From Frankiaceae bacterium (lineage in GTDB: Bacteria > Actinomycetota > Actinomycetes > Mycobacteriales > SCTD01): a DNA stretch of 64,000 nt. This document shows positions 1-64,000 of the stretch, piece by piece (positions within the stretch are counted from its first letter, which is position 1; each line of letters starts with the position of its first letter). The stretch covers positions 1,653 through 65,652 of the forward strand of contig JAENVS010000012.1 of assembly GCA_016650445.1 (NCBI GenBank). Direction: 5' to 3'. The translations under genes were made by a program, and so were the position numbers. The notes beneath the pieces are model-generated. The model did not search any database. It saw nothing but the letters and a program-made list of their open reading frames with translations, and was not told where the DNA came from.

Positions 1-48
1 ACCCGACGCGCCGGCCCGTCGCGCGGCTCGCCTGACCCGTCGAAGCAA

Positions 49-1176
49 CTAGCGCGATCGCCAGATCAGCACGAGCCCGCGGTCGTCGCTGGCGTCGGCC
101 CCCACCTGCTCGACCAGGTGCTCCGCGCCACCTTGGAAGCCGCGGGCGATGAGGTGCTCGGCAGCACCCAGCAGCTTGTCGATGCCGACGGTCAGGTCGC
201 GGCCAGGGACCTCGACCAGCCCGTCGGTATAGAGCAGCAGGGCGTCGCCGGGTCGCAGGAAGCCGCGGTCGGGGGTGTAGGTCGCCTTGCGCATCAGGCC
301 GAGCGCCGGGCCGGCGGTGTCGAGCAGCGACCACCGGCCGCTGCCGGCGTCGAAGTGCGCGGTGGGCGGGTGCCCGGCGCTCTCGACGAGGTAGGCCCCC
401 GTCTCGAGGTCGAGGCTCAGGTGCACCGCGGTGGCGAATCCCTCGTCCCAGTCCTGCGTGACGAGGTAGCGGTTGGCCGCCGGCAGGAAGTCGGCCGGCT
501 CGAGGGCGTCCAGGAGTCCGCCGAGCGCACCCGACAGCAGCAGGGCTCGGGCCCCTGCCTCGACCCCCTTACCCGACACGTCGACGAGAGCGATGTCGAG
601 GCGGCGACCGCCGTCGGCAGAGCTGCTGACGACAAAGTCACCCGCGAAGGGTCCGCCGCCCGCCGGTCGCAGGACCGTCTCCGCGCACCAGGGCGACTCG
701 AGGCCCGGCAGCTCGCCCTGCAGCTCGAGTCGCCGTCGTAGCTCGACGAGCACGCTGTCACCCCGCAGCCCACCGAGCCCGGTCTCCTCGCGCGAGCGGG
801 AGAACTCGTTGGCGACGACGCCGGTGACGACGACGGTCACGAGCGCGCCCGGTCGGGACTCCGCGAAGCCGAGCGCGAGCACGTCCCAGACCAGGCAGCC
901 GGCGACCACGAGCATGAGCTGCCGCATCGCACGGCGACCCAGCAGCAGGCCGCCGAACAGCAGCGGGAGGACCTGCGCGGCCGGCGGGAAGGCCGCCGCG
1001 CTCACGGCGAGGCCGAGCCCGTGGATGCCAAGTGCCAGCCCGACCAGGACGGTCAGCGCGACGACCTCCGGCGGCGGCTCCCGGCGGGCGCGGGTGAGAG
1101 CGCGGGGAACCGCACCGAGCACGGATCGGGCCCCCCGCGCTGCCGGAGACCGCCTCTCCACGGCCGGAGCGCTCAT
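49..1176 (-). CDS. Membrane-anchored PP2C/SpoIIE-type serine phosphatase
   Basis: ORF 49..1278. Hydrophobic N-terminal segments are followed by PPM-like motifs (DVSGKG, LLLYTDGLVE). Start moved to ATG 1174-1176 (MSAPAVE) because the upstream extension is Arg-rich. Confidence 0.75.
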   Translation of the reverse strand: MSAPAVERRSPAARGARSVLGAVPRALTRARREPPPEVVALTVLVGLALGIHGLGLAVSAAAFPPAAQVLPLLFGGLLLGRRAMRQLMLVVAGCLVWDVLALGFAESRPGALVTVVVTGVVANEFSRSREETGLGGLRGDSVLVELRRRLELQGELPGLESPWCAETVLRPAGGGPFAGDFVVSSSADGGRRLDIALVDVSGKGVEAGARALLLSGALGGLLDALEPADFLPAANRYLVTQDWDEGFATAVHLSLDLETGAYLVESAGHPPTAHFDAGSGRWSLLDTAGPALGLMRKATYTPDRGFLRPGDALLLYTDGLVEVPGRDLTVGIDKLLGAAEHLIARGFQGGAEHLVEQVGADASDDRGLVLIWRSR

Positions 1177-1262
1177 CGCCCGCAGGTTACCTGTGCGCCT
1201 GTCTGCCCGTGGGCGCCGTACAAACCCGTGGCGGTTGCGCGAGGACTCGGCATAGTGGCCGG

Positions 1263-2474
1263 GTGACCTTCGACACACGCACCCTGACCACCGACGACCT
1301 CGAGGGAGTCTGGCAGCTGCTCGAGCGTGCCTTCGGCGGGTCCAACCCGCCGGAGGACCGGCCCGTCGAGTTCGCCCTGGTCGACCCCAAGCGCTTCTAC
1401 GGGACGTACGACGGCGACATCCCGGTCGCGACGGGAGGGTCCTTCGCCCTGACGATGACCGTGCCCGGCGGACTCCGACCGGTCGCCGGAGTCACCTGGA
1501 TCGGGGTGGCCCCGACGCACCGCCGTCGCGGTCTGCTCACATCGTTGAAGCGTCGGATGCTCGACGACCTGCACACCGCGGGCGAGCCGCTGGCCGCGCT
1601 CTGGGCATCCGAGGGCGCGATCTACCAGCGCTTCGGCTACGGCCCCGCGGCGTGGAACGTAAGCCTGTCGATCCCCAGCGGCGCGGCCTTCAACCGACCG
1701 GTCGACGTCGGCGATCTGCAGCTGACCGAGCCGGACGCGAAGGCGCTCGCACCGGTCTACGACCAGGTCGCCGCCCGCAGCCTGGGCTGGTCCGCGCGCG
1801 ACGAGACGTGGTGGGACTACCGCCTGCACGACCCGGCGCACAACCGGTCCGGCGCGAGTCCGCTGCTGTCCGTCGTGGCCGGCGGGCCGGCCGGCGCGTC
1901 GGGCTACGCCCTGTACTCGACGAAGCAGCAGTGGGAGGGCGGTACGTCGGCGAGCACCGTCATCGTGCGCGAACTGGTCGCGGCCGACCCCGCAACGCAC
2001 GCCCGGCTGTGGAGGTACCTGCTCGACCTGGACCTGATGAAGACCGTGACGGCGTACTTCGCCGGGGTCGACGACGCGATCCTGCACCTGCTGGCGGAGC
2101 CGCGGTCAGCGCAGGCCAAGCTGAAGGACAACCTGTGGGTGCGGCTCGTCGACGTCCCGGCGGCGTTGGGGCAGCGCAGCTACGCGACCGAGGTCGACGT
2201 CGTGCTGGACGTCGTCGACGAGGTCTGCCCGTGGAACGCAGGACGGTGGCGACTCAGCGCCGGCCCGGACGGCGCCACCTGCACCGGCACCACGGACGCC
2301 GCCGACCTCCGGGTCAACGCCGGCGACCTCGGCGCGGCCTTTCTCGGCGGGTCGAGCCTCGTCGCGCGGGCAGCGGCGGGTCACGTGGTGGAGCAGCGAG
2401 CCGGCGCACTGGCCGCGGCGTCGATCGCGTTCGGCTGGCCCGGTCCTGCGCCGTACGCGCCGTTGGTGTTCTAA
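1263..2474 (+). CDS. Eis-like GNAT N-acetyltransferase with SCP2-like C-terminal domain
   Basis: ORF 1209..2474. GNAT core (VAPTHRRRGLLTSL, YQRFGY) and C-terminal region resemble the Eis/UPF0256 family. In-frame GTG at 1263 (VTFDTRTL) is the likely start. Confidence 0.7.
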   Translation: MTFDTRTLTTDDLEGVWQLLERAFGGSNPPEDRPVEFALVDPKRFYGTYDGDIPVATGGSFALTMTVPGGLRPVAGVTWIGVAPTHRRRGLLTSLKRRMLDDLHTAGEPLAALWASEGAIYQRFGYGPAAWNVSLSIPSGAAFNRPVDVGDLQLTEPDAKALAPVYDQVAARSLGWSARDETWWDYRLHDPAHNRSGASPLLSVVAGGPAGASGYALYSTKQQWEGGTSASTVIVRELVAADPATHARLWRYLLDLDLMKTVTAYFAGVDDAILHLLAEPRSAQAKLKDNLWVRLVDVPAALGQRSYATEVDVVLDVVDEVCPWNAGRWRLSAGPDGATCTGTTDAADLRVNAGDLGAAFLGGSSLVARAAAGHVVEQRAGALAAASIAFGWPGPAPYAPLVF

Positions 2475-3268
2475 GCAGGCTGGCAGACCGGGCACCAGAA
2501 CAGGTTGCGTCCGGCCATCACCTGCGTGCGGACCTCCGTGCCGCAGCGCCGACACGGCAGGCCGTCGCGCCGGTAGACGTAGTGGCTGTCCTCGCGCGTC
2601 GGCGTACCCGATCGGCGTTCGCGGTCCTCGCGTGCCGTCGTGACGATGCGACCAAGGCGGACACCGCCGCGCATCAGCATCACCAGGTCGAGCCACAACG
2701 CGTCCCAGCGCTCGCGCTCGAGGTCGCGGCCGGCGCGGAACGGCGAGAGGGCCGCGCGGTAGAGGACCTCGGCCCGGTAGACGTTGCCGACGCCGGCAAG
2801 CACCTCCTGGTTCATCAGCAGCTGCCCGATGGGCGTCTTGCTGCGCGCGAGGCGCTGCCACGCGAGGTCGGGGTCTGCGGTCGGCCGCAGCGGGTCAGGG
2901 CCCAGTCGTGCCAGCACCGCCTTGCGCTCCGCGGGTGTCACGAGGTCGCAGTGCGTCGGCCCGCGCAGGTCGAGCCACTGCTCGTCGGTCGTGATGCGCA
3001 GCCGCAGCGCACCACGTGGCTCGGGTGCGGGCAGAACACCCCCGGCGAACGCGCCGTACAGCCCGAGGTGCACGTGCAGCAGCTCGCCGCCGTCGAAGCG
3101 GTACCAGAGGTGCTTGCCGTACGGCTCGACCCGCGTCACGACGCGGCCGTCGACGAGCGCGGCCCCGGCCGCGAACCGTCCCTGCGGGCTGCTCACCCGC
3201 ACCGGCCGACCGAGCAGCAGCTTCGTGTGCTCGCGGGCGAGGCGGTGGATCGTGTGCCCCTCGGGCAC
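2471..3268 (-). CDS. nei: Endonuclease VIII (Nei) / Fpg-family DNA glycosylase
   Basis: N-terminus MPEGHTIHRLA (as in the Rv2464c type), H2TH region, C-terminal zinc finger CRRCG...CPVCQ. Confidence 0.85.
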   Translation of the reverse strand: MPEGHTIHRLAREHTKLLLGRPVRVSSPQGRFAAGAALVDGRVVTRVEPYGKHLWYRFDGGELLHVHLGLYGAFAGGVLPAPEPRGALRLRITTDEQWLDLRGPTHCDLVTPAERKAVLARLGPDPLRPTADPDLAWQRLARSKTPIGQLLMNQEVLAGVGNVYRAEVLYRAALSPFRAGRDLERERWDALWLDLVMLMRGGVRLGRIVTTAREDRERRSGTPTREDSHYVYRRDGLPCRRCGTEVRTQVMAGRNLFWCPVCQPA

Positions 3269-3742
3269 TCAGGCCCCCGGTAGCGGCGGCAGGGTCCCGT
3301 CGTTCTCGTACGACGACAGCATCTGGATCCGTCGCGTGTGCCGCTCGTCGCCGGAGTACGGCGTGTCGAGGAAGAGCTCCACGAGCCGCACCGCCGTCGC
3401 CTCGTCGTGCATCCGTGCACCAACGCTCACCACGTTGGCGTCGTTGTGCTCGCGGCCCAGCTTGGCCGTGTCCTCGCTGTGGGCGAGGGCGCACCGGATG
3501 CCCTTCACCTTGTTGGCCGCGATCGCCTCGCCGTTACCGGACCCGCCGATCACGATGCCCAGCGAGCCGCTGTCCTTCGCGACGCCCTCAGCCGCCCGCA
3601 GCACGAACGGCGGGTAGTCGTCGATCGCGTCGTACTCCTTCGGCCCGTGGTCCACCGGCTCGTGGCCGAGCTCGGTCAGCCGAGCGACCAGCCTTTCCTT
3701 CAGCTCGAAGCCGGCATGGTCAGACCCCAGGTGCACCCGCAT
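3269..3742 (-). CDS. rpiB: Ribose-5-phosphate isomerase B
   Basis: MRVHLGSDHAGFELKE..GIVIGGSGNGEAIAANK motifs. Start at the second ATG (3742). Abuts the nei start. Confidence 0.9.
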   Translation of the reverse strand: MRVHLGSDHAGFELKERLVARLTELGHEPVDHGPKEYDAIDDYPPFVLRAAEGVAKDSGSLGIVIGGSGNGEAIAANKVKGIRCALAHSEDTAKLGREHNDANVVSVGARMHDEATAVRLVELFLDTPYSGDERHTRRIQMLSSYENDGTLPPLPGA

Positions 3743-3975
3743 GTGCAGCAGTCTTGCGGATCTCGTCATCTCGGACTAACCGGGGTGACTCGCCGGCGTT
3801 TCGGCCCGGCAACTCCGAGATCGACAGGGGCGGCCCCGTCTAGTTGTCGTGACGAGAGACCCATCAACGTCGTCCAGCGCGGGAGCGGAGGCGTATGGAC
3901 TCGCGGAAGCCGCCTAGAGCGAGCGAGCGCAGCGAGTGAAGCAGCGGCGGAGCGAGTTCGTGCGCCGAAGCGGGT

Positions 3976-5412
3976 CTAGAGCTGGAGTGACTTGATCTCG
4001 AGGAACTCTTCGAGGCCGTACTCCCCGAGCTCCCGGCCGTTGCCGCTCTGCTTGTAGCCGCCGAACGGCGCGAGCGGGTTGAACCGGCCGCCGTTGACGT
4101 CGACCATGCCGGTCCGCATCCGACGGGCGATCGCTACGGCGCGCTCCTGGTCGCCGGAGAAGACCCCGCCAGCCAGGCCGTACGGCGTGCCGTTGGCGAT
4201 CTCCACCGCCTCGTCCTCATCGGCGTACGGGATGACCGCGAGGACCGGCCCGAAGACCTCCTCCTGCTCCACCCGCGACCCCGGCTTCACGCCCGCCAGC
4301 ACCGTCGGCTTCACGTAGTAGCCGCGCTCCAGACCCTCCGGCCGCTCCGGACCGCCGACGACGACGGTCGCGCCCTCGGCCACGGCCTGCTCGATGTAGC
4401 CGATCACCTTCTTGTACTGGTTGGCGTTGGCGAGCGGTCCGACCCGGGTGCCCTCGGCGGTGGGCTCACCAACCGGGTACTTCGCGGCGGCGTCGCGCGC
4501 GAGCTCGAGCACCTCGTCGTACTTCGACGCAGGCACGAGCATCCGGGTCCACGCCGTACACGTCTGTCCGCCGTTGATGAAGCAGTTGGCCAGCCCGACC
4601 TTCACGGCCTTGCCGAAGTCGGCGTCGTCGAGGATGACGAAGGCGCTCTTGCCACCGAGCTCGAGCGAGACCTTCTTCACTGTCTCGGCGGCGACCGACA
4701 TCACGCGCTTGCCCGCGGCGGTCGACCCCGTGAACGACACCATGTCGACGTCGGGGTGCTCCGCGATGCGCTCGCCGACGATCGGGCCGAGCCCGGTGAC
4801 GACGTTGAACACACCCGCCGGCAGACCGATCTGCTCGAAGACCTCCGCAAGCGCGTACGCCGAGAGCGGCGCGACCTCCGAGGGCTTGAGCACGACGGTG
4901 CAGCCGGCGGCGAGGGCGGCTGCGACCTTCGCGACAACCTGGTGCAGCGGGTAGTTCCAGGGCGTGATCGCGCCGACGACCCCGATCGGCTCCTTGACCA
5001 CCAGCGAGTTGGCGATCTGCTCCTCGAACGCGTAGGTGTTCGCCATTTCGGCGAACGTCCGCAGCACGCGCACCGGGTTGCCGACCTGCACCGCCACCGA
5101 GAACGACAGCGGCGTGCCCATCTCGCTGGAGATGAGCCTGGCGATCTCGTCGGTCCGAGCCTCGAGCGCGTCCGCCGCCGCGGCGAGGAGCCGGCCCCGC
5201 TCGTCGGCGGGGGTTGCCGCCCAGGCGGGGAAGGCCGCGCGGGCGGCCGCCACGGCACGGTCCACATCCTCGGGCTCGCCCGCGGGGACCGAGGCGATCT
5301 GCTCCTCGGTCGCCGGGTTGATCACCGGGATCGCGTCCCGTCCGGTGGCCGGCACCCACGCCCCGCCGATGTAGAACGTGTCCTTGCTCTGGATCGCTGC
5401 GTCCGCCGTCAT
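3976..5412 (-). CDS. NAD(P)-dependent aldehyde dehydrogenase
   Basis: 478 aa with ALDH signatures (ITPWNYP, FTGSTAAGK, LELGGKSA, CTA catalytic Cys region, EEVFGPV). Confidence 0.9.
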   Translation of the reverse strand: MTADAAIQSKDTFYIGGAWVPATGRDAIPVINPATEEQIASVPAGEPEDVDRAVAAARAAFPAWAATPADERGRLLAAAADALEARTDEIARLISSEMGTPLSFSVAVQVGNPVRVLRTFAEMANTYAFEEQIANSLVVKEPIGVVGAITPWNYPLHQVVAKVAAALAAGCTVVLKPSEVAPLSAYALAEVFEQIGLPAGVFNVVTGLGPIVGERIAEHPDVDMVSFTGSTAAGKRVMSVAAETVKKVSLELGGKSAFVILDDADFGKAVKVGLANCFINGGQTCTAWTRMLVPASKYDEVLELARDAAAKYPVGEPTAEGTRVGPLANANQYKKVIGYIEQAVAEGATVVVGGPERPEGLERGYYVKPTVLAGVKPGSRVEQEEVFGPVLAVIPYADEDEAVEIANGTPYGLAGGVFSGDQERAVAIARRMRTGMVDVNGGRFNPLAPFGGYKQSGNGRELGEYGLEEFLEIKSLQL

Positions 5413-5436
5413 ACGGCCGACCCTACGTCTGCCGGG

Positions 5437-5583
5437 CTAGGCCTCGGCAGGCTCCTGGGCGGGCTCGTCCTCGCGCTGCGCCGGGACCTCGGCGTAGATG
5501 GCCTCGTAGAGGGCCTCGCGGGCGGGCAGCATCACCCAGCGGCACTCGTCGACCGACCAGTACTGCCCCCGTGCGGTCCCCAT
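5437..5583 (-). CDS. Small hypothetical protein (48 aa)
   Basis: In-frame ATG at 5583 (MGTARGQYWSVDECRW...) 24 nt upstream of the ALDH start. No recognisable domain. Confidence 0.3.
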   Translation of the reverse strand: MGTARGQYWSVDECRWVMLPAREALYEAIYAEVPAQREDEPAQEPAEA

Positions 5584-5644
5584 GGCTCCCCCGGACGCCT
5601 CGACTGCCCGCAGTCTGGACCCGCGGCGGCCGCCTGTCTGCCCC

Positions 5645-6304
5645 TCAGACGAACTGGGGGCCTTCGGTACGGGTGCGCTTGAGCTCGTAGAAGTGCGGGT
5701 AGCCGGCAAGCAACCGAGCCCCGTCCCAGACCCGGCCGGCCTCCTCGCCGCGCGGGATCCGCGACAGCACCGGCCCGAAGAAGGCGACCCCGTCGACGTG
5801 GACGACCGGGGTCCCGACCTCAGTGCCGACGGGATCCATGCCGTGATGGTGGCTCGCGCGCAGCGCGACGTCGTACTCGGTGGAGGTGGCCGCGTCGGCG
5901 AGCGAGGCCGGCAGACCGACCTCCTCGAGAGCGCCCAGCAGCAGCTTCGGGTCGTCGAGCTCGAGCTTGTCGTGGTGGATGCGCTCGCCGAGCGCGGTGT
6001 ACAGCGGCGCGAGGACCTCGTCGCCGTGTGCCTGCTGGGCGGCGATGCACACCCGCACCGGTCCCCAGGCCTTGCTCATCCTGTCGACGTAGTCCTCGGG
6101 CAGGTCCCGGCCCTCGTTCAGCACCGCCAGGCTCATCACGCCCCAGCGGACGCTGATGGGGCGGACCTTCTCGACCTCGAGGACCCAGCGGGACGTGATC
6201 CACGCCCACGGACACAACGGGTCGAAGTAGAAGTCGACGGCGGTGGTGGCTGATTTGTCGATGTGGTTGTCCTTCAGAGTCACACCTTCCGCAACGGGGG
6301 CCAT
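5645..6304 (-). CDS. DsbA-fold mycothiol-dependent reductase, Rv2466c (Mrx2)-like, CPWA variant
   Basis: Strong resemblance to the Rv2466c-type sequence ([53 protein letters not shown]). Start ATG at 6304. Confidence 0.8.
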
Positions 6305-6362
6305 CCAGTCACCATTCCGGGTGGCAGGATGTCGCGGGGACAACGGGAAGGCGCGGTACGGC

Positions 6363-8915
6363 GTGAGCGAGAACAACCTGCACCGGGACGAGGCTGCGGA
6401 GCGTGCCCGGCTGCTCCACGTCTTGTCGTACGACGTGCAGCTCGACCTCACCGACGGCAGCGGCGAGAAGCCAGGCGAGGACACCTTCGGTACGACGACG
6501 ACGGTCCGCTTCACCTGCAGCGAGCCCGGAGCCACGACCTACCTCGACCTGACCGCAGACTCCGTGAGCGCCGTGAGCCTGAACGGCGTGAGCCTCGACG
6601 CCGCGTCGCTCTTCGACGGAAACCGCATCGCGCTGCCCGGCGTCGCCGCGGACAACGAGGTCGTCGTCCAGGCCCGCGGCACCTACATGCGCACCGGCGA
6701 GGGCCTGCACCGCTTCGTCGACCCGGTCGACGGCTCGGTCTACCTCTACACGCAGTTCGAGACCTTCGACGCGCACCGGATGTACGCCTGCTTCGACCAG
6801 CCCGACCTGAAGTCGGTGTTCACCTTCCACGTCCGCGCGCCGCGCGACTGGGTGGTGGTCTCCAACTACGCGGTCGAGGACGCACCGGCCGACGGCGAGC
6901 CCGGCACCTGGCGGTTTGCGCAGACCGCGCCGATGTCGACGTACATCACGGCTCTCGTGGCCGGGCCCTACGCGCACGTACACGACGAGCACGACGGGAT
7001 CCCGCTCGGCATCTACTGCCGGGCGTCGCTGGTGCAGCACCTCGACCCCGACGACCTGTTCACGGTCACCAAGCAGGGCTTCGACTTCTTCCACCGCGTG
7101 TTCGGCTACCGGTACCCGTTCGGCAAGTACGACCAGCTGTTCGTCCCGGAGTTCAACGCGGGGGCGATGGAGAACGCCGGCGCGGTGACGTTCCTCGAGG
7201 ACTACGTCTTCCGCAGCAAGGTGACCGACGCGGCGTACGAGCGGCGCGCGGAGACCGTGCTGCACGAGATGGCGCACATGTGGTTCGGCGACCTCGTGAC
7301 GATGCGCTGGTGGGACGACCTCTGGCTCAACGAGTCGTTCGCGACGTACATGTCCGTGCTGTGCCAGGTCGAGGCGACGCGCTACAAGGGCGGCTGGACG
7401 ACCTTCGCCAACACCGAGAAGACGTGGGCCTACCGGCAGGACCAGCTGCCGTCGACGCACCCCATCGCGGCCGACATCCCCGACATCGAGGCCGTGAAGG
7501 TCAACTTCGACGGCATCACCTACGCCAAGGGCGCGTCGGTGCTCAAGCAGCTCGTCGCCTGGGTGGGTCAGGACGCCTTCATGAGCGGCCTGCGCGATTA
7601 CTTCACCGCGCACGAGTTCGCCAACACCGAGCTGACCGACCTGCTCACGGTGCTCGAGAGCTCCAGCGGCCGCGACCTGTCGGCCTGGACCGAGGAGTGG
7701 CTGCAGACCGCGGGGGTCAACACGCTGCGCGCGGCGTTCGAGACCAACGGCGAGGGCGAGTTCACGAGCTTCTCGGTGCTGCAGGAGGCAACCGACGAGC
7801 ACCCGACGCTGCGATCGCACCGCGTCGCGATCGGCCTCTACGACCTGGTCGACGGCGCACTGGTGCGGTCGTCGCGTGAGGAGCTCGACGTCGTCGGCGC
7901 GAAGACCGAGGTGCCCGCGCTGGTCGGGCGCAAGCAGCCCGACCTCGTGCTCGTCAACGACGACGACCTCACCTACTCCAAGATCCGGCTCGACGAGCGG
8001 TCGCTGCAGACGCTGGTCGACCACGTGGGCGACTTCCAGGAGTCGCTGCCCCGTGCTCTGTGCTGGGCGGCCGCGTGGGACATGACCCGCGACGCCGAGA
8101 TCCCGGCCCGCGACTACCTCAAGCTGGTGCTCGCCGGCATCGGCGGCGAGGACGACATCGGTGTCGTTCAGTCGCTGCTGCGCCAGGCGCAGTCGGCGGT
8201 CACGCTGTTCGCGGACCCGGCGTGGGCACCGACGGGGCGGGCGGCTCTAGCGCGCGCGGCGTACGACGCCCTGCGGGCTGCCGAGCCCGGCAGTGACCTG
8301 CAGCTCGCCTGGACCCGCGCGCTGGGTGCCGTGTCGACCGAGCCCGAGCAGCTCGCGCTGCTCCAGGGCCTGCTCGACGGGTCGCAGCAGGTGCCGGGCC
8401 TGACCGTCGACGCCGAGCTGCGGTGGCACCTGCTGTACCGCCTCGTCGTGCTCGGCCTCGCTGATGACGACGCGATCGAGGCCGAGCTCGAGCGCGACCC
8501 GACAGCCGCCGGCCAGCGGCACGCGGCCTGCGCGCGCGCCGGCCGGCCCACCGCCGAGGCGAAGGCGGAGGCGTGGCGCCGCGCCGTGGAGGACGAGACG
8601 CTGCCCAACGCCGTGCAGGGCGCGGTCATCAGCGGCTTCTGGAACGCCGAGCAGACCGGCCTGCTCGAGGAGTACGTCGAGAAGTACTTCTCCGTCATCG
8701 GCGACGTGTGGCGCAACCGCTCCGCCGAGATGGCGCAGCAGGTCGTCATCGGGCTGTTCCCGACGCTGCTCGTGTCGCCGCAGGTGGTGGAGCGGACCGA
8801 CGTCTACCTGGAGGACCCCGACGTCCCGCCGTCCCTGCGGCGGCTGCTCCTGGAGAGCCGCGACGGCGTGCTGCGCGCCCTGCGAGCGAGGGCCCGCGAC
8901 GCCGCCGCCAGTTAG
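6363..8915 (+). CDS. pepN: Aminopeptidase N (M1 family)
   Basis: GAMEN and [20 protein letters not shown] zinc motifs. GTG start at 6363 ([11 protein letters not shown]). Confidence 0.9.
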
Positions 8916-8923
8916 CGGTGCAG

Positions 8924-9376
8924 CTAGTGGTGGCCTTGCACGGCGAGCTGGGTCGAGGGCTCGTCGTACGGCGGGAGTGCCTCGCGGCGACCGGCTGCGT
9001 CGGCCATCTGACGCAGTGCATCGACGATGCCGCCGGCGAGGTCGCCGCCGCTGAACGCCGTGGTCATCGACAGGATCGCGAGACAGCAGACGCGGTCGGG
9101 CACCCGGCGGCGGATGCGCGGTCCGGTGACGACCTCGACACGGCGCTGACCGGGGCAGACGACGACGAGGACAGCGGTCTGCGACCGCTCCGCGCCGAGG
9201 GCTGCGTGCAGCCGCTCAGCGGCTGCCCGGAACTGGCCGAGGTCGTCGAGGGCCAGGTCGCCGACGAGGACGGACACGTCCAGGCCGTTCTGGTTGCGGC
9301 AGCTCTCGATCGCCTGCTGGACCCGCTGCTGCGCACGCAGCGACAGACCCGCGTCACCAGCTGCCACTGCCGCCAC
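8924..9376 (-). CDS. DUF5130-family protein (Rv2468c-like)
   Basis: Conserved position after pepN. TPM-like sequence. GTG starts at 9376 or 9367. Confidence 0.65.
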   Translation of the reverse strand: MAAVAAGDAGLSLRAQQRVQQAIESCRNQNGLDVSVLVGDLALDDLGQFRAAAERLHAALGAERSQTAVLVVVCPGQRRVEVVTGPRIRRRVPDRVCCLAILSMTTAFSGGDLAGGIVDALRQMADAAGRREALPPYDEPSTQLAVQGHH

Positions 9377-9719
9377 CCCTCACGACCTCGCCGGGCTGTG
9401 CGTCCGCGACCGCCGCGGACGGGTCGAGCGGTCCTGCGAACCAGGTGGGCGGCGCGTCCCAGCCCATCTGCGGGCGGTAACGGGTGCCGCGCACGAGACC
9501 AGGCAGCATCACCAGCGCCGAGATCAGACCGATGATCGCCAGCGGCACGAGGACGTAGAGCCCGATCGTCCCTGCGGCCGACAAGCCCTCGCCCGGCTCG
9601 GCGCCCTCGCGCGGGCCGAGCGGGTTGCGATCGGCCAGCGCAGGGGCGGCCGTGAGCAGCACGGTCGCGACAGCCGACAGGGCCACGGCGGCACTCCGGG
9701 AGCGGTTCACGGGCAGCAC
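9354..9719 (-). CDS. Small membrane protein, function unknown
   Basis: GTG at 9719, directly after the malQ stop at 9721. Signal/TM segment AVALSAVATVLLTAAPALA and a second TM IGLYVLVPLAIIGLISALVML. Confidence 0.5.
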   Translation of the reverse strand: MLPVNRSRSAAVALSAVATVLLTAAPALADRNPLGPREGAEPGEGLSAAGTIGLYVLVPLAIIGLISALVMLPGLVRGTRYRPQMGWDAPPTWFAGPLDPSAAVADAQPGEVVRGGGSGSW

Positions 9720-9720
9720 G

Positions 9721-11763
9721 TTATCGAACGCCCTCGACGCCGTCCGCGAGCAGTGCCGCGAGTCGCCGCACACCGGGGTGATCGAGGAGCTCCTCGAGCC
9801 CGAGCGGGCGGCCGGTCGGATCGGCCACAGGCAGCCGCCAGTTGGGGTACTCGTCCACCGTCCCGGGCAGGTTGGGCTGCCGCAGGTCGCCCACCGCGTC
9901 ACCGAACGCCGCCAGGATGACCGCGCAGGGCGACGCCACCAGAGCGCCGTGCATCGCCAGCACCGGGTCGCCGCCGTAGCGCGCCAACAGCCCCGACGAC
10001 TCCAGCAGCTCCATCAGCGCCGCCCGCTCCGCGCGGACCCGCGCCTGCTCCTGCTCGAGCGAATGGCCGAGCTGGTCCAGCTCGTGCCGGACGCGGACCT
10101 GCTCCTCGGCCAGGAAGCCGGCCGCGGTCGGCAGGTCGTGCGTCGTGACGGTGGCGAGCGCCCGGCGGCGCCACTGGGCCGGCGGGACGAACGCGCCGGT
10201 CTCGTCGTCGCGCTCGAACCACAGCACCGCACTACCGAGTACGCCGGTCGCGTCCAGGTCGCGCCGGACCCGGTCCTCCACCGTGCCGAGGTCCTCGCCG
10301 ACGACGAGCGCCCCGGCGCGCACTGTCTCCAGGGCGAGGACGCCGAGCATCGCGTCGGCGTCGTACGACACGTACGTGCCCTCGGCCGCACTCGATCCGG
10401 CGGGAACCCACCACAGCCGGAACAGCCCCATGACGTGGTCGATCCGCAGGCCACCGGCATGCCGCAGCACCCCGCGCACGACGTCGCGGTACGGCGCGTA
10501 GGCCAGCCCGCGGAGAAGATCCGGCCGCCACGGGGGCAGCCCCCAGTCCTGCCCGTTCTGGTTGAACGAGTCCGGGGGCGCACCGACGGTGGTGCCGAGC
10601 GCGAGCGCGTCCTGCAGTGCCCACGCGTCGGCGCCACCGGCGTCGACCCCCACTGCAAGGTCGTGGATGACGCCGACCACCATGTCGCTGCCGAGCCCGG
10701 CCAGCTGCTCGTCGACGAGCAGCTGCACCCAGCACCAGAAGGCGACCCGGTCGGCCAGCTCTCGACGCACCGCCTCGATGCCGGCCCCGTCGGGTCGGCG
10801 CAGCTGCTCGGGCCAGCCCTGCCACGGCACGCCGTGCTGCTCGGCCAGCGCGCAGAACAGCGCGAAGTCCTCGAGCTCCTGCCCCCGCTCTGCCCGGAAC
10901 CCGGCAAGGACGTCCTGCCGCGCCTGCGGCCAGAGCAGCTCCAGTGCGGCGAGCTTCGCCGACCACGACGGGTCGCGCTCGATGCGATCGGCCGAGGTGG
11001 TGGGACGAAGCGCGCCGACGTTGGCGCGCACGCCGTCGCTCGCGTCGGCGTACTCCGCAGTGTCCTCGACCCGCAGGTACAGCGGCGAGCGGAACCGGCG
11101 TGACGACGGGGAGTACGGCGACGGGTTGATCGGGAGCACGGGGGTCTCGGCGTGCAGCGGGTTGATCAGCACCGCCCCCGCCCCATCGGCGGCGCTGCGC
11201 TCGATCACGGTCCGCAGGTCGCGGTAGTCGCCGATCCCCCAGGAACCCGCGCTGCGCAGGCTGTAGAGCTGCACCATCCAGCCCCACGTGCGGTCGAGAC
11301 CCGCGGGCAGCTCGAGGCGGTCGGGTGCGACGACGAGCACGCACTCCGCCGCATCCGCGCCCGCGACGGCCCGCAGGGTGTGCCAGCCCAGCGGCAGTGC
11401 AGGCAGGCGGACCGCCCACGCGGTCCGGCCCTCCCGCTGCTCGGTCGGGCGCGGCGTCGACGCGACGCGCACCTGCCCGCCGTCCTCGAGAAGGACGTCG
11501 ACCGACGGAGCCAGCGCCGACCGGACGACGACCTCATCGCCGTCGCGCACGACCGCGACAGGTGGCAGCACCTCACGCCAGGGCGCGGCCTCGACATCGG
11601 CCAGCGCGGCGGCGACAGCAGCCGATGACGACGCGTCGACGTCGAGGGCGGCGAGGGCCGCGACAACCGCGGACTCGCGCACCACTACCGGCTCGTGCGA
11701 CCAGTCCTGGTACGACGTCGCGACGCCGTGCGCAGCCGCCAGCCGCTCGAGATCGGTGTCCAC
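9721..11763 (-). CDS. malQ: 4-alpha-glucanotransferase (amylomaltase)
   Basis: 680 aa GH77-type sequence (RIDHVMGLFRLWW, GEDLGTV, TTHDLPT). Confidence 0.9.
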   Translation of the reverse strand: MDTDLERLAAAHGVATSYQDWSHEPVVVRESAVVAALAALDVDASSSAAVAAALADVEAAPWREVLPPVAVVRDGDEVVVRSALAPSVDVLLEDGGQVRVASTPRPTEQREGRTAWAVRLPALPLGWHTLRAVAGADAAECVLVVAPDRLELPAGLDRTWGWMVQLYSLRSAGSWGIGDYRDLRTVIERSAADGAGAVLINPLHAETPVLPINPSPYSPSSRRFRSPLYLRVEDTAEYADASDGVRANVGALRPTTSADRIERDPSWSAKLAALELLWPQARQDVLAGFRAERGQELEDFALFCALAEQHGVPWQGWPEQLRRPDGAGIEAVRRELADRVAFWCWVQLLVDEQLAGLGSDMVVGVIHDLAVGVDAGGADAWALQDALALGTTVGAPPDSFNQNGQDWGLPPWRPDLLRGLAYAPYRDVVRGVLRHAGGLRIDHVMGLFRLWWVPAGSSAAEGTYVSYDADAMLGVLALETVRAGALVVGEDLGTVEDRVRRDLDATGVLGSAVLWFERDDETGAFVPPAQWRRRALATVTTHDLPTAAGFLAEEQVRVRHELDQLGHSLEQEQARVRAERAALMELLESSGLLARYGGDPVLAMHGALVASPCAVILAAFGDAVGDLRQPNLPGTVDEYPNWRLPVADPTGRPLGLEELLDHPGVRRLAALLADGVEGVR

Positions 11764-11791
11764 GCGACGTCCCTGCCCCCGGCTGCCGTCG

Positions 11792-12289
11792 TCACGCGTC
11801 GTCGCGGAGACGGGCGTACGAGATCAGGTCGTGCCACGCGCCGAGCCGCCACTGGGCGCCGCGCAGGATGCCCTCGCGGACGAATCCGGCCCGCTCGAGC
11901 GCCTTCTGCTCCGCGAGGTTCGTCGCATCGGTCGACGCCTGCACGCGATGCACCGGGAAGGTGCGGAACAGGTACTCCGTCACCATCCGCTGCGCCCGTG
12001 CCCCGTGCCCCTTGCCGCGGAACTCCGGACGGATCGCGATACCGATGTCCAGGGCGATCGACGCGACGTTGGGACCGTGCAGCACCTGGTGCCAGCCGAC
12101 GGTCCCGATCGGCTGGTCGTGCCCGTCGGTGACGAGGAGCTCGGCCAGGCCGTGCGGCTCGGGGATGCTCTCGTGGTGTGCCATCCCCGGCGGCGGGTCG
12201 CCCCACGTCTCGTACTCGGTCTGCGGGTCCGTCCGCCACCCGGCGACGAGCTCGCCCTCCTCGGGGCGGGCCGGCCGCAGCCGCGTCAC
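11792..12289 (-). CDS. GNAT family N-acetyltransferase (RimJ/RimL-like)
   Basis: RPEFRGKGHG..NLAEQKALERAGFVREG motifs. GTG at 12289 overlaps the amidase stop (GTGA). Confidence 0.7.
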   Translation of the reverse strand: MTRLRPARPEEGELVAGWRTDPQTEYETWGDPPPGMAHHESIPEPHGLAELLVTDGHDQPIGTVGWHQVLHGPNVASIALDIGIAIRPEFRGKGHGARAQRMVTEYLFRTFPVHRVQASTDATNLAEQKALERAGFVREGILRGAQWRLGAWHDLISYARLRDDA

Positions 12290-13701
12290 CACATGGCCGG
12301 GTGACGATGGCGCCACGGCCGGGCCTCCTCGAGCTGGGCTGACAGGGAGATCAGGGTCGCTTCGTCCGCCGGTCGGCCGACGAGCATCACGCCGATAGGC
12401 AGGCCGTCTGGCGACCAGTGCAGCGGCACGTTGACCGCCGGCTGCCCGGTCATGTTGAACACCGCCGTCCACGGCGTGAACCGCTTCATCCGCTCGAACT
12501 CCTCGACGGGATCGCCGGTCTCACGGAAGTACCCGATCGGCACCGGCGGCCGCGCCACCGTCGGTGTGAGCAGGACGTCGTACTCCGCCGTCGCGGCGAT
12601 GCCCATCCGGGTCGCGGCCTGCATCGTCGACATCGCGCCGGTGAAGTCGGTCGCGGACATCGAGCGCCCGCGCTCCCGCAGCCAGCGCGTCAGCGGGAGG
12701 AGCAGCTCCTCGCGCTCCGGAGCCACGGGGACTCCCGCTGCGGTGACAGACCAGACGACCTCGAAGGACGGGATGAGCTGGCCCGCGTCGTACGGCGGCG
12801 CGATGTCGACGACCTCGTGACCGAGGGCGGCGAGCAGCTCGCTGGCCGCGTCGTAGGCCTCGACAACGTGCGGGTGCACCTCGGTCCCGGCAACGACGGG
12901 CTCGCGGGTCCGCGCCACCCGTAGCCGCGGCGGCGGGGCGTCGGCGTACGAGAGGAAGGACTGCGCGGGCGGCGCGGCCCAGTGCGGATCGCCGGGCATG
13001 GGGCCGGCCATCGCGTCGAGCATTGCGGCAGCGTCACGCACGGTGCGGGCAAGCGGGCCGTCCCACGACAGGCCGGTGACATCGCCCTGCAGCGGTCCGC
13101 GGCTGATACGGCCGCGGCTCACCTTGATGCCGAACAAACCGCAGACGCTCGCCGGGATGCGCACCGAGCCGCCGCCGTCGCTGCCCTGCGCCCACGGCAC
13201 CAGGCCGGCCGCGGTGGCCGCGGCCGCGCCGCCGCTCGACCCGCCTGCCGACTTGCTGAGGTCCCACGGCGTACGCGCCGGCGGCGCCACGTCGGTCTCG
13301 GAGTAGCACGGCAGTCCGAACTCCGGCGTGTTGGTCTTGCCGAGGCTGATCGTGCCCGCAGCCCGCAGCTTCTCGACGACGTAGTCGGAGAACGGCGGCA
13401 CGAAGTCGTCGAAGGCCCTCGACCCGAGCTTGGTCGGGACGCCCTCGGTCATGTTGAGGTCCTTGATGGCGATCGGTACGCCGTGCAGTGGTGGCAGCGC
13501 CTGTTTGCCGGCCACCGCGCGGTCCGCGGCGGCCGCCTGCTCGCGCGCGGTCTCGAGCGTCAGCGTGACGAACCCGCCGATGTCCGCGTCGTGCTTGGCG
13601 ATGCGCTGGCCGTAGTGCTCGACGAGGTCGGTGGACGACGTCTCGCCGGTGCGGATCGCGCGCGCCTGCTCGAGCGCGGTCAGGTCGTGGAGGTCTGCCA
13701 T
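12286..13701 (-). CDS. Amidase signature (AS) family enzyme
   Basis: GGSSGG signature and the Ser-cisSer-Lys family pattern. ATG at 13701 (MADLHDLTALEQ); the upstream extension of the ORF is low complexity. Confidence 0.85.
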   Translation of the reverse strand: MADLHDLTALEQARAIRTGETSSTDLVEHYGQRIAKHDADIGGFVTLTLETAREQAAAADRAVAGKQALPPLHGVPIAIKDLNMTEGVPTKLGSRAFDDFVPPFSDYVVEKLRAAGTISLGKTNTPEFGLPCYSETDVAPPARTPWDLSKSAGGSSGGAAAATAAGLVPWAQGSDGGGSVRIPASVCGLFGIKVSRGRISRGPLQGDVTGLSWDGPLARTVRDAAAMLDAMAGPMPGDPHWAAPPAQSFLSYADAPPPRLRVARTREPVVAGTEVHPHVVEAYDAASELLAALGHEVVDIAPPYDAGQLIPSFEVVWSVTAAGVPVAPEREELLLPLTRWLRERGRSMSATDFTGAMSTMQAATRMGIAATAEYDVLLTPTVARPPVPIGYFRETGDPVEEFERMKRFTPWTAVFNMTGQPAVNVPLHWSPDGLPIGVMLVGRPADEATLISLSAQLEEARPWRHRHPAMW

Positions 13702-13711
13702 GGACGGGAAC

Positions 13712-14245
13712 CTACGCGGGCTCCTCGAGCGACTCGTCGTAGGGCAGGTCGAGCCAGGGTCGCCAGCGTGGGTCGACCCGACGGGACCCGACGACCCGCC
13801 ACGCGGCCCCCGTCGGCGCCACCGGTTGCCGGCCAAGACGCCAGCCGAGCTCGGAGATCCCCCGGTCGGCCTTGATGTGGTTGCACCGGCCGCAGGCCGA
13901 GACGACGTTGTCCCAGGTGTGCGAGCCGCCCCTGCTCTTGGGGATGACGTGGTCGAGGCTGGTCGCGGCGGCGGCGCAGTAGACACACCGGCCGCCGTCC
14001 CTGGCGAACACCGCTTTGCGGGTCAGCGGAACGGTCGCCCGATAGGGAACCCGCACGAACTTCATGAGCCGTACGACGGACGGCACGGTCACCGCGGCCC
14101 GGGCGCTGTGCAGCACGCCGTCACCCTCGGCGACCGACACCGCCTTGGCCGTGAGCAGCAGGACGACGGCACGCCGGCTCGGCACGACGCACAGCGGCTC
14201 ATACGTGGCGTTGAGCACCAACGCCGCGCTGTCGAGACTCGCCAT
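13712..14245 (-). CDS. HNH endonuclease
   Basis: CVYC...DHVIPKSRGGSHTWDNVVSACGRCNHIK HNH motif. Confidence 0.8.
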   Translation of the reverse strand: MASLDSAALVLNATYEPLCVVPSRRAVVLLLTAKAVSVAEGDGVLHSARAAVTVPSVVRLMKFVRVPYRATVPLTRKAVFARDGGRCVYCAAAATSLDHVIPKSRGGSHTWDNVVSACGRCNHIKADRGISELGWRLGRQPVAPTGAAWRVVGSRRVDPRWRPWLDLPYDESLEEPA

Positions 14246-14319
14246 ACGTCCTCCCTGGGCTGATTCTGACCGACGGACGCCAGATCCGCCACGCCCTTGC
14301 GCTCGCCTAGGGTCGACCC

Positions 14320-15240
14320 GTGACCCTCAGCTCGACGTCAGCCGTCTCCCGCCGCGCACTCGAGCTGGCGACGACCCCCGCCCGCATCGCCCTGATCGTC
14401 CTGCTCGCCCTCGTGCTCCGGGTGCTCGTCAACCGGGCGATCCGTCGGCTGGTCACGGGCGCCGCGGAAGGCAGCGTCCCTGTCGTGCTCCGACCGTTGC
14501 ACGACCGCACGAAGGGCCGCCTGCTCGAGGCGACACCCCTCACGTCGGAGCGGCGCCGGCAGCGGGCCGAGACCATCGGGTCGGTGCTGCGGAGCAGCGC
14601 GGCACTGGTGATCTTCACCGTGGCCGGCGCGATGGTGCTCGCCGAGCTCGGCTTCGACCTCGCCCCCGTGCTGGCCAGCGCCGGCATCGTCGGGGTCGCG
14701 GTCGGGTTCGGCGCCCAGAACCTGATCAAGGACTTCCTCAACGGCATGTTCATGATCCTGGAGGACCAGTACGGCGTGGGCGACGTCATCGACGCCGGCG
14801 AGGCGACCGGCACCGTCGAGGCGGTGGGGCTGCGCACGACCCGGCTGCGGGACGTCGCCGGCACGGTCTGGCACATCCGCAACGGCGAGATCGTCCGGAT
14901 CGGCAACAAGAGCCAGGGCTGGGCGCGAGCGGTCCTCGACATCGCGGTCGCCTGGGACAGCGACGTCGATCAGGTCCGCAACGTGATGAAGGCAGCCGCG
15001 GACGGCATGGCCGCCGAGGAGGAGTGGGCCACGAGCATCACCGAGGCGCCGGAGGTCTGGGGCGTCGAGGACCTCGGCTCGTCCGGGCTGGTCGTGCGTC
15101 TCGCCGTGAAGACCGCGCCGCTCGAGCAGTGGAAGGTCGCGAGGGAGCTGCGCGAGCGGGTCAAGGTGGCGTTCGACCGCGAGGGGATCCAGATCGGGCT
15201 CCCGTCGGTGCGCAACGTGGAGAGCACGCCGCCTTCCTAG
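14320..15240 (+). CDS. Small-conductance mechanosensitive channel (MscS family)
   Basis: TM segments followed by LIKDFLNGMFMILEDQYGVGDVI..GTVEAVGLRTTRLRD MscS beta-domain signature. Confidence 0.85.
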   Translation: MTLSSTSAVSRRALELATTPARIALIVLLALVLRVLVNRAIRRLVTGAAEGSVPVVLRPLHDRTKGRLLEATPLTSERRRQRAETIGSVLRSSAALVIFTVAGAMVLAELGFDLAPVLASAGIVGVAVGFGAQNLIKDFLNGMFMILEDQYGVGDVIDAGEATGTVEAVGLRTTRLRDVAGTVWHIRNGEIVRIGNKSQGWARAVLDIAVAWDSDVDQVRNVMKAAADGMAAEEEWATSITEAPEVWGVEDLGSSGLVVRLAVKTAPLEQWKVARELRERVKVAFDREGIQIGLPSVRNVESTPPS

Positions 15241-15250
15241 ACTCGTGCAC

Positions 15251-15649
15251 ATGACGACGCTGTACGACGAGGTCGGGGGCGAGCCGACGTTCCGTCGCCT
15301 CGTCGACCTCTTCTACGCCGAGGTCGAGGGCGACCCGGTGCTGCGGCCGCTGTACCTCGAGGAGGACCTCGGCCCCGGGGGCGCGGCCCGCGACCGGCTG
15401 TCGCTGTTCCTCATGCAGTACTGGGGCGGTCCGACGACGTACTCCGACAACCGGGGTCACCCGCGGCTGCGGATGCGGCACGCCGGCTGGCGGATCGGCA
15501 GCGCCGAGCGCGATGCGTGGCTGGCGCACATGATGCGGGCGGTGGCTGCGTTGGACATCCCCGAGGACGCCCGCGAGCAGCTGGCCGACTACCTGACGGG
15601 TGCGGCCCACTCCCTCGTCAACGCGCCGGACGAGACGGACGCTCGCTGA
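15251..15649 (+). CDS. glbO: Group II truncated hemoglobin
   Basis: YDEVGG..QYWGGPTTYSDNRGHPRLRMRH..AHSLVN matches the GlbO (Rv2470) pattern. ATG 15251; an alternative GTG lies at 15245. Confidence 0.9.
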   Translation: MTTLYDEVGGEPTFRRLVDLFYAEVEGDPVLRPLYLEEDLGPGGAARDRLSLFLMQYWGGPTTYSDNRGHPRLRMRHAGWRIGSAERDAWLAHMMRAVAALDIPEDAREQLADYLTGAAHSLVNAPDETDAR

Positions 15650-15989
15650 GCCGGCGGGCGACGATCCAGCCGACGATGACGCCGGCGGCGTCGGCGCAGA
15701 CGTCCCGGACGTCGCCGCTGCGGCTCGCCAGCAGCAGCGACTGCGCCACCTCCGACAGGGCCGCGTAGGCGAGGACGGCCACGAGCCCGGCGCGGTGCGC
15801 CGCGAACCGCCACCACGTGGTCGCCGCGAGCAGCGCGAACAGGCTCGCGTGTACGAGCTTGTCCAGGCCGATCCCGCCCCCGCCCGGGGCACGCGGCGAG
15901 AAGAGCACGACGAGGCTGAGCACGACGACCGCGACGAACGCGACCGTCGCCCGCCGGTCGCCCGTGCCGGCGCCCGGCTGCGCAGTCAC
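15618..15989 (-). CDS. VanZ-like membrane protein
   Basis: Four hydrophobic segments and DKLVHA/DV.AD..G VanZ-like motifs. GTG at 15989 proposed as start. Confidence 0.55.
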   Translation of the reverse strand: MTAQPGAGTGDRRATVAFVAVVVLSLVVLFSPRAPGGGGIGLDKLVHASLFALLAATTWWRFAAHRAGLVAVLAYAALSEVAQSLLLASRSGDVRDVCADAAGVIVGWIVARRLSERPSRPAR

Positions 15990-16011
15990 CGCGTCAGGTG
16001 TCGCGGGTCGA

Positions 16012-16031
16012 TTTGGCAGCAAGCCCGGATG
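16012..16031. repeat. Left inverted repeat TTTGGCAGCAAGCCCGGATG
   Basis: Reverse complement of 17870-17890 with 1 mismatch and a 1-nt indel. Confidence 0.8.
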
Positions 16032-16072
16032 TTCGTCGGGAACTGTCAGAGGTGACTTGCACACTCGCAAGT

Positions 16073-17891
16073 ATGCCGTCCCGACCGCTGCTGCCCGTGC
16101 GCGTCGTGCCGCCGCCCAGCGGCACGAGCTGTGGGACGCGGCTGCGGGTCAGCCGGGAAGAGCGGGTCATGCTGCGCGCCGTCGGTGAGCACCTCGCGGC
16201 TGCTCGCGGATGTGACCTGCCTGCCGCGGTGCGGGGCGAGGCGCAGAACGACAGGGTGAAGCGCCTCAGCGCACGGTTCGGCATCCAGTCCCGCTATGCG
16301 GGCAGCATCGTGCGAGCCAATGACGCGCAGGTCCGGCTCGCCCGGGAGGGCCTGTGGCGGCACAAGCTCGGCCTGCAGCGCGGGATCGCAACCCTCGAGC
16401 GGCGGCTCGCGGCCGCGACTCGACGGGCGTGCGGCTGCGGCCAGCGACGGGGCTGCGAGGCGTGCAAAGACGGCTACCCGAACCGCAACGAGTGGTGGAG
16501 CAAGCGCCGGCGCCTCGACATGCTGAGAGGCCAGCTCGTCGAGGTCGAGCGCCGGCTGGCCGAGAAGGACTACTCGATCGTGTACGGCGGGCGGCGGCTG
16601 CTCAACAGGCGGCACCACTTGACCGAGGCAGGACTGACGCTCGCGCAGTGGCTGCAGCAGTGGGCCGATGAGCGGCTGTTTCTGTCCTGCGTTGGCAATG
16701 TCGGCACTACCGGCGGGAATCCGTGCCTGTCCTTGACGCAGGATCCAGACGGGCTCATGTACTTGACCGTGTCAGTGCCCGAGCCGGTGCAACGCCGGCT
16801 CGGCATACCAGCCCGAGTCCGGCTGACACACCCCGTCCCAGTCGCTCATCTGCCCGAGCTCGTGGAGCGGGTCACCGCCCGGCGCAGCACCGCGATCACC
16901 ATCACCTTCGAGCAGGGGAAGCGCGGCGAGCACGTAATGCTCCGGGCAGCCTGGACACACGAGCAGACCCCGGACCAACCGGACCTGCAGGTGTTACGTA
17001 CTCGCCGGGTCGTCGCGCTGGACCTCAACGCCGACCACCTGGCGCTGTCCCGGCTCAACCCCGACGGCAACCCCGTCGGGACGCCGCTACGGATCGCGCT
17101 CGAACTCAAGGGTCTGCCCACCGGCACGAGGGACGCGAGACTTCGCGAGGCGATCACGCAGGTGCTGCACGCCGCGGCGGAGTTCGGTGCCCAGGCGATG
17201 GTGGTCGAGGAACTTGGTTTCGAGCAGGAGACGACCCGGGAGAAGCACGGCCGCAAGAAGGCGTTCCGGGCGCTGATCTCCGGCTTCCCGACGATGGCGT
17301 TTCGCAACCGGCTGGTTCCGATGGCTGCCCGTCAGGGTCTTGCGGTCATCGCGGTCGACCCGCGGTATACGTCCAAGGCCGGTGGCCGGGACTGGTCCTA
17401 CGTGCTCGCCGGTGGCCCGACGGCCACTGAGGCATCCAAGAACGTCGCGACCCGGCATCAAGGTGCCGCGGTCGCGATCGGTCGGCGCGGACTCGCGCAC
17501 GGCCTGACTGCCAGCACACCGGCCCGCACGCGGGCACGAATGCTGAGCCGTCGTCCCGCACCCCACCAGCAGCAGCCACAGACCGCGTCAGCGGCCTCGG
17601 CGGCTGGGGATGGAAGCACGACCGGCCCCGCGGGTCAGGTGCGGCTCAGCGACAGCGCGCAGGTCAGCCGTGACGCCCGCGACCGGCCGGTTCAAGCGGC
17701 CCGGAGCAGTCCGCGGGTCCGATCGGCGTCCATCCCAGGCCTTCGGGTCGGGCGTGGCAGCGCTGACCGGACTGGCGGGGCGAGCCGATCGTCGCGGATA
17801 GGTTCCGCGACCGGTCAGCCGCTCGGGCTGATCGGAACAGGAGCAGACCGGGTTGAGCTATCAACCGTGCATCCGGCGCTTGCTGCCGAAC

Positions 17892-17908
<17 letters not shown>
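16073..17908 (+). CDS. TnpB-related (RuvC-fold, Cas12/TnpB-like) protein lacking zinc ribbon and RuvC-III Asp
   Basis: Motifs VVALDLNADHLAL (Asp codon 17021-17023), AMVVEELGF (17207-17212), AVDPRYTSK (17357 onward) and TRHQGAAVAIGRRGL (His 17456-17458). ATG at 16073, alternative GTG at 16052. The ORF only stops at 17906-17908, inside the flanking ettA. Confidence 0.7.
17870..17890. repeat. Right inverted repeat CATCCGGCGCTTGCTGCCGAA
   Basis: Pairs with 16012-16031. Ends 1 nt before the ettA stop codon (17892-17894). Confidence 0.8.
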
Positions 17909-19577
<1,669 letters not shown>

Positions 19578-19599
19578 GGGGACACAGGCTAGTAGCCCC

Positions 19600-20031
19600 T
19601 CAGGCGGCGACCTGGTCGACCGCAGGCTGCTCGGGGATGACCTCACCGGTGACCGGGTCGGCTGACACACGCTCGAACCGCTTCTGCTGGACCGGCCCCC
19701 GGGTGAGGTCCATGCCGACCGACGTGGCGTCGATCTCGCTGCTGACCCGATCCACGCCCTCCTTGTCCTTCCACGTGCTCGTCGAGAAGCTGCCGGTGAC
19801 GATCACCTTGTCGCCCTTGTTGAACGACATCGCTGCGTGCTCGGCGAGCGAACGCCAACACGTCACCCGGAACCAGAGCGTCTCTTGATCGACCCATGTC
19901 TCGCTGGTCCGGTCGAACCGGCTCGGTGTCATGGCAACCGAGAAGGACGTCACGAAGGTCCCGTCGGCCAGGGAGCGCAGCTTCGGGCTCGCTCCGACGT
20001 TTCCAACGACGGTCATCTGGGGTGCGTTCAC
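19600..20031 (-). CDS. Single-stranded DNA-binding protein paralog (Rv2478c-like)
   Basis: OB-fold pattern (TVVGNVG..P.LR...G..V.SF.VA......W..V.CW..LAE....KGD.V.V.G). Conserved position next to ettA. Confidence 0.75.
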   Translation of the reverse strand: MNAPQMTVVGNVGASPKLRSLADGTFVTSFSVAMTPSRFDRTSETWVDQETLWFRVTCWRSLAEHAAMSFNKGDKVIVTGSFSTSTWKDKEGVDRVSSEIDATSVGMDLTRGPVQQKRFERVSADPVTGEVIPEQPAVDQVAA

Positions 20032-20183
20032 GGCGTCCTCCGCTGCTCCGGCCGGCAGTCGGTCCGCCGGCGTGGAGCCAGCGTCGGCGTACCGGAGCTG
20101 GTGTTGCCAGGGCCGGCGAGCGGTTGTGGACGCGGCAGTTGCTCTGTGGACGGGCGCGATCCCGGTACCGTTCGAGCCGCCCT

Positions 20184-20256
20184 GCGCCCGTAGCTCAGGG
20201 GATAGAGCAGGTGCCTTCTAAGCACTTGGTCGCAGGTTCGAATCCTGCCGGGCGCG
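20184..20256 (+). tRNA. tRNA-Arg (anticodon TCT)
   Basis: Manual cloverleaf: acceptor GCGCCCG/CGGGCGC, D arm GCTC..GAGC, anticodon loop CTTCTAA (TCT at 20217-20219), T arm GCAGG-TTCGAAT-CCTGC. CCA is not encoded. Confidence 0.9.
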
Positions 20257-20266
20257 CCTTCTGTGA

Positions 20267-20497
20267 TCAGTCGGACCGGCGAGCGATCAGGTGGCTCGCG
20301 CTGCACGACGTGTGCGCCCGGACGAAGTCGCCGACCGCGTCGAGGAGCGGCGTGACCGGCTCAAGGGCGTGCCGGAGCTCGCCCCTGCAGGCCCCGCAGA
20401 CGAGCACGACGAGCTGATCGTCCGCCGGGGCCGGCACGACGAGGCTCAGCTCGGAGACCGGCGCACGCGGGTCAGGTACGGACATTCCGGCGGACAT
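20267..20497 (-). CDS. Small hypothetical protein
   Basis: In-frame ATG (MSAGMSVPDP...) within ORF 20267..20572. No domain recognised. Confidence 0.3.
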   Translation of the reverse strand: MSAGMSVPDPRAPVSELSLVVPAPADDQLVVLVCGACRGELRHALEPVTPLLDAVGDFVRAHTSCSASHLIARRSD

Positions 20498-20638
20498 GTC
20501 GGGATCGTCGTGGAACGCGGCTCCCACCGGTAGAGCACGTTCGCGTGGTGCTGCGGTAGTCCGTTGCCCCACTGCAGCGGGCCTCTCGGGGGTCCGGCGT
20601 GACCACCCCGTCGTGGGCAGTGGACTACCTCGATCGGG

Positions 20639-22216
20639 TCAGCGGCGACGGGTGGTGCGCTTGCGACGGGAGGCGGTCCCGAAGATCGACCGGCTGATCT
20701 CGCGACCGGCCGCGCTCGCCGCTGACCGCGCGAACGACTTGAAGACGCTCGACGCGAGGGCGCCCGCGATGGCGCCTCCGACGCCGGCCGCCTCCTCGCG
20801 ACGACGATCGTCCTTGCGTTCTGGCTCTGGCTGGGGCTGCTTCTCGTCGACGTCCGGCGCGACCTTCGCAAGGAGCTTCTCGTACGCCGACTCGCGGTCC
20901 ACCGGAGTGCCGTACTCCGCTTGCAGGGAGCTCGCTGTCACGATCGCCTGCTGCCGCGTCGCGTCGAGCTGCGCCATCGACGATGCCGGCGGTCGCATCC
21001 GGGTCCACGCGACAGGGGTCGGCGCACCGTTCTCCGACAGGATCGTCACGACGGCCTCGCCGATGCCGAGCGTCGTGAGCAGCTCACCGAGGTCGTCGTA
21101 CACATCACTCTTCGGGAACGTCCCGACCGTCGCCTTCAACGCTTTCGCATCGTCGGGGGTGAAGGCGCGCAGCGCGTGCTGCACCCGGTTGCCGAGCTGA
21201 GCGAGGACGTCGGCGGGAACATCCTTCGGTGTCTGCGTGACGAAGAAGACGCCGACGCCCTTCGATCGGATGAGCCGGACGGTCTGCGTGATGGCGTCGC
21301 GAAACGCCTCGCTGGCATCGTCGAAGAGCAGGTGCGCCTCGTCGAAGAAGAAGACGAGCTTCGGCTTCTCGACGTCGCCCATCTCGGGCAGGTCGTGGAA
21401 CAGGTCGGCCAGCAGCCACATGAGGAAGGTGGAGAACAGCCGCGGACTGGCCTGCAGCCCCTGCAGCTCCATGATCGACAGGACGCCCTTGCCGTCGGAG
21501 GTCGTCCGCAGCAGGTCCTGGGTGTCGAACTCCGGCTCGCCGAAGAAGATGTCGCCGCCGCCGTCCTCGAGGCCGATCAGCTCACGCAGGATGACACCGG
21601 CTGTGGCCGCCGACAGCCCGCCGAGGTTCTTGAGGTCGTCCTTGCCCTCGTCGCTCGTCAGGTGCGAGATGACCGCACGCAGGTCCTTCAGGTCGAGCAG
21701 CGGCAGCCCTGCCTTGTCAGCGAAGTGGAAGACGAGACCCAGGCTGCTCTCCTGCGTCTCGTTGAGCCCGAGGACCTTGCTCAGCAGGATCGGTCCGAAC
21801 GAGGTCATGGTCGCGCGGACCGGCACCCCGGCGCCGCCCTGGCCACCGAGGTTGAGGAACTCGACCGGGAACCCGCGGGGCTGCCAGTCGGTCGCGGTGT
21901 CCTTCGCCCGCTGGGTGATCCGGTCGCTCTCCTCCCCCGGCGCGGCCATGCCGCTGACGTCGCCCTTGATGTCGGCGAGGAAGACCGGCACGCCGGCGTC
22001 CGACAGCTGCTCGGCGATCAGCTGCAGCGTCTTGGTCTTCCCGGTGCCGGTCGCACCGGCAACGAGACCGTGCCGGTTGAGCATGGACAGCGGCATCCGG
22101 ATCCGCGCCTCGGGGTGGGCGGTCTTGTCCAGCACCAGTGCGCCCAGCTCGAGCGCGGGGCCCTCGAAGGCATAGGCCTTGCCCAGCTCGGTCGCGATGT
22201 CGTCTGCCTTGGTCAT
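20639..22216 (-). CDS. HerA-like helicase/ATPase, DUF853 family (Rv2510c-like)
   Basis: Walker A GATGTGKTK, Walker B LVFFFDEAHLLF, basic C-terminal tail. Confidence 0.85.
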   Translation of the reverse strand: MTKADDIATELGKAYAFEGPALELGALVLDKTAHPEARIRMPLSMLNRHGLVAGATGTGKTKTLQLIAEQLSDAGVPVFLADIKGDVSGMAAPGEESDRITQRAKDTATDWQPRGFPVEFLNLGGQGGAGVPVRATMTSFGPILLSKVLGLNETQESSLGLVFHFADKAGLPLLDLKDLRAVISHLTSDEGKDDLKNLGGLSAATAGVILRELIGLEDGGGDIFFGEPEFDTQDLLRTTSDGKGVLSIMELQGLQASPRLFSTFLMWLLADLFHDLPEMGDVEKPKLVFFFDEAHLLFDDASEAFRDAITQTVRLIRSKGVGVFFVTQTPKDVPADVLAQLGNRVQHALRAFTPDDAKALKATVGTFPKSDVYDDLGELLTTLGIGEAVVTILSENGAPTPVAWTRMRPPASSMAQLDATRQQAIVTASSLQAEYGTPVDRESAYEKLLAKVAPDVDEKQPQPEPERKDDRRREEAAGVGGAIAGALASSVFKSFARSAASAAGREISRSIFGTASRRKRTTRRR

Positions 22217-22254
22217 GCATCGGACCCTAACGGCGTACCCCGTAGGGTGACCGC

Positions 22255-22905
22255 GTGAGCGACCGGCTGGTGTGGATCGACTGCGAGATGACCGGGCTCG
22301 ACCTCGGGTCGGACCTGCTCATCGAGGTCGCCGCGCTGGTCACGGACGGCGATCTGAACATCCTCGGCGAGGGCGTCGACGTCGTGATCGGCGCGACCGC
22401 CGACGAGATGGCGCGGATGCCCGACGTCGTGCGAGACATGCATGCGTCGTCAGGGCTGACGGACGAGGTCGTGACGTCGACCGTCTCGGTCAAGGACGCC
22501 GAGCAGCAGGTGCTCGCCTACATCAAGGAGTGGGTCCCGGAGGCGAAGAAGGCGCCGCTCTGCGGCAACTCGATCGCGACGGATCGCGGCTTCCTGACCC
22601 GGGACATGCCCGAGCTCGACGAGTGGCTGCACTACCGGATGGTCGACGTGTCGTCAGTCAAGGAGCTGGCGCGCCGGTGGTACCCACGCGCCTACTTCGG
22701 GTCGCCCAAGAAAGGCGGCGGTCACCGCGCGCTGGCCGACATCAAGGAGTCGGTGCTCGAGCTGCAGTACTACCGGGAGGCGGTCTTCGTGGCGGCTCCG
22801 GGGCCGTCCAGCGAGGAGGCCAACGCGATCGCGACGAGGCTGCTGGGGGGTGACCCGGACGGGGCGTCACGACTGCCCGAGCCCTCCGAGCAGGTCCCCG
22901 ACTGA
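22255..22905 (+). CDS. orn: Oligoribonuclease
   Basis: [12 protein letters not shown] DEDDh exonuclease motifs, [11 protein letters not shown]. Confidence 0.9.
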
Positions 22906-22928
22906 CGCTATGCTTTCCGCCGCACCAT

Positions 22929-23005
22929 GGTGGGTGTAGCTCAGCTGGTAGAGCACCGGGTTGTGATCCCGGTTGTCGCGGGTTCGAGCCCCGTCACTCA
23001 CCCCA
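22929..23005 (+). tRNA. tRNA-His (anticodon GTG)
   Basis: Manual cloverleaf with G-1 (22929), acceptor GTGGGTG/CACTCAC, anticodon loop TTGTGAT, T arm GCGGG-TTCGAGC-CCCGT, encoded CCA at 23003-23005. Confidence 0.9.
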
Positions 23006-23254
23006 CAAAACCGCAGGTCAGAGGCGGATAACCGGAGTTCACAGGCTCGCTGAGCGCCCCAGTTTCAAGATCATGGGGCAGCCATGGGGCAAAACTTCAC
23101 AGCCCTCGACGTCGCTAGACCGTTCTTCACCTCGTTCAACTGCTCTGAACGAGCCGTACGTCGGTCGTCGTCGTTGAAGCGCGCCGGGTTCGGTGGAGGC
23201 TCCTGACAGAGGAAAGACTGGAGCCATGGCCGGAAGCGTGACCCAACCGCTGAT

Positions 23255-23662
23255 CTAGCCGATCGTGAGGCAGTCGACGCCAGGCAGTTCCTGGAACCTC
23301 GCGCTTCGATCTGTCGTCAGCACGGTTCGCTTCGTCGCGATTGCGGTCGCCGCAATGATCAGGTCGCGGGCGCCTCGGGGGGTGCCTGAACGGTGCACGT
23401 GCGCGAGCAGTCTGCCGTGTGCCTCCGCGACCTCGACGTCGTAGGGCTCGACCGGCAGGGTCTCCAGCACCGTGACGAGGAACTCCGTGCGCGCAGCGCG
23501 ATGACGCGCACTCGCCAGCTCAATTCCGGTGCGGAGCTCGGCCACGGTGACCGCGGCGATGACGACGTCGTCGTCTCGCTCCACGGCTTCCGCCGCAGCC
23601 CTCGGAAGGCCCCGCTCGGAGGCGATGAGGACACCGGTGTCCATGATCAGCCTGCGGGCCAC
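23255..23662 (-). CDS. vapC: Type II toxin VapC (PIN-domain ribonuclease)
   Basis: IMDTGVLIA N-terminal Asp, ..E.., DLIIAATAI, TTD acidic PIN residues. GTG at 23662, alternative ATG at 23644. Confidence 0.8.
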   Translation of the reverse strand: MARRLIMDTGVLIASERGLPRAAAEAVERDDDVVIAAVTVAELRTGIELASARHRAARTEFLVTVLETLPVEPYDVEVAEAHGRLLAHVHRSGTPRGARDLIIAATAIATKRTVLTTDRSARFQELPGVDCLTIG

Positions 23663-24027
23663 GCCGGCCCGTCCAAGGTCACTGCCCCTCGCGCGGCTAC
23701 GACATCCGCCGCGAACTTCTTGTCCGGCGGACCCTTCCGGAGTAGCGCGACCACGTCGCCTCCGTTGCCGGCGGTCGCCGGGCCGATCGAAGCGATGCGA
23801 CGCCCACCGCGGGTGACCACGAAGGTCTCCCCCGCCTCCACCTCGTCGAGCAGAGCAGCGAAGGATCTGCTGGCCTCGGTTGCGGTCTGGTCTCCCGAGC
23901 GGACGCTGAGCGTTCGGTCAAGGACGCGGTTGAGACAGCCCGGGAACAGGGCTACTCCTGGGCGTTCATCGGCAAGATCATCGGCACTTCCGGCGAGGCT
24001 GCTCGACAGCGCTACGGACGCAAGCAA
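23647..24027 (-). CDS. Phd/YefM-type antitoxin (VapB position); start codon unresolved
   Basis: Core RTLSVRS..ASRSFAALLDEVEAGETFVVTRGGRRIASIGP spans about 23650-23916. The only in-frame starts upstream are TTG 24027 and CTG 24009/23949. Confidence 0.5.
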   Translation of the reverse strand: MLASVALSSSLAGSADDLADERPGVALFPGCLNRVLDRTLSVRSGDQTATEASRSFAALLDEVEAGETFVVTRGGRRIASIGPATAGNGGDVVALLRKGPPDKKFAADVVAARGAVTLDGPAWPAG

Positions 24028-24036
24028 GACGCCTAG
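23914..24036 (+). pseudogene. C-terminal helix-turn-helix fragment without start codon
   Basis: Plus-frame translation SVKDAVETAREQGYSWAFIGKIIGTSGEAARQRYGRKQDA* looks like an HTH tail. There is no ATG/GTG/TTG between the upstream stop (23743) and this point. Confidence 0.35.
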
Positions 24037-24169
24037 CGCGGACCAAGATCATGGGGCAAACGTGGAAGCGCCCGCGTCGTGAAAGCCGCACATCGCCGAG
24101 CCAGCGCTGCTTCCGAAGCCTGGTGATGGGGCGTAGCGTCGCGCCCAGTCGAGGAACGGGAGGACAACG

Positions 24170-24763
24170 ATGTTCATCCAGGTATTCCAAGGCAAGGTCA
24201 CCGACGCCGATCTGGTCCGCCGCATGGACGAGCGCTGGATCGCAGAGATCAAGCCGGGCGCGAAGGGCTACCTCGGTTACACGGGCGGCATCACGCCGGA
24301 CGGCCGCTACATCGGACTGGCGCGGTTCGAGTCGGCCGACGCGGCGCAGGCGAACAGCGACAGCCCCGAGCAGACCGCGTGGTGGAACGAGGCGGTCAAG
24401 GGCTTCGAGGGCGAACCGACCGTCCACGACTGCACGGAGGTCGACACACCCTTCGGTGGCGGCTCCGACACAGCTGGCTTCGTCCAGGTCATCCAGGGTC
24501 GCGCGAAGGATCCCGCCAAGCTGCGCAGCATGGGCAACGACCGGCAGGCCGAGCTTCGAGCGGCCCGGCCGGACATCCTCGGGATGGTCATCGCCTGGCA
24601 CGGCGACGGCAAGGACTTCACACAGGCCGTCTACTTCACGTCGGAAGCGGAAACGCGCCAGCTCGAGAAGGACAGCGAGTCGAGCGAGATGCGGCAGGAG
24701 TACGACGACATGTTCGAAGGTCAGCCGACGTTCTTCGACCTGCCGAATCCACTTCTCGACTGA
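24170..24763 (+). CDS. Hypothetical protein with internal duplication (two dimeric alpha/beta-barrel-like halves)
   Basis: SD GGGAGGA upstream of the ATG. The halves begin MFIQVFQGKVTD and GFVQVIQGRAKD. Confidence 0.6.
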   Translation: MFIQVFQGKVTDADLVRRMDERWIAEIKPGAKGYLGYTGGITPDGRYIGLARFESADAAQANSDSPEQTAWWNEAVKGFEGEPTVHDCTEVDTPFGGGSDTAGFVQVIQGRAKDPAKLRSMGNDRQAELRAARPDILGMVIAWHGDGKDFTQAVYFTSEAETRQLEKDSESSEMRQEYDDMFEGQPTFFDLPNPLLD

Positions 24764-24832
24764 CCACAGCTGGCAACTGGCGTCCAGGCGGTGGTGCTGG
24801 CGTACGAGAGCACGCAGACGGCTCCACCCCGG

Positions 24833-25105
24833 TCACGCCTGGCGCGCGGCGGCAGCGTCCGGGATCAGGCTGGCGAGCCCTCGTCGGGTGACCGCCGGAG
24901 GGTGTGCTGCTGCAGCGACCTCGAGCTCTTCGACGCGCGCCTGGAGCCACACGACCTCCGACCGCAGCCGCTCTGCCGCCTCGAGCGCGATGCGTCGAAG
25001 ATCCGTCTCGCGATCGCGCTCGGCCCGAGCAGCCGCGAGCTCTGCGGCGAGAGCAGTCGCTCTGCGCGCGTCCGGGCTGATGCGTTGAGTCGACCGGGAT
25101 GCCAC
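24833..25105 (-). CDS. Hypothetical coiled-coil protein
   Basis: 90-aa ORF rich in A/R/E heptad-like sequence. Weak support. Confidence 0.25.
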   Translation of the reverse strand: MASRSTQRISPDARRATALAAELAAARAERDRETDLRRIALEAAERLRSEVVWLQARVEELEVAAAAHPPAVTRRGLASLIPDAAAARQA

Positions 25106-25114
25106 GAGCGAACG

Positions 25115-27706
25115 CTAGAGGGAAACCCGCGCCAGCCAGCGATGACGCGCCGCGACAACCGCTGCGAGCAGCATGGCGAGCAGCCCGGCCCACGCCGACC
25201 GTGAACCCCCACCGGTAGTGGGCAGAGATCCGGGCGCGGCGGCCGGCGGGGCTGCGGCCGGCTGGCTGGACACGCCTTGCGTCCCTGCCCGGTTGGCCAG
25301 TGCCACGTAGGGGCGGCAGGGCTCGTTGCGCAGGCTCGGGCACGCCGGCTGGCCGGTCGACACGGTGACCCCAGGGACGACAGGCAGCACCAGGCTTGAG
25401 GGCATCTTCGGTGAGAACGCGATCGAGACCGTGCCGGGCCCGTTCGGCCGGGTGCCGTCGAAGGACCAGATCGGCTGGGTGCCGTTCGGCGCAGCGATGG
25501 TCACGCGGATCTTGGTGCCGGCGCGGTAGGCGTGGCCCTGGTAGTAGAGCGGGATGACCACCGGGACGAACGCGTTGCTCGGCATCGGCTGGGCATCGGC
25601 TGCCAGCATGCTCAGGACCGGCTCGAGCAGGGTGCTCTTCTGCTTGAAGATGTTGTCGGAACCGGTGGCCAGCTTGCGCTCGCTGGCTCGCAGCCAGCCG
25701 TTCTGGACGAACGTCTCGTGACCGTCGGCCGTGACCTCACTGACCGTGGCCATCAGATCGACATCCGGCGTGGAGGATCGCACCCACAGGTGGACCGCGC
25801 CTGCACCAACCACGGTCGTGCTGGCAGCCAGCGGCTCGGTCAGGTAGGACACCGCGGTGCCGGCCGGGTACTGCTTCCAGTCCCAGGACCACTGCGAGGC
25901 GTTGCCCCAGAGCCCGCCGCCGCCCGTGTTGCTGCCGAAGTCATGGGCCGGCAGCGCCTTGGCGTTGTGGGTGTAGGCGTCTGCGCCGCTCGCGCCGGCC
26001 TTGTCGGCGAGCACGCCCTTCGGGGCGAGGTACCACTGCCGCGCGACCGTGCCCGGGACCGGGAGCGCCGAGAAAGACTGCTCGAAACCGGGGTAAGGGT
26101 TACCTGGCGTGGACTGCCCGGTCGGTGACCTCCCCGCGCCGTTGTCGAACAGGACCCGCACCGCCGGGAGCGCTTCGAAGGCGGCCAATGCCATGTCGTA
26201 CGTCGGCATTGCCTGGATCGGGTCGATCGGCAGCGTGATGACCTCGTCCTGCGGCAGGCCCATCGCTCCTTGGAAGATCACCGGCGCGGCGGCGCGGGTC
26301 ACGGCGATGTTCTCGGCCGGCGCCTGGCGCGCGACGTACAAGGACAGGAAGTCGAACCAGCGGTTGTACGTCTCCGGGTCCAGCGAGTCGACGTGCACCC
26401 CGTTGGTGAAGGTGAACCACTTCTTCTTCGTGCCGGTGAAGTGCTGCGCCAGCATCGGGCAGTGCCCGCCGGTCTGCTCGTCCTGGAACTGGCAGGCCAT
26501 GAACGTCGGGACGTTGATCTTGTTGACGAAGGTGATCGGGTCCAGTGGGTCGGCGACGGCGGGGCGGTAGTGCTCGTTCTCCGCGATCTTCGTCAATAGG
26601 TTGGCCGCCTCGGGGTGCAGGACCTGGTTGTCCTTGCAGGTCTGGTCACCGTCCTTGATCTGCTGCTCGGCGTACGCCTGGGTGCCCTTCTTGCCCTGAC
26701 CCGCCGGCTGCGCCTCCGCCTGCCGCTCCTTGGCCCACGCGACGGCGAACCCGTCGTTGCGGATGCCGCCGGGGTAGAGGGTCGTGGCGGTGGCGTCGAT
26801 CACCGACAGGGGTGAGATCGCGGCGAGGGACGGCGGGTGCGTCTGGGCCGTGAACAGCTGGCTGATGCCGCCGTACGAGATGCCCATCATCCCGACCTTG
26901 TTGTTCTTGACCCAGGGCTGCCGCGCGATGGTCTCGACGACGTCGTACCCGTCGAGGCTCTGCAGCGGCTCGAAGAAGTCGAAGGCACCGCTCGAGCAGC
27001 CGGTGCCGCGCATGCTGACGTCGACGACGGCGTAGCCCATCAGGTTGGCGAGCACCGCGATGCCGCTCGTCGGGCCGTCGGGGTTGGCATAGCCGTAGCC
27101 GGAGTACTCGATCAGAGTCGGGTACGGCGGCGCGTACTTCGGCAGGCCGCTCGGCAGGTTGAACTCCGGCAGTCCCTGGCCGGCCGGGCTGTTCGGGGGC
27201 CACACCTTGTAGGCCAGCTTCGTGCCGTCGCGGGTCGTCAGGTAGCCGTAGCCGTTGGCCGGGATCTCCTGCTTGTAGATCTCCGGGTTCCACTGGGCGG
27301 GGTCCTCCGAGTGCACGGTGACCGGCGCCGACAGCGGTCCGCCCGGCAGCACCCGCACGCGGTAACCGGCGGCGGGCGTGACGTCGCGGAAGAGCACGCC
27401 GCCCAGGGAGCTGGCCGACTTGCTCGCGACCTGCCGCCCCGAGCTGTCCACCAGCGCGACCTTGGCACCCGCTGCCACACCGGTCGCGTAGACCTGCCTC
27501 GCGCTGCCCTGGGCGACGAACGCCGTCGAAGGCGCCGCCGCAGTTGCACCGGTGACGGCGAGTAGGCCGGCCACCAGGGCTCCGGCGAGCGAGATCCGCA
27601 GGGCTGTCGCTGATCGCAAGCCGGTCCGCACGATGATGACTCCTTCTGGGCGGGCACCTGCCTGCCGCGTGTCTCTCCTTCGACGTGAGAGTGCCGACTC
27701 CTTCAC
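25115..27706 (-). CDS. Secreted CocE/NonD-family (S15 X-Pro dipeptidyl-peptidase-like) hydrolase with LPXTG anchor
   Basis: Signal peptide, GISYGG nucleophile elbow, C-terminal LPTTGG + TM + RHRW sorting signal. GTG 27706 overlaps the SDR stop (GTGA). Confidence 0.85.
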   Translation of the reverse strand: MKESALSRRRRDTRQAGARPEGVIIVRTGLRSATALRISLAGALVAGLLAVTGATAAAPSTAFVAQGSARQVYATGVAAGAKVALVDSSGRQVASKSASSLGGVLFRDVTPAAGYRVRVLPGGPLSAPVTVHSEDPAQWNPEIYKQEIPANGYGYLTTRDGTKLAYKVWPPNSPAGQGLPEFNLPSGLPKYAPPYPTLIEYSGYGYANPDGPTSGIAVLANLMGYAVVDVSMRGTGCSSGAFDFFEPLQSLDGYDVVETIARQPWVKNNKVGMMGISYGGISQLFTAQTHPPSLAAISPLSVIDATATTLYPGGIRNDGFAVAWAKERQAEAQPAGQGKKGTQAYAEQQIKDGDQTCKDNQVLHPEAANLLTKIAENEHYRPAVADPLDPITFVNKINVPTFMACQFQDEQTGGHCPMLAQHFTGTKKKWFTFTNGVHVDSLDPETYNRWFDFLSLYVARQAPAENIAVTRAAAPVIFQGAMGLPQDEVITLPIDPIQAMPTYDMALAAFEALPAVRVLFDNGAGRSPTGQSTPGNPYPGFEQSFSALPVPGTVARQWYLAPKGVLADKAGASGADAYTHNAKALPAHDFGSNTGGGGLWGNASQWSWDWKQYPAGTAVSYLTEPLAASTTVVGAGAVHLWVRSSTPDVDLMATVSEVTADGHETFVQNGWLRASERKLATGSDNIFKQKSTLLEPVLSMLAADAQPMPSNAFVPVVIPLYYQGHAYRAGTKIRVTIAAPNGTQPIWSFDGTRPNGPGTVSIAFSPKMPSSLVLPVVPGVTVSTGQPACPSLRNEPCRPYVALANRAGTQGVSSQPAAAPPAAAPGSLPTTGGGSRSAWAGLLAMLLAAVVAARHRWLARVSL

Positions 27707-28530
27707 CCGCGCCGGCGGGCCCGACGCTCCAGGTGACGCAGGAACACGCGCAGGACGGCATCTGCCGCCCGCACCGGCAGCCGGTCGAGCATCATTCGCT
27801 GCCGATCAGGACGGACCAGGTACGCCGTCTTCCACCGGCTGGCGGTCAGCGCCTCTTCCACGACGGCAGCAAGCACCGCCGGGTCGTGCGCCTTCGCCTG
27901 CTCGACGGGAAGCCGGGCGAGCAGCGCGCGCAGCAGGTCGCCGTAGTACGTCGACGACGCTGCCGCCGCCTCGTAGTGCGGCACGATCGACGTGAGCATG
28001 TCCGTGCGGAACGGCCCCGGCTGGAGCTTGATGACGGGCACGCCAAGCAGCATGAGCTCGCGTCTCAATGAGTCGCCGTACGCCTCGACGGTGTGCTTGC
28101 TCATCGCGTACGGGCCGTTGAACGGCGCGCCGGACTGCACGCCTGTCTCGCTGCTCACGAGCACGACCCGGCCACGGCCGCGCTGCAGCATCGGGAACGC
28201 GGCTCGGGTGACGCGATGCGTCCCGAGGACGTTGACGTTCAAGATGTGGGCGAGCACGTCGGCCTCGACGTCGAGCAGCGCACCGGCACGAAAGATGCCG
28301 GCGAAGTGCACGACGCCGGCGAGGCGATCCGTCGACGCCGCGACCTCAGCGATTCCCGCGGCCACGCTGGCGTCGTCGGTGACGTCCATCGTGATCGGCA
28401 CGACACCGGCGGCGGACGGCGGCCGGAGGTCGGCACCGAACACCCGCCAGCCCTGCGCGACCAGGTGCGACGCGGCCGCCGCCCCCAGTCCACCTGCCGC
28501 CCCCGTGACGAGGACGTCCCGACCGGTCAT
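27703..28530 (-). CDS. SDR-family oxidoreductase
   Basis: TGAAGGLG Rossmann motif and a YAMSK catalytic motif. ATG 28530 overlaps the upstream stop (ATGA). Confidence 0.85.
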   Translation of the reverse strand: MTGRDVLVTGAAGGLGAAAASHLVAQGWRVFGADLRPPSAAGVVPITMDVTDDASVAAGIAEVAASTDRLAGVVHFAGIFRAGALLDVEADVLAHILNVNVLGTHRVTRAAFPMLQRGRGRVVLVSSETGVQSGAPFNGPYAMSKHTVEAYGDSLRRELMLLGVPVIKLQPGPFRTDMLTSIVPHYEAAAASSTYYGDLLRALLARLPVEQAKAHDPAVLAAVVEEALTASRWKTAYLVRPDRQRMMLDRLPVRAADAVLRVFLRHLERRARRRG

Positions 28531-29831
28531 CGGTGCGCGAGGCGGCGACGGAGCAGAAGCCCCGCGGCCAGGACCAGCACCGCGAGGTACGCCGGGACGC
28601 CACCCGTAGAGGGAAGACCGCCGCCGGCCGGACCCGCGCTCGGCGTCGACGGGCCCGGCACCGGCGAAGGGGCGGCGGCCGCGGCGGCGCAGACCGAGCC
28701 CGCCGGCGGCGTCTTCCATCGGCTGTCGGCGACCCGGTAGGCCCGCTGCTTGAGGTAGTCCTGGGGGTCGAGCAGGAAGTCGACAGCGGGCGGGTTCTTC
28801 AGCTCGGCCAGCTCGCTCGTGAGCTTGTCCTTGTACTGCGCCTGCCCGGCGCTGAGCACCGGCGCCCAGGCGTCGGCGTGGGTCGGCAGGAACAGCGACG
28901 GCTTCGCCGCGTCGATGTAGTCGACGGGGTCGGCCAGTCCCGAGACCGGCTGGTCGAACCCCAGGATCGCGTTGGCCATCACGTCGACGCAGCCCGGGAA
29001 CCGCCCCAGCGCCGTGCGGATCGCCGGCTGGTCGAAGATCGGGCCGGCCGAGTCACCGATCAGCAGGGTGAAGTCGCCGTCGACGAAGTGGTAGAGCCAG
29101 GTGCCGCCCTGGTTGCTCTCCTGCTGCTGCGCGAGGAACCGCGCCAGCTCCTCCGGATCGGTCGCGAAGTGGTCGATGTAGGGCTGCGCATCCATGATCG
29201 GGAAGAACGGGTCGGGGTCATTGCCGTTGCCCGGCGGCGTCGCGGCGGAGTGGATGTGCTGCAGCACGCTGACCGCCGGCAGGTCGGCGAACAGCTTCAG
29301 CCGCTGCGTGACACCCATGGCAGGCGACGTCATCGTGCCGGTGATGGCGCAGCGGAACGCGGTGCCGACGCCCTCGCGGGTGGCGCCCTCGACGGCGACG
29401 GTGCAGATCTCCTCGGAGCCGACGACGACAGCGCCCGACTTGCCCGCGACGAAGCCGAGGTCGCCGGCGTGGTCGAAGTGGCCGTGGCCGACCAGAATCG
29501 CTTCGGGGTCGAGCGCGGCGAGGTCGTCGCGCGTCAGCGGCAGGTAGTCGTCGACGGCGCCGATGATCTGCCACGCGTCGAACAGCAGCAGATGGCCGCG
29601 GATCGTCACGACCATCGACGAGACGCCGATCCAGTGCAGCGTGACGTAGCCCGGGTCGTCCCACCGGTCGCCCAGCAGCTTGTCGCGCGCCGCCTTCGCC
29701 GCCGGGGTCACAGTGGGATTCGCCGGCAGCGGCGCGAAGGACGCGATGGGTCCGCGCGTCTCGGCGCTCGCCGGAACGGGTACGGCGAGCAGACCGAGTG
29801 TCAGGAGAAGGAGAACGAACCTCTTAGCCAT
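28527..29831 (-). CDS. Secreted MBL-fold metallo-hydrolase with LPXTG anchor
   Basis: Signal peptide MAKRFVLLLLTLGLLAVPVPASA, HGHFDH metal motif, C-terminal LPSTGG + TM + RRR. Confidence 0.75.
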   Translation of the reverse strand: MAKRFVLLLLTLGLLAVPVPASAETRGPIASFAPLPANPTVTPAAKAARDKLLGDRWDDPGYVTLHWIGVSSMVVTIRGHLLLFDAWQIIGAVDDYLPLTRDDLAALDPEAILVGHGHFDHAGDLGFVAGKSGAVVVGSEEICTVAVEGATREGVGTAFRCAITGTMTSPAMGVTQRLKLFADLPAVSVLQHIHSAATPPGNGNDPDPFFPIMDAQPYIDHFATDPEELARFLAQQQESNQGGTWLYHFVDGDFTLLIGDSAGPIFDQPAIRTALGRFPGCVDVMANAILGFDQPVSGLADPVDYIDAAKPSLFLPTHADAWAPVLSAGQAQYKDKLTSELAELKNPPAVDFLLDPQDYLKQRAYRVADSRWKTPPAGSVCAAAAAAPSPVPGPSTPSAGPAGGGLPSTGGVPAYLAVLVLAAGLLLRRRLAHR

Positions 29832-30319
29832 GGCGACACCCTCTCGCAGGCCGATACCGGCACAACAGACGCCGTCCAGTTGGCGTGCTGGTCGACCGGC
29901 ACCACGACGACCGGGCAGGCGGCCCGGCGGACGCACTGATCGCCGAGCCAGCCGAGCAGAGACCCGAGCACCCGCGAGCCCGGTTCGCGGCCGACGACGA
30001 GCAGATCGACATCGCGGGAGCGAGCGGCCAGGACGCGACCGGTGTCACCGCGGACCAGCTCGGTCTGGATCTGCTCGGGCGACAGCGCGACACCGTCAGC
30101 AGCCGCTTTCAGCGCCGCACGTGCCCCGGGCTCCGGGTCGTAGGTCACCGTGAACGGCGGCAGGCCGTAATGCACCCTGCCCCGCCAGGTCCCCACCAGG
30201 AGCAGCGTCCCGGCGCGGCTCGCGACGTAGTCGGCAGCCCATTCGATGGCGGCCCGGGTCTCTGCCGCTCCGACGACCGCCACCATCACCACGGGCCCGG
30301 AGCCCGCTGTGGTGATCAT
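29801..30319 (-). CDS. Universal stress protein family
   Basis: USP pattern (DLLVVG..G.....LGS....V...A.CPVVVVP). ATG 30319 overlaps the TerC stop (ATGA). Confidence 0.7.
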   Translation of the reverse strand: MITTAGSGPVVMVAVVGAAETRAAIEWAADYVASRAGTLLLVGTWRGRVHYGLPPFTVTYDPEPGARAALKAAADGVALSPEQIQTELVRGDTGRVLAARSRDVDLLVVGREPGSRVLGSLLGWLGDQCVRRAACPVVVVPVDQHANWTASVVPVSACERVSPWLRGSFSFS

Positions 30320-31305
30320 CGGTGCCCCACCGCATCGACCGTGGTCTCCGCGGAGGACGCCAGTGAGGGACGACGCCGCACCATGACCAGGCTGGCGATG
30401 GTCGTCACCGCGAGGGTGCCGACAATCACCGCGAGCGAGAGCGCGAGACCGATGTGCGGCATCGACGCGTAGCCCGACGCGTGCAGCGCCTCCAGGATGA
30501 GCTTGGCGCCGATGAAGCCGAGGATCACCGCCAAGCCGTACGACAGGTAGATGAGCCGGTCGAGCAGACCGTGCAGCAAGAAGTACAGCTGCCGCAGTCC
30601 CATCAGGGCGAAGGCGTTGGCCGTGAAGACGAGGTACGGCTCCTGGGTCAGCCCGAAGATCGCCGGGATGGAGTCCAGCGCGAACAGCAGGTCCGCCGTC
30701 GCGATGGCGACCATGACGATGAGCAGCGGCGTGAACGTCCGTCGCCCGTCGATCGTCACGACAGCGCGCCCGCCGTGGTAGTCGCGCGTCGTCGGCACGG
30801 CTCGCTCGACGAGGCGGACGACCGGGTTGCGGCTGACGTCGTAGGGCTTGCCGTGCGCCGTGACGAGCTTCACCGCGGTGTAGATCAGGAAGGCGCCGAA
30901 GACGTAGAAGGTGAAGCTGAACCGCTCGATCGCGGCAGCACCGACGGCGATGAAGCCTGCCCTCAGCGCGAGAGCGGCCACGATGCCGAACAGCAGCACC
31001 TTGTGCTGGTACGCCGGTGGAACGGCGAAGGTCGTCATGATGATGACGAACACGAACAGGTTGTCCACCGACAGGCTGTACTCCGTCAGGTAGCCGGCGA
31101 AGAACTCACCCGCGACGGAGGCGTCGTACACGAGACCGAGCCCGAACCCGAAGAACACGGCGAGAGCGACGTAGAACGCTACCCAGAGCGCCGCGGCCTG
31201 GACGGTGACCGCGCGCGGCTTGCGGTTGCTGATGAGCAGATCTGCTGCGATGACGGCGCCGAGCGCCACGACTGTCGCAGCCCAGGCCAACAGGGAAACG
31301 TTCAA
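30316..31305 (-). CDS. TerC-family integral membrane protein
   Basis: YLTEYSLSVDNLFVF and DSIPAIFG TerC motifs. TTG start 31305 is preceded by GGAGGAGAGG. Confidence 0.85.
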   Translation of the reverse strand: MNVSLLAWAATVVALGAVIAADLLISNRKPRAVTVQAAALWVAFYVALAVFFGFGLGLVYDASVAGEFFAGYLTEYSLSVDNLFVFVIIMTTFAVPPAYQHKVLLFGIVAALALRAGFIAVGAAAIERFSFTFYVFGAFLIYTAVKLVTAHGKPYDVSRNPVVRLVERAVPTTRDYHGGRAVVTIDGRRTFTPLLIVMVAIATADLLFALDSIPAIFGLTQEPYLVFTANAFALMGLRQLYFLLHGLLDRLIYLSYGLAVILGFIGAKLILEALHASGYASMPHIGLALSLAVIVGTLAVTTIASLVMVRRRPSLASSAETTVDAVGHR

Positions 31306-31430
31306 GGGCGAGCCTCTCCTCCGGCGACCAGACGGTCGAACCGGAGGTCTCTCCCACCAGTGGGCCAAGCCGCCGGGCCCATCGGTAGGCCGGATTGACG
31401 ACGACTCGCGCGGGGATACTCCCCTCCACC
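31306..31430 (-). promoter_or_regulatory. yybP-ykoY (Mn2+) riboswitch with SD-sequestering expression platform
   Basis: Minus-strand RNA GGAGGGGAGUAUC..GUCGUCAAUCCGG..GGCUUGG..GGGAGAGACCUCC matches conserved yybP-ykoY blocks. Aptamer is about 31343-31430. CCUCCGG (P1 3' strand) can alternatively pair with the CCGGAGG of the SD. Confidence 0.75.
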
Positions 31431-31446
31431 GACGAGGGTACGCCGC

Positions 31447-32592
31447 CTACGTCGACGGGTCGACCGCCATCGCGATCGTCAGCTGCAGGACGACGTCGGG
31501 ATCGGCGAGCCGCTCGCCGTACAGCTCGCGGAGCTGCGTCATGCGGTAGCGCACCGTCTGCGCGTGCACGTGCAGGTCGGCGGCGACCTCCTCGCGACGA
31601 CCGTGGTGCAGCAGCCAGGAACGGAGGGTCTCCGCGAGCCGCGCCGCCGTCGCCGGTCGCAGGTCCGCGAGTGGGGCCAGCGCCTGCGCCCGCAGGTCGG
31701 CGAGCGCCTCTGCATCCGCCGTGAGCACCAGGGTCGTGAGATGCGCCTCGGTGTCCACCGGCTCGCTGCCGGCGACGCGGTCGACGAGGCGCGCGGCGCG
31801 GGCGTACGACGACGCGGCGGCTGTCCACGGCCGGGTCGGGCCGACCACCGCGGCCCGACCACGCAACGACCGCAGCAGCACCCGTCGCGTGTCCGGCGCG
31901 AGCAGCACGTCGGCGTCGGCCAGCCCGACGAGGTCTCCCGGGACGCTGAGGGTCCGCCCGTCGAGCAGCGGCAGGACGTCGCGGTTACGCGCTGACGGGA
32001 TGAGCACGACTGTCAGGTCCTGCGGCGGAGCCCAGTCGGCACGCTCCGCCATGGCTTGGAGTGCGGGCAGGGACGTACCGGAGAGCAGCGCCAGCCCGAG
32101 CCGCTCGCGGTAGAGCTGGCGCACCCGCCCCGACGTGGCGAGCTCGTCGGCGTGGCCGGCGACACTCGCCGCGGAGAGCTCGTCGATGTAGGCGAACACC
32201 AGCTCCGCGAACTGCGCCACGGTCTCGGCCGGCAGCCCGCCGTCCACGGCCGTGGCGGACAGCTCGCGCCAGGCGACCCGGGCGCCCACCCGGTACGCCG
32301 CGAGGAGGGCGTCGGCGGTGCGACCGCCGCGGGCCTCACCGCGCCCGAGCGCGTAGGCACCGTCCCGGGCTGGGCCGAGCGGCGTGCTGTCACCGGGCTG
32401 GCTGGCCAGGCGGAGAAAGCCGCCCAGCGCCATCTGCACCGCGCCCTGGATGGTGGCGCCCATCTCGCCCGCGAACGCGTCGGCGTACTCCGGCACCTCC
32501 GCGGTGACCGCCGCGACCGTGTGCTCGGCCACGGCAGGCAGCTGCTCGCGCAGGACCTCCACCAGGCTCGGTTCCAGCGCAAACGCACTCAT
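31447..32592 (-). CDS. PucR-family transcriptional regulator
   Basis: C-terminal PucR HTH (HVHAQTVRYRMTQLRELYG). ATG 32592 (MSAFALEP) preferred over 32610. Confidence 0.8.
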   Translation of the reverse strand: MSAFALEPSLVEVLREQLPAVAEHTVAAVTAEVPEYADAFAGEMGATIQGAVQMALGGFLRLASQPGDSTPLGPARDGAYALGRGEARGGRTADALLAAYRVGARVAWRELSATAVDGGLPAETVAQFAELVFAYIDELSAASVAGHADELATSGRVRQLYRERLGLALLSGTSLPALQAMAERADWAPPQDLTVVLIPSARNRDVLPLLDGRTLSVPGDLVGLADADVLLAPDTRRVLLRSLRGRAAVVGPTRPWTAAASSYARAARLVDRVAGSEPVDTEAHLTTLVLTADAEALADLRAQALAPLADLRPATAARLAETLRSWLLHHGRREEVAADLHVHAQTVRYRMTQLRELYGERLADPDVVLQLTIAMAVDPST

Positions 32593-32612
32593 CTTGTTCT
32601 TTCCGAACAAGA
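32592..32612. promoter_or_regulatory. 8-bp inverted repeat TCTTGTTC-N5-GAACAAGA (candidate operator)
   Basis: Perfect inverted repeat in the divergent PucR / reductase-desaturase intergenic region. Confidence 0.4.
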
Positions 32613-32676
32613 ACGTGTCTGAATCCCACCCCGCATGACCAGGACTCTAGCGTCCTGAACAAGCCAGACTCGACGC

Positions 32677-33741
32677 ATGACCACCGCTGCGCCCGTGCTG
32701 CGCGTCCGCGACCGCCTCCGGGACCGGGTCGCCCAGCTCGCCGAGCTGGTCGCCACCCCGCTCGTCCCGGCCGACTACGTCGACCTGCTCGACCCGCTGC
32801 GCAACGGCACCGACCTGCGGGCCCGGATCGTCGCCGTGACGGCCGAGACCGCCGACGCCGCGACGCTCGAGCTGCGCCCGGGTCGAGGCTGGCGCGGGCA
32901 CGTGCCGGGCCAGTACGTCCGCATCGGCGTCGACGTCGACGGGGTGCGCCTCTGGCGCGCCTACTCAGTGACGTCGTCCACCGATACGACCTTCACGATC
33001 ACGGTCAAGGCGATCCCGGACGGGGTCGTCAGCAACCACCTCGTACGACGGGCGCGGGCCGGCTCGGTCGTGCAGCTCGACCAGGCCACCGGCGACTTCG
33101 TCCTGCCGACTTCGCGACCCACCAAAGCCCTGTTCGTCACCGCCGGCAGCGGCATCACGCCGGTCATGGGGATGCTGCGCAGCACGCCGCTCGACGACGT
33201 CGTCCTCGTCCACTCCGCACCCACTGCCGACGACGTCATCTTCGCGACCGAGCTGCGGACCTGGGCGACGCAGGGCCGGATCAGTCTGGTGGAGAAGCAC
33301 ACCGACACCGACGGGATGCTGACCACCGACGAGCTCGCTGCCGTCGTGCCCGACCTCAGCGAGCGCGAGGCCTGGGCCTGCGGCCCGACCGGCATGCTCG
33401 ACGCCCTCGAGACGTGGTGGCCGAACGACCTGCTGCACACCGAGCGCTTCCGGCCGTCGGTGCTCGTTCTCGGCGACGGCGGAAGCGTGACGTTCGCGCG
33501 CAGCGGCACGACCGTCGACGCCGACGGCGCGACTCCGCTGCTCACCGCCGGCGAGGCGGCCGGCGTGCTCATGCCGTCCGGCTGCCGGATGGGCATCTGC
33601 TTCGGCTGCGTGCTGCCGCTGCGCGAGGGAGCCGTGCGCGACCTGCGCACCGGCGATGTCACGACCGCAGCCGTCGGCGACGGCGTACTGATCCAGACCT
33701 GCATCTCGGCTGCGGCCGGGCCCTGCGACCTCGACGTCTGA
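32677..33741 (+). CDS. Ferredoxin reductase-type oxidoreductase (FAD/NAD-binding + 2Fe-2S), Rv3230c-like
   Basis: RAYS FAD motif, GSGITP NAD motif, C-terminal CRMGICFGC...C 2Fe-2S cluster motif. Confidence 0.85.
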   Translation: MTTAAPVLRVRDRLRDRVAQLAELVATPLVPADYVDLLDPLRNGTDLRARIVAVTAETADAATLELRPGRGWRGHVPGQYVRIGVDVDGVRLWRAYSVTSSTDTTFTITVKAIPDGVVSNHLVRRARAGSVVQLDQATGDFVLPTSRPTKALFVTAGSGITPVMGMLRSTPLDDVVLVHSAPTADDVIFATELRTWATQGRISLVEKHTDTDGMLTTDELAAVVPDLSEREAWACGPTGMLDALETWWPNDLLHTERFRPSVLVLGDGGSVTFARSGTTVDADGATPLLTAGEAAGVLMPSGCRMGICFGCVLPLREGAVRDLRTGDVTTAAVGDGVLIQTCISAAAGPCDLDV

Positions 33742-33763
33742 TCGTCGGAAACGGAGACCTGAC

Positions 33764-34909
33764 ATGACCGCGATCCAGAAGAAGCCCGACAACGCCATCG
33801 CCCACCTGAGCCCCGCAGACATCGAGGAGCTCGGCCGCTCGCTCGACGCGATCCGCGAGCAGGTCGTCGGCTCCCGCGGCGCCGACGACGCGGCGTACAT
33901 CCGCAAGGTCATCGACGTACAGCGAAAGCTCGAGCTCACCAGCCGGGCCGTGCTGCTGTTCTCGCTGTTCCCGCCCGCTTGGCTGGCCGGCACGACCGGG
34001 CTGTCGATCGCCAAGATCCTCGAGAACATGGAGATCGGGCACAACATCCTGCACGGCCAGTGGGACTGGATGCGCGACCCGAAGATCCACTCGACGACCT
34101 GGGAGTGGGACAACGCCACGCCCGCCGACATGTGGAAGCACTCGCACAACGAGCTGCACCACGCCTACACGAACGTGCTCGGCAAGGACAACGACCTCGG
34201 CTACGGGATCATGCGCGTCGACGAGGACCAGCGCTGGTCGCCGTTCTACCTCGGGCAGCCGCTCTACAACTTCCTGAACGCCTGCTTCTTCCAGTACGGC
34301 ATCGCGGCGTACGACCTCGAGATCGGCAAGTACCTCAAGGGCCGCAAGGAGAAGGTCGCCTTCAAGGGACAGGTCACGAAGGTCCTGAACAAGGTGAAGA
34401 AGCACGCACTGCGCGACTACGTCCTGCACCCGCTGCTGTCCGGTCCGTCGGCGCTGACCACCCTCGGCGCCAACGCAACCGCCAACCTGGTGCGCAACCT
34501 GTGGACGCACTCGATCATCATGTGCGGCCATTTCCCCGAGGGTGTCGAGACCTTCGAGAAGACGAGCATCGTCGGCGAGACCCGGGGCGAGTGGTACCTA
34601 CGACAGATGCTCGGCGCGGCCAACATCGACGGGGGTGCGGCGATGCACATGATGAGCGGCAACCTCAGCTTCCAGATCGAGCACCACCTGTTCCCCGATC
34701 TGCCCAGCAACAGGTACGCCGAGATCGCCCCGCAGGTGCAGGCGCTGTTCGAGAAGTACGAGCTGAGCTACGTCAGCGGGTCGTTCCCCAAGCAACTCGC
34801 GTCCGCCTGGCACAAGGTCTTCCGGCTCGCGCTGCCCAACGACTTCCTGGCGAAGACCGCCGCCTCCGTCACGGACCTGCCCGTCCGCGCAGCGGGCAAG
34901 GCGGCCTGA
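33764..34909 (+). CDS. Membrane fatty-acyl desaturase (DesA3-like)
   Basis: Histidine boxes HNILH, HSHNELHH, QIEHHLFP. Confidence 0.9.
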   Translation: MTAIQKKPDNAIAHLSPADIEELGRSLDAIREQVVGSRGADDAAYIRKVIDVQRKLELTSRAVLLFSLFPPAWLAGTTGLSIAKILENMEIGHNILHGQWDWMRDPKIHSTTWEWDNATPADMWKHSHNELHHAYTNVLGKDNDLGYGIMRVDEDQRWSPFYLGQPLYNFLNACFFQYGIAAYDLEIGKYLKGRKEKVAFKGQVTKVLNKVKKHALRDYVLHPLLSGPSALTTLGANATANLVRNLWTHSIIMCGHFPEGVETFEKTSIVGETRGEWYLRQMLGAANIDGGAAMHMMSGNLSFQIEHHLFPDLPSNRYAEIAPQVQALFEKYELSYVSGSFPKQLASAWHKVFRLALPNDFLAKTAASVTDLPVRAAGKAA

Positions 34910-34984
34910 CCCGCAGGCGTGACGCTAGACAGACCGGGCACACTTGCCTGGGGCGGCATCGTGCCCGCCGCGGAAGGAGTCCCG

Positions 34985-35218
34985 ATGACGGAGCGCCGCT
35001 GCCCGGAGTGCGGACAGCCGAACCCGATCGAGCTCGAGATGAAGGTCAAGGGCGGTCAGGCGCTCACCATGCTGTCCTGCGGCAGGTGTGAGGCGCGTTC
35101 GTGGCTGTCCGACGGCGAGCCGGTGTCCAAGAGCGACGTCCTCAAGCTCACCGCGGGCGATCCCGACTTCACCGTGGTTCCCAGCCCGAAGACCCAGCGG
35201 CGTACGGCGAAGCGCTAA
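34985..35218 (+). CDS. Small zinc-ribbon protein
   Basis: CPECG...CGRCE motif. ATG at 34985. Confidence 0.5.
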   Translation: MTERRCPECGQPNPIELEMKVKGGQALTMLSCGRCEARSWLSDGEPVSKSDVLKLTAGDPDFTVVPSPKTQRRTAKR

Positions 35219-36813
35219 CCGACCCGGCGCCGCAACCGGTAGCCGGCCGTCCCGAGCACGGCCACAGCGGCGAGCGGCAGCAGCAGGCTCATCGGCACCT
35301 CGGGCACGTCCGGTGGCGGCGCGACCGCCGCCGCGTTGCAGCCGGTCATGCGCATGTCCGCGCCGGAGTCGGCGTCGGTGCCGCCGGCGTAGTCGGGCAC
35401 CGAGAGGGTGCAGTAGCTCCGGTAGAAGGGGCTCAGCCGCTCGAGCGTCCAGGTGCCCTCGATGACGTAGGGCACGTTGCCACCGAAGAGCAGGTCTCCC
35501 GATGCGGCCGCTTTGTCCGGGTCCCAGAAGCCCATGCTGATGTTGTGCTTATCGATCGTGCCGGTGAGGAAGGTCTTGGACGTCAGCCGGGTGAAGGCCG
35601 ACATGGCCTGGCCCTGGCGATAGGCGCGCTCGGCCTCGGCGGTCCGCCCGTGTTGCGGCACGACGTCGCCGCCGGTGTCGAGGACGAGCTTGCCCTTGAG
35701 CTGCCGGTCGAGCCACGCGACGTTGTAGTAGTTGGACGCCTGCTCGAAAAGGCGATTGCCCGCGAGCCCGGTGCCGCGGCCGTTCCAGTCGATGTGCACG
35801 GTGTCGCGCATGTTGAGGTGCATGAAGTCGAGGCCGCGCGTCTTGCTGGCTTGGTACGCCGCGAGCCCGCGGTTGCGATTGGCGGGGTAGTCGGACGGAT
35901 ACGACGTGGGGTCGTTGAAGCCGCCGTCGGTGCGTTGCAGCATCACCGGCTGACACGGGTTGGTCTCCACGCAGTTGGTCGCGCCGACAGCGTCGGAGAT
36001 GTCCCACGCGATGATGGTCGAGACGCGCGGGTCTCCCTGGTAGCCCAGTGCGCACGAGCCGCCTTGCGAGTGCCCCGCGATGGCAACCCGGCTCAGGTCG
36101 GCGAGCTGTCCCCACTCCCCTGAGGCCGGCGACTTCAGCCACTCGATGACGTCGCCGGCGTTCTCGCAGCGCTGCGAATTGGGGCCGGAGACACCCGGCA
36201 CGAAACCCACGCCGTACCCGTCCACGCCGAAGGCGAGGTAGCCGTTCTCCGCGAAGGTCTGGGTGTTGAACCGGTGGTGGATGTCCTGCGCGATGACGCC
36301 GTGCATGACGATGACGACGGGATACGGACCGTCGAAGCGCTCCAGGCCGGCAGGCAGGCTCGGGCAGTCGCCGGGTGCGGTCGAGCAGGGGCGGTAGCCC
36401 TCGGCCGACGGGACGGTCGGGATCTCCGTCGTACCGAACTGCTTGGAGTGGAAGCGGATGTTCTCGTACGCCGGCGGGTCGCGGTAGTAGTCCTCGCCGT
36501 ACATCGCGGCAGAGCGCGCACTGTCGTTGACCGGGAACTGAGCCCGATCGCTGTCGCGCTGGTCGGTGCACTCGACGTGGCTGGTGTTGAAGGCCGTCCA
36601 CTCCGCGGTGCCCGGCGTCGGGTCCTGCCCGGTGCGGTTCCCCTCGGCGTCGAGCGGGTTCCACCGGTCGTTCAGGCAGTCGTACGTCGCGTAGTCCCAG
36701 GGGTCGGACACCGCAGCCTGGGCGGGCGTCCCGCTGAGCACGAGCGCGGTGGTGGCAAGCAGCAGGAAGACGGAACGCCGTCGGAACACGAAACCCCCCG
36801 GGTGGTCAGCCAC
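35215..36813 (-). CDS. Secreted alpha/beta hydrolase (lipase/esterase-like) with C-terminal membrane anchor
   Basis: Signal peptide, GHSQGG nucleophile elbow, C-terminal VPEVP + TM + RLRRR. Confidence 0.75.
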   Translation of the reverse strand: MADHPGGFVFRRRSVFLLLATTALVLSGTPAQAAVSDPWDYATYDCLNDRWNPLDAEGNRTGQDPTPGTAEWTAFNTSHVECTDQRDSDRAQFPVNDSARSAAMYGEDYYRDPPAYENIRFHSKQFGTTEIPTVPSAEGYRPCSTAPGDCPSLPAGLERFDGPYPVVIVMHGVIAQDIHHRFNTQTFAENGYLAFGVDGYGVGFVPGVSGPNSQRCENAGDVIEWLKSPASGEWGQLADLSRVAIAGHSQGGSCALGYQGDPRVSTIIAWDISDAVGATNCVETNPCQPVMLQRTDGGFNDPTSYPSDYPANRNRGLAAYQASKTRGLDFMHLNMRDTVHIDWNGRGTGLAGNRLFEQASNYYNVAWLDRQLKGKLVLDTGGDVVPQHGRTAEAERAYRQGQAMSAFTRLTSKTFLTGTIDKHNISMGFWDPDKAAASGDLLFGGNVPYVIEGTWTLERLSPFYRSYCTLSVPDYAGGTDADSGADMRMTGCNAAAVAPPPDVPEVPMSLLLPLAAVAVLGTAGYRLRRRVG

Positions 36814-37036
36814 GGAGGCTAGCCAGATTTGCCCCGTTTGTCGCCGCAGGTTGGTAACGGCTCGCCGCGAGCCTCATGAGCCGACGGCAAGGTCCGAGCA
36901 GGCGAGAAACGGGTGGGAGACTGCTCGCCGTGGCGCACGGCCCGGATCGGCGTCGACAGCATGGATGGCGGCGCACACCACGCGCGGCACCTCGCGTCGA
37001 GAGATCGCCGACCGCAGGTACTGAGAGGAGCTGACG

Positions 37037-38527
37037 ATGTCGGCGCAGACCGAGGGTGTTTTGTACGACGTGGTGGTTCGGGGTGGCCGTGTCATCGACC
37101 CGGCTTCGGGGATCGACGCCGTCACCGACGTCGGTCTGACCGACGGCCGCGTCGCTGCACTCGGCTCCGGACTTCGCGGCCGCACCGAGCTCGATGCAGC
37201 GGGCTGTGTCGTTGCGCCGGGGTTCATCGACCTGCACAACCACGCGCAGGACCTCGCCGGTCACCGGCTCGCGGCAATGGACGGCGTGACAACCGCCCTC
37301 GACCTCGAGTCCGGTGTCGCGCCGACGGGGACGGTGTACGCCGCGGCCGCCGCGGAAGGACGACCGCTCAACTACGGCTACTCCGCGCCGTGGGCTGCGG
37401 CGCGGCTGCAGGTCCTGGCCGACGTGCCGCGTGACGGCACGATCGGGACGATGCTCGCGCACATCGGCGACCCCCGCTGGCAGCGGCCGGCGCAGCCCCG
37501 CGAGGTGCAGCAGATCCTGGATCTCCTGCAGGAGGACCTGGCCGGCGGGGCGCTCGGCATCGGGGTGATCGTCGGATACGCGCAGACGACCGATCCGAGC
37601 GAGTACCTCGCCGTCGCGGCAGTGGCGGCCGAGCACGGGGTGCCGACGTACACGCACGCGCGAGATCTGATCGACACGAGCCCGGAGGTCCTGGTCGACG
37701 GGGCCGAAGAGCTGGTGCGCGCCGCCGGAGAGACCGGCGCGCACATGCACTACTGCCACGTCAACAGCACGTCGTTCCGGCATGTCGACCGCGTGCTCTC
37801 GCTCATCGACCGCGTCCGTGGTGAGGGGTCGCGTGTGACGACAGAGGCCTATCCGTACGGCGCGGGCATGACCGGGATCGGCGCGGAGTTCCTGGCGCCG
37901 GAGCGGCTCCGCGCGCGTGGCATGACGCCCCAGTCACTGGTCTACGCACCGACGGGCGAGCGGATCGCCGACGAGGCACGGCTACGGGAGCTCCGCGACA
38001 AGGACCCCGGCGGCCTGGTCATCGTGCACATGCTCGACGAGACCAGGCCCGCGGACCTTCAGCTGTTGCTGCGGTCGCTGGCGTTCACCGACGCCTGCAT
38101 CGCCAGTGACGCCATGCCCCTGACGTGGCAAGGCGAGCCCGCCCCCGACGCGTGGCCGCTCCCACCGACGGCCTTCACGCACCCGCGCGCCGCAGGGACG
38201 TTCTCCAAGGCGTTCCGTCTGATGGTGACTGAACACGCGGTCATCGACATCCCCGAGTTCGTCCGCCGGGCGAGCTGCCTGCCGGCGGCGGTCGTCGAGC
38301 TGGCGACGAAAGGCGCAGTGCGAAAAGGCACCCTGGCTGTCGGCACCGACGCCGACATCGTGGTGTTCGATCCCGCCGGCTACCGGGACCAAGCCACGTA
38401 CGAGGCGTGCACCCGACCTTCGTCAGGGCTGCGCCACCTGCTGGTCGCCGCAGCGCCCGTCGTACGCGACGGCGAGCTCCAGCTCGACGCCCGACCCGGC
38501 CAACCCGTGCGAGGGGCCCACTGCTGA
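37037..38527 (+). CDS. N-acyl-D-amino-acid deacylase (D-aminoacylase) family amidohydrolase
   Basis: YDVVVRGGRVIDP..GFIDLHNH metal-binding motif. SD GAGAGGAG. Confidence 0.85.
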   Translation: MSAQTEGVLYDVVVRGGRVIDPASGIDAVTDVGLTDGRVAALGSGLRGRTELDAAGCVVAPGFIDLHNHAQDLAGHRLAAMDGVTTALDLESGVAPTGTVYAAAAAEGRPLNYGYSAPWAAARLQVLADVPRDGTIGTMLAHIGDPRWQRPAQPREVQQILDLLQEDLAGGALGIGVIVGYAQTTDPSEYLAVAAVAAEHGVPTYTHARDLIDTSPEVLVDGAEELVRAAGETGAHMHYCHVNSTSFRHVDRVLSLIDRVRGEGSRVTTEAYPYGAGMTGIGAEFLAPERLRARGMTPQSLVYAPTGERIADEARLRELRDKDPGGLVIVHMLDETRPADLQLLLRSLAFTDACIASDAMPLTWQGEPAPDAWPLPPTAFTHPRAAGTFSKAFRLMVTEHAVIDIPEFVRRASCLPAAVVELATKGAVRKGTLAVGTDADIVVFDPAGYRDQATYEACTRPSSGLRHLLVAAAPVVRDGELQLDARPGQPVRGAHC

Positions 38528-38540
38528 ACGGGCCGCAGGG

Positions 38541-40139
38541 TCACGCCGTCGCTCGGCGGAGGCGCCGGCCGGTGCGCGCGCCGGTGACCGCGCCATCACG
38601 GACGACGACCTCGCCGTTGACCACGACGTGACTGACTCCCACGGAAGGCTGGTGGGGTTCCTCGAACGTGGCCCGGTCCGCCACGGTCGCCGGGTCCAGC
38701 ACGACGACGTCGGCAAAGGCACCGTCGACCAGACGGCCTCGTCCCGCGAGCCGGAACACGTCAGCGGGTTGGCTGGTCAGCCTGCGGACGGCCTCGCCGA
38801 AGGGCATGAGCGCGCGGTCGCGCGCGTAGTGGCCGAGGAAGCGGGCAAAAGTCCCGTAGGTGCGCGGATGCGTCGGCGAGTCGGTCCACGGCGCTGCCGC
38901 GGGATGAGCCGCCGCGTCCGAGCCGAGGCTGACCCACGGCTGCCGCAGCCCCAGCTCGATACCCGCGGGGTCGATGATGAAGTACACGACACCGACGGTC
39001 GGATCGCGGTGCACGATCTCGAGAAGAGCATCCACTTCGTCCAGCCCGAGGTCCGCCGCGACCGCTGAGAGCCGCTTGCCTGCGGTCGGCGTACCGTCCG
39101 AAAGGTTCTTCAGGAACAGGACGCCCTGCCCGCCACCGGCGGCCAGAAGAAGGTTCTCGAAGGCGTCGGACTCGGACCGGATCTCGGTTGCCATTTGCGT
39201 GCGCAGCGCCGGGTCGGTGAGCCTCTCGGCGAAGGCCACCGGACCGCCCTCGTGGAAGTGCGGCGGGATGCAGGCGGCCAACGCCGTGCCCCCCGCCTCG
39301 TAGGGGTACATGTTGGCGCTGATCGGCTTGCCCTCTACGCGGGCTGCCTCGATCCGGTCGATGGCCTGCAGCATCTTGGGCCAGTTCTTGCGGCCCGCCG
39401 CCTTGAGGTGGAACACCTCCGCGCGCACACCCGACCGGTCGCTGATCTCGACCAGCTCGTCCAAGCACTCCAGGAAGCGGTCGCCCTCGCTGCGCAAGTG
39501 CGACGTGTACACGCCGTCGTAGTCGGCGACGACCTCGCAGAGCGAGACGAGCTCGTCGGTGTCGGCGAACCGCCCGGGCGGGTAGATGAGCGCGGTCCCG
39601 ATCCCGAGCGCCCCCTCCTGCATCTCCTCCGCCACCAGCGCCCGCAGGACCGCAAGCTCCGGTGCGGTCAGCCGGCGGTCGTCGAAGCCGGCACCGATGA
39701 CACGCAGGTTCATGCCGCCGATGGAGCTGGCCACGTTGAGCGCCACTCCTGACTTCTCGAGGAAGTCCAGGCCCTCGGACAGCCGCGAGAAGTCGACCCG
39801 GACGCCCGGGGCGTAGTACGCCTTGCACAGGTCCACGAACTCCGGCGTACTCGGCCCTGGCGTGAATGCCTCGCCGAAGACCTCGGTGGTGACGCCCTGC
39901 AGGAGGTCGGACTCCCCCGAGCCGTCGCGCTGCAGCGCCCCCCAGGCGTGGCTCAGGGTGTTGATGAAGCCAGGTACGACGGCCAGACCCGTCGCATCGA
40001 TCTCTCGCGCGTCGACGTCCGGGGGGATGGCACCGACGCCGACGACGCGATCCCCGTCGACGGCGACATCTGCGATCCGGCCGTCGCCGCCGCTTCCGTC
40101 GTAGACGAGACCGCCGCGGATGACGAGGGAGACAGGCAT
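38541..40139 (-). CDS. N-acyl-D-amino-acid deacylase family amidohydrolase (second copy)
   Basis: MPVSLVIRGGLVYDGSG..PGFINTLSH. ATG at 40139 within the 1042-aa composite ORF. Confidence 0.85.
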   Translation of the reverse strand: MPVSLVIRGGLVYDGSGGDGRIADVAVDGDRVVGVGAIPPDVDAREIDATGLAVVPGFINTLSHAWGALQRDGSGESDLLQGVTTEVFGEAFTPGPSTPEFVDLCKAYYAPGVRVDFSRLSEGLDFLEKSGVALNVASSIGGMNLRVIGAGFDDRRLTAPELAVLRALVAEEMQEGALGIGTALIYPPGRFADTDELVSLCEVVADYDGVYTSHLRSEGDRFLECLDELVEISDRSGVRAEVFHLKAAGRKNWPKMLQAIDRIEAARVEGKPISANMYPYEAGGTALAACIPPHFHEGGPVAFAERLTDPALRTQMATEIRSESDAFENLLLAAGGGQGVLFLKNLSDGTPTAGKRLSAVAADLGLDEVDALLEIVHRDPTVGVVYFIIDPAGIELGLRQPWVSLGSDAAAHPAAAPWTDSPTHPRTYGTFARFLGHYARDRALMPFGEAVRRLTSQPADVFRLAGRGRLVDGAFADVVVLDPATVADRATFEEPHQPSVGVSHVVVNGEVVVRDGAVTGARTGRRLRRATA

Positions 40140-40277
40140 CGACCCACCTTGGCCGACCGGACCTGCGCTCGCTTCGTCCGGATGTCTCAGCCGAGGGTCG
40201 CGGCTTCGTCGTCGGCCACGAGCGGCTTGGGGTGTGCGGTCCCTATGGTCGTAGGCCCCACGCCCGGAGGAGCAGCT

Positions 40278-41156
40278 GTGCCGATCGCCGACGTCGATCT
40301 CGAGCCCGTGTTCGCCGCTGCCGACGTCACGGGCTTCCTGCACGCCGTGGACCTCGAGACCGGACGCGAGATCGGCCGGCGACACGACGAGCCCGTGGTC
40401 ATGGCCTCGGTGTTCAAGGTCGCCGTGCTGCTGGAGCTGTTCCGGCAGGGCGAGCAGGGACGTCTCGACCTCACCGAGCCCGTCCTGGTCCCCGTCGAGG
40501 GGCGGTCCGCCGGCCCCTTCGGCATCTCGGTGATGCGCGACCCGCTGCTCATGTCGCTGCGCGACCTCGCCTGGCTGATGATGGGGATCAGCGACAACGC
40601 GGCGACCGACGTGATCTGCGACGCGGTCGGCATCGACGCCGTCAACGAGACGCTCACCCGCCTGGGCTGCAAGGAGACCGTCCTCATCGGCGCGTGCCGC
40701 GACATCTTCGCCACCATGTACGAGGACCTCGGCGGCGATGTCGACCTCGACGCGGTCGACCTCACTGATCCGGCGACGGTGGACAAGCTGCGCGCGATCG
40801 ACCCCCTGCAGACCTCTCGCTCGACGCCGCGCGACATCACCGCGCTGCTCGCGAAGATCTGGACCGACCAGGCCGACACCCCGACGGTGTGCGAAGCGGT
40901 ACGCCGGATCCTGGGCCTCCAGGTCTGGCCCCACCGCCTCGCCGCCGGCTTCCCGGCGGACGACGTGCGCACCTCGGGCAAGACGGGCACGCTCCCGCGC
41001 TGGCGCAACGAGGCGGGAGTCGTCGAGTACGCCGACGGCGGCCGGTACGCCGTGGCGGTTTTCACCCGCAGCGAGAGCACCAGCGCCAAGAACCCCGCCG
41101 CGGACGCGGCGATCGGTTCCGCCGCCCGTCTCGCCGTAGAGGCACTCCGCGGCTGA
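40278..41156 (+). CDS. Class A beta-lactamase-related serine hydrolase
   Basis: SVFK (SxxK), SDN and KTG motifs. GTG 40278 with GGAGG upstream; alternative ATG at 40245. Confidence 0.8.
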   Translation: MPIADVDLEPVFAAADVTGFLHAVDLETGREIGRRHDEPVVMASVFKVAVLLELFRQGEQGRLDLTEPVLVPVEGRSAGPFGISVMRDPLLMSLRDLAWLMMGISDNAATDVICDAVGIDAVNETLTRLGCKETVLIGACRDIFATMYEDLGGDVDLDAVDLTDPATVDKLRAIDPLQTSRSTPRDITALLAKIWTDQADTPTVCEAVRRILGLQVWPHRLAAGFPADDVRTSGKTGTLPRWRNEAGVVEYADGGRYAVAVFTRSESTSAKNPAADAAIGSAARLAVEALRG

Positions 41157-41187
41157 GCGAACTCCCGTCCCGCCTACCCTTCGCAGC

Positions 41188-42774
41188 ATGACGTCGGGGG
41201 ATGCAACGGCCGAGCCGGCCGCCCCGACGCTGAGCGAGCTGCTGTCCGGGCTCCGTCCCGGCACCATCACCGTGTTCGCCGGCGACACCGATGTACCGGT
41301 GGCGGAGCCGGTCATCTGCGATCCGACCGACATCTCGGTGGCCCGGGCCGGTGACATCGTCCTCGCGGTGGGCGCGACGTTGGCGTCGCGCGAGATGGCC
41401 GGGCTGATCCGTCGAGCTGCGGGCACGGGTGTTTGCGCCGTGGTCGTCGCAACGGAGGAGCCCCCGACGCAGGAGCTCATCGACGTCGCGACCGAAGCCG
41501 GCGTCGCCCTCATGACAGTCCCTGCGGACGTGGCGTGGGGTCGTCTGTACGCCCTGCTGCGCACCGCCACCAGCGGACGGCTGTCACCCGATGCCGGCTC
41601 CGGCGTGCCGGCCGGCGACCTGTTCCGGCTCGCCGACGCGATTGCCGCGATGGTCGGCGGGCCGGTCACGATCGAGGACCCGCGGTCGGTCGTGCTCGCC
41701 TACTCGACCGGCGACGAGTACATCGACGAACCGCGACGGCAGGCGATCCTCGGTCGCCGGGTCGCGGACCACTGGCAGCAGCGCTACCGAGAGTCGGGCA
41801 TCTTCCGGCACCTCGCGACGAGCGACGACCCGATCATGCTGCCGGGCACCGACGAGCTACGGCCCCGGCTCGTCGTCGGGGTGCGGGCAGCGGGCGAGAT
41901 GCTCGGGAGCATCTGGGTCTCCGAGGCCGACCGTCCGTTCGACACCGCGGCCCACACCGCGCTCGCCTCAGCCGCTCGACTGACCGCGCTGCACCTGCTG
42001 CGGCACCGCGAGACCGAGGACCTCGACCGCAGGCGTCGCGCGGATGCGCTCACCGAGCTGCTGGACCGCGGGCAGGTGGACGCCGGCGTCCTGTCGCTCG
42101 AGCCAGGCCAGGGCCTCACCGTCGTAGCGGTCGAGCCGCAGGGCGTCGAAGGACCCGATGCGGTTGCGGTCCTGCAGCGCCTCGGCGACCTGGTTGCCGT
42201 GACCTGCGAGGCCGCCATCCCCGGCTCAGCGTCGGTCGCGACCAGGAGCCTGGTCTACGCGCTGCTCCCCGACGGCGCCGGGGTGCGCGCACAGGCGGTC
42301 GTGCCGCAGCTGCTCGAGCGCATCAAGGGGTCACTGCACCGTCCCGTCCTGATCGGCGTCGGCGGCCGCGTCACGTCGATCTCGGACGTCCCACGATCAC
42401 GAACCGAGGCCGACCTGGTGCTACGGGCGCTGGCGGAAGACGAGCAGGACCGCCGCTGGGCGCACATCGAGGAGCTCCGCGCGCAGACGGTCCTGCTGCG
42501 GCTGAAGGACCTCGCCGCGGTGGACCCGCACCTCGTCGACGGACCGTTGCTGACGCTCGTCGAGCACGACACGTCCAAGGACTCGTCGTACATCGACACG
42601 TTGCGGGCCTACCTCGCATCGTTCGGTGACGTGACGGTCGCGGCGGCGAGCCTGAACGTGCACCCCAACACGTTCCGGTACCGGCTGCGTCGTCTCGTCG
42701 AGATCTCCGGCATCGACCTCGACGACCCGCAGCAGCGGCTGGTGGCCGAGCTCCAGCTGTACTTCCTCAGCTGA
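41188..42774 (+). CDS. PucR/CdaR-family transcriptional regulator
   Basis: C-terminal PucR HTH (NVHPNTFRYRLRRLVEISG) and a GAF-like middle region. Confidence 0.85.
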   Translation: MTSGDATAEPAAPTLSELLSGLRPGTITVFAGDTDVPVAEPVICDPTDISVARAGDIVLAVGATLASREMAGLIRRAAGTGVCAVVVATEEPPTQELIDVATEAGVALMTVPADVAWGRLYALLRTATSGRLSPDAGSGVPAGDLFRLADAIAAMVGGPVTIEDPRSVVLAYSTGDEYIDEPRRQAILGRRVADHWQQRYRESGIFRHLATSDDPIMLPGTDELRPRLVVGVRAAGEMLGSIWVSEADRPFDTAAHTALASAARLTALHLLRHRETEDLDRRRRADALTELLDRGQVDAGVLSLEPGQGLTVVAVEPQGVEGPDAVAVLQRLGDLVAVTCEAAIPGSASVATRSLVYALLPDGAGVRAQAVVPQLLERIKGSLHRPVLIGVGGRVTSISDVPRSRTEADLVLRALAEDEQDRRWAHIEELRAQTVLLRLKDLAAVDPHLVDGPLLTLVEHDTSKDSSYIDTLRAYLASFGDVTVAAASLNVHPNTFRYRLRRLVEISGIDLDDPQQRLVAELQLYFLS

Positions 42775-43825
42775 CGGGTTCTGCCAGCAGCTCGCTCACC
42801 AGCGCGGCGACGAGCGCTGCGCGTTCGGCCATGGCGCCGACGACGACGTACTCCCCCTCGGCGTGCGCTCCGTCTCCCACCGCACCGAGCCCGTCGAGGG
42901 TCGGTACTCCGACACCCGCGGTGAAGTTGCCGTCGGAGCCACCGCCGACGAGGACGTCCTGCAACGCCGGCAGTCCCAGGTCCTTCGCCAGCCGCCGGGC
43001 CCGGTCGAGGAGCTCGGCCGAGGCTGTCGGCTGAAGCGGCGGCCGGTTGGGGCCGCCGAGGAGCTCGAGCCTCGCGCCGGGCAGGACCGCCCGCAGGCCG
43101 CGGAGCATCTGGTCGACGCGCTGCTGCTCTGCCTGCGTGACCGCCCGCACGTCGATCGCCGCGGATGCGCGCGCCGGCACGGTGTTCGTCGTCGTGCCGG
43201 CGGTCAGCAGAGTCGGTGTCACGGTCGTCCCGACAGTCGGATCCGCCACGGCCTCGAGAGCGATCAGCTGGTGCGCCAGCTCGATGCCGGCGTTGACGCC
43301 CTTCTCGGGATCCAGTCCCGCGTGCGAGGCCCGTCCGGTAACCACGAGCTCGTACATCGAGACGCCCTTGCGGGCCGACTTCAGCGCACCGGCGGCGCTC
43401 GGCTCGAGCACCAGCGCCGCGGACGCACCTCGCGCCGTCTCCTCGATGAGTGTCCGGGAGGTCGGCGAGCCGATCTCCTCGTCGGTGGTGATGAGGACGC
43501 GCACTCCGGCAAGATCCGGCAGCAGCGACAGCGCGTGCAGCCCCTGTACGAGACCGGCCTTCATGTCGAAGGCGCCCGGCCCGGTGGCGTGCTCGTCGAC
43601 GACGTCGAACGGCCAGCGTGCCAACGTGCCCATCGGCCAGACCGTGTCGACGTGCATGACGAGCACGACCCGGGTCGGCCCGCCGCCCGACCAACGAAGG
43701 TGCACGCGGCCGGCATCCTCGAGCCGCTCCGCGCGACTGCCCAGCAGCGACGTCAGCAGGTCGTCGGCGGCGGCGGCCCCGGCAGACGTCGCTGCGAGGT
43801 CGGTCGACGGCGACTCCACCGACAC
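42767..43825 (-). CDS. M20-family metallopeptidase (carboxypeptidase G2-like)
   Basis: HVDTV, AFDMKAG, TTDEEIGS, GGGSDGN motifs. GTG 43825; may extend to CTG 43891. Confidence 0.8.
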   Translation of the reverse strand: MSVESPSTDLAATSAGAAAADDLLTSLLGSRAERLEDAGRVHLRWSGGGPTRVVLVMHVDTVWPMGTLARWPFDVVDEHATGPGAFDMKAGLVQGLHALSLLPDLAGVRVLITTDEEIGSPTSRTLIEETARGASAALVLEPSAAGALKSARKGVSMYELVVTGRASHAGLDPEKGVNAGIELAHQLIALEAVADPTVGTTVTPTLLTAGTTTNTVPARASAAIDVRAVTQAEQQRVDQMLRGLRAVLPGARLELLGGPNRPPLQPTASAELLDRARRLAKDLGLPALQDVLVGGGSDGNFTAGVGVPTLDGLGAVGDGAHAEGEYVVVGAMAERAALVAALVSELLAEPVS

Positions 43826-43887
43826 GAGGGCGTCGAGGTGCTCGAGCAGCTGCGGAGTCCTCGCGCGCAGCTCGGCCAGGAGTGCGG

Positions 43888-44205
43888 TCAGGACCTGGCC
43901 GCCTTCCGGCTCGCGGCCGACAGCAGGCGCAGTGCGTCCCGCTGCAGCTCAGCGAGGGCGGCCCGCTCCGCCGCGGCCTCGGTGCGCTCCAGGTGGGTCA
44001 TCAACAGACCCAGCGCGAAGCCGAGCAGCGCGATGCCTGCGAACGCACCGCTGACGAGCCACGGAAGCTGCAGCGCGACGTACAGCGTTGCCGCGACACC
44101 GCGCCAGCCAAGTGCGACGAGGACCAGACCGCCGACGCCGAGCGTGGCGAGCACCAGCGTCGTCGAGACGCGAGGGTCGCGCAGCACCCGCCAGATCTCG
44201 TCCAC
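43888..44205 (-). CDS. Small two-TM membrane protein with coiled-coil tail (paralog B)
   Basis: VALQLPWLVSGAFAG motif shared with the upstream paralog. GTG start shares 1 nt with the upstream stop. Confidence 0.5.
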   Translation of the reverse strand: MDEIWRVLRDPRVSTTLVLATLGVGGLVLVALGWRGVAATLYVALQLPWLVSGAFAGIALLGFALGLLMTHLERTEAAAERAALAELQRDALRLLSAASRKAARS

Positions 44206-44693
44206 TACTGCGGCTCGCGGTCCATCGCGGACCGCAGCTCGTGGAGCGCGTCGGCGAGCAGCTCGGTCTGCTGCTGGCGAAGGAGCCCGTCTCGCCGCTT
44301 GGCCGCGACGTTGACCACGGTGACGCCGACCATGACCAGCCCGAGACCGGTCAGCCCGCCCGAGACGAGGTAGGGCAGCTGCAGCGCCACGTTGTCGGCG
44401 ATGCCGGCGACCTTGCTCCAGGCGTAGGCGATGAGGACGAACCCGGCGGCGGCGATCGCGATACCCGCGTACGTCGGGATCGGGGACAGCGCCGGCAACG
44501 TCGGCCCGCGCCGGCGTGGAGCCTCCAAGCCCTGGACCTCGTCGTACGGCGCCGCATAGGGGTCGTCGGCGGGGCGGATCTCGACGGGGTCGGACAGCGA
44601 CGCGGACATCGGTTCCTCCGGCTCGGGCTCTGCTGCTGGGTCTGGTGCTCGGTCTGGTGGTCGCCGCGTCGTCCGGCGCGGAGGCGGGCTCAT
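44205..44693 (-). CDS. Small two-TM membrane protein with coiled-coil tail (paralog A)
   Basis: VALQLPYLVSGGLTG motif. ATG 44693 overlaps the ABC fusion stop (ATGA); alternative ATG at 44609. Confidence 0.5.
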   Translation of the reverse strand: MSPPPRRTTRRPPDRAPDPAAEPEPEEPMSASLSDPVEIRPADDPYAAPYDEVQGLEAPRRRGPTLPALSPIPTYAGIAIAAAGFVLIAYAWSKVAGIADNVALQLPYLVSGGLTGLGLVMVGVTVVNVAAKRRDGLLRQQQTELLADALHELRSAMDREPQ

Positions 44694-47671
44694 CGGAGAG
44701 TCTCCATGACGCGACCCCGCGGCTCAGGCGGCGTCAGGTCGTCCTGCTGGACGCGGGCGGCGACGCCGGAACGCTCGATCGCGGCCAGGCTGCCGCCGAG
44801 GTAGGCCTCGATGACACCGGGGTCGTTGCGCACCACATCAGGTCGGCCGCTCGCGATGACCTCGCCGTCCGCCATCGCCACGATGCGGTCCGCGAGTCCC
44901 ATGATGAGCGGGATGTCGTGCTCGATGACGAGCAGTGTCAGCTGCAGCTGCGACTTGATCGTGTCGAGCAGCTGGCCGAGCGCCTCGGTCTCCCGTTGCG
45001 CGATGCCGGAGGACGGCTCGTCGAGGAGCAGCAGCGTGGGCTGCAGGCCGACCAGGCAGGCGATCTCGACGATCCGGCGCGTGCCCGTCGAGAGCTCCTG
45101 CACCTGCGAGGCGCGGTAGCGGTCCAGGCCCATGAACCCGATCAGCTCTCGCGTGATCCGAGCCTTCTCCTTCTCACCGCCGCTGAAGCCGAGTACGGAG
45201 CCGAAGAAGCGGGTGGGGTGCGTGCGCTCCAGCGACAACCGCACGGTCTCCTGCACGGTGAGCGTCGGGAACAGCGCGGCGTCCTGGAAGGACCTGATCA
45301 GCCCGAGCCGGCCACGGGCTTCGGGGCCGTACGACGTGATGTCCTGGCCCTCGAACACGACCCGGCCGCCATCGGGCTTGGTGAAGCCGCCGATCAGCTC
45401 GAAGGTCGTCGTCTTGCCCGCGCCGTTCGGCCCGATCAGCCCGACGGTCTCGCCGGCGCGGACCGACATCGTGACGCCGCGCACGGCGCGCACACCGCCG
45501 AAGCTCTTGCGCAACGCCGTCACCTCGAGCAGCGGCGACCCCGGCGGGCGCAGTCTCTCGGCGACCTGGATCGGCGCCGCGCGTTGTCGCACCTGGGCGC
45601 TCGTCGCCGCTGGCGCCGACCCCACCGCGGTCGGCGTCTCGTTGTACGCCGCCGCGACGTCGATGCCGGCTCTTCGCCCCAAAGCCTTGACGATCCGGTC
45701 GCGCACCGGCTCGGCCAGACCGCCGAGTCCCGCCGGCAGGTACAGGATGATGATCAGCTGTCCGAAGGCGCTGGCGGCCAGGCCGGCGGAGTCGAGTGGC
45801 ACGAACTTCGGGACACCGATGACGAAGATCGCCCCGATGATCGGTCCCGACAGCAGTGAGATACCTCCGATGACGGTCATCGCCACCGCCGCGATGCTCG
45901 CGCTGGTCGGGAACGACGACGCACCGATGCGCGAGAGCGCGTGGCCGTAGAGCGCGCCGCCGATGCCGGCGACGAAGCCGGCGAGCAGGAACCCCTGCAT
46001 CTTCACCCGAGCGGCCGGGACGGTGAACGAGCGGGCGGCGTCCTCGTTGTCACGGATCGCGGTGAGCAGCCGGCCGAAGCCACCGCGCCGGACGTTGCGG
46101 GCCAGCAGCGTGACGATGACCAGCACCGGCAGCGAGAACAGGTAGTACGACTTCCCGGTCTCGAGGGCATGTTCGCAGGCGGAGTCCAGACATGGTCGTC
46201 CGGGATCGACGCCGTCGCCGAGGATGAAGTCCTGTTGCAGGAAGAACGCGGGCATCACGAGCGCGAACGACAGTGTGGTGACGGTGAGGAACAACCCGCG
46301 GATGCGCAGCGCCGGCAGGCCGATGGCGAGCGACACCACCGCGCCGGCCAACCCGGCGTACAGGAAGGACAGCCCGAAGTTGCCCGTGCGACTCGACACC
46401 TCGAACGACGCCCACGCACCGACGGCACCGATCGCGAACTGCCCGAGAGACAGCTGTCCCCCGAGGCCGGTGACGATGCCGACGGACAGCCCGATGATGG
46501 CAAAGCCCATGATCGAGACGAACGTGATGGACGTGCTGTTGGTGACGAAGACGGGAAGTACGGCGGCCACCAGCAGCGCCGCCACCGCGACCAGCGAGCC
46601 CAGGTTGCGCACGAGCCACAGCCGTTGCAGTGCCTCGGGGATCGGCCGCAGCGCCTGCACGGCCGCCCAGCTGCCCTTCTCCTCGTCACGTCCGCCACGT
46701 TGCCGCTGGATCAGCAGCGTCAGCAGGATGATGGCGAACAGCGCGACCTCGACGAGCCCGGACTGCGGCTTGTTCCAGAGCAGCAGCTGCTCGATGATCC
46801 CGAGCGCGACGCCGCCGGCAAGGGCGAGGGGCAGGTTGTTCATCCGCGCGAGCACCGCACCGGCGAGCGCTCGCAGGAGCAGCCCCGGACCGAACGTCTC
46901 GCCGGAGGTGAACCCGCGGGTCGGCTGGGTCAGGATGGCGGTGAACGCCGACAGGGCACCGGCCAGCGCCCACGCGAGTGAGGACATCCGCGCGGCGGGG
47001 ATGCCGGCCATCCGCGCAGCCTCGGGGTTGGCCGCCGCGCTGCGGATGGCGAGTCCGAACCGGCTGTACTTGAGGAAGACCGCGACCGCGAGGACGGCGA
47101 CCGGCGCGAAGAACAGCATGCCGGCGTAAGCCTGGGTGATGCGCAGGGCACCCAGATCCCACTCCGGTAGTCCGGGGGGCATCGGGAACAGCGCCCCGGC
47201 ACCCGCCTGGCTGTTGACGAGCAGGCCGAAGAGCACCAGGAACTGGCCGACGCCGAGGGTGGCGACGACGCTCATCAGCCGTGGTGCGTTGCGCAGGCGG
47301 CGTACGACGCCGACCTCGGCAAGCGCACCGGCGCCGGCACCGATGAGCAGCGCCATGGGCAGGAAGACGTAGTAGTTGATGTGCCACTTCGTGGTGACGA
47401 GCCCGAAGCAGGCGGCCGCGAATGCCCCGGTCTCCCCGTGCGCGAAGTTGATGATCTTGTTGCTGCGGTAGACCAGCACGAGACCCACGGCCAGCAGGCC
47501 GTACGTCAGCCCGATGATGGTGCCCAGCGCGATGACCGGGAGCGGCGTCTCGAACGCGGTGAACCGTCCGAGGGCGCCCACGGCGACGAAGGCCAGCGCC
47601 GTCGCGCCGATCCGGATCAGCGCGCCTCGGGGGATTCGGACCCGCGATGCGCTCGTGGCGGTGTCGGTCAC
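44690..47671 (-). CDS. Fused branched-chain-amino-acid-type ABC transporter: LivH-like + LivM-like permeases + LivG-like ATPase
   Basis: About 993 aa. Two permease blocks, then Walker A GPNGAGKTT, signature-like LSTGTRR, Walker B LLLLDEPSSG. GTG 47671 overlaps the upstream stop (GTGA). Confidence 0.85.
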   Translation of the reverse strand: MTDTATSASRVRIPRGALIRIGATALAFVAVGALGRFTAFETPLPVIALGTIIGLTYGLLAVGLVLVYRSNKIINFAHGETGAFAAACFGLVTTKWHINYYVFLPMALLIGAGAGALAEVGVVRRLRNAPRLMSVVATLGVGQFLVLFGLLVNSQAGAGALFPMPPGLPEWDLGALRITQAYAGMLFFAPVAVLAVAVFLKYSRFGLAIRSAAANPEAARMAGIPAARMSSLAWALAGALSAFTAILTQPTRGFTSGETFGPGLLLRALAGAVLARMNNLPLALAGGVALGIIEQLLLWNKPQSGLVEVALFAIILLTLLIQRQRGGRDEEKGSWAAVQALRPIPEALQRLWLVRNLGSLVAVAALLVAAVLPVFVTNSTSITFVSIMGFAIIGLSVGIVTGLGGQLSLGQFAIGAVGAWASFEVSSRTGNFGLSFLYAGLAGAVVSLAIGLPALRIRGLFLTVTTLSFALVMPAFFLQQDFILGDGVDPGRPCLDSACEHALETGKSYYLFSLPVLVIVTLLARNVRRGGFGRLLTAIRDNEDAARSFTVPAARVKMQGFLLAGFVAGIGGALYGHALSRIGASSFPTSASIAAVAMTVIGGISLLSGPIIGAIFVIGVPKFVPLDSAGLAASAFGQLIIILYLPAGLGGLAEPVRDRIVKALGRRAGIDVAAAYNETPTAVGSAPAATSAQVRQRAAPIQVAERLRPPGSPLLEVTALRKSFGGVRAVRGVTMSVRAGETVGLIGPNGAGKTTTFELIGGFTKPDGGRVVFEGQDITSYGPEARGRLGLIRSFQDAALFPTLTVQETVRLSLERTHPTRFFGSVLGFSGGEKEKARITRELIGFMGLDRYRASQVQELSTGTRRIVEIACLVGLQPTLLLLDEPSSGIAQRETEALGQLLDTIKSQLQLTLLVIEHDIPLIMGLADRIVAMADGEVIASGRPDVVRNDPGVIEAYLGGSLAAIERSGVAARVQQDDLTPPEPRGRVMETLR

Positions 47672-49926
47672 GACCCGCCGTCCCGGCTGGCCGCGCCTTC
47701 GAGGAAGACAGCCCGCAGCAGGTCGTCGCGCGCGAGCAGGTCGGCGGCCGCGCCGTCGAAGCGCATCTCGCCCTTCTCCATGAAGTAGGCATGCTCGACG
47801 AGGCTGAGCGCGATGTTGACCGACTGCTCGACGAGCACGACGGCGGTGCCGGTGGCGTTGATCTGACGGACCATCACCAGCAGCTGCTCGATGATCACCG
47901 GAGCCAGGCCGAGCGAGAGCTCGTCGATGACGAGCAGGCGCGGCTTCATCACGAGCGCCTTGGACAGCCCCAGCATCTGCTGCTCGCCACCGGACAGCGT
48001 CGAGGCCAGCGAGTTGCGACGCTCGGCCAGCCGCGGGAAGGCTTCGAAGCACTCGTCCATGAGCGAGTCCAGCCCGCGACGGCCCTTGCCGAGCGAGTAG
48101 CCGTACGACCGGAGGTTCTCGACGACGGTGAGCGGTCCGAACACCGCACGACCGCCGGGGATCTGCGTGATGCCGAGACGGGTGCGCCGTTCGGCATCGA
48201 GGTAGGTGATGTCCTGGCCGCGGTACCGCACGCTGCCCGCCGTAGGCAGGCCGATGCCGCTGATCACCTTCAGCAGCGTCGACTTGCCTGCCCCGTTGGT
48301 GCCCAGCAGCGCGACCATCTCGCCGTCGTCGACTGTGAAGTCGACGTCGAAGAGCACCTGGAGTGGGCCGTAGGAGAAGTCGATGCCGCGACAGGACAGC
48401 ATCGGCAGCCGGCCACCGCTGGCGGTGATCCGCTTGATCTCCTCGTCCTCCAGCACCTCGTCGATCATCCGGTCGAGGTCGGGCCCGACGTACTTGCCGC
48501 AGTTGCGAAGCAACAGCGACCCGAGTACGCCGGGGACGAGCAGGCTGACCATCGCACCGGTGAGGCCGTAGCGGTTGCTGACGCTGCCCAGCAGCAGCGC
48601 GCCGGCGATGCCGCCGACCCCGCCGAGGAAGATGCCGTACAGCGCCGAGGCGTGCGGGCGCATGCGAGCGGGGACCACGGACAGCAGCGCGATCCCGAGA
48701 GCTGGTCCGAGCACCGCGATGACCGCATGCGACAGGGCGAACAGCGCCACGGCGATCACCACGTTGTCGACCAGTACGGCCACCACGATGAGCGTCACGC
48801 CGATGCCGAGCAGCAGACCCGCGACCTCCACCACGCGACCGGGGCTCTTGCGGAACATCTGCTCACCGATGCGGGCGAACAACACGAGTGCGACGACACC
48901 CGCGCCAGCCGTGCCGGCGAAGAACAGGCCACGCTCACCGGGTCCGAACCCGAGGTTCTCGTCGAGGTAGAAGCTCAGCACGGTGTTGTAAGGAATGAGC
49001 AGCAGGCCGAACACCGTGAACGCGACGAGCAGCCGCCGGATCGTCGGGATCAGCAGCAGGCGACGGACGATCTCGAAGAAGCCGAGGCTCACGTCATCCT
49101 GGCTGAGCTGCCTGTCCTCGCCGTGCAGCTCGTGGACGGCGGCACGGAGCTGGTCGGTGTCGTACTTGCCGAACCCGGGATCGCGCAGCCAGAGCGTCAG
49201 CGGCAGCACGGCCAGGCAAGCGATGCCGAAGACGAGGAACACGCCGCGCCAGGTGAAGCCCAGCGGACCGGCGAGCAACGCGACCGCGAGCGGTGCGAGC
49301 ACGTTGCCGAACCGACCGATCGCTCCGTAGAAGCTCAGGGCCCGCACCCGCGCCTGCGGCGGATAGCTGTCGATGAGCAGCGGTTGGTGAAGGGCCGACA
49401 CGCTGCCCGAGCTGAGCCCGTCGAGCACCAGGACGAAGGCCAGCCCCCATACGGAGACGACGAAGCCGGTGTAGAGCGTCACGACGGCCCACACCGCGGC
49501 CGTGAGGATGCAGACCATCGCGCGCCGCGGGCGCCGCTGCACGTAGGCCGCCATGAACAGGGGCGCTGTGGCGATGGCCAGGAACTGCAGGGCGGTGAGC
49601 GCGCCGATGCTGCCGATGCCGATGCCGAGGGACCGGCTGATCTCGGGGCGCAGGACGTCGAACCCGTAGCCCTGGAACTGGTCGACGACGAACAGCGTGC
49701 CGAGGATGCCCACGGGGTAGACGGTGAGGCCGTGCGGACGCAGGGCTTCCCGCAGCGGAGGCGGCTTCGAGTCGTCCCCCGTGACTCCGAGCGTGCGCCG
49801 GGCCTCGTCGCGCAACCGCTCGCGGGTCTCGCTGACCTCCCCGACGAGCCGCTCGGCCTCGTGCACCTTCGCGAGGTGCGCTGTCTCGCCCGACGTCCCC
49901 AGTCGGTTCGGCGGAGCGACGGTCAC
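47668..49926 (-). CDS. MFS-like 12-TM domain fused to LivF-type ABC ATPase
   Basis: N-terminal about 470 aa is polytopic with an MFS motif-A-like YVQRRPRR. The C-terminus has GTNGAGKST, LSGGEQQ, LLVIDELSLGL. Confidence 0.8.
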   Translation of the reverse strand: MTVAPPNRLGTSGETAHLAKVHEAERLVGEVSETRERLRDEARRTLGVTGDDSKPPPLREALRPHGLTVYPVGILGTLFVVDQFQGYGFDVLRPEISRSLGIGIGSIGALTALQFLAIATAPLFMAAYVQRRPRRAMVCILTAAVWAVVTLYTGFVVSVWGLAFVLVLDGLSSGSVSALHQPLLIDSYPPQARVRALSFYGAIGRFGNVLAPLAVALLAGPLGFTWRGVFLVFGIACLAVLPLTLWLRDPGFGKYDTDQLRAAVHELHGEDRQLSQDDVSLGFFEIVRRLLLIPTIRRLLVAFTVFGLLLIPYNTVLSFYLDENLGFGPGERGLFFAGTAGAGVVALVLFARIGEQMFRKSPGRVVEVAGLLLGIGVTLIVVAVLVDNVVIAVALFALSHAVIAVLGPALGIALLSVVPARMRPHASALYGIFLGGVGGIAGALLLGSVSNRYGLTGAMVSLLVPGVLGSLLLRNCGKYVGPDLDRMIDEVLEDEEIKRITASGGRLPMLSCRGIDFSYGPLQVLFDVDFTVDDGEMVALLGTNGAGKSTLLKVISGIGLPTAGSVRYRGQDITYLDAERRTRLGITQIPGGRAVFGPLTVVENLRSYGYSLGKGRRGLDSLMDECFEAFPRLAERRNSLASTLSGGEQQMLGLSKALVMKPRLLVIDELSLGLAPVIIEQLLVMVRQINATGTAVVLVEQSVNIALSLVEHAYFMEKGEMRFDGAAADLLARDDLLRAVFLEGAASRDGGS

Positions 49927-50456
49927 GACAGTCCCTGCCTGCGGACGATGACGTCGAGCTCGTAAGCGCTCTCACCGATGCGCTTGCCCGACGGGTCGAG
50001 GAGGATGACGGTGATGCTGTGCCGCTCCTTGCGGTCGTTGTCCTGGGACGGCCGCGGCAGCTGCTCGAAGGTGAGGTGCGTGTCCGTCGTACTGAAGATG
50101 TGCCGCGTGGCGAGGTACTCGGCATCGGGGCAGCCATCGGCCGGACGACAGGTCCGGTCCTTGCGCGCAATCCAGGCCAGCGGCTTTCCCGGCGGCTGGG
50201 GCGTCTGGTCCACGAACACCGCGAAGTAGCCGCTCCGGCTTCCACTCGCCTGCCCGCCGGGTCCGACGACGGTGAAGTCGCGCATCTCCCACGACACCGT
50301 GAGCGGAAGCGACACCTCCGCACGGTCCCCGGGCGAGGTGAACGTCAGGCGGTCGTCGACCCGGAAGGCGAGCCCCTGAGGCACGCAGGCCGCGACCAGC
50401 AGCAGGCAGCAGGCAGCCGCCAGCCCGGTCCCGCCGCTCCGCGCCCTTGGCCGCAC
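49923..50456 (-). CDS. Small lipoprotein of unknown function
   Basis: GTG 50456 preceded by GGGAGGAG. Lipobox LLLVAAC. Stop overlaps the next start (GTGA). Confidence 0.6.
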   Translation of the reverse strand: MRPRARSGGTGLAAACCLLLVAACVPQGLAFRVDDRLTFTSPGDRAEVSLPLTVSWEMRDFTVVGPGGQASGSRSGYFAVFVDQTPQPPGKPLAWIARKDRTCRPADGCPDAEYLATRHIFSTTDTHLTFEQLPRPSQDNDRKERHSITVILLDPSGKRIGESAYELDVIVRRQGLS

Positions 50457-50528
50457 CTGTCTCCTCCCTGGGTGTGCTGCCCGACATGCTGCCCCGCGGG
50501 CCCGGGGGTGGCGTTGTTGCCCCACCCC

Positions 50529-50546
50529 AACCTCGGCGCCGAGGTT
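50529..50546. promoter_or_regulatory. Perfect 18-bp palindrome AACCTCGGCGCCGAGGTT
   Basis: Lies in the divergent intergenic region between the ABC operon and the GNAT-NSAR operon. Confidence 0.4.
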
Positions 50547-50667
50547 CGGTGATCAGGACGAACGCGTCCCTTTCGCGGCGGTCATGGGGCGGTCGGACGA
50601 ACGCGAGCGACCCGCTTGGGAGAGGCGGACGAGGACAGATGCGCCCGAGTGCGGCACCGTCGTACGG

Positions 50668-51564
50668 GTGACGAGCGAGACCCGCGTGCGCCGAGGCCAG
50701 GATGCCACGGCGGTCGACGCGGCCGAGGCAGCTGCCCGCACCGCGGGACAGGCCGGCGTCAGCCTGACGGAGCTGCGCGACCTCGCCGGCCTGCAGGCGG
50801 CCGCAGCGCTGTACCAGGACGTCTGGCAGACCGACACCCGCGCGGCCCCGGTCTCGCCCGACCTGATGCGCGCGCTGTCGCACGCCGGTGGCTACGTCGC
50901 CGGCGCGTACGACGGCGATCGGCTCGTCGCCGCCAGCCTCGCCTTCCACACCGGCAACGACGAGGCGGGGCTGCACTCGCACATCTCCGCGGTCGCTCCC
51001 GACGTGCAGGGGCGCGACGTCGGCCGAGCCCTGAAGCTGCACCAGCGGGCCTGGGCGCTAGAGCGCGGGCTTCGCACGATCAGCTGGACCTACGACCCGC
51101 TGATCAGCCGCAATGCGTGGTTCAACGTCACCAAGCTCGGCGCCCGCGCCATCGGCTACCTCGTCGACTTCTACGGCGCGATGGACGACGCGCAGAACGC
51201 CGGGGACGGCGGGAGCGATCGCGCGGTCGCGCTCTGGGACCTGGGGGCGACCTATGTCCGCGACGCCGCCGCCGGCCACCGCCGGGAGCTCGACGTCAAC
51301 GACCTGCTGCGGGCCGGCGCTCTCATCGGCCTGCAGACCGACGCCGACGGGAAGCCGGAGATGTCGCGAGTTCCGGCCGGCGCGGCCTGCGTCCTCGTGC
51401 AAGTGCCCGACGACATCCAGCAGCTCCGCCGTACCGACCCGCTGCTCGCCAGCCGGTGGCGAGCGACGAGCCGCGAGGTCCTCGAGCCCCTGCTTGCAGG
51501 TCCGTATGTCACGACCGGGTTCACGCGCACCGGCTGGTACGTCCTCGAGGAGACCCCGTCATGA
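50668..51564 (+). CDS. GNAT-like acyltransferase associated with NSAR/OSBS
   Basis: Acetyltransferase-like core (VQGRDVGRALKLHQRAWALERG). Stop overlaps the next start (ATGA). GTG 50668 proposed as start. Confidence 0.6.
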   Translation: MTSETRVRRGQDATAVDAAEAAARTAGQAGVSLTELRDLAGLQAAAALYQDVWQTDTRAAPVSPDLMRALSHAGGYVAGAYDGDRLVAASLAFHTGNDEAGLHSHISAVAPDVQGRDVGRALKLHQRAWALERGLRTISWTYDPLISRNAWFNVTKLGARAIGYLVDFYGAMDDAQNAGDGGSDRAVALWDLGATYVRDAAAGHRRELDVNDLLRAGALIGLQTDADGKPEMSRVPAGAACVLVQVPDDIQQLRRTDPLLASRWRATSREVLEPLLAGPYVTTGFTRTGWYVLEETPS

Positions 51565-52673
51565 AGCTGTCCGCCCTCGAGCTGCACCGCGTGCGGCTCC
51601 CCCTCGTCGCACCGTTTCGGACGTCGTTCGGCACCCAGGTGACCCGCGAGGTCGTGCTCGTCCGCGTCGAGACCCCTGACGCCGAGGGCTGGGGCGAGTG
51701 CGTCGCGATGGAGGAGCCGCTCTACAGCCCGGAGTACGTCGACTCCGCGGCGGAGGTCATCACCCGCTTCCTCGTCCCGCGGCTCGTCGCGCTCGGCGAC
51801 GGGCTGACCGCCGGCAAGGTCGCGACCGCACTGGAGCCGGTCAAGGGCCACCCGATGGCGAAGGCCGCCCTCGAGCTCGCCCTGCTCGACGCCGAGCTGA
51901 GGGCAGCAGGCCGCTCGTTCGCCGACGAGATCGGCGCCGTGAAGGACGCCGTCCCCTCCGGGGTGAGTGTCGGGATCATGGACTCGATCCCGCAGCTCCT
52001 CGACGCCGTCGGGCAGTACGTCGACCAGGGCTACGTGCGCATCAAGCTGAAGATCGAGCCCGGCTGGGACGTCGAGCCGGTGGCGGCCGTCCGCGAGCGC
52101 TTCGGCGACATCCCGCTGCAGGTCGACGCCAACACGGCGTACACCCTTGGTGACGCCCGCCACCTCGCCAAGCTCGACCCGTTCGACCTCCTGCTGATCG
52201 AGCAGCCGCTGCCCGAGGACGACGTGCGCGGCCATGCCGCGCTCGCCACGCAGATCAGTACGCCGGTCTGCCTCGACGAGTCGATCGTCTCGGCCCGCGC
52301 GGCCGCTGACGCGATCGCGATCGGTGCCTGCTCGATCGTGAACATCAAGGCCGGCCGGGTGGGTGGCTACCTCGAGGCGCGCCGGGTGCATGACGTGTGC
52401 CGCGCTAACGGCATCGCGGTGTGGTGCGGCGGCATGCTCGAGACCGGCATCGGCCGCGCCGCCAACGTGGCGCTCGCGGCGCTGCCCGGCTTCACGTTGC
52501 CCGGTGACACGTCGGCGTCGGACCGCTACTACCAGCAGGACGTGACGGCGCCGTTCGTGCTGGAGCAGGGTCATGTCCGCGTCCCGACCGGACCCGGCCT
52601 CGGCGTGACCGTGGACCGCGCGTTCCTCACCGAGATCACGTCGTCGGTGACGCAGGTCCCACTCTCCGTCTGA
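51561..52673 (+). CDS. o-Succinylbenzoate synthase / N-acylamino acid racemase (enolase superfamily)
   Basis: KLK, DAN, IEQP, DES, KxG-type catalytic and metal motifs (IKLKIEPGWD, QVDANTAY, LIEQPL, CLDES, NIKAGRVGG). Confidence 0.85.
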   Translation: MKLSALELHRVRLPLVAPFRTSFGTQVTREVVLVRVETPDAEGWGECVAMEEPLYSPEYVDSAAEVITRFLVPRLVALGDGLTAGKVATALEPVKGHPMAKAALELALLDAELRAAGRSFADEIGAVKDAVPSGVSVGIMDSIPQLLDAVGQYVDQGYVRIKLKIEPGWDVEPVAAVRERFGDIPLQVDANTAYTLGDARHLAKLDPFDLLLIEQPLPEDDVRGHAALATQISTPVCLDESIVSARAAADAIAIGACSIVNIKAGRVGGYLEARRVHDVCRANGIAVWCGGMLETGIGRAANVALAALPGFTLPGDTSASDRYYQQDVTAPFVLEQGHVRVPTGPGLGVTVDRAFLTEITSSVTQVPLSV

Positions 52674-52674
52674 G

Positions 52675-53703
52675 TCAGGCGGTCACGAGCTCGCGGGTCA
52701 TCGCCCGCGCGAGCCAGCCCGCTGCGGCGATGAGCACGAGCGGAAGCAGGAACACGCCGGGGTAGGCGAACCGGCCGGTGCCGACGAACGCCTGCGGCTG
52801 GATCTGCTGCGGGACAGCCGCGGCCTGCGGAACCGCGACCGGCTGCACGACGGGCGCGGGCGCCGCAGGGATCGAGACCGGCTGAGGCGCGAGCGGCGGC
52901 GCGGCGAACGATGCCGACCCGGAGCCGAAGCCGGAGTCGGCGGGTGCACCGGTCTCCAGGTCGGGCGAGTCGAACGATGAGTCGTCGCTGTCGGCGGCGC
53001 CGGAGGCGTACGCAACCGTCGCGGTCGGCGCGGGAACGGTGGAGCCGACGCGGTCGTGCGCCGACAGCGCGACGTGCCACGCCGAGCTCGGCGCGGTGTC
53101 CGTCGCGGGCACGATCGCGATCCCCTGCTGGGCCGCACCCGTCGTCCAGGCGCTGGCGAACGGCGCGAGATCCACCGCGAACTGGGCGGGTGCCGTGGCG
53201 GTCGCGGCGACGAGCTTGGCCGGTGCAGCGGCCTTCTTGCAGTCGATCGCGGGCGGCTTGTCGGTCGAGCCCTCGACATCGTCCTTGAACGACTCCGTGA
53301 CCAGGCACGCCTGCAGGCTCGCCGTGTCCGGCGCTCGCGACCCGTCTTCCATGTCCGCGATCGGCAGGTGCAACGTGCCACCCGTCAGCGCCGTGCCGGC
53401 CGGCAGGTTGAGCAGGTTCAGCGACAGGTACGTGCGCGACTCCTCCTGGCCGGCGCCCACGCCGATGTGCAGCGTCTTCGAGGGGTACGGCGGAGCCGGC
53501 GCCCCGGCCGGCAGGCAGCCGGTCGGGCTGGCCGTGCATGCCGACGAGATGCTGAACCACGCGTCCGACTGCGTCTTGACGAGGAGCGTTCCGCTGCTGG
53601 CCCCGCCATCGGGTGGCGCGGCCGCAGCGGGTGCGGCGAGCAGCACGACCAGCGGGGCCGCGAGGCAGGCGGCGGCCGCCGAGCGTGCGATTCGTCGTGC
53701 CAT
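52675..53703 (-). CDS. Secreted Ala/Pro-rich protein with C-terminal TM anchor
   Basis: Signal peptide MARRIARSAAAACLAAPLVVLLAAPAAAA and C-terminal hydrophobic segment. No domain recognised. Confidence 0.55.
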   Translation of the reverse strand: MARRIARSAAAACLAAPLVVLLAAPAAAAPPDGGASSGTLLVKTQSDAWFSISSACTASPTGCLPAGAPAPPYPSKTLHIGVGAGQEESRTYLSLNLLNLPAGTALTGGTLHLPIADMEDGSRAPDTASLQACLVTESFKDDVEGSTDKPPAIDCKKAAAPAKLVAATATAPAQFAVDLAPFASAWTTGAAQQGIAIVPATDTAPSSAWHVALSAHDRVGSTVPAPTATVAYASGAADSDDSSFDSPDLETGAPADSGFGSGSASFAAPPLAPQPVSIPAAPAPVVQPVAVPQAAAVPQQIQPQAFVGTGRFAYPGVFLLPLVLIAAAGWLARAMTRELVTA

Positions 53704-53794
53704 GTCCGTAGTGTCCCCCGTTCCACGCCGCGATGCCATGGGTGATCGCGACGAACAACGGTGCCGCAGGCTGGAACCTCGCACAACCGCGCGC

Positions 53795-55378
53795 TCAGAA
53801 GGCCTGCGCGTCCCCGGTGCCCGCTCGGGGGTCACTCGCACCCGCGAGCATCCCGTCACCCGTGGTGCGAGCGAGGTGGGCGTGCCCGAAGCCGCGGCCG
53901 CGATCCGCGCGCGTCACCCGGTGACCGCGCGCCAGCAACGCCTCCTCCCACTCCGGCGGCGCCGCGTGCTCGAGCGCGACCGCCGGCGCGACGGAGCCGT
54001 CGGGCCAGGGCTCCCAGGCGTCGAACCCGTCGCTGCGAGGACCGGTCACGACCCATCGCGGGCGACCGAGGGCGGCCGCCGGCGTCGCGCCGGTCCCGAG
54101 CGCCGCCATCAGCTGCAGGAGCACCTGGGGCTGGGCGTCACCACCCATGGTCCCGATCGCGGTCGGCGCGCCGTCGGGTCCGAGCAGCATCGAGGGGCAG
54201 AGCGTGTGCGTAGGCCGGCGGCCCGGGCCGAGCTCAGCAGGATGGCCCGGCTGGAGGGAGAAGCCGATCCCCCTGTTGTGCAGGAAGACACCGACCTCCG
54301 GCACCGCCAGGTGCGCGCCGAAGCCGGCCGCGTTCGACTGCGACAGGGAGACCGTCATGCCGTCGCCGTCGGCGGCGCACAGGTAGATCGTGCCGCCCCC
54401 CTCGACCGGGACGCGAAGGTCGAGTGCGCGATCGGGGCGGATGCGCGCCGCGCGCGCGTCGAGGTCAGCCGGGTCGAGCAGCACCTGCCACGGCACGCCG
54501 TCGGCGAGCCGGGCGGGCCGGTCGTGCCCCGTCACGCGCACCGCTTCGACGAGCAGGTGCGGGTCGTCCGCCGCAGCGGCGAGTGCTCCGACCTGGTGCG
54601 CGACCTTGGCGCCCGCGAGTACGAGATATCCGGCCGTCGGCGTCGGTGTGGACAGGACGTGCCCGTCGCCGACGGCAAGGGAGGCGGGCTCGGTCCACTC
54701 CGCCTGATCCCTTGCCAGATCTGCCTCGGTGAACACGCCCTGGCCGACGGCGACCAGGCCACGGCCGAACGCGCCGCCGTACCAAGCCTCCCGTCCTTCC
54801 GTGCCGATCGCGGTCAGCGCGTCGGCGAGCCGTGGCCGCCGCAGCAGCGTGCCCACAACGGCCGGCACGTGGAAGTCCTCACCGCCGCGCACGCCGGCGA
54901 CGACCGGCATCGCGGTCGCGAGCAACGGCGACACCGGGAAGCCATCGGTGGCGTAGCCGATGGCGGGGGCGAGCACCTGTGCGAACGGCAGCCGCCCGTA
55001 CGCCGAGTGCAGGGCGAGCCAGCCATCGACGCAGCCCGGCGCCGTGACCGTGCGGACGTCGTCCCGGAACGGCATCCGGGTGTGCCCCTCGCCGCGCAGC
55101 CGGTCAGGGTCGGACCCCGAGCCGGCACGGCCCACGGCCAGCAGCGCTCGCGCCTCGCCCCGGCCCCGGCCCGGGTGCACGACGGCGAGCAGGTCGCCGC
55201 CGGCGCCACACATGTGCTGCGTCGTCACGGCCAGGACCGCACTCGCTGCGACCGCGGCATCGGCGGCGGAGCCGCCGGCGCGCAGGACGGCGATGCCCGC
55301 CGACGACGCGAGGTGGTCGACGGTGCAGACCAAGCCGCCGCGGGCGTAGCGCGTCGCGTCCGGCCAGTCGCTAGCCAA
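53795..55378 (-). CDS. Gamma-glutamyltransferase family protein
   Basis: GGSAADAAVA.., GGT nucleophile region (GGGTIYLCAAD), GTMGGDAQPQ. TTG 55378 proposed as start. Confidence 0.8.
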   Translation of the reverse strand: MASDWPDATRYARGGLVCTVDHLASSAGIAVLRAGGSAADAAVAASAVLAVTTQHMCGAGGDLLAVVHPGRGRGEARALLAVGRAGSGSDPDRLRGEGHTRMPFRDDVRTVTAPGCVDGWLALHSAYGRLPFAQVLAPAIGYATDGFPVSPLLATAMPVVAGVRGGEDFHVPAVVGTLLRRPRLADALTAIGTEGREAWYGGAFGRGLVAVGQGVFTEADLARDQAEWTEPASLAVGDGHVLSTPTPTAGYLVLAGAKVAHQVGALAAAADDPHLLVEAVRVTGHDRPARLADGVPWQVLLDPADLDARAARIRPDRALDLRVPVEGGGTIYLCAADGDGMTVSLSQSNAAGFGAHLAVPEVGVFLHNRGIGFSLQPGHPAELGPGRRPTHTLCPSMLLGPDGAPTAIGTMGGDAQPQVLLQLMAALGTGATPAAALGRPRWVVTGPRSDGFDAWEPWPDGSVAPAVALEHAAPPEWEEALLARGHRVTRADRGRGFGHAHLARTTGDGMLAGASDPRAGTGDAQAF

Positions 55379-57068
55379 CGACAGGGGTGAACACACCGGC
55401 CGGCTGGACGACGAGCTTCTCGACGCTGCCGTCCGCTGCGAGCACGAAGTCCAGGCGGGTGCCGGACTGGCCGGGCACGTCGAAGTGCGTCGCGTCCCGG
55501 GCGGTGAGCGCAACCGGCTTGCCGCCGGCGACCGCCGCCTGCAGCGCACCGTCGACGACCGTGACGACCGCCGTCAGGGGACCCATCTCATAGGTTCCCG
55601 CCAGCCGATCGAGCTCTGCCTTGTCGAGCTGCGGGGGTTGCCGGGCGAAGAAGATCGGGTCCACCGCGGGCTCGAGACCGATCTCGATGCCCGCGATCCC
55701 GTCGTACGCCGGTCGGAACACGAACGGCATCGCCGTGTCCTCGTAGTGGCTGCCGAGCAGCAGGTCCCAGCTGTCGCGGTCGCGGTGCCGCAGCTCGATG
55801 GTGTCGAGCCCGTGCCACTCGGGCACCAGAACATCGCCATCGACGCGGACGACGAACTCGTCGTACGCCGGATGCGTGTAGGTGCCGGCGAACTCCTGGA
55901 GCGGACGGCTGGGCGGCCGACCCGCGGCTGCGGTCGCGTTGTGCGCCGAGGCGGCCCGCATGCCGCCCTTGAACGCGCTCATGAGCTCGAACAACCGCGC
56001 CCCCCACGGTTCGGGCTCGAGGCCGAGCAGCCGGTCGAAGATATCGAGCGGCAGGGACGTGCGGATGCCCGAGCTGTGCGCGTTGGCCAGCACGACGACG
56101 GCGTGGCCGGCCTCGGGTGCGAGGTAGACGTCGGAGCAGAAGCCGTGCAGGTTGCCGCCGTGGTGCACCAACCGGTGCCCGCGGTAGGACTCCACCGAGG
56201 CGGCCAGTCCATAGCCGAGGCTGTGCATCCCCGGCAGGTCGAGCGGGGTGGGCGGCTTGACCATCGCCGGCGAGTGCAGCTCGCGCAGGGCGTTGCCGGT
56301 AAGCAGCTTCGTGCCGTCAGGGAGCGGGACCTCGAGGCGCGCGAGCACCCAGCTGGCCATCTCCTCGGCGTTGGACCAGATGCCACCCGCCGGCCCGTGC
56401 GACCCGTCGCCGAGGTCGGGCACGGCGACGTTCTCGCCGGTGAGATCGGTGTACGGCGTGGCGTAGTCGCCGCTCGCATGCGCGGACCTGCGACCGTTCG
56501 TGGTGCGCTTCATGCCGAGGCGGTCGAACAGCCGCGCCTGGAGCGTCGCCTCCCAGTCGGAGCCGCCGAGCACACCGGCGATGTAGCCCGCTGTCGTGTA
56601 ACAGAGGTTGTTGTACTGCCAGGTCTGCCGCAGCGGCGTCGACGGCTGGAGGTGACGCAGCCGGCGTACGACCTCCTCCGACGGGGGCGTCTTGGTGCCG
56701 AACCACAGGGCGTCGTGCCGCGGCAGCCCGGTGCGGTGCGCAAGCAGGTCACGCATGCTGACCAGCTCGGTCGCGTGCGGGTCCTGCATGCGGAACCACG
56801 GCAGGACGTCGCGGATCGGCGCGTCCCACTCGAGCTTGCCCTCGTCGACGAAGGTCGCGCAGAGCGCTGCGGTGAACGCCTTGCTGTCCGACGCGATCGC
56901 GAAGAGCGTCTCTGGTGTCGCCGGTTCGTCCTTCTCCAGGTTGCGCGATCCGAAGCCCTCGGAGAGAAGGACCTCTCGGTTCCGGACGACGACGACGGAG
57001 AGCCCCGCGACGCCGAAGCGCTCTCGCTCCTGCTCGATGAGGTCACGCAGCTGCTGCACGTCGGTCAC
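55371..57068 (-). CDS. Beta-lactamase-fold serine hydrolase (class C/PBP4*-like) with C-terminal extra domain
   Basis: SDSK (SxxK), YNN-like and HGG motifs. 565 aa. Confidence 0.85.
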   Translation of the reverse strand: MTDVQQLRDLIEQERERFGVAGLSVVVVRNREVLLSEGFGSRNLEKDEPATPETLFAIASDSKAFTAALCATFVDEGKLEWDAPIRDVLPWFRMQDPHATELVSMRDLLAHRTGLPRHDALWFGTKTPPSEEVVRRLRHLQPSTPLRQTWQYNNLCYTTAGYIAGVLGGSDWEATLQARLFDRLGMKRTTNGRRSAHASGDYATPYTDLTGENVAVPDLGDGSHGPAGGIWSNAEEMASWVLARLEVPLPDGTKLLTGNALRELHSPAMVKPPTPLDLPGMHSLGYGLAASVESYRGHRLVHHGGNLHGFCSDVYLAPEAGHAVVVLANAHSSGIRTSLPLDIFDRLLGLEPEPWGARLFELMSAFKGGMRAASAHNATAAAGRPPSRPLQEFAGTYTHPAYDEFVVRVDGDVLVPEWHGLDTIELRHRDRDSWDLLLGSHYEDTAMPFVFRPAYDGIAGIEIGLEPAVDPIFFARQPPQLDKAELDRLAGTYEMGPLTAVVTVVDGALQAAVAGGKPVALTARDATHFDVPGQSGTRLDFVLAADGSVEKLVVQPAGVFTPVVG

Positions 57069-57084
57069 GGGGCTCCTGATCGGG

Positions 57085-58644
57085 TTAGGGCTCGTACGGC
57101 TTCGACGTGTACTTCAGGCAGCTGCAGCCGGCGTCCATCATCAGGTTGCGGAACAGCGCCACGCCGTCGTGCTGGCCGGGCCCGATCCGGTTGCCGTAGT
57201 TGTACGGCGACCGGTAGGACGTGCCCAGCGCTTCGCCGCCGGCGATCATCTGGGACAGCAGCGTGCCGCCCGCCCGCTCGATGATCGCCTCGGCGAACCA
57301 CGCGTACTCGCAGGAGCCGATAGCCACCTGCTGCGTCTGCGCCTGCGCGACGGGCAACCCCTTCTTACGCATGATCGCGAAGCACCGTTCTCGCTGCGGG
57401 TTCAGCGCGATCCCGGCGTCGTTTGTTGCCGCGGTGTCGAACGAGTCGATGGCGATCATCCCGACCAGCTGATCCTGCGGATGACTGCTGAAGTCGGGCG
57501 CGTTGTTGGTGTTGAACCCGTACCGCGGGTAGTAGTTCTGCGACTTCGCGTTCTGCAGGAACAACAGGGTCAGGCCCGCACCCGTGAAGATCCCGGCCGG
57601 CCCGTCGGCGATGAAGACGTGGTCGATGCCGGCTTGGCGGAAGGCCAGCACCGCGGAGCTGATCGCGGGCCCGGCATCGGCGATGCCCTTGTCGCTCTGC
57701 GGGATGGCGACCCACTTGACCAAGGGCGCCGCAAGCCCCGCCTCGCGCATCGCGGGAAGCCAGCCCTTGTCCATGGCGTAGCGGTAGTCGGTGTTGTCCC
57801 AGCTGACGATCCCGATCTTTCCCGTCGGCCACTTCGTGTCAGGCTTGTGCCAACCCGCCTGGACCATCGCCTTCACCGTGACGGCGGCCAGGCGCTCGAA
57901 CCGCATGCCGGCCGCGGCGAACATGTTCGGATAGCGGGCGAAGACCGGACCACTTCCGCTGTCGCCGCTGACGACGATCCCGGCCTTCTTGCCGCACTCA
58001 TAGGTGATCTCGCCGCGGAAGAAGATCATCAGGACCTTGTTGTCCTTCGTGAACGTCTCGCACGCCTCCTGCTGCGACGCCTCGATGTTGTCGCTGGCAC
58101 TGATCTCGTGCCAGACCGGCACGAGCTTGCGACCGAGGACGCCGCCGCGGCTGTTGACGTCGTCGAGGGCGGCCTGGGCGTATCGCCTCGTGTCGCCCGG
58201 GTCCTCACCGCCTGCACCGAGCGCGGCGTTGGCTGCTGCGCAGTCGCTGCAGTACGGGATGCCCAGGCGGATCTCGGTGGCCGTGACACCGGGGCCCACC
58301 CCTTGCGCGCTGGTTCCACCCGTCGTCCCACTCCCGGCGGGGCCGCCGGTCGTGCCCGTCGTGCTGCCTCCGACGCCGGTGCCCGTCGTACCGCCGGTCG
58401 TGCCCGTGAAGGTGCCGGTGCTGCCAGTGCTGCCGGTGCTGCCACCCGTCGTGCCGCCGGGGGCCGTCACCGCCGGTCCGCCGAGGCCGTCCGCCGCGGG
58501 GCTTCCTGCTCCGGGTGCCGCGTTGAATCCCGGCTGCCCCTGCTGGAGCGGACCCCCCGCGTTGGTCGTCGCGACGGTGGAGCCACAGGCGCTCAGCAGC
58601 AGCACCGCAGCCAAGGGCAGTCCGACCCTCGAGCGAGCTCTCAT
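57085..58644 (-). CDS. Lipoprotein, type-I periplasmic-binding-fold (LivJ-like) solute-binding protein with long Gly/Thr linker
   Basis: Lipobox LLLSAC, G/T/S linker, then GVTATEIRLGIPY-type start of the binding domain. Confidence 0.7.
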   Translation of the reverse strand: MRARSRVGLPLAAVLLLSACGSTVATTNAGGPLQQGQPGFNAAPGAGSPAADGLGGPAVTAPGGTTGGSTGSTGSTGTFTGTTGGTTGTGVGGSTTGTTGGPAGSGTTGGTSAQGVGPGVTATEIRLGIPYCSDCAAANAALGAGGEDPGDTRRYAQAALDDVNSRGGVLGRKLVPVWHEISASDNIEASQQEACETFTKDNKVLMIFFRGEITYECGKKAGIVVSGDSGSGPVFARYPNMFAAAGMRFERLAAVTVKAMVQAGWHKPDTKWPTGKIGIVSWDNTDYRYAMDKGWLPAMREAGLAAPLVKWVAIPQSDKGIADAGPAISSAVLAFRQAGIDHVFIADGPAGIFTGAGLTLLFLQNAKSQNYYPRYGFNTNNAPDFSSHPQDQLVGMIAIDSFDTAATNDAGIALNPQRERCFAIMRKKGLPVAQAQTQQVAIGSCEYAWFAEAIIERAGGTLLSQMIAGGEALGTSYRSPYNYGNRIGPGQHDGVALFRNLMMDAGCSCLKYTSKPYEP

Positions 58645-58826
58645 TCCGTGCACCTCCAACGGCGGGCAGCCACCCTGTGGGGGCCATCCTCGCCCGAATT
58701 GTCCAGAGCCGCTTCGTCGCCCTCGCCCAACGGGCCCGGCACGCCTCGTCGGGGGCGACGAGGCGGCACTGCGCGAGGAGCCACACAATCCCGACGATGG
58801 CTCGACCCAAGGCTCCCGGCGGTTCC

Positions 58827-59186
58827 ATGCCAGCGCGCGCAGGCCACCGCACCGTCTGCATGCTGCTTGCCGCTGTCCTGGCCACTGCGTGCGGCTCGAC
58901 CGTCCAGGGAACCAGCGCCGCGACCGGCGCCCTGACAACCGATGGCAGTGGCCCCGATGGCAGCGGTCTCGGGGCGCCTGCGTCGGACGGCTCTGGCACG
59001 GCGCCAGGCATCGGGAGCCCTGGCGCGCAGCTCTCGCCTGGTTCCGGCACCGCACCGGCTGGCGGTGGGACACCCGTTGTCACCAGCGGCCAGCGGAGGA
59101 TCACCGCTGGTGACGCCTGGCACGCTGACGGCGTCGACTGCGGCTGCCTCCACTACGACGGCCCTCGCCGCGACCTGGCCTGGTGA
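58827..59186 (+). CDS. Possible small Gly/Ser/Pro-rich lipoprotein or N-terminal remnant of an SBP paralog
   Basis: Lipobox VLATAC followed by GSTV, as in the divergent SBP. No globular domain follows. Confidence 0.3.
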   Translation: MPARAGHRTVCMLLAAVLATACGSTVQGTSAATGALTTDGSGPDGSGLGAPASDGSGTAPGIGSPGAQLSPGSGTAPAGGGTPVVTSGQRRITAGDAWHADGVDCGCLHYDGPRRDLAW

Positions 59187-59222
59187 CTCCGGCTGGCCCG
59201 AAGCCGTCTCTGCGTCGGTCCG

Positions 59223-59290
59223 TGTTGATCCACGGGCCTAATAGCGGTTTTCATCGCACCGAAACCCGATGAAAGCCCCGTCGATCAACA
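59223..59290. repeat. 68-nt long bulged hairpin (outer 14-bp arm with 1 mismatch, inner 10-bp stem)
   Basis: TGTTGATCCACGGG...CCCGTCGATCAACA encloses GGTTTTCATCG-N10-CGATGAAAGC. The local GC dips. Confidence 0.5.
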
Positions 59291-59318
59291 GAACCTGGAT
59301 TGGTATTCCCGACGCCGG

Positions 59319-60056
59319 CTAGCGGCGGCGGGTCGCGACCCGCACGCTCAACGCCATGGCGGCGACGCACCACGCGGTGACGACGGCGAACGCCGTCGCC
59401 GGATGAGCGACGTACTGACCGGTGAGGCTCCACCGCACGATGTCGGCCATGGACTCGACGGGCAGCACCCGGTGCACGGCCTGCAGCGCAGCCGGCAGCT
59501 GCTCGGCCGGGAAGTTCACCGGTGAGAACAGCAGGATGCCGATGCCGACGAACGAGCTGACCTGCTGCGTCAGCTGCGGCGGACTGGCGACCGCGATGCC
59601 ATAGCCGACCGCGGCCGACGTAGCAGCGACCAGCAGCAACGCAGGCACGACGGCGGCGTTGACCTGCAGCCCGAAGTCGAACCGGTACGACGCGACGACG
59701 AGCGCGATCACCGTGCCGGGCAGCGATGCGGCCAGCCAGTAGGTGATCTCCGACGCGAGTGGCGCCAGCCGCGGGACAGGAAGGGTCGACATCCAGTCCA
59801 GCCGGCCGGTGAGCTTGTTCTGCGCGATCTCCTGGGGAACGACGGTCAGGCCGAGCACCAGCATGGACAGGGTCGGCGCCCCCGTCGACAGGTACAGCGC
59901 GCTCTTCCCGTTGACGTCCGGCATGAGGAACGCCAGCCCGTAGACGACGCCGACCGACAGCGCGAGCTGGATGAACACGATCATCGGCAGGATGCGGCGG
60001 CGGCGCAGGAAGTCCCACCGAAGCAGCAGCGTGTAGCTACGCCAGAAGTGCCGCAT
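59319..60056 (-). CDS. ABC-2-type transporter permease
   Basis: Six hydrophobic segments. ATG 60056 overlaps the ATPase gene end. Confidence 0.8.
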   Translation of the reverse strand: MRHFWRSYTLLLRWDFLRRRRILPMIVFIQLALSVGVVYGLAFLMPDVNGKSALYLSTGAPTLSMLVLGLTVVPQEIAQNKLTGRLDWMSTLPVPRLAPLASEITYWLAASLPGTVIALVVASYRFDFGLQVNAAVVPALLLVAATSAAVGYGIAVASPPQLTQQVSSFVGIGILLFSPVNFPAEQLPAALQAVHRVLPVESMADIVRWSLTGQYVAHPATAFAVVTAWCVAAMALSVRVATRRR

Positions 60057-60981
60057 CCGCGTCCTCCTCCCTCGCCGTGACAGAGCGGACGTAGACGTCC
60101 TCGAGCGAGGCGGGCGACAGCTGGAACTCCGCGATCTCGCCGTGGGACTGCGCGTCGCGAGCCCAGCCGACCGCACGACCGGCATCAGCGAGCGATGTCT
60201 GCGCGACGAGGCGCCGACCGGCCACGGCCGGCGCGGTGAGGTAGTCCGGCAGCCGAGGCACCGGTACACCGACGTCCAGGCTGACCTCGAGCCGCAGGGC
60301 GCCACCGAGCCGCTCTTTGAGCACCGCCGGCGTACCGGTCACCTGCACCTTGCCGTGGTCGATGATCGCGAGGCGGTCCACGCAGCGCTCCGCCTCCGCC
60401 ACGTTGTGCGTGACCAGCAGCACCGCGGTGCCGTCGTCAGCGAGCCGGCGTACCTGCTCCCACAGAAGACGGCGCCGCAGCGGGTCGATGTCGTTGGTCG
60501 GCTCATCGAGGATCGCGAGGCGCACCGGGTGCACCGCCGCCATGCAGAACGCCACGAGGCGCGAGACGCCGCCGGACAGCGGAACGAGCCGGCCGCGCCA
60601 CGCGTCGAGGTCGAGTGCGGTGAGCAGCTCCTCGGTACGCCGGCGAACGGTTGCCTTGTCTCCCCCGCGCAGCCGACCCGTCAGCTCGACCGCCTCGACC
60701 GGTGTCATGCCCTCGAGCGGCGCCGAACCTTGCGGCTGGTACGAGCATGATCGCCGGGCCACGTCCGGGTTGCGGGCGACGTCGATGCCGTCGAGCAGGA
60801 TCTGTCCGGACGTCGGCCGGAGCAGGCCGAGCACCTGCGAGACGAGCGTCGTCTTGCCGGCCCCGTTGGGGCCGAGCAGCCCGAACACCTCACCCGCCCG
60901 CACGTCGAGCGAGAGGTCGTCGTTGGCCAGCACGCCGCCGCGGTACTGCTTGGTCAGGTGGCGAACCTCGAGGAGGCTCAC
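60037..60981 (-). CDS. ABC transporter ATP-binding protein (DrrA/ABC-2 type)
   Basis: GPNGAGKTT, LSGGVSR, LAILDEPTN. GTG 60981 overlaps the RHH gene stop. Confidence 0.9.
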   Translation of the reverse strand: MSLLEVRHLTKQYRGGVLANDDLSLDVRAGEVFGLLGPNGAGKTTLVSQVLGLLRPTSGQILLDGIDVARNPDVARRSCSYQPQGSAPLEGMTPVEAVELTGRLRGGDKATVRRRTEELLTALDLDAWRGRLVPLSGGVSRLVAFCMAAVHPVRLAILDEPTNDIDPLRRRLLWEQVRRLADDGTAVLLVTHNVAEAERCVDRLAIIDHGKVQVTGTPAVLKERLGGALRLEVSLDVGVPVPRLPDYLTAPAVAGRRLVAQTSLADAGRAVGWARDAQSHGEIAEFQLSPASLEDVYVRSVTAREEDADAALLA

Positions 60982-61385
60982 AGCCAGTTCGCCCCTTCGA
61001 GGTTGCGGCTGATGCGGCCCTCGAGGCGTTGAAGAACAGGGGCCGGCCCGCGGAAGGACCCGAGCACCTGGATCGACTCGATCGCCTCGTCGGCGAGCTC
61101 GGGGGTGACCGAGGACTCGATGCGCAGGATGCCGACGACGAAGACCTTCATCCGCTTGCCCTCGCGCAGCGTGTGCTCGAGGTCCCGCTTCAGGATGATC
61201 ATCATCCCCACGCAGGTCGCGTGGTCGATCGCCCGTCGGAACTCCGGCTCGTGCCGCTCGTGAACGGCGCGGATCCCGGCGCGGATCACGTCCGACCGAC
61301 TGGTGTAGAGGCCCTGCGAGACGAGGACGTCGAGCGTCCCGAGCTCGGCGGCGGACAGGTTGACGCAGACCTTCTCGGTCTCCAC
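60978..61385 (-). CDS. Ribbon-helix-helix (CopG/NikR-like) regulator with C-terminal ACT-like domain
   Basis: VNLSAAELGTLDVLVSQGLYTSRSDVIRAGIR RHH motif. GTG at 61385. Confidence 0.65.
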   Translation of the reverse strand: METEKVCVNLSAAELGTLDVLVSQGLYTSRSDVIRAGIRAVHERHEPEFRRAIDHATCVGMMIILKRDLEHTLREGKRMKVFVVGILRIESSVTPELADEAIESIQVLGSFRGPAPVLQRLEGRISRNLEGANWL

Positions 61386-61547
61386 GAGACCCCCTTCAGA
61401 TTCCTACAGGAGTATCCACGGAATACAGAAGGGGTCAAGTCTGGTCGTCCCGAACGAAAAACGCGCCCTCGGTTCTGCCGAACCGACGATGCACGCCGAG
61501 ACCGATCTCCCTGATGCTGACGACCACCACGACCACGGGAGAGCTGC

Positions 61548-62921
61548 ATGGCACTGGACACCGCCCACTGGCAGGAACGCCTCACGGCCCTCGCGGAGAA
61601 GCGGGGGGTGGTGGGCGCCTCCTTCGCCATCGCTCTCGGCGACGAGACCGTCGCGGGCGCCACCGGCGTACTGAACCTGCGAACGAAGGCGCCCGCCTCG
61701 ACGGAGAGCCTGTTCCAGATCGGGTCCATCACGAAGGTCTGGACCGCGGTGCTCGCCATGCAGCTGGTGGACGAGGGCCTCGTCGACCTCGACAAGCCGC
61801 TCGTCACCTACCTGCCCGACTTCACGGTCGCCGACCCCGAGGTGACCAGCACGGTCACGGCGCGCCACCTGCTCGCGCACACCAGCGGCATCGACGGTGA
61901 CCTGTTCCTCGACACCGGACGCGGCGACGACTGCCTCGAGAAGTACGTCGCCGCGATGGCCGACCTGAAGCAGAACCACCCGCTCGGCGCGACGATGAGC
62001 TACTGCAACTCCGGCTACATCCTGCTCGGTCGGCTCATCGAGGTCGTGCGCGGCAAGACCTGGGACACGGTCCTGCGCGAGAACCTCTTCGCCCCCCTCG
62101 GCCTCACCTCCGCCGGCACACTCCCGGAAGAGGCACTGCTGTACGGCGCCGCGACGGGCCATGTCGAGCCGCCCGGCGCGGACGAGCCGGCCGTCACGCC
62201 GCAGTGGGGCATCTACCGCTCCTGCGGGCCCGCGGGTCTGATCCACATGACCGCGACCGACCTGCTCGCGTTCGCCCGCCTGCACCTCGACGGCGGCGTG
62301 ACCAAGGACGGCACGCGGATCCTGACCGAGGCCTCCATCACCGCCATGCAGCAGCCCGAGGTCGACATCCCCGACCGCTGGACGCTTGCCGACCAGTGGG
62401 GCCTCGGCTGGTTCCTGATGGACTGGGACGGCCGCAAGGTCTACGGCCACGACGGTGCGACGCTCGGCCAGGGCGGCTTCCTGCGGATCCTCCCGGACAC
62501 CGGGCTGTCCGTCGCGCTGCTGGCCAACGGCGGACACATGCGTGAGCTGTTCACGGACCTGTTCAGCGAGGTGTTCAGCGAGCTCGCGGGCGTCGAGATG
62601 CCCGACTGGCCCACTCCCGTCGACGATCCCGGTGAGCTCGATGCGTCGGCCTACGTCGGCAGCTACGTCCGCGAGGGTGTCGAGATGACGGTCGAGGCCG
62701 ACGGCTCCGACCTCAAGGCGACCGTGCGCCCGACCGGCCCGCTCGCCGAGACCATGGGTGAGCGCGAGCCGACCGTGATGACGCTGCGCCGCTTCGAGGG
62801 CGATGCGTTCGTCGCCCGCGAGAAGGCGGACGACCCGTGGACGCCGGCGGTGTTCTTCAGCCTTCCGGACGGCGGTCGCTATCTGCACTTCGGTGCCCGT
62901 GCGACCCCGCGGGTGGGCTGA
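61548..62921 (+). CDS. Beta-lactamase-fold serine hydrolase
   Basis: SITK (SxxK), YCNSGY and HDG motifs. Confidence 0.85.
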   Translation: MALDTAHWQERLTALAEKRGVVGASFAIALGDETVAGATGVLNLRTKAPASTESLFQIGSITKVWTAVLAMQLVDEGLVDLDKPLVTYLPDFTVADPEVTSTVTARHLLAHTSGIDGDLFLDTGRGDDCLEKYVAAMADLKQNHPLGATMSYCNSGYILLGRLIEVVRGKTWDTVLRENLFAPLGLTSAGTLPEEALLYGAATGHVEPPGADEPAVTPQWGIYRSCGPAGLIHMTATDLLAFARLHLDGGVTKDGTRILTEASITAMQQPEVDIPDRWTLADQWGLGWFLMDWDGRKVYGHDGATLGQGGFLRILPDTGLSVALLANGGHMRELFTDLFSEVFSELAGVEMPDWPTPVDDPGELDASAYVGSYVREGVEMTVEADGSDLKATVRPTGPLAETMGEREPTVMTLRRFEGDAFVAREKADDPWTPAVFFSLPDGGRYLHFGARATPRVG

Positions 62922-62922
62922 C

Positions 62923-64000
62923 ATGACCGACGCATCGATGAGTCAAGGGGCGCTGCAGGACAAGGTCACCGAGCTGGCCAAGGAGTTCGACGTACCAGGC
63001 GTCTCGGTCGGTGTCTTCCACGACGGCGTGGAGCACTACGGGTATGCCGGCGTCACGTGCCTCGAGAACCCGCTGCCGGTCGACGAGAAGACGCTGTTCC
63101 AGTTCGGCTCGACCGGCAAGACCTACACCGCGACCGCGGTGATGCGCCTCGTCGAGCAGGGCAAGGTCGACCTCGACGCACCGGTGCGCACCTACCTCCC
63201 GGAGTTCGCGCTGCGCGACGAGGAGGTCGCCAAGAACGTCACGGTCCTGCAGCTCCTCAACCACACAGCTGGTTGGGAGGGCGACATGATGGACAACACC
63301 GGCGACGGCGACGACGCCCTCGAGAAGTACGTCGCTCGGATGGAACGGCTGCAGCAGGTCAGCCCGCTGGGAGCGACGGTCTCCTACAACAACGCGTCGC
63401 TGTCCGTCGCCGGGCTCATCATCGCTCGCGTCTGCGGAACGACGTACGAGCAGGCGATCCGCGACCTGCTGCTCGACCCGATGGGGTTGTCGCACACGTT
63501 CTTCTTTCCCAACGAGATCATGACGCGCCGCTTCGCGGTCGGCCACAACAAGAGCGAGGAAGACGGCACCATCTCGATCGCCCGACCGTGGGCGATGGCC
63601 CGTGGCAACGCACCCGCCGGCGGCATGAGCGCCACCGCCCGCGACCAGATCGCGTGGGCCCGCTTCCACCTCGGCGATGGCACAGCCGACGACGGCACGA
63701 CGCTGCTGAGCAAGGAGAACCTGCAGCGGATGCAGGAGCCGACGTTCGACATGGCCGGCAGTGCTCTCGGTGATGCCGTGGGGATCAGCTGGCTGCTCGC
63801 CCAGGTCGACGGCGTCAAGAGCGTCGGCCACGGCGGTACGACGAACGGCCAGCACTCCGACTTCACGATGGTCCCGGACCGCGGCTTCGCGGTGATCTCA
63901 ATGACGAACTGCGGACCCAACGGCCCGCAGTTCAACCACGAGATCGTGAAGTGGGCGCTCGAGCACTTCGTCGGGCTCAAGGACCCGGAGCCGGAGCCGA
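62923..64000 (+). CDS. Beta-lactamase-fold serine hydrolase (3' end outside the window)
   Basis: Own translation from ATG 62923: MTDASMSQGALQDK..FQFGSTGKTYTA (SxxK), YNNAS, HGGTTNG. No stop before the window end, hence absent from the ORF track. Confidence 0.8.
   Translation, partial: MTDASMSQGALQDKVTELAKEFDVPGVSVGVFHDGVEHYGYAGVTCLENPLPVDEKTLFQFGSTGKTYTATAVMRLVEQGKVDLDAPVRTYLPEFALRDEEVAKNVTVLQLLNHTAGWEGDMMDNTGDGDDALEKYVARMERLQQVSPLGATVSYNNASLSVAGLIIARVCGTTYEQAIRDLLLDPMGLSHTFFFPNEIMTRRFAVGHNKSEEDGTISIARPWAMARGNAPAGGMSATARDQIAWARFHLGDGTADDGTTLLSKENLQRMQEPTFDMAGSALGDAVGISWLLAQVDGVKSVGHGGTTNGQHSDFTMVPDRGFAVISMTNCGPNGPQFNHEIVKWALEHFVGLKDPEPEP

Follow-up and report, generated by a model that had tools for sequence, protein, structure and literature searches.

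The 64-kb stretch of DNA that we analysed (hereafter the window) carries an element of 1,887 bp at positions 16008–17894 of the plus strand, between a vanZ-like gene and ettA (Table 1). A preliminary description of this DNA had proposed a discrete insertion in a conserved neighbourhood, with the vanZ-like start at 15989 and a single TnpB-related open reading frame (ORF) inside, all of which our analysis bore out. Alignment of the vanZ-ettA region showed that the two closest relatives, loci L165 and L166, have empty sites in which ettA and vanZ lie 1–7 nt apart with nothing between them, rather than the same gene without the repeats, an arrangement that the preliminary description had named as evidence against an insertion. 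The EttA proteins of L165 and L166 are 96% and 92% identical to that of the window, respectively, and both loci are ordered ssb-ettA-vanZ-glbO-mscS. The element is thus a discrete insertion in the conserved glbO-vanZ-ettA-ssb neighbourhood, and it separated a tightly coupled ettA-vanZ pair. Its sole ORF encodes a TnpB-like protein and leaves no room for a second gene; as had been claimed, no tnpA, serine recombinase or DDE transposase gene lies inside the element. Scanning for promoters and terminators gave nothing usable. Annotation pipelines label such genes 'hypothetical' or 'transposase', and the boundaries of the element would go unreported.

Table 1. Features of the element and its flanks, with positions in the window.
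Feature	Position	Strand	Description
vanZ-like host gene	15618..15989	-	PF04892 on orthologs; begins 1–7 nt beyond the ettA stop at the empty loci
Relic of the original ettA TGA stop (TCA on the plus strand)	15994..15996	-	On the vanZ side; from alignment with the empty sites L165 and L166
Left target-duplication copy, degenerate	16000..16007	+	GTCGCGGG; same sequence as the 3' end of ettA in relative L166
Left terminal inverted repeat	16008..16031	+	TCGATTTGGCAGCAAGCCCGGATG; slightly degenerate relative to the family consensus TCGGTTCGGCAGCAAGSCCGGATG
TnpB-like ORF	16073..17908	+	611 aa; residues 1–480 folded core, 480–611 disordered
RNA stem 1, long imperfect hairpin	17716..17773	+	20 pairs, 10 with compensatory double changes
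RNA stem 2	17791..17811	+	GTCGCG - loop GATAGGTTC - CGCGAC; 6 pairs, 98.9% paired
RNA stem 3	17812..17834	+	Core CAGCC...GGCTG, 17816–17830 (by-eye reading of the alignment and single-sequence folds)
Terminal RNA hairpin	17840..17887	+	3' arm is the right inverted repeat; degenerate in the window copy
Right terminal inverted repeat	17870..17894	+	CATCCGGCGCTTGCTGCCGAACCTA; also 3' arm of the last RNA stem plus 7-nt tail
Single-stranded tail GAACCTA	17888..17894	+	Proposed pseudoknot partner of the stem-2 loop; invariant in 15/15 copies
Right target-duplication copy	17895..17902	+	GTCGTCGC; also the last ettA codons
ettA host gene	17892..19574	-	100% identical to P0121, named EttA; L165 ortholog 96% identical

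The inverted repeats originally described are TTTGGCAGCAAGCCCGGATG (16012–16031) and CATCCGGCGCTTGCTGCCGAA (17870–17890). The first agrees with the reverse complement of the second at 19 of 21 positions; the two differ by a mismatch and a 1-nt indel, and because of the latter a gapless repeat finder missed the terminal pair. The same finder reported many weak inverted repeats in the window, the sequence of which is G+C-rich. When the two gap ends were aligned locally, the score was 30, as against 15.2 ± 2.7 for Markov-shuffled ends, and a score of at least 30 was reached in 1 of 3000 shuffles, indicating that the repeats are real. That they match by chance or represent a widespread intergenic motif of the host, an idea to which such a G+C-rich background lends itself, is already refuted by this score, by the lack of any further occurrence of the motif in the 64-kb window and by the finding that the same tips bound the same gene at 15 other loci. 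Comparison with these 15 copies set the ends of the element, which lie 4 nt outward of the described repeats on both sides, and showed that the repeats do bound the element, as terminal inverted repeats conserved in all 15. The edges in the window read TCGA TTTGGCAG...CTGCCGAA CCTA, and the tips common to all 15 further copies are TCGGTTCGGCAGCAAG...CTTGCTGCCGAACCTA, with TCGGTTCGGCAGCAAGG (and its reverse complement) as the tip sequence of 16–25 nt. Terminal inverted repeats measure 20–40 bp across the family. Structure is confined to the right end; the left end does not fold (fold z = −0.7 to +1.2), and an IS605-type left-end hairpin was rejected on these values.

The preliminary description saw no clear target-site duplication. 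It was overlooked because it is degenerate in the window copy, where GTCGCGGG on the left and GTCGTCGC on the right agree at 5 of 8 positions. An 8-bp target-site duplication is proven at a second empty site, that of B. capsensis, with which the flanks of the Blastococcus saxobsidens DD2 copy align, once the element is removed, with exactly one 8-nt gap, GCTCCCGG. The duplication is perfect (8/8) in 10 of the 15 copies. The target is a palindrome, GCTCA-N8-TGA (logo GCTCA-GCnGnnGn-TGAnC), in which the 5' flank motif GCTCA is present at 12 of 15 sites and the duplication is bordered by the half-site TCA on either strand; the empty site reads GCTCA followed by GCTCCCGGTGAACC... The window copy is old, its duplication and left repeat being degenerate and its right hairpin weakened.

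We found each of the 16 copies on the TGA stop of a convergent gene, where the element tip swaps this TGA for TAG. The minus-strand frame closed by the tip TAG is open for at least 90 codons in 16/16 copies and for at least 199 codons in 15/16. Since the tip supplies TAG in place of TGA, the host protein is unchanged. The right repeat had been described as ending 1 nt short of the ettA stop codon; with the true ends 4 nt further out, the ettA stop (17892–17894, CTA on the plus strand) consists of the last three bases of the right repeat and is element tip, not host DNA.

An extra G at 17821 throws the usual stop codon of the family (TGA, 17829–17831) out of frame, so that the ORF of the window copy continues through the right repeat into the 3' end of ettA. 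Searches of Pfam, NCBIfam and PDB sequences returned sub-threshold TnpB/Cas12f matches only, including TIGR01766 (1.8e-6) and NF040570 (guided_TnpB, 3.5e-6), and fold comparison was needed. The AlphaFold model (pLDDT 72, residues 1–480 confident) matches AsCas12f (8j12_A, E = 5e-9, probability 1.0), with further matches to Cas12k, Cas12g and RuvC. As modelled, the ORF product is a TnpB/Cas12-fold protein with a WED-REC-RuvC architecture. D317, R461 and H462 are invariant, and conservation of E379 is at least 90%. At its third position the RuvC site departs from the canonical D-E-D triad, with an invariant His in TRH462xGAAVAIGRR, which is a described variant. No C4 zinc finger was found between RuvC-II and RuvC-III, as none of 21 sequences has a CxxC pair after VDPRYTS. 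Four other cysteines (C120, C122, C128 and C131, CxC...CxxC) are invariant in the inverted-repeat clade and are not present in its IS607-linked relatives. The ORF is retained in every full-length copy under purifying selection, with a core dN/dS of 0.23–0.32. A TnpB type with a RuvC-III Asp to His change and no zinc finger has been described, and the substitution was judged likely to be active (PMC10691335). Matched by these features rather than by tree position, our protein appears to fit the RIIIr-4 description, in which the RuvC-III Asp is replaced by His and the zinc finger is lost.

Covariation supports an omega-RNA-like scaffold in the last ~180 nt of the element; it overlaps the gene's 3' end and stops exactly at the right element tip, such that the final stem and the 7-nt pseudoknot tail are the right inverted repeat. 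The scaffold has 33 pairs, with 94.5% of cells paired as against 34–44% in slid controls. Double changes occur at 13 pairs, and the covariation of 0.292, compared with 0.148 in shuffles, was reached by 0 of 500 of them. Stem 2 carries a CG-to-GC swap in 7 of 15 copies, whereas its loop is invariant in all copies; the loop segment TAGGTTC (17799–17805) is complementary to the 3' tail, and the RNA loop is likewise complementary to both DNA tips. Stem 3 covaries to CACCC...GGGTG in another subclade; it was excluded from the covariation count, as the alignment misplaces it by one column between clades. A pairing of positions 142–144 with 212–214 proposed by RNAalifold was dropped in favour of the local stem 3, which single-sequence folds support. 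The terminal hairpin and single-stranded tail form in 15/15 copies with clade-specific hairpin sequences, and as DNA the hairpin has z = −5.2 in L001 versus −1.3 in the window. The loop-tail pairing shows three compensatory pair changes relative to IS607-type relatives, with complementarity kept. Synonymous divergence in the RNA-overlapped gene tail is 2–4 times lower than in the core. An Rfam search of the window found two tRNAs only and no family for the 3' RNA. Taken together, the alignments predict a structured, omega-RNA-like 3' RNA whose end coincides with the element boundary and whose pseudoknot adjoins the guide position, and a guide sequence would begin directly after the tail GAACCTA, in the flank.

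The 15 other copies (L001, L002, L003, L006, L007, L009, L090–L096, L122 and L157) lie in unrelated neighbourhoods, with one or two copies per genome. One site, the pfk 3' end, is shared by L007 and L095. Relatives of the protein at 35–42% identity have an IS607-type serine recombinase gene directly upstream at at least 47 of 139 loci; their ends read GGGG.../...GGAACGGTG, with neither inverted repeat nor duplication. When metagenomes were scanned with the wide alignment, nearly all matches belonged to this distant IS607-type clade without inverted-repeat ends, and they were used as a contrast, not to define element ends. Plasmid tblastn searches found distant relatives only, at most 42.5% identical. 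The inverted-repeat clade clearly descends from IS607-linked TnpBs.

This ancestry raises the question of whether the element is simply a tnpA-less member of IS607 or of IS200/IS605 (IS1341-like) that a serine or Y1 TnpA mobilises in trans, the repeat being a mere RNA/DNA hairpin. The adjoining serine recombinases and the apparently homologous omega-RNA architecture of the IS607-type relatives would fit, but those relatives have no repeat or duplication, the left end has no hairpin, and an exact 8-bp duplication and true terminal inverted repeats are absent from both families. We therefore consider this reading highly improbable, as the duplication already contradicts it. The preliminary description had likewise argued that the rules of IS200/IS605 and IS607 do not fit, and rightly so, since both families lack inverted-repeat ends and target duplication (PMC13565253 and PMC6188088).

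An immobile, domesticated TnpB-like regulator (TldR-like), with the repeats as operator or terminator sequences, is very unlikely too. The decayed ends of the old window copy, the absence of the canonical RuvC-III Asp, and the shared site of L007 and L095, where the element is more diverged than the gene, are what such a regulator might leave. However, the family occupies 14 or more unrelated neighbourhoods and includes fresh 8/8 duplications, sites are empty in close relatives and no partner gene is conserved. Moreover, D, E and H are invariant or nearly so, with the substitution held likely to be active (PMC10691335). The regulator reading is already contradicted for the family; the window copy alone may have lost its mobility. 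From these data we are confident that 16008–17894 is an inverted-repeat, target-duplicating insertion sequence that carries TnpB and an omega-RNA.

The combination of inverted-repeat ends, a constant 8-bp stagger and a target with two-fold symmetry is characteristic of DDE-type transposases, and since the element has no DDE gene, the activity most likely comes from an unlinked transposase acting in trans. Our main reading, to which we assign a probability of roughly 0.55, is that of a small actinobacterial insertion sequence family with an Asp to His TnpB, an omega-RNA-like scaffold and 20–40-bp repeats, which is mobilised in trans. A DDE-type (RNase-H-fold) transposase acting as a symmetric complex would move the element. 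Precedent exists: in the survey of Altae-Tran et al. 2023, every DDE-associated TnpB branch had inverted terminal repeats, and movement in trans was presumed for solo TnpBs flanked by ends of this kind (PMC10691335). The preliminary description concluded that mobilisation is not explained by known families; this stands for the enzyme that moves this clade, but TnpBs within inverted repeats and trans-moved solo TnpBs are known (PMC10691335). Some findings sit less easily with mobilisation in trans, among them the lack of a partner transposase in the loci covered and a copy number of only one or two per genome. Tips are invariant and the TnpB-like gene is kept in each copy at protein divergence down to 49% identity, a persistence that is unusually durable for a non-autonomous element. 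In addition, we roughly estimate that some three quarters of neutral GCTCA sites should lie between genes, whereas 0 of 16 copies do; mobilisation in trans can explain the missing intergenic copies only by selection.

The alternative mover is the TnpB-like protein itself, with its RuvC site (D317, E379, H462) cutting the repeats and joining them to TCA-N8-TGA with an 8-bp stagger, perhaps as a dimer helped by the CxC...CxxC motif or by RNA. The element holds nothing else, and its ORF is under purifying selection in every full-length copy. Tips and gene stay linked over deep divergence, the four cysteines are exclusive to the inverted-repeat clade, TCA on both strands fits a TAM-like contact by each of two protomers, and both DNA tips are complementary to the stem-2 loop. 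Neither the 64-kb window nor any copy flank examined contained a partner transposase, tnpA is absent from every copy of the inverted-repeat clade, and no other element with the same repeats was found in ~1.8 Mb of retrieved loci or in viral contigs, although this search covered only small fragments. Among viral contigs, a 14-nt tip query gave 104 matches, only two of which (L170 and L196) had a left-like motif; the 'element' was a phage portal gene and the match was due to chance. Against TnpB as transposase, we know of no TnpB or Cas12 protein with strand-transfer activity, and solo tnpB elements moved in trans are common. The complete omega-RNA with its pseudoknot at the guide position fits the standard nuclease role, and TnpB is dispensable for transposition in IS605 and IS607 (PMC13565253). 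On balance we consider it unlikely that the TnpB-like protein is the transposase. Its evolutionary form, in which an RNA-guided-nuclease fold, with or without its RNA, took over repeat recognition and staggered strand transfer after loss of the IS607 recombinase, with the TCA TAM contact picking the half-sites, is also doubtful. A separate idea, that staggered breaks made by TnpB followed by end joining produce the duplication, was rejected: TnpB cuts 15–21 nt from its TAM, whereas the junctions here are 0 and 8 nt away from the conserved motif. A trans-acting DDE-type enzyme is thus the likelier mover, and the TnpB-like protein is the less likely candidate.

The TnpB-like protein and its RNA would act as they do in IS605 and IS607. 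Transcripts running past the right tip would take up the flanking ettA 3' end as guide, and the complex would cut unoccupied copies of the site at a candidate TAM, GCTCA, followed by N8-TGA...; this TAM is derived from 15 sites that were themselves filtered by selection. Cut empty sites would then be repaired from an occupied copy. Because the left junction keeps only 8–9 matching bases, it would escape cutting.

TnpB, the ancestor of Cas12, is normally tied to IS605 and IS607, the scarless excision of which is thought to make RNA-guided 'restorative homing' useful. While TnpB within inverted-repeat transposon ends is already reported in general terms, the present family offers a concrete, testable case of a TnpB/omega-RNA module that changes its transposition partner, or possibly takes over transposition. 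Its right inverted repeat is built from the guide-RNA scaffold, and an IS607-descended TnpB now resides in a duplicating inverted-repeat element without a transposase of its own. Landing on a convergent gene with TGA replaced by TAG leaves the host protein untouched and would make a conserved gene end the guide, a strategy of homing elements. The insertion rule also makes copies easy to recognise.

Several known systems share part of this organization. The element has the terminal repeats and fixed-length duplication of a classical DDE-type insertion sequence and lacks a DDE transposase of its own. Within that group, IS6/IS26 elements also make an 8-bp duplication, and their short repeats resemble ours in having GG close to the tip and a block GCAA(G/A); GGTTCGGCAGCAAG is similar to the IS257 repeat, GGTTCTGTTGCAAAG. 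IS6/IS26 repeats, however, begin with GG and contain the motifs cTGTt and caaa, whereas in our family GG is preceded by two further bases, the fully conserved TGT of cTGTt is missing and the GCAA block is the sole common motif; our element also lacks an IS6 transposase and has twice the length typical of that family. We regard this partial likeness as a lead to a possible trans-acting enzyme, not as evidence of membership.

IS200/IS605 elements differ in their Y1 (HUH) tnpA and left hairpin, whereas 20–40-bp repeats and an 8-bp duplication are present here. The tnpB-only IS1341 type comes closer, with a single tnpB and omega-RNA, no transposase gene and low copy number; yet these elements have subterminal hairpins at both ends and insert 3' of a 4–5-nt motif without duplication, whereas in our family the right end alone is structured, the ends are inverted repeats and 8 bp are duplicated. 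Fanzor elements in eukaryotic DDE transposons likewise hold a TnpB homologue and its RNA within inverted repeats, with a duplication and a scaffold that runs into the repeat. Fanzor elements belong to eukaryotes or viruses, and what they duplicate is in most cases a short fixed motif (TA, TTAA) that also serves as the TAM, whereas in our family the sequence of the duplicated 8 bp varies and the conserved motif is found immediately outside it.

Transposases of the IS630, ISL2 and IS1031 types make 2–3-bp duplications. They are the reported partners of TnpB (PMC10691335). Like the solo and DDE-associated TnpBs of that study, ours has its gene 3' end within 250 bp of the transposon end and symmetric inverted terminal repeats, and some of the copies described there also lack a transposase gene, so that movement in trans is presumed for them (PMC10691335). 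The present family differs from the DDE-associated TnpBs in its 8-bp duplication, its Asp to His, zinc-finger-less protein, its IS607-linked relatives and its replacement of stop codons. The inverted-repeat clade falls outside the IS607 definition, to which its relatives at 35–42% identity conform. IS607 elements with RIIIr-4-like TnpB differ from our family in having a serine recombinase tnpA and asymmetric ends (GGGG.../...GGAACGGTG) without repeats or duplication. They nevertheless supply its nearest protein relatives (35–42% identity), with the same D/E/H motif and likewise no zinc finger, and have an omega-RNA in which a hairpin loop pairs with the last 7 nt before the guide.

The vanZ–ettA gap had been taken in the preliminary description for a discrete insertion bounded by 20/21-nt inverted repeats. 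Both repeats were present, matching in reverse complement at 19/21 positions with one mismatch and one indel. Local alignment of the gap ends scored 30; Markov-shuffled ends scored 15.2 ± 2.7, and one in 3000 reached 30. A gapless repeat tool failed to report the terminal pair, and no further copy of the repeat motif was found within the 64-kb window. The gap is filled by one ORF, whose product gave only sub-threshold TnpB matches (TIGR01766, 1.8e-6; guided_TnpB, 3.5e-6). The contigs encoding the two closest EttA proteins (L165 and L166; 96% and 92% identity) have the order ssb-ettA-vanZ-glbO-mscS-HNH, with 1 and 7 nt separating ettA from vanZ; a TnpB-like gene is absent. Alignment with these empty sites places the insertion point exactly at the ettA stop codon. 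The insertion is proven, and it is a mobile element; the earlier observation was thus confirmed, whereas its interpretation required correction regarding the target duplication and the stop codon.

Coordinates and sequences of the element, its insertion sites and related loci (slashes delimit the duplicated bases in the empty sites)
Feature	Position	Sequence or remark
Element, window copy	16008-17894	1,887 bp
Inverted repeats	16012-16031, 17870-17890	
Single ORF	15998/16073 to 17908	
CxC-x5-CxxC motif	16430-16465	residues 120-131
Extra G	17821	stem 3 loop
Left duplication relic	16000-16007	GTCGCGGG
Right duplication copy	17895-17902	
Empty site, L165	window orientation	...CAC G TCA/GTCGTCGC/GCTTGAGC...
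Empty site, L166	window orientation	...GCG TCA/GTCGCGGG/TGAGC...
Occupied window site		...GCG TCA G(GTG)TCGCGGG element GTCGTCGC GCTTGAGC...
ettA–vanZ junction	15987-16007; L165:5680-5700; L166:5677-5700	
Hairpin target	L093:2410-2436, 4244-4265	CCGGTGCTCGCCCTC AGCC GAGGGCGAGCACCGG
Internally deleted copies	L122:2427-3775; L157:2424-3155	1,349 bp; 732 bp
Copies at pfk	L007:6752-7550; L095:4229-5030	duplication GCCGAAG(A)
Two copies on one MAG contig (L092, L095)	CAVUBO010000020.1, 463-470 kb and 764-771 kb	
IS607-type Nocardia copy	L130:4023-4036	GGT(T/C)CGGCAGCAAGC
tRNA-Arg(TCT), tRNA-His(GTG)	20184-20258, 22930-23005	

A hypothetical protein from a Frankiaceae MAG has the same sequence as the window protein. 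About 70 relatives at 45-78% identity come from Frankiales-type metagenomes, Blastococcus and Nocardioides, and many at 35-42% identity from Streptomyces, Nocardia, Mycobacterium and Pseudarthrobacter. Fifteen further copies fetched from the closer clade each carry a single gene among unrelated housekeeping genes, and all of them have T(C)GGTTCGGCAGCAAG at the left tip and CTTGCTGCCGAACCTA at the right. Because these copies share their tips, they define the bounds of the window copy; the repeats first described were real, but the true ends lie 4 nt farther out on each side. Repeats reach 30-40 bp in fresher copies, and the inner repeat block is subclade-specific yet matches between both ends within each copy. 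In two copies with internal deletions (L122 and L157) the inverted repeats at both ends are retained and the 8-bp duplications are perfect; these are either non-autonomous derivatives or in-place deletions. In the L092 copy the right flank begins with T rather than G, and a left tip could not be recognised.

Blastococcus saxobsidens DD2 and B. capsensis share an enoyl-CoA-hydratase/hypothetical/dynamin neighbourhood from which the element is absent in B. capsensis. With the element removed, the DD2 flanks aligned to this empty site with a single 8-nt gap, GCTCCCGG, and the target duplication is therefore 8 bp. It is perfect in 10 of the 15 copies, contrary to the preliminary view that no clear duplication existed. 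The window copy retains 5/8 matches and a slightly degenerate left repeat, indicating an old insertion. Its left relic is identical to the 3′ end of ettA in the more distant L166, whose site fits the target consensus TCA-N8-TGAGC perfectly, and its right copy is identical to the one in L165, the closest relative, where the site is empty. Either L165 lost an insertion older than the split, or the ettA end was exchanged later. Copies in Nocardioides ginsengisegetis (L007) and an Actinomycetota MAG (L095) both lie on the pfk stop codon, with 84% identity in the right flank, 77% in the element and unrelated left flanks; the insertion may be ancient and shared, or one site may have been used repeatedly (homing).

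The logo of 15 target sites, GCTCA/GCnGnnGn/TGAnC, reads TCA-N8-TGA and is two-fold symmetric with a stronger left half; the G residues at duplication positions 1, 4 and 7 are third codon positions of a minus-strand gene. The minus-strand frame closed by the tip TAG is open upstream for 90-776 codons in 16/16 right ends (at least 199 codons in 15 of them), and gene calls, where they exist (the window, L001, L003, L006 and L007), place the stop codon at the tip CTA. The right repeat had been described as ending short of the ettA stop codon, but the tip itself supplies that stop. Since the old TCA (formerly TGA) is retained on the left flank, TGA is replaced by TAG and the host protein is unaltered. 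In the opposite orientation the gene would continue into TCG GTT CGG..., so the constant orientation is explicable by selection. Selection explains less well the absence of plain intergenic copies: roughly three quarters of neutral GCTCA sites were estimated to be intergenic, and none was observed to be used. One possible reason is that a guide from a conserved gene end would let the element home into relatives. At locus L093 a perfect 15-bp hairpin, overlapping the end of the convergent reading frame, holds the target in its loop, and the duplicated bases still match at only 5/8.

Only 1-7 nt lie between the ettA stop and the start codon of vanZ at the empty sites, spacing from which we consider the two genes probably co-transcribed and translationally coupled. 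The insertion puts 1.9 kb between them, and vanZ in the window may now be silent or expressed from the left end of the element. Two tRNA genes a few kb past ettA have no relation to the element.

An AlphaFold2 model (21-sequence alignment) was confident for the core (residues 1-480) and disordered in the tail, and Foldseek matched it to AsCas12f (E = 5e-9, probability 1.0), Cas12k, Cas12g and RuvC resolvases. D317 (DLNADH), VDPRYTS and R461-H462 (within TRHxGAAVAIGRR) do not vary, conservation of E379 (VEEL/VEDL) is 90% or more, and core dN/dS is 0.23-0.32. The usual TnpB zinc finger is missing, and His occupies the RuvC-III Asp position. This combination, compared by description, is that of RIIIr-4, a major clade judged probably active by Altae-Tran et al. 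(PMC10691335). A CxC-x5-CxxC motif (C120, C122, C128, C131), which the model places with high confidence between two long helices, shows no variation within the inverted-repeat clade, whereas IS607-linked relatives have a shorter cysteine-free stretch. A profile search of 1.84 billion representatives gave 350 clusters at E ≤ 1e-30; the longest was no more than 651 aa, and thus none is a fusion to a transposase domain.

The last ~180 nt of the element are far more conserved as DNA than as protein. Two structures were predicted by RNAalifold from a structure-blind MAFFT alignment of 15 copies: stem 1, which is long, and stem 2, a hairpin. Folded singly, every copy also forms stem 3 and a long terminal hairpin, the 3′ arm of which coincides with the right inverted repeat, and leaves the GAACCUA tail free. 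The invariant stem-2 loop, (A)UAGGUUC, is complementary to this tail; in IS607-type relatives the loop is ACCGUUC and the tail GAACGGU, with three pairs changed on both sides. With this pseudoknot added to stems 1 and 2, 94.5% of cells were paired, compared with 34-44% when partners were slid by 1-3 columns. Double-sided changes occurred in 13 pairs, the covariation score was 0.292 versus 0.148 in shuffles (0/500 reaching it), and the G-U pairs lie on the gene's sense strand. Where the C-terminal codons overlap the RNA, dS is 2-4 fold lower than in the core and dN/dS is higher, at 0.5-1.1. The extra G in the window copy puts the usual stop out of frame, so its ORF reads through the right repeat. 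No Rfam model matched the 3′ RNA. In TnpB omega-RNAs the pseudoknot adjoins the guide; judged by sequence, the element's RNA has this layout, and the flank would serve as guide.

The combination of inverted-repeat ends with an exact 8-bp stagger and a palindromic target is characteristic of a DDE-type transposase acting as a symmetric complex, and the element encodes no such gene. All DDE-linked TnpB branches are reported to have inverted terminal repeats, and solo TnpBs also to lie between such ends, presumably moved in trans (PMC10691335). On this precedent our default is that a DDE-type transposase would move the element in trans (probability about 0.55). No partner element or transposase was found in the 64-kb window, 1.8 Mb of fetched loci or viral contigs. 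Neither a Y1 nor a serine TnpA acting in trans is compatible with the target duplication and the unstructured left end. It is unlikely that the TnpB-like protein is itself the transposase: such a role would fit the long-lasting association of the tips with the gene, the cysteine motif confined to this clade and the presence of TCA half-sites in the target, but it runs contrary to all known TnpB biology, and the guide-RNA layout is intact. For trans mobilisation by a DDE enzyme, the GG...GCAA of the repeat and the 8-bp duplication recall the IS6 family, although the conserved TGT is absent and two outer bases are additional; this resemblance is only a lead.

In at least 47 of 139 loci of the 35-42% identity clade, the sequence immediately upstream encodes the C-terminal end of an IS607-type serine recombinase (...VLTSFCARLYGRRSARNRA...), and inverted repeats were not found in the loci of this clade. 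Six copies in Pseudarthrobacter sp. H2 (NZ_CP189594; L121, L127, L131, L132, L138 and L146) are 87-95% identical, which indicates active mobility; the inverted-repeat clade has 1-2 copies per genome. Their ends, GGGGT... and ...CTAGGAACGGT(G), show neither repeat nor duplication, consistent with the published rule for IS607, namely no inverted repeats and no target duplication (PMC6188088, PMC13565253). In IS607-type Nocardia copies (L130, L126, L133 and L136), nearly the 14-nt repeat core occurs in direct orientation immediately 5′ of the pseudoknot hairpin in the RNA. The inverted repeat of the window clade may have been built from such an omega-RNA segment. Given its IS607-type relatives, the window clade is a branch that has lost tnpA and acquired inverted-repeat ends and a target duplication.

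Follow-up and report, generated by a model that had tools for sequence, protein, structure and literature searches.

An insertion element of a Frankiaceae genome carries a TnpB-type protein with histidine at the probable RuvC-III aspartate position

From the comparisons described here, it is clear that the open reading frame at 16073–17908 (+ strand) in the analysed Frankiaceae DNA (a stretch of 64,000 nucleotides, hereafter the window) encodes a TnpB/Cas12f-type protein, with the RuvC-I Asp and RuvC-II Glu of that superfamily retained. The gene is carried by an element of 1,888 bp (16006–17893), and the insertion of this element with a 10-bp duplication of its target is proven by an empty site in a related contig. 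Two other superfamily features, the RuvC-III catalytic Asp (DRDxN or NADxN) and the C4 zinc finger (TNB domain), are absent, and a histidine, His462, probably stands in the place of the former. The most likely reading, which we hold with modest confidence, is that of an active or partly active nuclease with a D-E-H centre that serves the maintenance of the transposon.

The predicted protein has 611 residues, its ATG at 16073 being also the start in the public annotation, where it is recorded as a hypothetical protein of a Frankiaceae MAG. The open frame containing the gene extends over 15998–17908 (+); it reads through the right end of the element and has its stop codon in the flanking DNA. 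When a family profile built from 24 relatives was compared with the PDB, it matched Cas12f1 (9i8y, E 8e-4) over the region from RuvC-II to YTS, and a Foldseek search with the AlphaFold2 model retrieved AsCas12f (E 2e-8), Cas12m2 (E 7.5e-5) and bacterial RuvC (TM 0.61). In hhalign, the family aligned with 21 canonical IS607-type TnpBs (E 3.4e-4), DLNADHLA being paired with DxGvxHLAT and VEDL with IEDLN; this profile-profile alignment ends before RuvC-III, where the zinc finger is missing. The TnpB/Cas12 relationship proposed in a preliminary description made from the sequence is thus confirmed, and the profile check that it had suggested gave a mixed answer: the single-sequence Pfam and NCBIfam matches to TnpB models are real, but they fall below the curated cut-offs and end at YTS (PF07282 is matched over profile positions 4–29 only, and the NCBIfam score is 26 bits against a cut-off of 100). 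A single-sequence search of the ORF against the PDB returned no match, an HMM scan of isolated C-terminal peptides likewise none, and the window protein could not be usefully aligned with one canonical TnpB, that of locus L180, by BLASTP, by global alignment or by hhalign.

The putative active site is distributed over the usual landmarks. Asp317 of RuvC-I (17021–17023, +) lies in VDLNADHLA, is invariant, and is paired by hhalign with the Asp of the canonical GvDxGvxHLAT motif. Glu379 of RuvC-II (17207–17209, +), the first of the two glutamates (Glu379/Glu380, 17207–17212) in VVEEL, is aligned to the Glu of IEDLN, and is invariant in alignment A2 and conserved in at least 90% of the 24 sequences of alignment A1. 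VVALDLNADH and VVEEL are found where the preliminary description had placed them, and VDPRYTSK is present as well, although its start needs to be moved by 3 nt, since the Asp of DPRYTS is at 17357 and the preceding Val at 17354. After YTS come 26 residues with no Cys, as had been claimed (AGGRDWSYVLAGGPTATEASKNVATR, 17378–17455, +), in place of the CxxC...CxxC zinc ribbon of canonical TnpB, and then the histidine noted earlier at the catalytic Asp position (His462, 17456–17458, +), which is part of TRHQGAAVAIGRRG. In the AlphaFold2 model, the last core helix comprises residues 461–473, with R461 as its first and His462 as its second residue, and the motif register sets TR-H-QGAAVAI of the window protein against DR-D-VNAAHNI of the L180 canonical TnpB. 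Direct alignment did not show the correspondence; judged by motif register, helix position and the literature, His462 is probably the equivalent of the RuvC-III Asp.

The conservation of this histidine was checked by family alignment, as the preliminary description had recommended. Of the family sequences, approximately 190 extend as far as the motif; all of these have His as the RuvC-III residue and none has Asp or Glu, the residue following it varies (E, D, H, Q or A), and no CxxC follows YTS in any of them, the linker being 20–49 residues long. In alignment A1, D317, H462 and R471-R472 are invariant; together with the nearly invariant E379, the first two of these point to an active site under constraint. 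Another acidic residue, D321, is likewise nearly invariant. The family is a large one, with 161 close matches, at least 582 loci in species-representative Actinomycetota genomes, 3,474 members among representative proteins at E ≤ 1e-3, and 68 plasmid records that contain a member; its Streptomyces branch stands at about 38–40% identity, and cultivable carriers include Blastococcus saxobsidens DD2, Nocardioides ginsengisegetis and strains of Streptomyces. As judged from these alignments, the change of Asp to His and the loss of the zinc ribbon are a family trait, and not a matter of decay or chance. The earlier statement that there is no zinc ribbon holds for the canonical position, but elsewhere, in the helical N-terminal half, alignment A1 revealed a cluster of four Cys residues (CGCGQRRGCEAC, 16430–16465, +), which could possibly bind zinc. 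This cluster is kept in the Frankia/Blastococcus/Nocardioides branch and is missing from the Streptomyces branch.

These protein traits are already published and are not new. Altae-Tran et al. (2023, PNAS; PMC10691335) described a TnpB clade, RIIIr-4, in which the RuvC-III Asp is changed to His and there is no longer a C4 zinc finger; reading this as a catalytic rearrangement, they argued from its conservation that the clade is probably active. Both defining traits, the conserved His in RuvC-III and the absent C4 zinc finger, are found in the window family, and the window protein may accordingly be called a TnpB of the RIIIr-4 type by its traits, not by tree placement. Further likenesses are the retained RuvC-I Asp and RuvC-II Glu, the link to transposons, partly with a serine-recombinase TnpA, and a candidate 3′ non-coding RNA region. 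There are also differences: RIIIr-4 is represented in viruses (PMC10691335), whereas the phage collection that we searched contained no homologue of the window protein, and the elements of the window branch end in inverted repeats and duplicate 10 bp of target, features reported only for DDE-linked branches (PMC10691335). In the available portion of Nety et al. (2023; PMC10278001), RIIIr-4 is included in an ortholog survey and TAM screen, inactivity is not expected a priori, and the sole member explicitly reported as active belongs to another rearranged clade, RII-r5, which cleaves DNA. Our literature search found no biochemical test of any His-type TnpB; together, the His and the missing zinc finger mark a large TnpB clade that is known from the literature but apparently not characterised biochemically.

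The ends of the element were established by aligning both ends of the window copy with those of its closest relatives (L004 and L005), to which the DNA homology spans 16008–17895 and ends in inverted repeats. The left terminal inverted repeat (GGTcgaTTtGGCAGCAAGCCCGGATG, 16006–16031, +) is degenerate, with a 3-nt insertion and one substitution relative to the family consensus cGGTTCGGCAGCAAGsCCGGATG, and the right one (CATCCGGCGCTTGCTGCCGAACCT, 17870–17893, +) closes the element at 17893. They are flanked by direct repeats of 10 bp, AGGTGTCGCG on the left (15996–16005) and AGTCGTCGCG on the right (17894–17903, within the last codons of ettA), which agree at 8 of 10 positions, and a conserved target dinucleotide TC (15994–15995) stands directly before the left copy. 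Since the left repeat is degenerate and the left duplication copy carries two changes, the window copy may no longer be able to move. All seven elements of the window branch have such 10-bp direct repeats and inverted repeats, in the layout ..TC[AGC-N6-T]c-GGTTCGG ... CCGAACCt[AGC-N6-T].., the repeat sequence differing from element to element; eight elements other than that of the window show this arrangement of TC and duplication.

The empty site is found in contig L214, which encodes an EttA 96% identical to that of the window and has the gene order SSB-ettA-vanZ-globin-MscS without the element. Written on the + strand of the window, this site reads CACG-TC-AGTCGTCGCG-CTTGAG with a single copy of the repeat (the sequence spanning the target point being CACGTC followed by AGTCGTCGCGCTTGAG), while the occupied site reads TC-AGGTGTCGCG (15996–16005), element (16006–17893), AGTCGTCGCG (17894–17903) and CTTGAG. 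We have also considered the 10-bp repeat as a recombination core or an internal guide and rejected this, because it differs between elements that are 84–86% identical and equals the single copy of the empty site. In L214, ettA ends with ...KRDD TGA and vanZ starts 1 nt after this stop. In the window, ettA, the gene of an ABC-F translational throttle (17892–19577, −), ends with a TAG, one base of which comes from the target, while the other two are the final bases of the element. The insertion thus split the ettA stop codon between T and GA, the stop has been rebuilt as TAG, and the vanZ-like gene (15618–15989, −) is now parted from ettA.

The 3′ part of the element has the appearance of an RNA gene. 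The confident core of the AlphaFold2 model comprises residues 1–480 (16073–17512), residues 481–611 are predicted to be disordered, and the codon periodicity of the window branch (variability 0.22/0.18/0.50 at the three positions in the core) is gone after about 17591; in the Streptomyces branch, the corresponding values are 0.49/0.40/0.91 for the core versus approximately 0.35/0.40/0.50 for the tail. Overlapping this tail, RNAalifold and pair counts delineate a conserved structured RNA (17544–17894, +), a candidate omega-RNA scaffold, in which an invariant UAGGUUC (17799–17805) pairs with the terminal GAACCUA (17888–17894). For the window branch (7 sequences in 3 subgroups), 90.2% of the cells are paired and 33 pairs show double changes, with a covariation of 0.305 against 0.148 in shuffled and at most 0.083 in slid alignments. 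For the Streptomyces branch (34 sequences), 96.9% of the cells are paired and 20 pairs show compensatory changes, with a covariation of 0.252, compared with 0.088 after shuffling and no more than 0.059 after sliding. Conservation falls sharply at the right end of the elements, and the conserved Streptomyces C-terminal peptide WQQDSLPLSL is the right end in translation; a search of Rfam with the 3′ RNA gave no family match. The disordered tail is probably for the most part an RNA gene, looking as an omega-RNA scaffold would look, and the conserved, covarying 350 nt make an RNA partner plausible.

As to guide use, TAM, catalysis, biological role and the identity of the transposase, we infer the following course of events. 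The window ORF would provide an insertion element that is not autonomous with its RNA-guided effector, and the 3′ 350 nt of this element would encode the omega-RNA scaffold, with transcription running on into the flank and so providing a guide. This guide, starting with AGTCGTCGCG (17894–17903), would match the empty site, and the protein, bound to its RNA, would find the vacant site by the conserved ..TC that directly precedes the duplicated AG... The RuvC centre of D317, E379 and H462 would then most likely cut or nick the vacant site and so favour retention of the element, as has been shown for canonical TnpB. The element would be mobilised by a transposase in trans, as there is no tnpA in the window, and the inverted repeats with the 10-bp duplication suggest an enzyme of the DDE type rather than the IS607 serine recombinase of the Streptomyces branch. 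With its exact ends, its proven empty site, a covarying candidate guide-RNA scaffold and a predicted guide and target, the locus permits a clean test of whether a protein that has a D-E-H RuvC site and lacks a zinc finger goes beyond binding DNA to nick or cut it.

A possible but distinctly less probable alternative is the one proposed in the preliminary description, namely a nuclease-dead RNA-guided binder, in which a one-metal D-E-H site clamps the DNA and silences or marks its targets. The change of Asp to His does remove a carboxylate, and the missing zinc-finger (TNB) domain helps to position the substrate in Cas12f and TnpB. Cas12m2 is among the structural neighbours found by Foldseek and offers a precedent, since its conserved HDD site holds one Mg2+ and does not cut, while transcription is silenced (PMC10442227); moreover, no active RIIIr-4 member is reported in the available portion of the published TAM screen, in which the clade was sampled (PMC10278001). 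Cas12m2 (type V-M) shares with the window protein a compact TnpB-like fold and a conserved His in the RuvC triad, but its His replaces the RuvC-I Asp, whereas the His of the window protein is in RuvC-III, and it keeps the TNB zinc finger and is CRISPR-linked, whereas the window locus has no CRISPR array. His is a normal metal ligand in nucleases of the RNase H fold, as in the DEDH site of Argonaute and His983 of the Cas9 RuvC domain, which speaks against a protein that only binds. In TnpBs that are fully inactivated, several of the catalytic residues have usually gone (PMC10691335), whereas D317 and H462 show no variation in the present family and E379 hardly any. These residues, and the probable activity that its authors assign to RIIIr-4 (PMC10691335), argue against the label "nuclease-dead".

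The further suggestion of a TldR-like repressor fares no better. TldRs are immobile, have lost the transposon ends and stand beside the genes that they regulate. Like these and other exapted inactive TnpBs, the window protein is of TnpB descent, has a non-canonical RuvC-III region and could possibly bind DNA under RNA guidance, but its family is mobile, its context varies, and the ends and the invariant D-E-H residues are kept. The duplication is proven, five relatives lie in five unrelated gene neighbourhoods, and the element type moves with its ends kept, some relatives having an IS607 TnpA beside them. The lack of a fixed neighbourhood sets the family apart from the immobilised flagellin- and DppD-linked exapted TnpBs (PMC10691335). 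A domesticated regulator was likewise rejected, since element ends, duplication and empty site are all present and the context differs in every relative.

A scan for the end motif of the window branch brought up a MITE of 350 bp, which matches in its ends and its duplication pattern, and, at locus L180 and locus L206, canonical IS607-type TnpBs (NF038280, 366 bits; CxxC...CxxC and DRDVNAAHNI). These two genes lie between the inverted repeats known from the window element, and here, too, 10 bp are duplicated and the junction falls on a stop codon. The window protein resembles these canonical TnpBs (IS1535/IS607 type) in its WED-REC-RuvC order, the DxG/NxxHLA and IEDL motifs, the YTS/PSS strand, the putative 3′ RNA that overlaps the gene end, and the repeats, duplication and stop-codon target. 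It differs from them in having a 26-residue Cys-free linker and TRHxxAAVAI, where the canonical proteins have CxxC...CxxC and DRDxNAAxNI, and in being about 100 residues longer on the N-terminal side. The same ends around both kinds of TnpB indicate that the element type carries either of them as cargo. This occurrence of canonical and His-type TnpBs in one stop-codon-inserting element type is a separate lead on the mobility of solo TnpBs. The end motif may also resemble inverted repeats of the IS6 family (GGTTCTGTTGCAAAG), which can serve as a lead only.

The relation to IS607 is different in the two branches. In the Streptomyces branch, an IS607 TnpA adjoins the His-type gene in about 16–20 of 80 loci (about a quarter), as in L068, where an IS607-family TnpA (NF033518, 191 bits) is directly upstream; solo copies have the same left end as those with a TnpA, the right end is sharp (...CTAGGAACGGT, followed by variable flank), and the ends carry GG with no duplication seen. 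This branch fits IS607, which has GG at both ends and neither terminal inverted repeats nor target duplication (PMC6188088); the latter two are lacking in IS200/IS605 as well (PMC13565253). The window element, in contrast, has terminal inverted repeats of 24–26 bp and the 10-bp duplication, and no TnpA lies upstream of tnpB in the window or in the six other elements of its branch; membership in IS607 was rejected on these grounds. The window has no tnpA, and neither a tnpA nor a DDE gene lies in the element or nearby. A metagenome scan with a 16-nt end motif gave 120 loci, mostly noise, of which a few have the repeat in a recognisable element, namely a MITE and one element with a canonical TnpB; none of the 120 encodes a His-type protein, and no autonomous partner was among them. 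The element end, compared with plasmids by BLAST, gave no match. In the Streptomyces loci, the GC-rich DNA gave so many chance matches in local alignment that inverted repeats could not be picked out automatically, and the ends were located by anchoring on motifs.

It is conceivable, although we think it doubtful, that the element type rather than the protein is new, and that these are TnpB-only elements with an undescribed mode of transposition. The type comprises elements of about 1.6–1.9 kb in Actinomycetota, with GGTTCGGCAGCAAG inverted repeats and a canonical or His-type TnpB as the sole gene, and in addition MITEs of 350 bp. The elements duplicate 10 bp and enter at TC^AG with such precision that the T of the TGA of a convergent gene is used again in a TAG. 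On this reading, movement could depend on an unrecognised trans-acting transposase or on TnpB-dependent insertion, and the TnpB with His might bind one metal and act as a binder or a nickase and not as a double-strand nuclease.

We regard it as very improbable that the TnpB-like protein is itself the transposase, its RuvC centre making 10-bp staggered cuts at TC^AG...T^GA and joining the ends. In favour of this, the inverted repeats enclose no other ORF, the duplication of 10 bp shows that the target was cut with a stagger, no tnpA or DDE gene is at hand, and solo canonical TnpB genes as well as the MITE have these ends too. Two very different types of TnpB between the same ends, however, suggest cargo rather than an enzyme that recognises the ends, and no TnpB or Cas12 is known to carry out strand transfer. 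In addition, IS607 can transpose without its TnpB, as can members of the IS200/IS605 family (PMC13565253), and TnpBs that stand alone are as a rule moved by an enzyme acting in trans (PMC10691335). A decaying pseudogene or a functionless artefact of GC-rich sequence, to which the degenerate left end, the reading of the frame past the right end to a stop in the flank and the predicted disorder of the last 130 residues might point, is largely refuted and has next to no probability, given the strong third-position excess in the core of both branches, the absence of frameshifts relative to relatives of 35–75% identity and the presence of all family-invariant residues.

Two minor observations concern the neighbouring genes. 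The longer vanZ ORF call of 150 aa, which runs into the element, is an artefact. In eight of nine such elements, the right junction closes the long open frame of a convergent gene, and either target choice or selection could have given rise to these stop-codon junctions.

The target of the elements with GGTTCGGCAGCAAG ends reads TC^AG (window 15994-16005 and 17892-17903; the same in the window-branch elements L001, L002 and L004-L007, in L129, a locus with a MITE-like copy, and in L206, a locus with a canonical TnpB), and eight of these nine elements have their right junction at a convergent gene's stop codon. The stop at this junction, TGA in the empty site, is rebuilt from the target T and the element-terminal AG; in L206, a terminal AA completes the rebuilt stop instead. 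Since the stop codon is restored in this way, the protein of the convergent neighbour remains unchanged.

On the other side, a vanZ-like 150-aa ORF called on the reverse strand (window 15618-16070) continues past the insertion boundary into the element's left end, and its true start, as judged against the empty site, is the GTG at 15989. In the uninterrupted locus, the ettA stop is followed by the vanZ start 1 nt later and the two genes are probably co-transcribed; the insertion has split them apart. Two tRNA genes lie a few kb away from the window element on the forward strand, at 20184-20256 (Rfam RF00005, 70.6 bits) and 22930-23002 (RF00005, 64.8 bits).

The inverted repeats of the window's His-type gene also enclose canonical IS607-type TnpB genes that have the zinc finger and DRDxN (L180:466-2069 and L206:2935-4562), and L206 carries a 10-bp duplication, AGCCTGCTCT, with the pattern seen in window-type elements. 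IS607 elements are by definition devoid of both terminal inverted repeats and a target duplication (PMC6188088). Such window-type repeats further bound MITE-like non-coding elements of about 350 bp (L094:562-909 and L129:1272-1624), where the 10-bp flanking repeat is AGCGGTGGAT / AGCGGTCGAT with CTC before it.

At the right end, the terminal GAACCUA (17888-17894) is complementary to an internal UAGGUUC (17799-17805) in all seven window-branch elements compared. Both motifs are invariant, and because neither side varies, RNA pairing and a repeated protein-binding motif are not separable by covariation. The right ends of the Streptomyces branch (L003-L083; for example, L016:4530-4603) form a nested, imperfect palindrome with the arms ACCGTTC..GAACGGT, CTGAGC..GCTCAG and GAGTCCTG-GCAA-CAGGACTC; its inner hairpins are left out of the RNAalifold consensus, and a minority subgroup (L040, L067, L077 and L079) shows a shifted pairing register.

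In the protein itself, the N-terminal helical region contains a four-Cys cluster, CGCGQRRGCEAC (16430-16465), that is kept in the Frankia/Blastococcus/Nocardioides branch and missing in the Streptomyces branch. This cluster may bind zinc, in which case the site would lie outside the canonical position. More distant relatives were found in plasmid records of Thermus (34), Thermaerobacter (1), Rhizobium (1) and Pseudomonas (2), and the family therefore reaches beyond Actinomycetota.

Follow-up and report, generated by a model that had tools for sequence, protein, structure and literature searches.

A TnpB-type insertion sequence of actinobacteria with terminal inverted repeats, a 10-bp target duplication and a predicted omega-RNA-like structure at its right end

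Comparison with related loci identified positions 17762-17890 of the window (the whole stretch of 64 kb that was analyzed) as the right-hand end of an insertion sequence that spans 16009-17893 (1,885 bp) and whose sole gene encodes a protein of the TnpB/Cas12 fold. The 21-mer at 17870-17890, which a first-pass annotation had proposed as the guide of an omega-RNA, was assigned on the same basis to the right terminal inverted repeat (TIR) of this element, with 16009-16031 as its partner; the plain terminal inverted repeat that the annotation had kept as its fallback is the correct reading. The explanation which we consider probable for the region as a whole is that of a TnpB-type element with TIRs and a target-site duplication (TSD), at the right end of which an omega-RNA-like scaffold is followed by a guide derived from the flank. 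The sequences on which the annotation was built, namely GCTGACCGG at 17762-17770, GTCGCGGA/TAGGT/TCCGCGAC at 17791-17811, CCGGTCAGC at 17811-17819, GGTTGA/GCTA/TCAACC at 17851-17866 and the 21-mer itself, were all located where it had placed them.

The boundaries of the element were set from 13 related elements and from the comparison of an occupied site (locus L167) with an empty one (locus L174). The element is located between ettA, on the TGA stop codon of that gene, and a vanZ-like gene. The features of the element and its insertion site are as follows.

16009-17893, + strand: whole insertion sequence, 1,885 bp, from CGA-TTTGGCAGCAAG to CTTGCTGCCGAA-CCT
16009-16031, + strand: left TIR, with a mutated tip (CGA TTTGG against CGG TTCGG in the family)
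17870-17893, + strand: right TIR, composed of the 21-mer CATCCGGCGCTTGCTGCCGAA (17870-17890) plus CCT
16073-17908, + strand: TnpB-like open reading frame, 611 aa as read
15994-15996, - strand: former ettA stop codon, on the left flank (TCA on the + strand, TGA on the - strand)
15996-16005, no strand: left copy of the 10-bp target-site duplication, AGGTGTCGCG, decayed and 8/10 identical to the right copy
16006-16008: 3-nt insertion GGT directly after the left duplication copy, placed by eye in an alignment with the family pattern
17892-17894, - strand: present ettA stop codon TAG, formed by the last two bases of the element and the first base of the duplication
17894-17903, no strand: right copy of the 10-bp target-site duplication, AGTCGTCGCG, and possible start of the guide if the RNA is omega-RNA-like

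The TIR core GGTTCGGCAGCAAG was identified at both ends of 12 relatives which lie in unrelated gene neighbourhoods, the TIRs being 20-35 bp in the lineage and about 33 bp in close relatives. When reverse-complemented, the 21-mer of the window copy aligns to 16012-16031 throughout apart from one mismatch and a bulge of one base. The local-alignment score of this inverted repeat, 30, is not above background, TIR-less homologous loci having given best scores of 19-38 by the same procedure; the repeat was shown to be real because relatives were compared, the window score alone being at the level of chance. The first-pass annotation had named, among the outcomes that would refute its reading, homologous elements with unrelated sequence at the position of the 21-mer and an intact left repeat. 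The opposite was observed: 21-mer and left repeat are both conserved, as is predicted for a TIR.

Within the 64-kb window only the two element ends match the TIR well. A candidate copy at 56691-56704 (one mismatch) lacks the CCTAG tip, lies in coding-like sequence and was judged to be due to chance, as were 120 single exact matches of the 14-mer in viral contigs, none of which formed paired ends. Comparison of a left end with plasmids by blastn gave no matches. Internal inverted copies of the TIR core were located at both ends: at the right end AGCAAGCCCGGA lies about 27 nt before TCCGGGCTTGCT, and at the left end TTCGGCAGCAAG is followed about 65 nt on by GTTGCTGCCGAC. A simple scan for promoters and terminators in 15900-18000 revealed no sigma-70-like site and nothing informative; positions 15990-16072, formerly taken for a promoter region, correspond to the element's left end together with its junction.

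The insertion site follows the pattern TC|AG-N8|GA with a duplication of 10 bp, the target TC|N10|GA being partly symmetric. The left flank ends in TC and the duplication starts with AG in 13/13 family loci, and the 10-bp direct repeat is perfect in five loci, 9/10 in two and 8/10 in three. Conservation ends at CCT, beyond which the right flank is different at every site. The empty site, syntenic and in Blastococcus capsensis, reads GGCTC AGCTACCGGT GAATCG, while the occupied site in B. saxobsidens reads GGCTC AGCTCCCGGT [element] AGCTCCCGGT GAACCG. Since the empty site holds one copy of the 10-bp sequence, its assignment to the element itself or to a copy of a guide was rejected. GCTC is found on the left flank in 10 of the 13 loci, and the empty site consists of GCTC plus the right flank.

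In the empty site, GGC TCA G contains the stop codon of the target gene. The element-borne TAG terminates a long convergent ORF in 12/13 loci, the lost TGA being replaced by this TAG through the last bases of the element, CT. Based on these alignments, insertion in 12 of the 13 loci took place on the TGA stop codon of a convergent gene, to which the element supplied TAG instead; in the window this gene is ettA. The window copy is, by the same comparison, an old one, with a mutated left tip, a diverged duplication and a frameshifted ORF tail.

The TnpB-like gene is the only ORF in all 13 elements of the family, which are 1.7-1.9 kb long. The conserved part of its product ends near residue 480 (about 17515), and the codon-position GC bias is lost after about 17420, across the 3' structured region. 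The stop codon of the family corresponds to TGA at 17829-17831; the window copy is read past it to 611 aa because of a 1-nt insertion near 17821, as located by alignment. That the gene is TnpB-like, as had been claimed from the window alone, was confirmed by weak matches to NCBIfam TnpB profiles (TIGR01766 and NF040570, with scores of 28.4 bits where 32 is the cut-off and 26.5 where it is 100), by an AlphaFold model (pLDDT 87.5, pTM 0.80) and by Foldseek, from which the product is, as modelled, a protein of the TnpB/Cas12 fold. Full-length structural matches (E 1e-8 to 1e-5) were obtained to AsCas12f (7wju/8j12, E 1e-8), Cas12k (8bd5), Fanzor2 (9b0l) and Cas12m. The protein remains below the NCBIfam cut-offs, and Pfam, OrfB families included, gave no match.

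Among 95 homologues the RuvC-I aspartate D317 (DLNADH) is nearly invariant (at least 90%), and the RuvC-II glutamate E379 (VEELGF) and H462 are invariant. H462 lies in the motif T-R-H-x-G-A-A-V-A-I-G-R-R and was placed at the RuvC-III position by alignment by eye and by helix position; the canonical RuvC-III motif D-x-N-A-A-x-N-I is absent, histidine standing where aspartate normally does. An HMM alignment to Cas12f1 (9i8y) spans RuvC-II to YTS. A phmmer comparison of the C-terminal 77 aa with the PDB was uninformative as to the alignment of RuvC-III. No C4 zinc finger was found, there being no CxxC pairs between YTS and the H462 motif. A CxCx5CxxC motif is present in the proteins of the TIR-bearing clade and absent from those of the TIR-less clade.

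A conserved structure occupies the 3' end of the gene, the position of an omega-RNA, as the first-pass annotation had proposed. It extends about 180 nt upstream of the right tip and is specific to the sense strand. The 206-nt 3' region folds on the + strand with -115 kcal/mol (z -4.5, 0/200 shuffles as good) and on the - strand with -94.3 kcal/mol (z -1.8). Across the family 88.3% of cells are paired, against 29-43% when the partners are slid. The covariation between homologues for which the annotation had called is present: 20 pairs have changed on both sides, and the observed value was reached by 0/500 shuffles. The layout consists of helix 1, hairpin B, hairpin C and a terminal hairpin which contains the TIR, followed by the tip.

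17718-17771, + strand: helix 1, in which 17718-17738 pairs with 17748-17771; its 3' strand uses GCTGACCGG
17791-17811, + strand: hairpin B, GTCGCGGA/TAGGT/TCCGCGAC, with the loop UAGGUUC at 17799-17805 near-invariant (12/13)
17811-17835, + strand: hairpin C, CCGGTCAGCC / GGCTGATCGG, which holds the position of the family stop codon
17842-17884, + strand: terminal hairpin, formed between the internal segment AGCAGACCGGG and the inward portion of the right TIR
17888-17894, + strand: element tip GAACCUA, 7 nt complementary to the loop of hairpin B, a candidate pseudoknot by the scaffold/guide boundary

Helix 1 comprises 19 pairs, with 90-93% of cells paired and 11 pairs changed on both sides, and is also found in the minimum free energy fold of the window copy. 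The nested hairpins described earlier were upheld in part. The inner one, hairpin B, is conserved, with 92% of cells paired and compensatory changes at two pairs; the outer stem is paired in 63.5% and competes with the better-supported helix upstream, and the second hairpin (17851-17866), paired in 47% across the family, sits in the loop of the terminal hairpin and is peculiar to the window copy. Hairpin C is 71% paired in the MAFFT alignment, in part because one subgroup is out of register by one base. In the terminal hairpin 86.5% of cells are paired and four pairs have changed on both sides between subclades.

All seven pairs between loop B and the tip can form in 13/13 elements of the TIR clade. 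A second clade of the same protein family, found in Streptomyces, has ends of the IS605 kind, lacks both TIR and duplication, and carries a hairpin homologous to hairpin B, with covariation. There the loop/tip pairing is full in 19/35 elements and reaches 6/7 pairs in the others. The Streptomyces loop and tip are ACCGUUC/GAACGGU, so that three pairs have changed on both sides with respect to the TIR clade; the pairing is constant inside each clade, and its support is this single switch between clades. No Rfam match was found in 14000-20000 at E values up to 1. A covariance model of the structure, run on 172 loci, recovered only the 13 TIR-clade ends and one weak match at the expected place (locus L103, E 0.03), and missed the Streptomyces clade. 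Based on these comparisons the 3' structure looks like an omega-RNA-like scaffold. Two features, the strand asymmetry of fold energy and the G-U pairs, both of which favour the + strand, suggest that it acts as RNA rather than as single-stranded DNA.

Homologues, whether close (68-78% identity) or more remote (45-57%), lie in different gene neighbourhoods. The neighbours differ at every locus examined, and flanking duplications are present; as judged from this context the element is mobile and not a domesticated regulator. The perfect duplications and near-perfect TIRs of some copies indicate recent movement. A young copy was located in Blastococcus saxobsidens DD2 (FO117623.1, about 79.8-81.7 kb), and the genomes of B. 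capsensis (JASNNW01) and Nocardioides ginsengisegetis (JACGXA01) also hold one. Relatives detected on plasmids by tblastn were all below 43% identity. A search of the literature on TnpB with TIR/TSD in actinobacteria, on stop-codon insertion and on actinobacterial TldR clades found no description of the element.

The element shares with the TnpB and omega-RNA systems of IS200/IS605 and IS607 (e.g. ISDra2) the TnpB/Cas12f fold. As in OMEGA systems of the ISDra2 type, the ORF is overlapped at its 3' end by a structured non-coding region whose limit coincides with the transposon tip. This tip could pair with a loop further upstream, as a candidate counterpart of the pseudoknot that links scaffold and 3' end in prokaryotic omega-RNAs (PMC13565253), and a conserved left-flank motif is a candidate TAM. 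However, IS200/IS605 and IS607 elements are without terminal inverted repeats and without target duplication (PMC13565253, PMC3119063), whereas the present element has TIRs and a 10-bp duplication and, with its single ORF, encodes no TnpA; the IS200/IS605 description, of asymmetric ends with subterminal hairpins and neither TIR nor duplication, fits the Streptomyces clade instead. The protein differs from ISDra2-type TnpB in the replacement of the RuvC-III aspartate by histidine, in the absence of the zinc finger, in its scores below the NCBIfam cut-offs and in the lack of Pfam and Rfam matches. The hallmarks given for the major TnpB clade RIIIr-4 in PMC10691335, an Asp-to-His change in RuvC-III and no C4 zinc finger, are both present; the main-text description of that clade mentions neither TIRs nor a 10-bp duplication nor stop-codon insertion.

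The arrangement of a gene within TIRs and target duplications is also that of DDE-associated or solo TnpBs and of the Fanzors of eukaryotic TIR/TSD transposons, in which, too, an RNA scaffold runs to the right end (as described in passages of PMC10691335 and in PMC13565253). The same passages of PMC10691335 place tnpB 3' ends, which carry the omega-RNA, within 250 bp of the transposon end and record solo TnpBs inside inverted-repeat ends. Unlike DDE-associated TnpBs, the present gene is accompanied by no DDE transposase gene in the element or the examined sequence, where no other transposase and no Pfam transposase domain was found either; it thus has the TIRs and the fixed-length duplication of DDE-moved insertion sequences but not their encoded transposase. 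The 10-bp duplication is likewise at variance with DDE partners of the IS630, ISL2 and IS1031 types, which make duplications of 2-3 bp. An IS110-type bridge RNA was considered and rejected, the protein not being a recombinase with DEDD and Tnp domains and the duplication being 10 bp.

In the reading that we prefer, the 3' structure would be the scaffold of an omega-RNA-like guide RNA; this RNA would be released by processing of the transcript at its 3' end and held by the TnpB-like protein. As guide it would carry the flanking DNA to the right of 17893, which would match the uninserted site beside the left-flank motif GCTC, the putative TAM; the complex of protein and RNA would recognize empty sites, like other TnpB elements. 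Transposition itself would proceed through a cut with a 10-bp stagger. We know of no characterized prokaryotic TnpB in which TAM/guide logic has been demonstrated together with a variable 10-bp duplication.

The earlier proposal takes the 21-mer for the guide of an omega-RNA by which the TnpB-like protein, perhaps devoid of nuclease activity, is brought to the left repeat, in front of both its own gene and vanZ; autoregulation of the TldR kind would result. In its favour are the complementarity between 21-mer and left repeat, a TnpB fold with altered RuvC-III and the location of the left repeat 40-60 nt upstream of the start codon. TldRs can moreover function with guides down to 9 nt (bioRxiv 10.64898/2026.09.22.753285). 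Nevertheless the proposal is very unlikely. A guide varies with the site, whereas the outer 14 nt are identical in 13 elements at different sites, always at the element boundary beside the target duplication, and for this reason the 21-mer is not a guide; since the repeat runs to about 33 bp in close relatives, a distinct boundary between TAM and guide is absent. Nor is the segment free, being mostly base-paired in the scaffold, where its inner part belongs to the terminal hairpin and its tip to the candidate pseudoknot, and in the window copy the duplex is broken by a bulge at position 8 and a mismatch. TldRs are immobile TnpB derivatives with a fixed partner gene, lost catalytic residues and a guide that matches a host promoter. 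The present protein resembles them in its TnpB origin and its altered C-terminal RuvC region, but its gene is mobile and not syntenic, it keeps Asp, Glu and a conserved His (D317 nearly invariant, E379 and H462 invariant), and the proposed guide is a conserved TIR. A domesticated, syntenic TldR-like gene was rejected as well, the neighbourhoods being different. Self-targeting autoregulation is left unsupported.

That the hairpins might be DNA features of the transposon end, either transposase-binding sites or single-strand hairpins of the IS200/IS605 type, is improbable. The internal inverted copy of the TIR core at each end, the resemblance of the hairpin B loop to the TIR tip and the possibility of G-T wobble in DNA would all be consistent with it; against it, the structure reaches about 180 nt inward, far past usual end-binding sites, and is strand-asymmetric, the TIR and 10-bp duplication point to double-strand transposition rather than to a single-strand hairpin mechanism, and the solved proteins of the same fold matched by Foldseek are all RNA-guided. 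The loop/tip complementarity is kept also in the TIR-less Streptomyces clade, where the loop cannot have been copied from a TIR tip. We hold it equally doubtful that the TnpB-like protein is itself the transposase, its Asp-Glu-His RuvC (RNase H-fold) site cutting and joining the ends with a 10-bp stagger, possibly helped by the RNA. Such a role would agree with its being encoded by the only ORF of the family elements, with their signs of recent movement, with the finding of no partner element of the same TIR in the window or any examined locus, with the restriction of CxCx5CxxC to the TIR clade, and with the loop UAGGUUC, which is able to pair with either transferred strand at its 3' tip (GAACCT right, GAACCG left). 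However, transposition by a TnpB-family protein would be without precedent, as far as we know, and Streptomyces members of the same protein family have IS605-like ends. PMC10691335 records solo TnpBs within the ends of DDE elements and accounts for them by mobilization in trans. If true, this reading would make the protein a TnpB-derived, RNA-assisted cut-and-paste or copy-paste transposase that chooses and repairs TGA stop codons. An origin of hairpins and repeat by chance in a GC-rich intergenic region or ORF tail would accommodate the window-only repeat score but is already refuted by the comparative data: the repeat at both ends in 12 other loci, the empty site, and the covariation.

The elements form a well-delimited actinobacterial lineage of solo TnpB-like genes with 20-35-bp TIRs and a verified 10-bp duplication. 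To our knowledge, the lack of inverted repeats and of target duplications, together with dependence on TnpA, has been the defining trait of prokaryotic TnpB elements, and we know of no characterized member of the Asp-to-His, zinc-finger-less TnpB type. By inserting on TGA stop codons and rebuilding the stop, the element can live in compact operons at little cost. The Streptomyces sister clade retains IS605-like ends and a homologous RNA structure (predicted), and the two clades may serve as a natural experiment on a TnpB/omega-RNA module shifting between transposition mechanisms. Blastococcus saxobsidens DD2 provides a cultured host in which a young copy is present and for which an empty site is known. 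For annotation of the window, the tail of the 611-aa ORF and the 'promoter' repeat are best described as features of transposon ends.

Homologues 68-78% identical to the TnpB-like protein of the window are encoded between unrelated genes, as are those 45-57% identical (Blastococcus, Nocardioides and MAGs). All of these loci are bracketed by common sequence, which reads ...TC/AG-N8/CGG TTCGGCAGCAAG... on the left and ...CTTGCTGCCGAA CCT/AG-N8/GA... on the right (slashes mark junctions). The two copies of the 10-bp direct repeat match fully in five loci, at 9/10 positions in two and at 8/10 in three, and the terminal inverted repeats (TIRs) reach 20-35 bp inward, their inner part varying between subclades. 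The duplication was tested by comparing the occupied site of B. saxobsidens with an empty site in B. capsensis, where a 92%-identical orthologue of the enoyl-CoA hydratase gene adjoining the element has the same neighbours and no element. The empty site reads GGCTC AGCTACCGGT GAATCGCGG and the occupied site GGCTC AGCTCCCGGT [1,891 bp] AGCTCCCGGT GAACCGCGG; this identifies the 10-mer as a genuine target-site duplication and sets the limits of the element at CGG and CCT. The element is an insertion sequence with TIRs, a 10-bp duplication and a single TnpB-fold gene.

The target is partly symmetric, with TC before the duplication in 13/13 loci and GA after it in 10/12. The left TCA, read on the opposite strand, is the TGA stop codon of a gene that converges on the TnpB-like ORF, and the element's terminal CT joins the duplication's first A to restore a stop, TAG, in the same frame; in 12/13 loci this TAG terminates a long reading frame (90 to >499 codons). 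The insertion preference is TC/AG-N8/GA at TGA stops, which the element restores. In the window the target gene is ettA, encoding an ABC-F protein, and its present stop is at 17892-17894. The window copy (16009-17893) is an old insertion, with the following features:

Left tip: CGA TTTGG, against CGG TTCGG in the family
16006-16008: extra GGT separating the left tip from the duplication
Target duplication copies: 8/10 identical
Terminal-hairpin loop: 9-nt deletion plus a private hairpin
ORF tail: frameshifted

On the minus strand lies a vanZ-like ORF (Pfam VanZ, E 8.5e-10), which most likely starts at GTG 15989, 5 nt downstream of the former TGA of ettA (15994-15996). From this spacing the insertion split a tandem ettA-vanZ pair, now 1.9 kb apart and possibly once co-transcribed. 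The stretch 15990-16072, which the first-pass annotation took for a shared vanZ/tnpB-like promoter, is the insertion junction and the element's left end.

Every string quoted in that annotation lies where it was placed, and the reverse complement of 17870-17890 (TTCGGCAGCAAGCGCCGGATG) does match 16012-16031 (TTTGGCAGCAAGC-CCGGATG) apart from one mismatch and a single bulge. This complementarity was the ground for proposing that the 21-mer guides the TnpB-like protein to the element's own upstream region. Taken alone the inverted repeat is unremarkable; its local-alignment score is 30, and the best upstream/downstream inverted matches in TIR-less homologous loci score 19-38. Its outer 14 nt are identical among elements at different insertion sites, whereas a guide would vary per site, so the 21-mer is not a guide. 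It is the right TIR, the alternative offered alongside. Unrelated sequence at this position in homologues had been named as a ground for refutation, and the retention of the outer 14 nt favours the TIR. The self-targeting reading is not supported and is rated highly improbable.

Pfam gave no match for the product of ORF 16073-17908 (611 aa as annotated), and the NCBIfam TnpB models TIGR01766 (28.4 bits, cut-off 32) and NF040570 (26.5 bits, cut-off 100) both scored below threshold. An identical hypothetical protein is known from a Frankiaceae MAG, actinobacterial homologues are many, and relatives are encoded at no fewer than 520 places in species-representative genomes and at least 453 in metagenomes. 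An AlphaFold model built with 95 homologues as input was confident (pLDDT 87.5, pTM 0.80); AsCas12f, Cas12k, Fanzor2, Cas12m and Cas12g matched it over the full length and RuvC resolvases matched its C-terminal domain. In the homologue alignment D317 (RuvC-I) is nearly invariant (>=90%) and E379 (RuvC-II) invariant. The RuvC-III motif of the family is TRHxGAAVAIGRR, with His462 invariant; alignment by eye, together with its location where the last helix begins, supports its occupying the usual position of the RuvC-III Asp. Comparison of homologue sequences revealed no zinc finger. A CxCx5CxxC motif (CGCGQRRGCEAC; window ~16436-16471, residues ~122-133) occurs in every protein of the TIR clade and is missing from proteins of the TIR-less Streptomyces clade. 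This motif may form a zinc knuckle specific to the clade and correlating with the change of transposon ends.

The ORF tail over the 3' structured region is not protein-like, since amino-acid conservation ends near residue 480, indels among the 13 aligned right ends are not in multiples of three, and codon-position GC bias is gone after ~17420. In relatives the family stop is a TGA within hairpin C; its window equivalent (17829-17831) is out of frame owing to a 1-nt insertion near 17821, so that the window ORF overruns it to 17908, running into the end of ettA. The final ~26 codons of the annotated ORF are a decay artefact. The context of the element's stop codon, GGC TGA GCG (3' strand of hairpin C; window 17826-17835 and loci L081, L161 and L162), closely resembles the insertion-target consensus GC TGA GC in gene orientation, which may equally be coincidence or be tied to target choice.

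The plus strand of 17690-17895 folds at -115 kcal/mol (z -4.5, 0/200 shuffles as good) and the minus strand at -94.3 kcal/mol (z -1.8), not far better than shuffles. Helix support was counted as paired cells in the alignment of the 13 right ends (A2). Of the nested hairpins originally drawn, the inner one was upheld, with 92% of cells paired and compensatory changes, while the outer stem (63.5%) is not conserved and the second hairpin (47%) is peculiar to the window copy, being its private hairpin. The alignment gives far stronger support to another structure, with 88.3% of cells paired versus 29-43% when partners were slid, and with 20 pairs changed on both sides, the observed value being reached by 0/500 shuffles. 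Its helices are:

17718-17738 with 17748-17771, plus strand: helix 1, its 3' strand being the GCTGACCGG of the first-pass annotation
17791-17811, plus strand: hairpin B, the inner hairpin
17811-17835, plus strand: hairpin C
17842-17852 with 17872-17884, plus strand: terminal hairpin, joining an internal segment to the inner portion of the right TIR

Sense-strand specificity comes from recurrent G-U pairs, and on this strand the structure is conserved and stops at the right tip.

The loop of hairpin B is UAGGUUC in 12/13 elements and UAGGUUU in one, and is complementary to the element's last seven bases, GAACCUA. In the Streptomyces clade the proteins are 35-41% identical and multi-copy within genomes, two copies in S. 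lutosisoli being 99.6% identical over 1,838 bp; comparison of element ends found neither a TIR nor a target duplication. The sister-clade loci (L006-L080, from Streptomyces, Nonomuraea, Actinomadura and Mycobacterium; e.g. L042 3780-5616 and L046 3780-5617) have asymmetric, IS605-like ends, GGGGTTGTGAACAGG ... CTCTAGGAACGGT, so that one protein family is found with two types of transposon end. In the Streptomyces clade a hairpin homologous to hairpin B (GAACGCCC/GGGCGUUC) shows covariation, and its loop, ACCGUUC, is complementary to the last seven bases, GAACGGU; from one clade to the other, three of the seven loop/tip pairs have both partners changed. As the Streptomyces clade lacks a TIR, its loop cannot be a duplicate of a TIR tip. 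Intramolecular loop/tip pairing would explain both clades. An OMEGA review (PMC13565253) describes a pseudoknot between the scaffold and the 3' end of prokaryotic omega-RNAs, and TnpB 3' ends are described as typically <=250 bp from the transposon end (PMC10691335).

By analogy, the element would work like a TnpB/omega-RNA element. The 3' structure would be an omega-RNA-like scaffold, and the guide would be taken from the flank beyond the right tip, which in the window starts at 17894 and is antisense to the 3' end of ettA. The RNP would recognise the uninserted site; as this reads GCTC and then exactly the right-flank sequence, GCTC would be the TAM. Recognition of the uninserted site through a TAM and a flank-derived guide is the logic of other TnpB elements. 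The protein shares the RuvC-III Asp-to-His change and the missing C4 zinc finger, exactly the pair of hallmarks that Altae-Tran et al. 2023 (PMC10691335) give for the major TnpB clade RIIIr-4, which they regard as probably active. The element departs from the defining features of IS200/IS605 in having TIRs and a duplication and no TnpA. It resembles DDE-associated or solo TnpBs with inverted ends and Fanzor-bearing TIR transposons, but differs from both in its 10-bp duplication and lack of a transposase gene. The element is not a TldR, given its mobility, its retained catalytic Asp and Glu, and a proposed guide that turns out to be a TIR.

No transposase partner element was found in the 64-kb window or the loci examined. 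Solo TnpBs within DDE-element ends are described in PMC10691335, which considers them mobilised in trans; a transposase role for the Asp-Glu-His protein itself appears unlikely.

A one-mismatch match to the TIR core at 56691-56704 (minus strand, GGTTCGGCACCAAG) was judged a chance match in coding-like sequence, both the CCTAG tip and a partner being missing. In L103 (992-1230), which is a lower-GC metagenomic relative with a 46%-identical protein, a weak RNA-model match lies in the expected place, and the right end reads CTCTTGCTGCCGAAC followed by TGGGAG instead of CCTAG, perhaps an intermediate or variant form of the tip. About 2 kb upstream of the element, at 13712-14245 on the minus strand, is an ORF whose product has an HNH-like motif (CVYC...), and an HNH gene (Pfam HNH) also adjoins the element at locus L169; this is probably coincidence.
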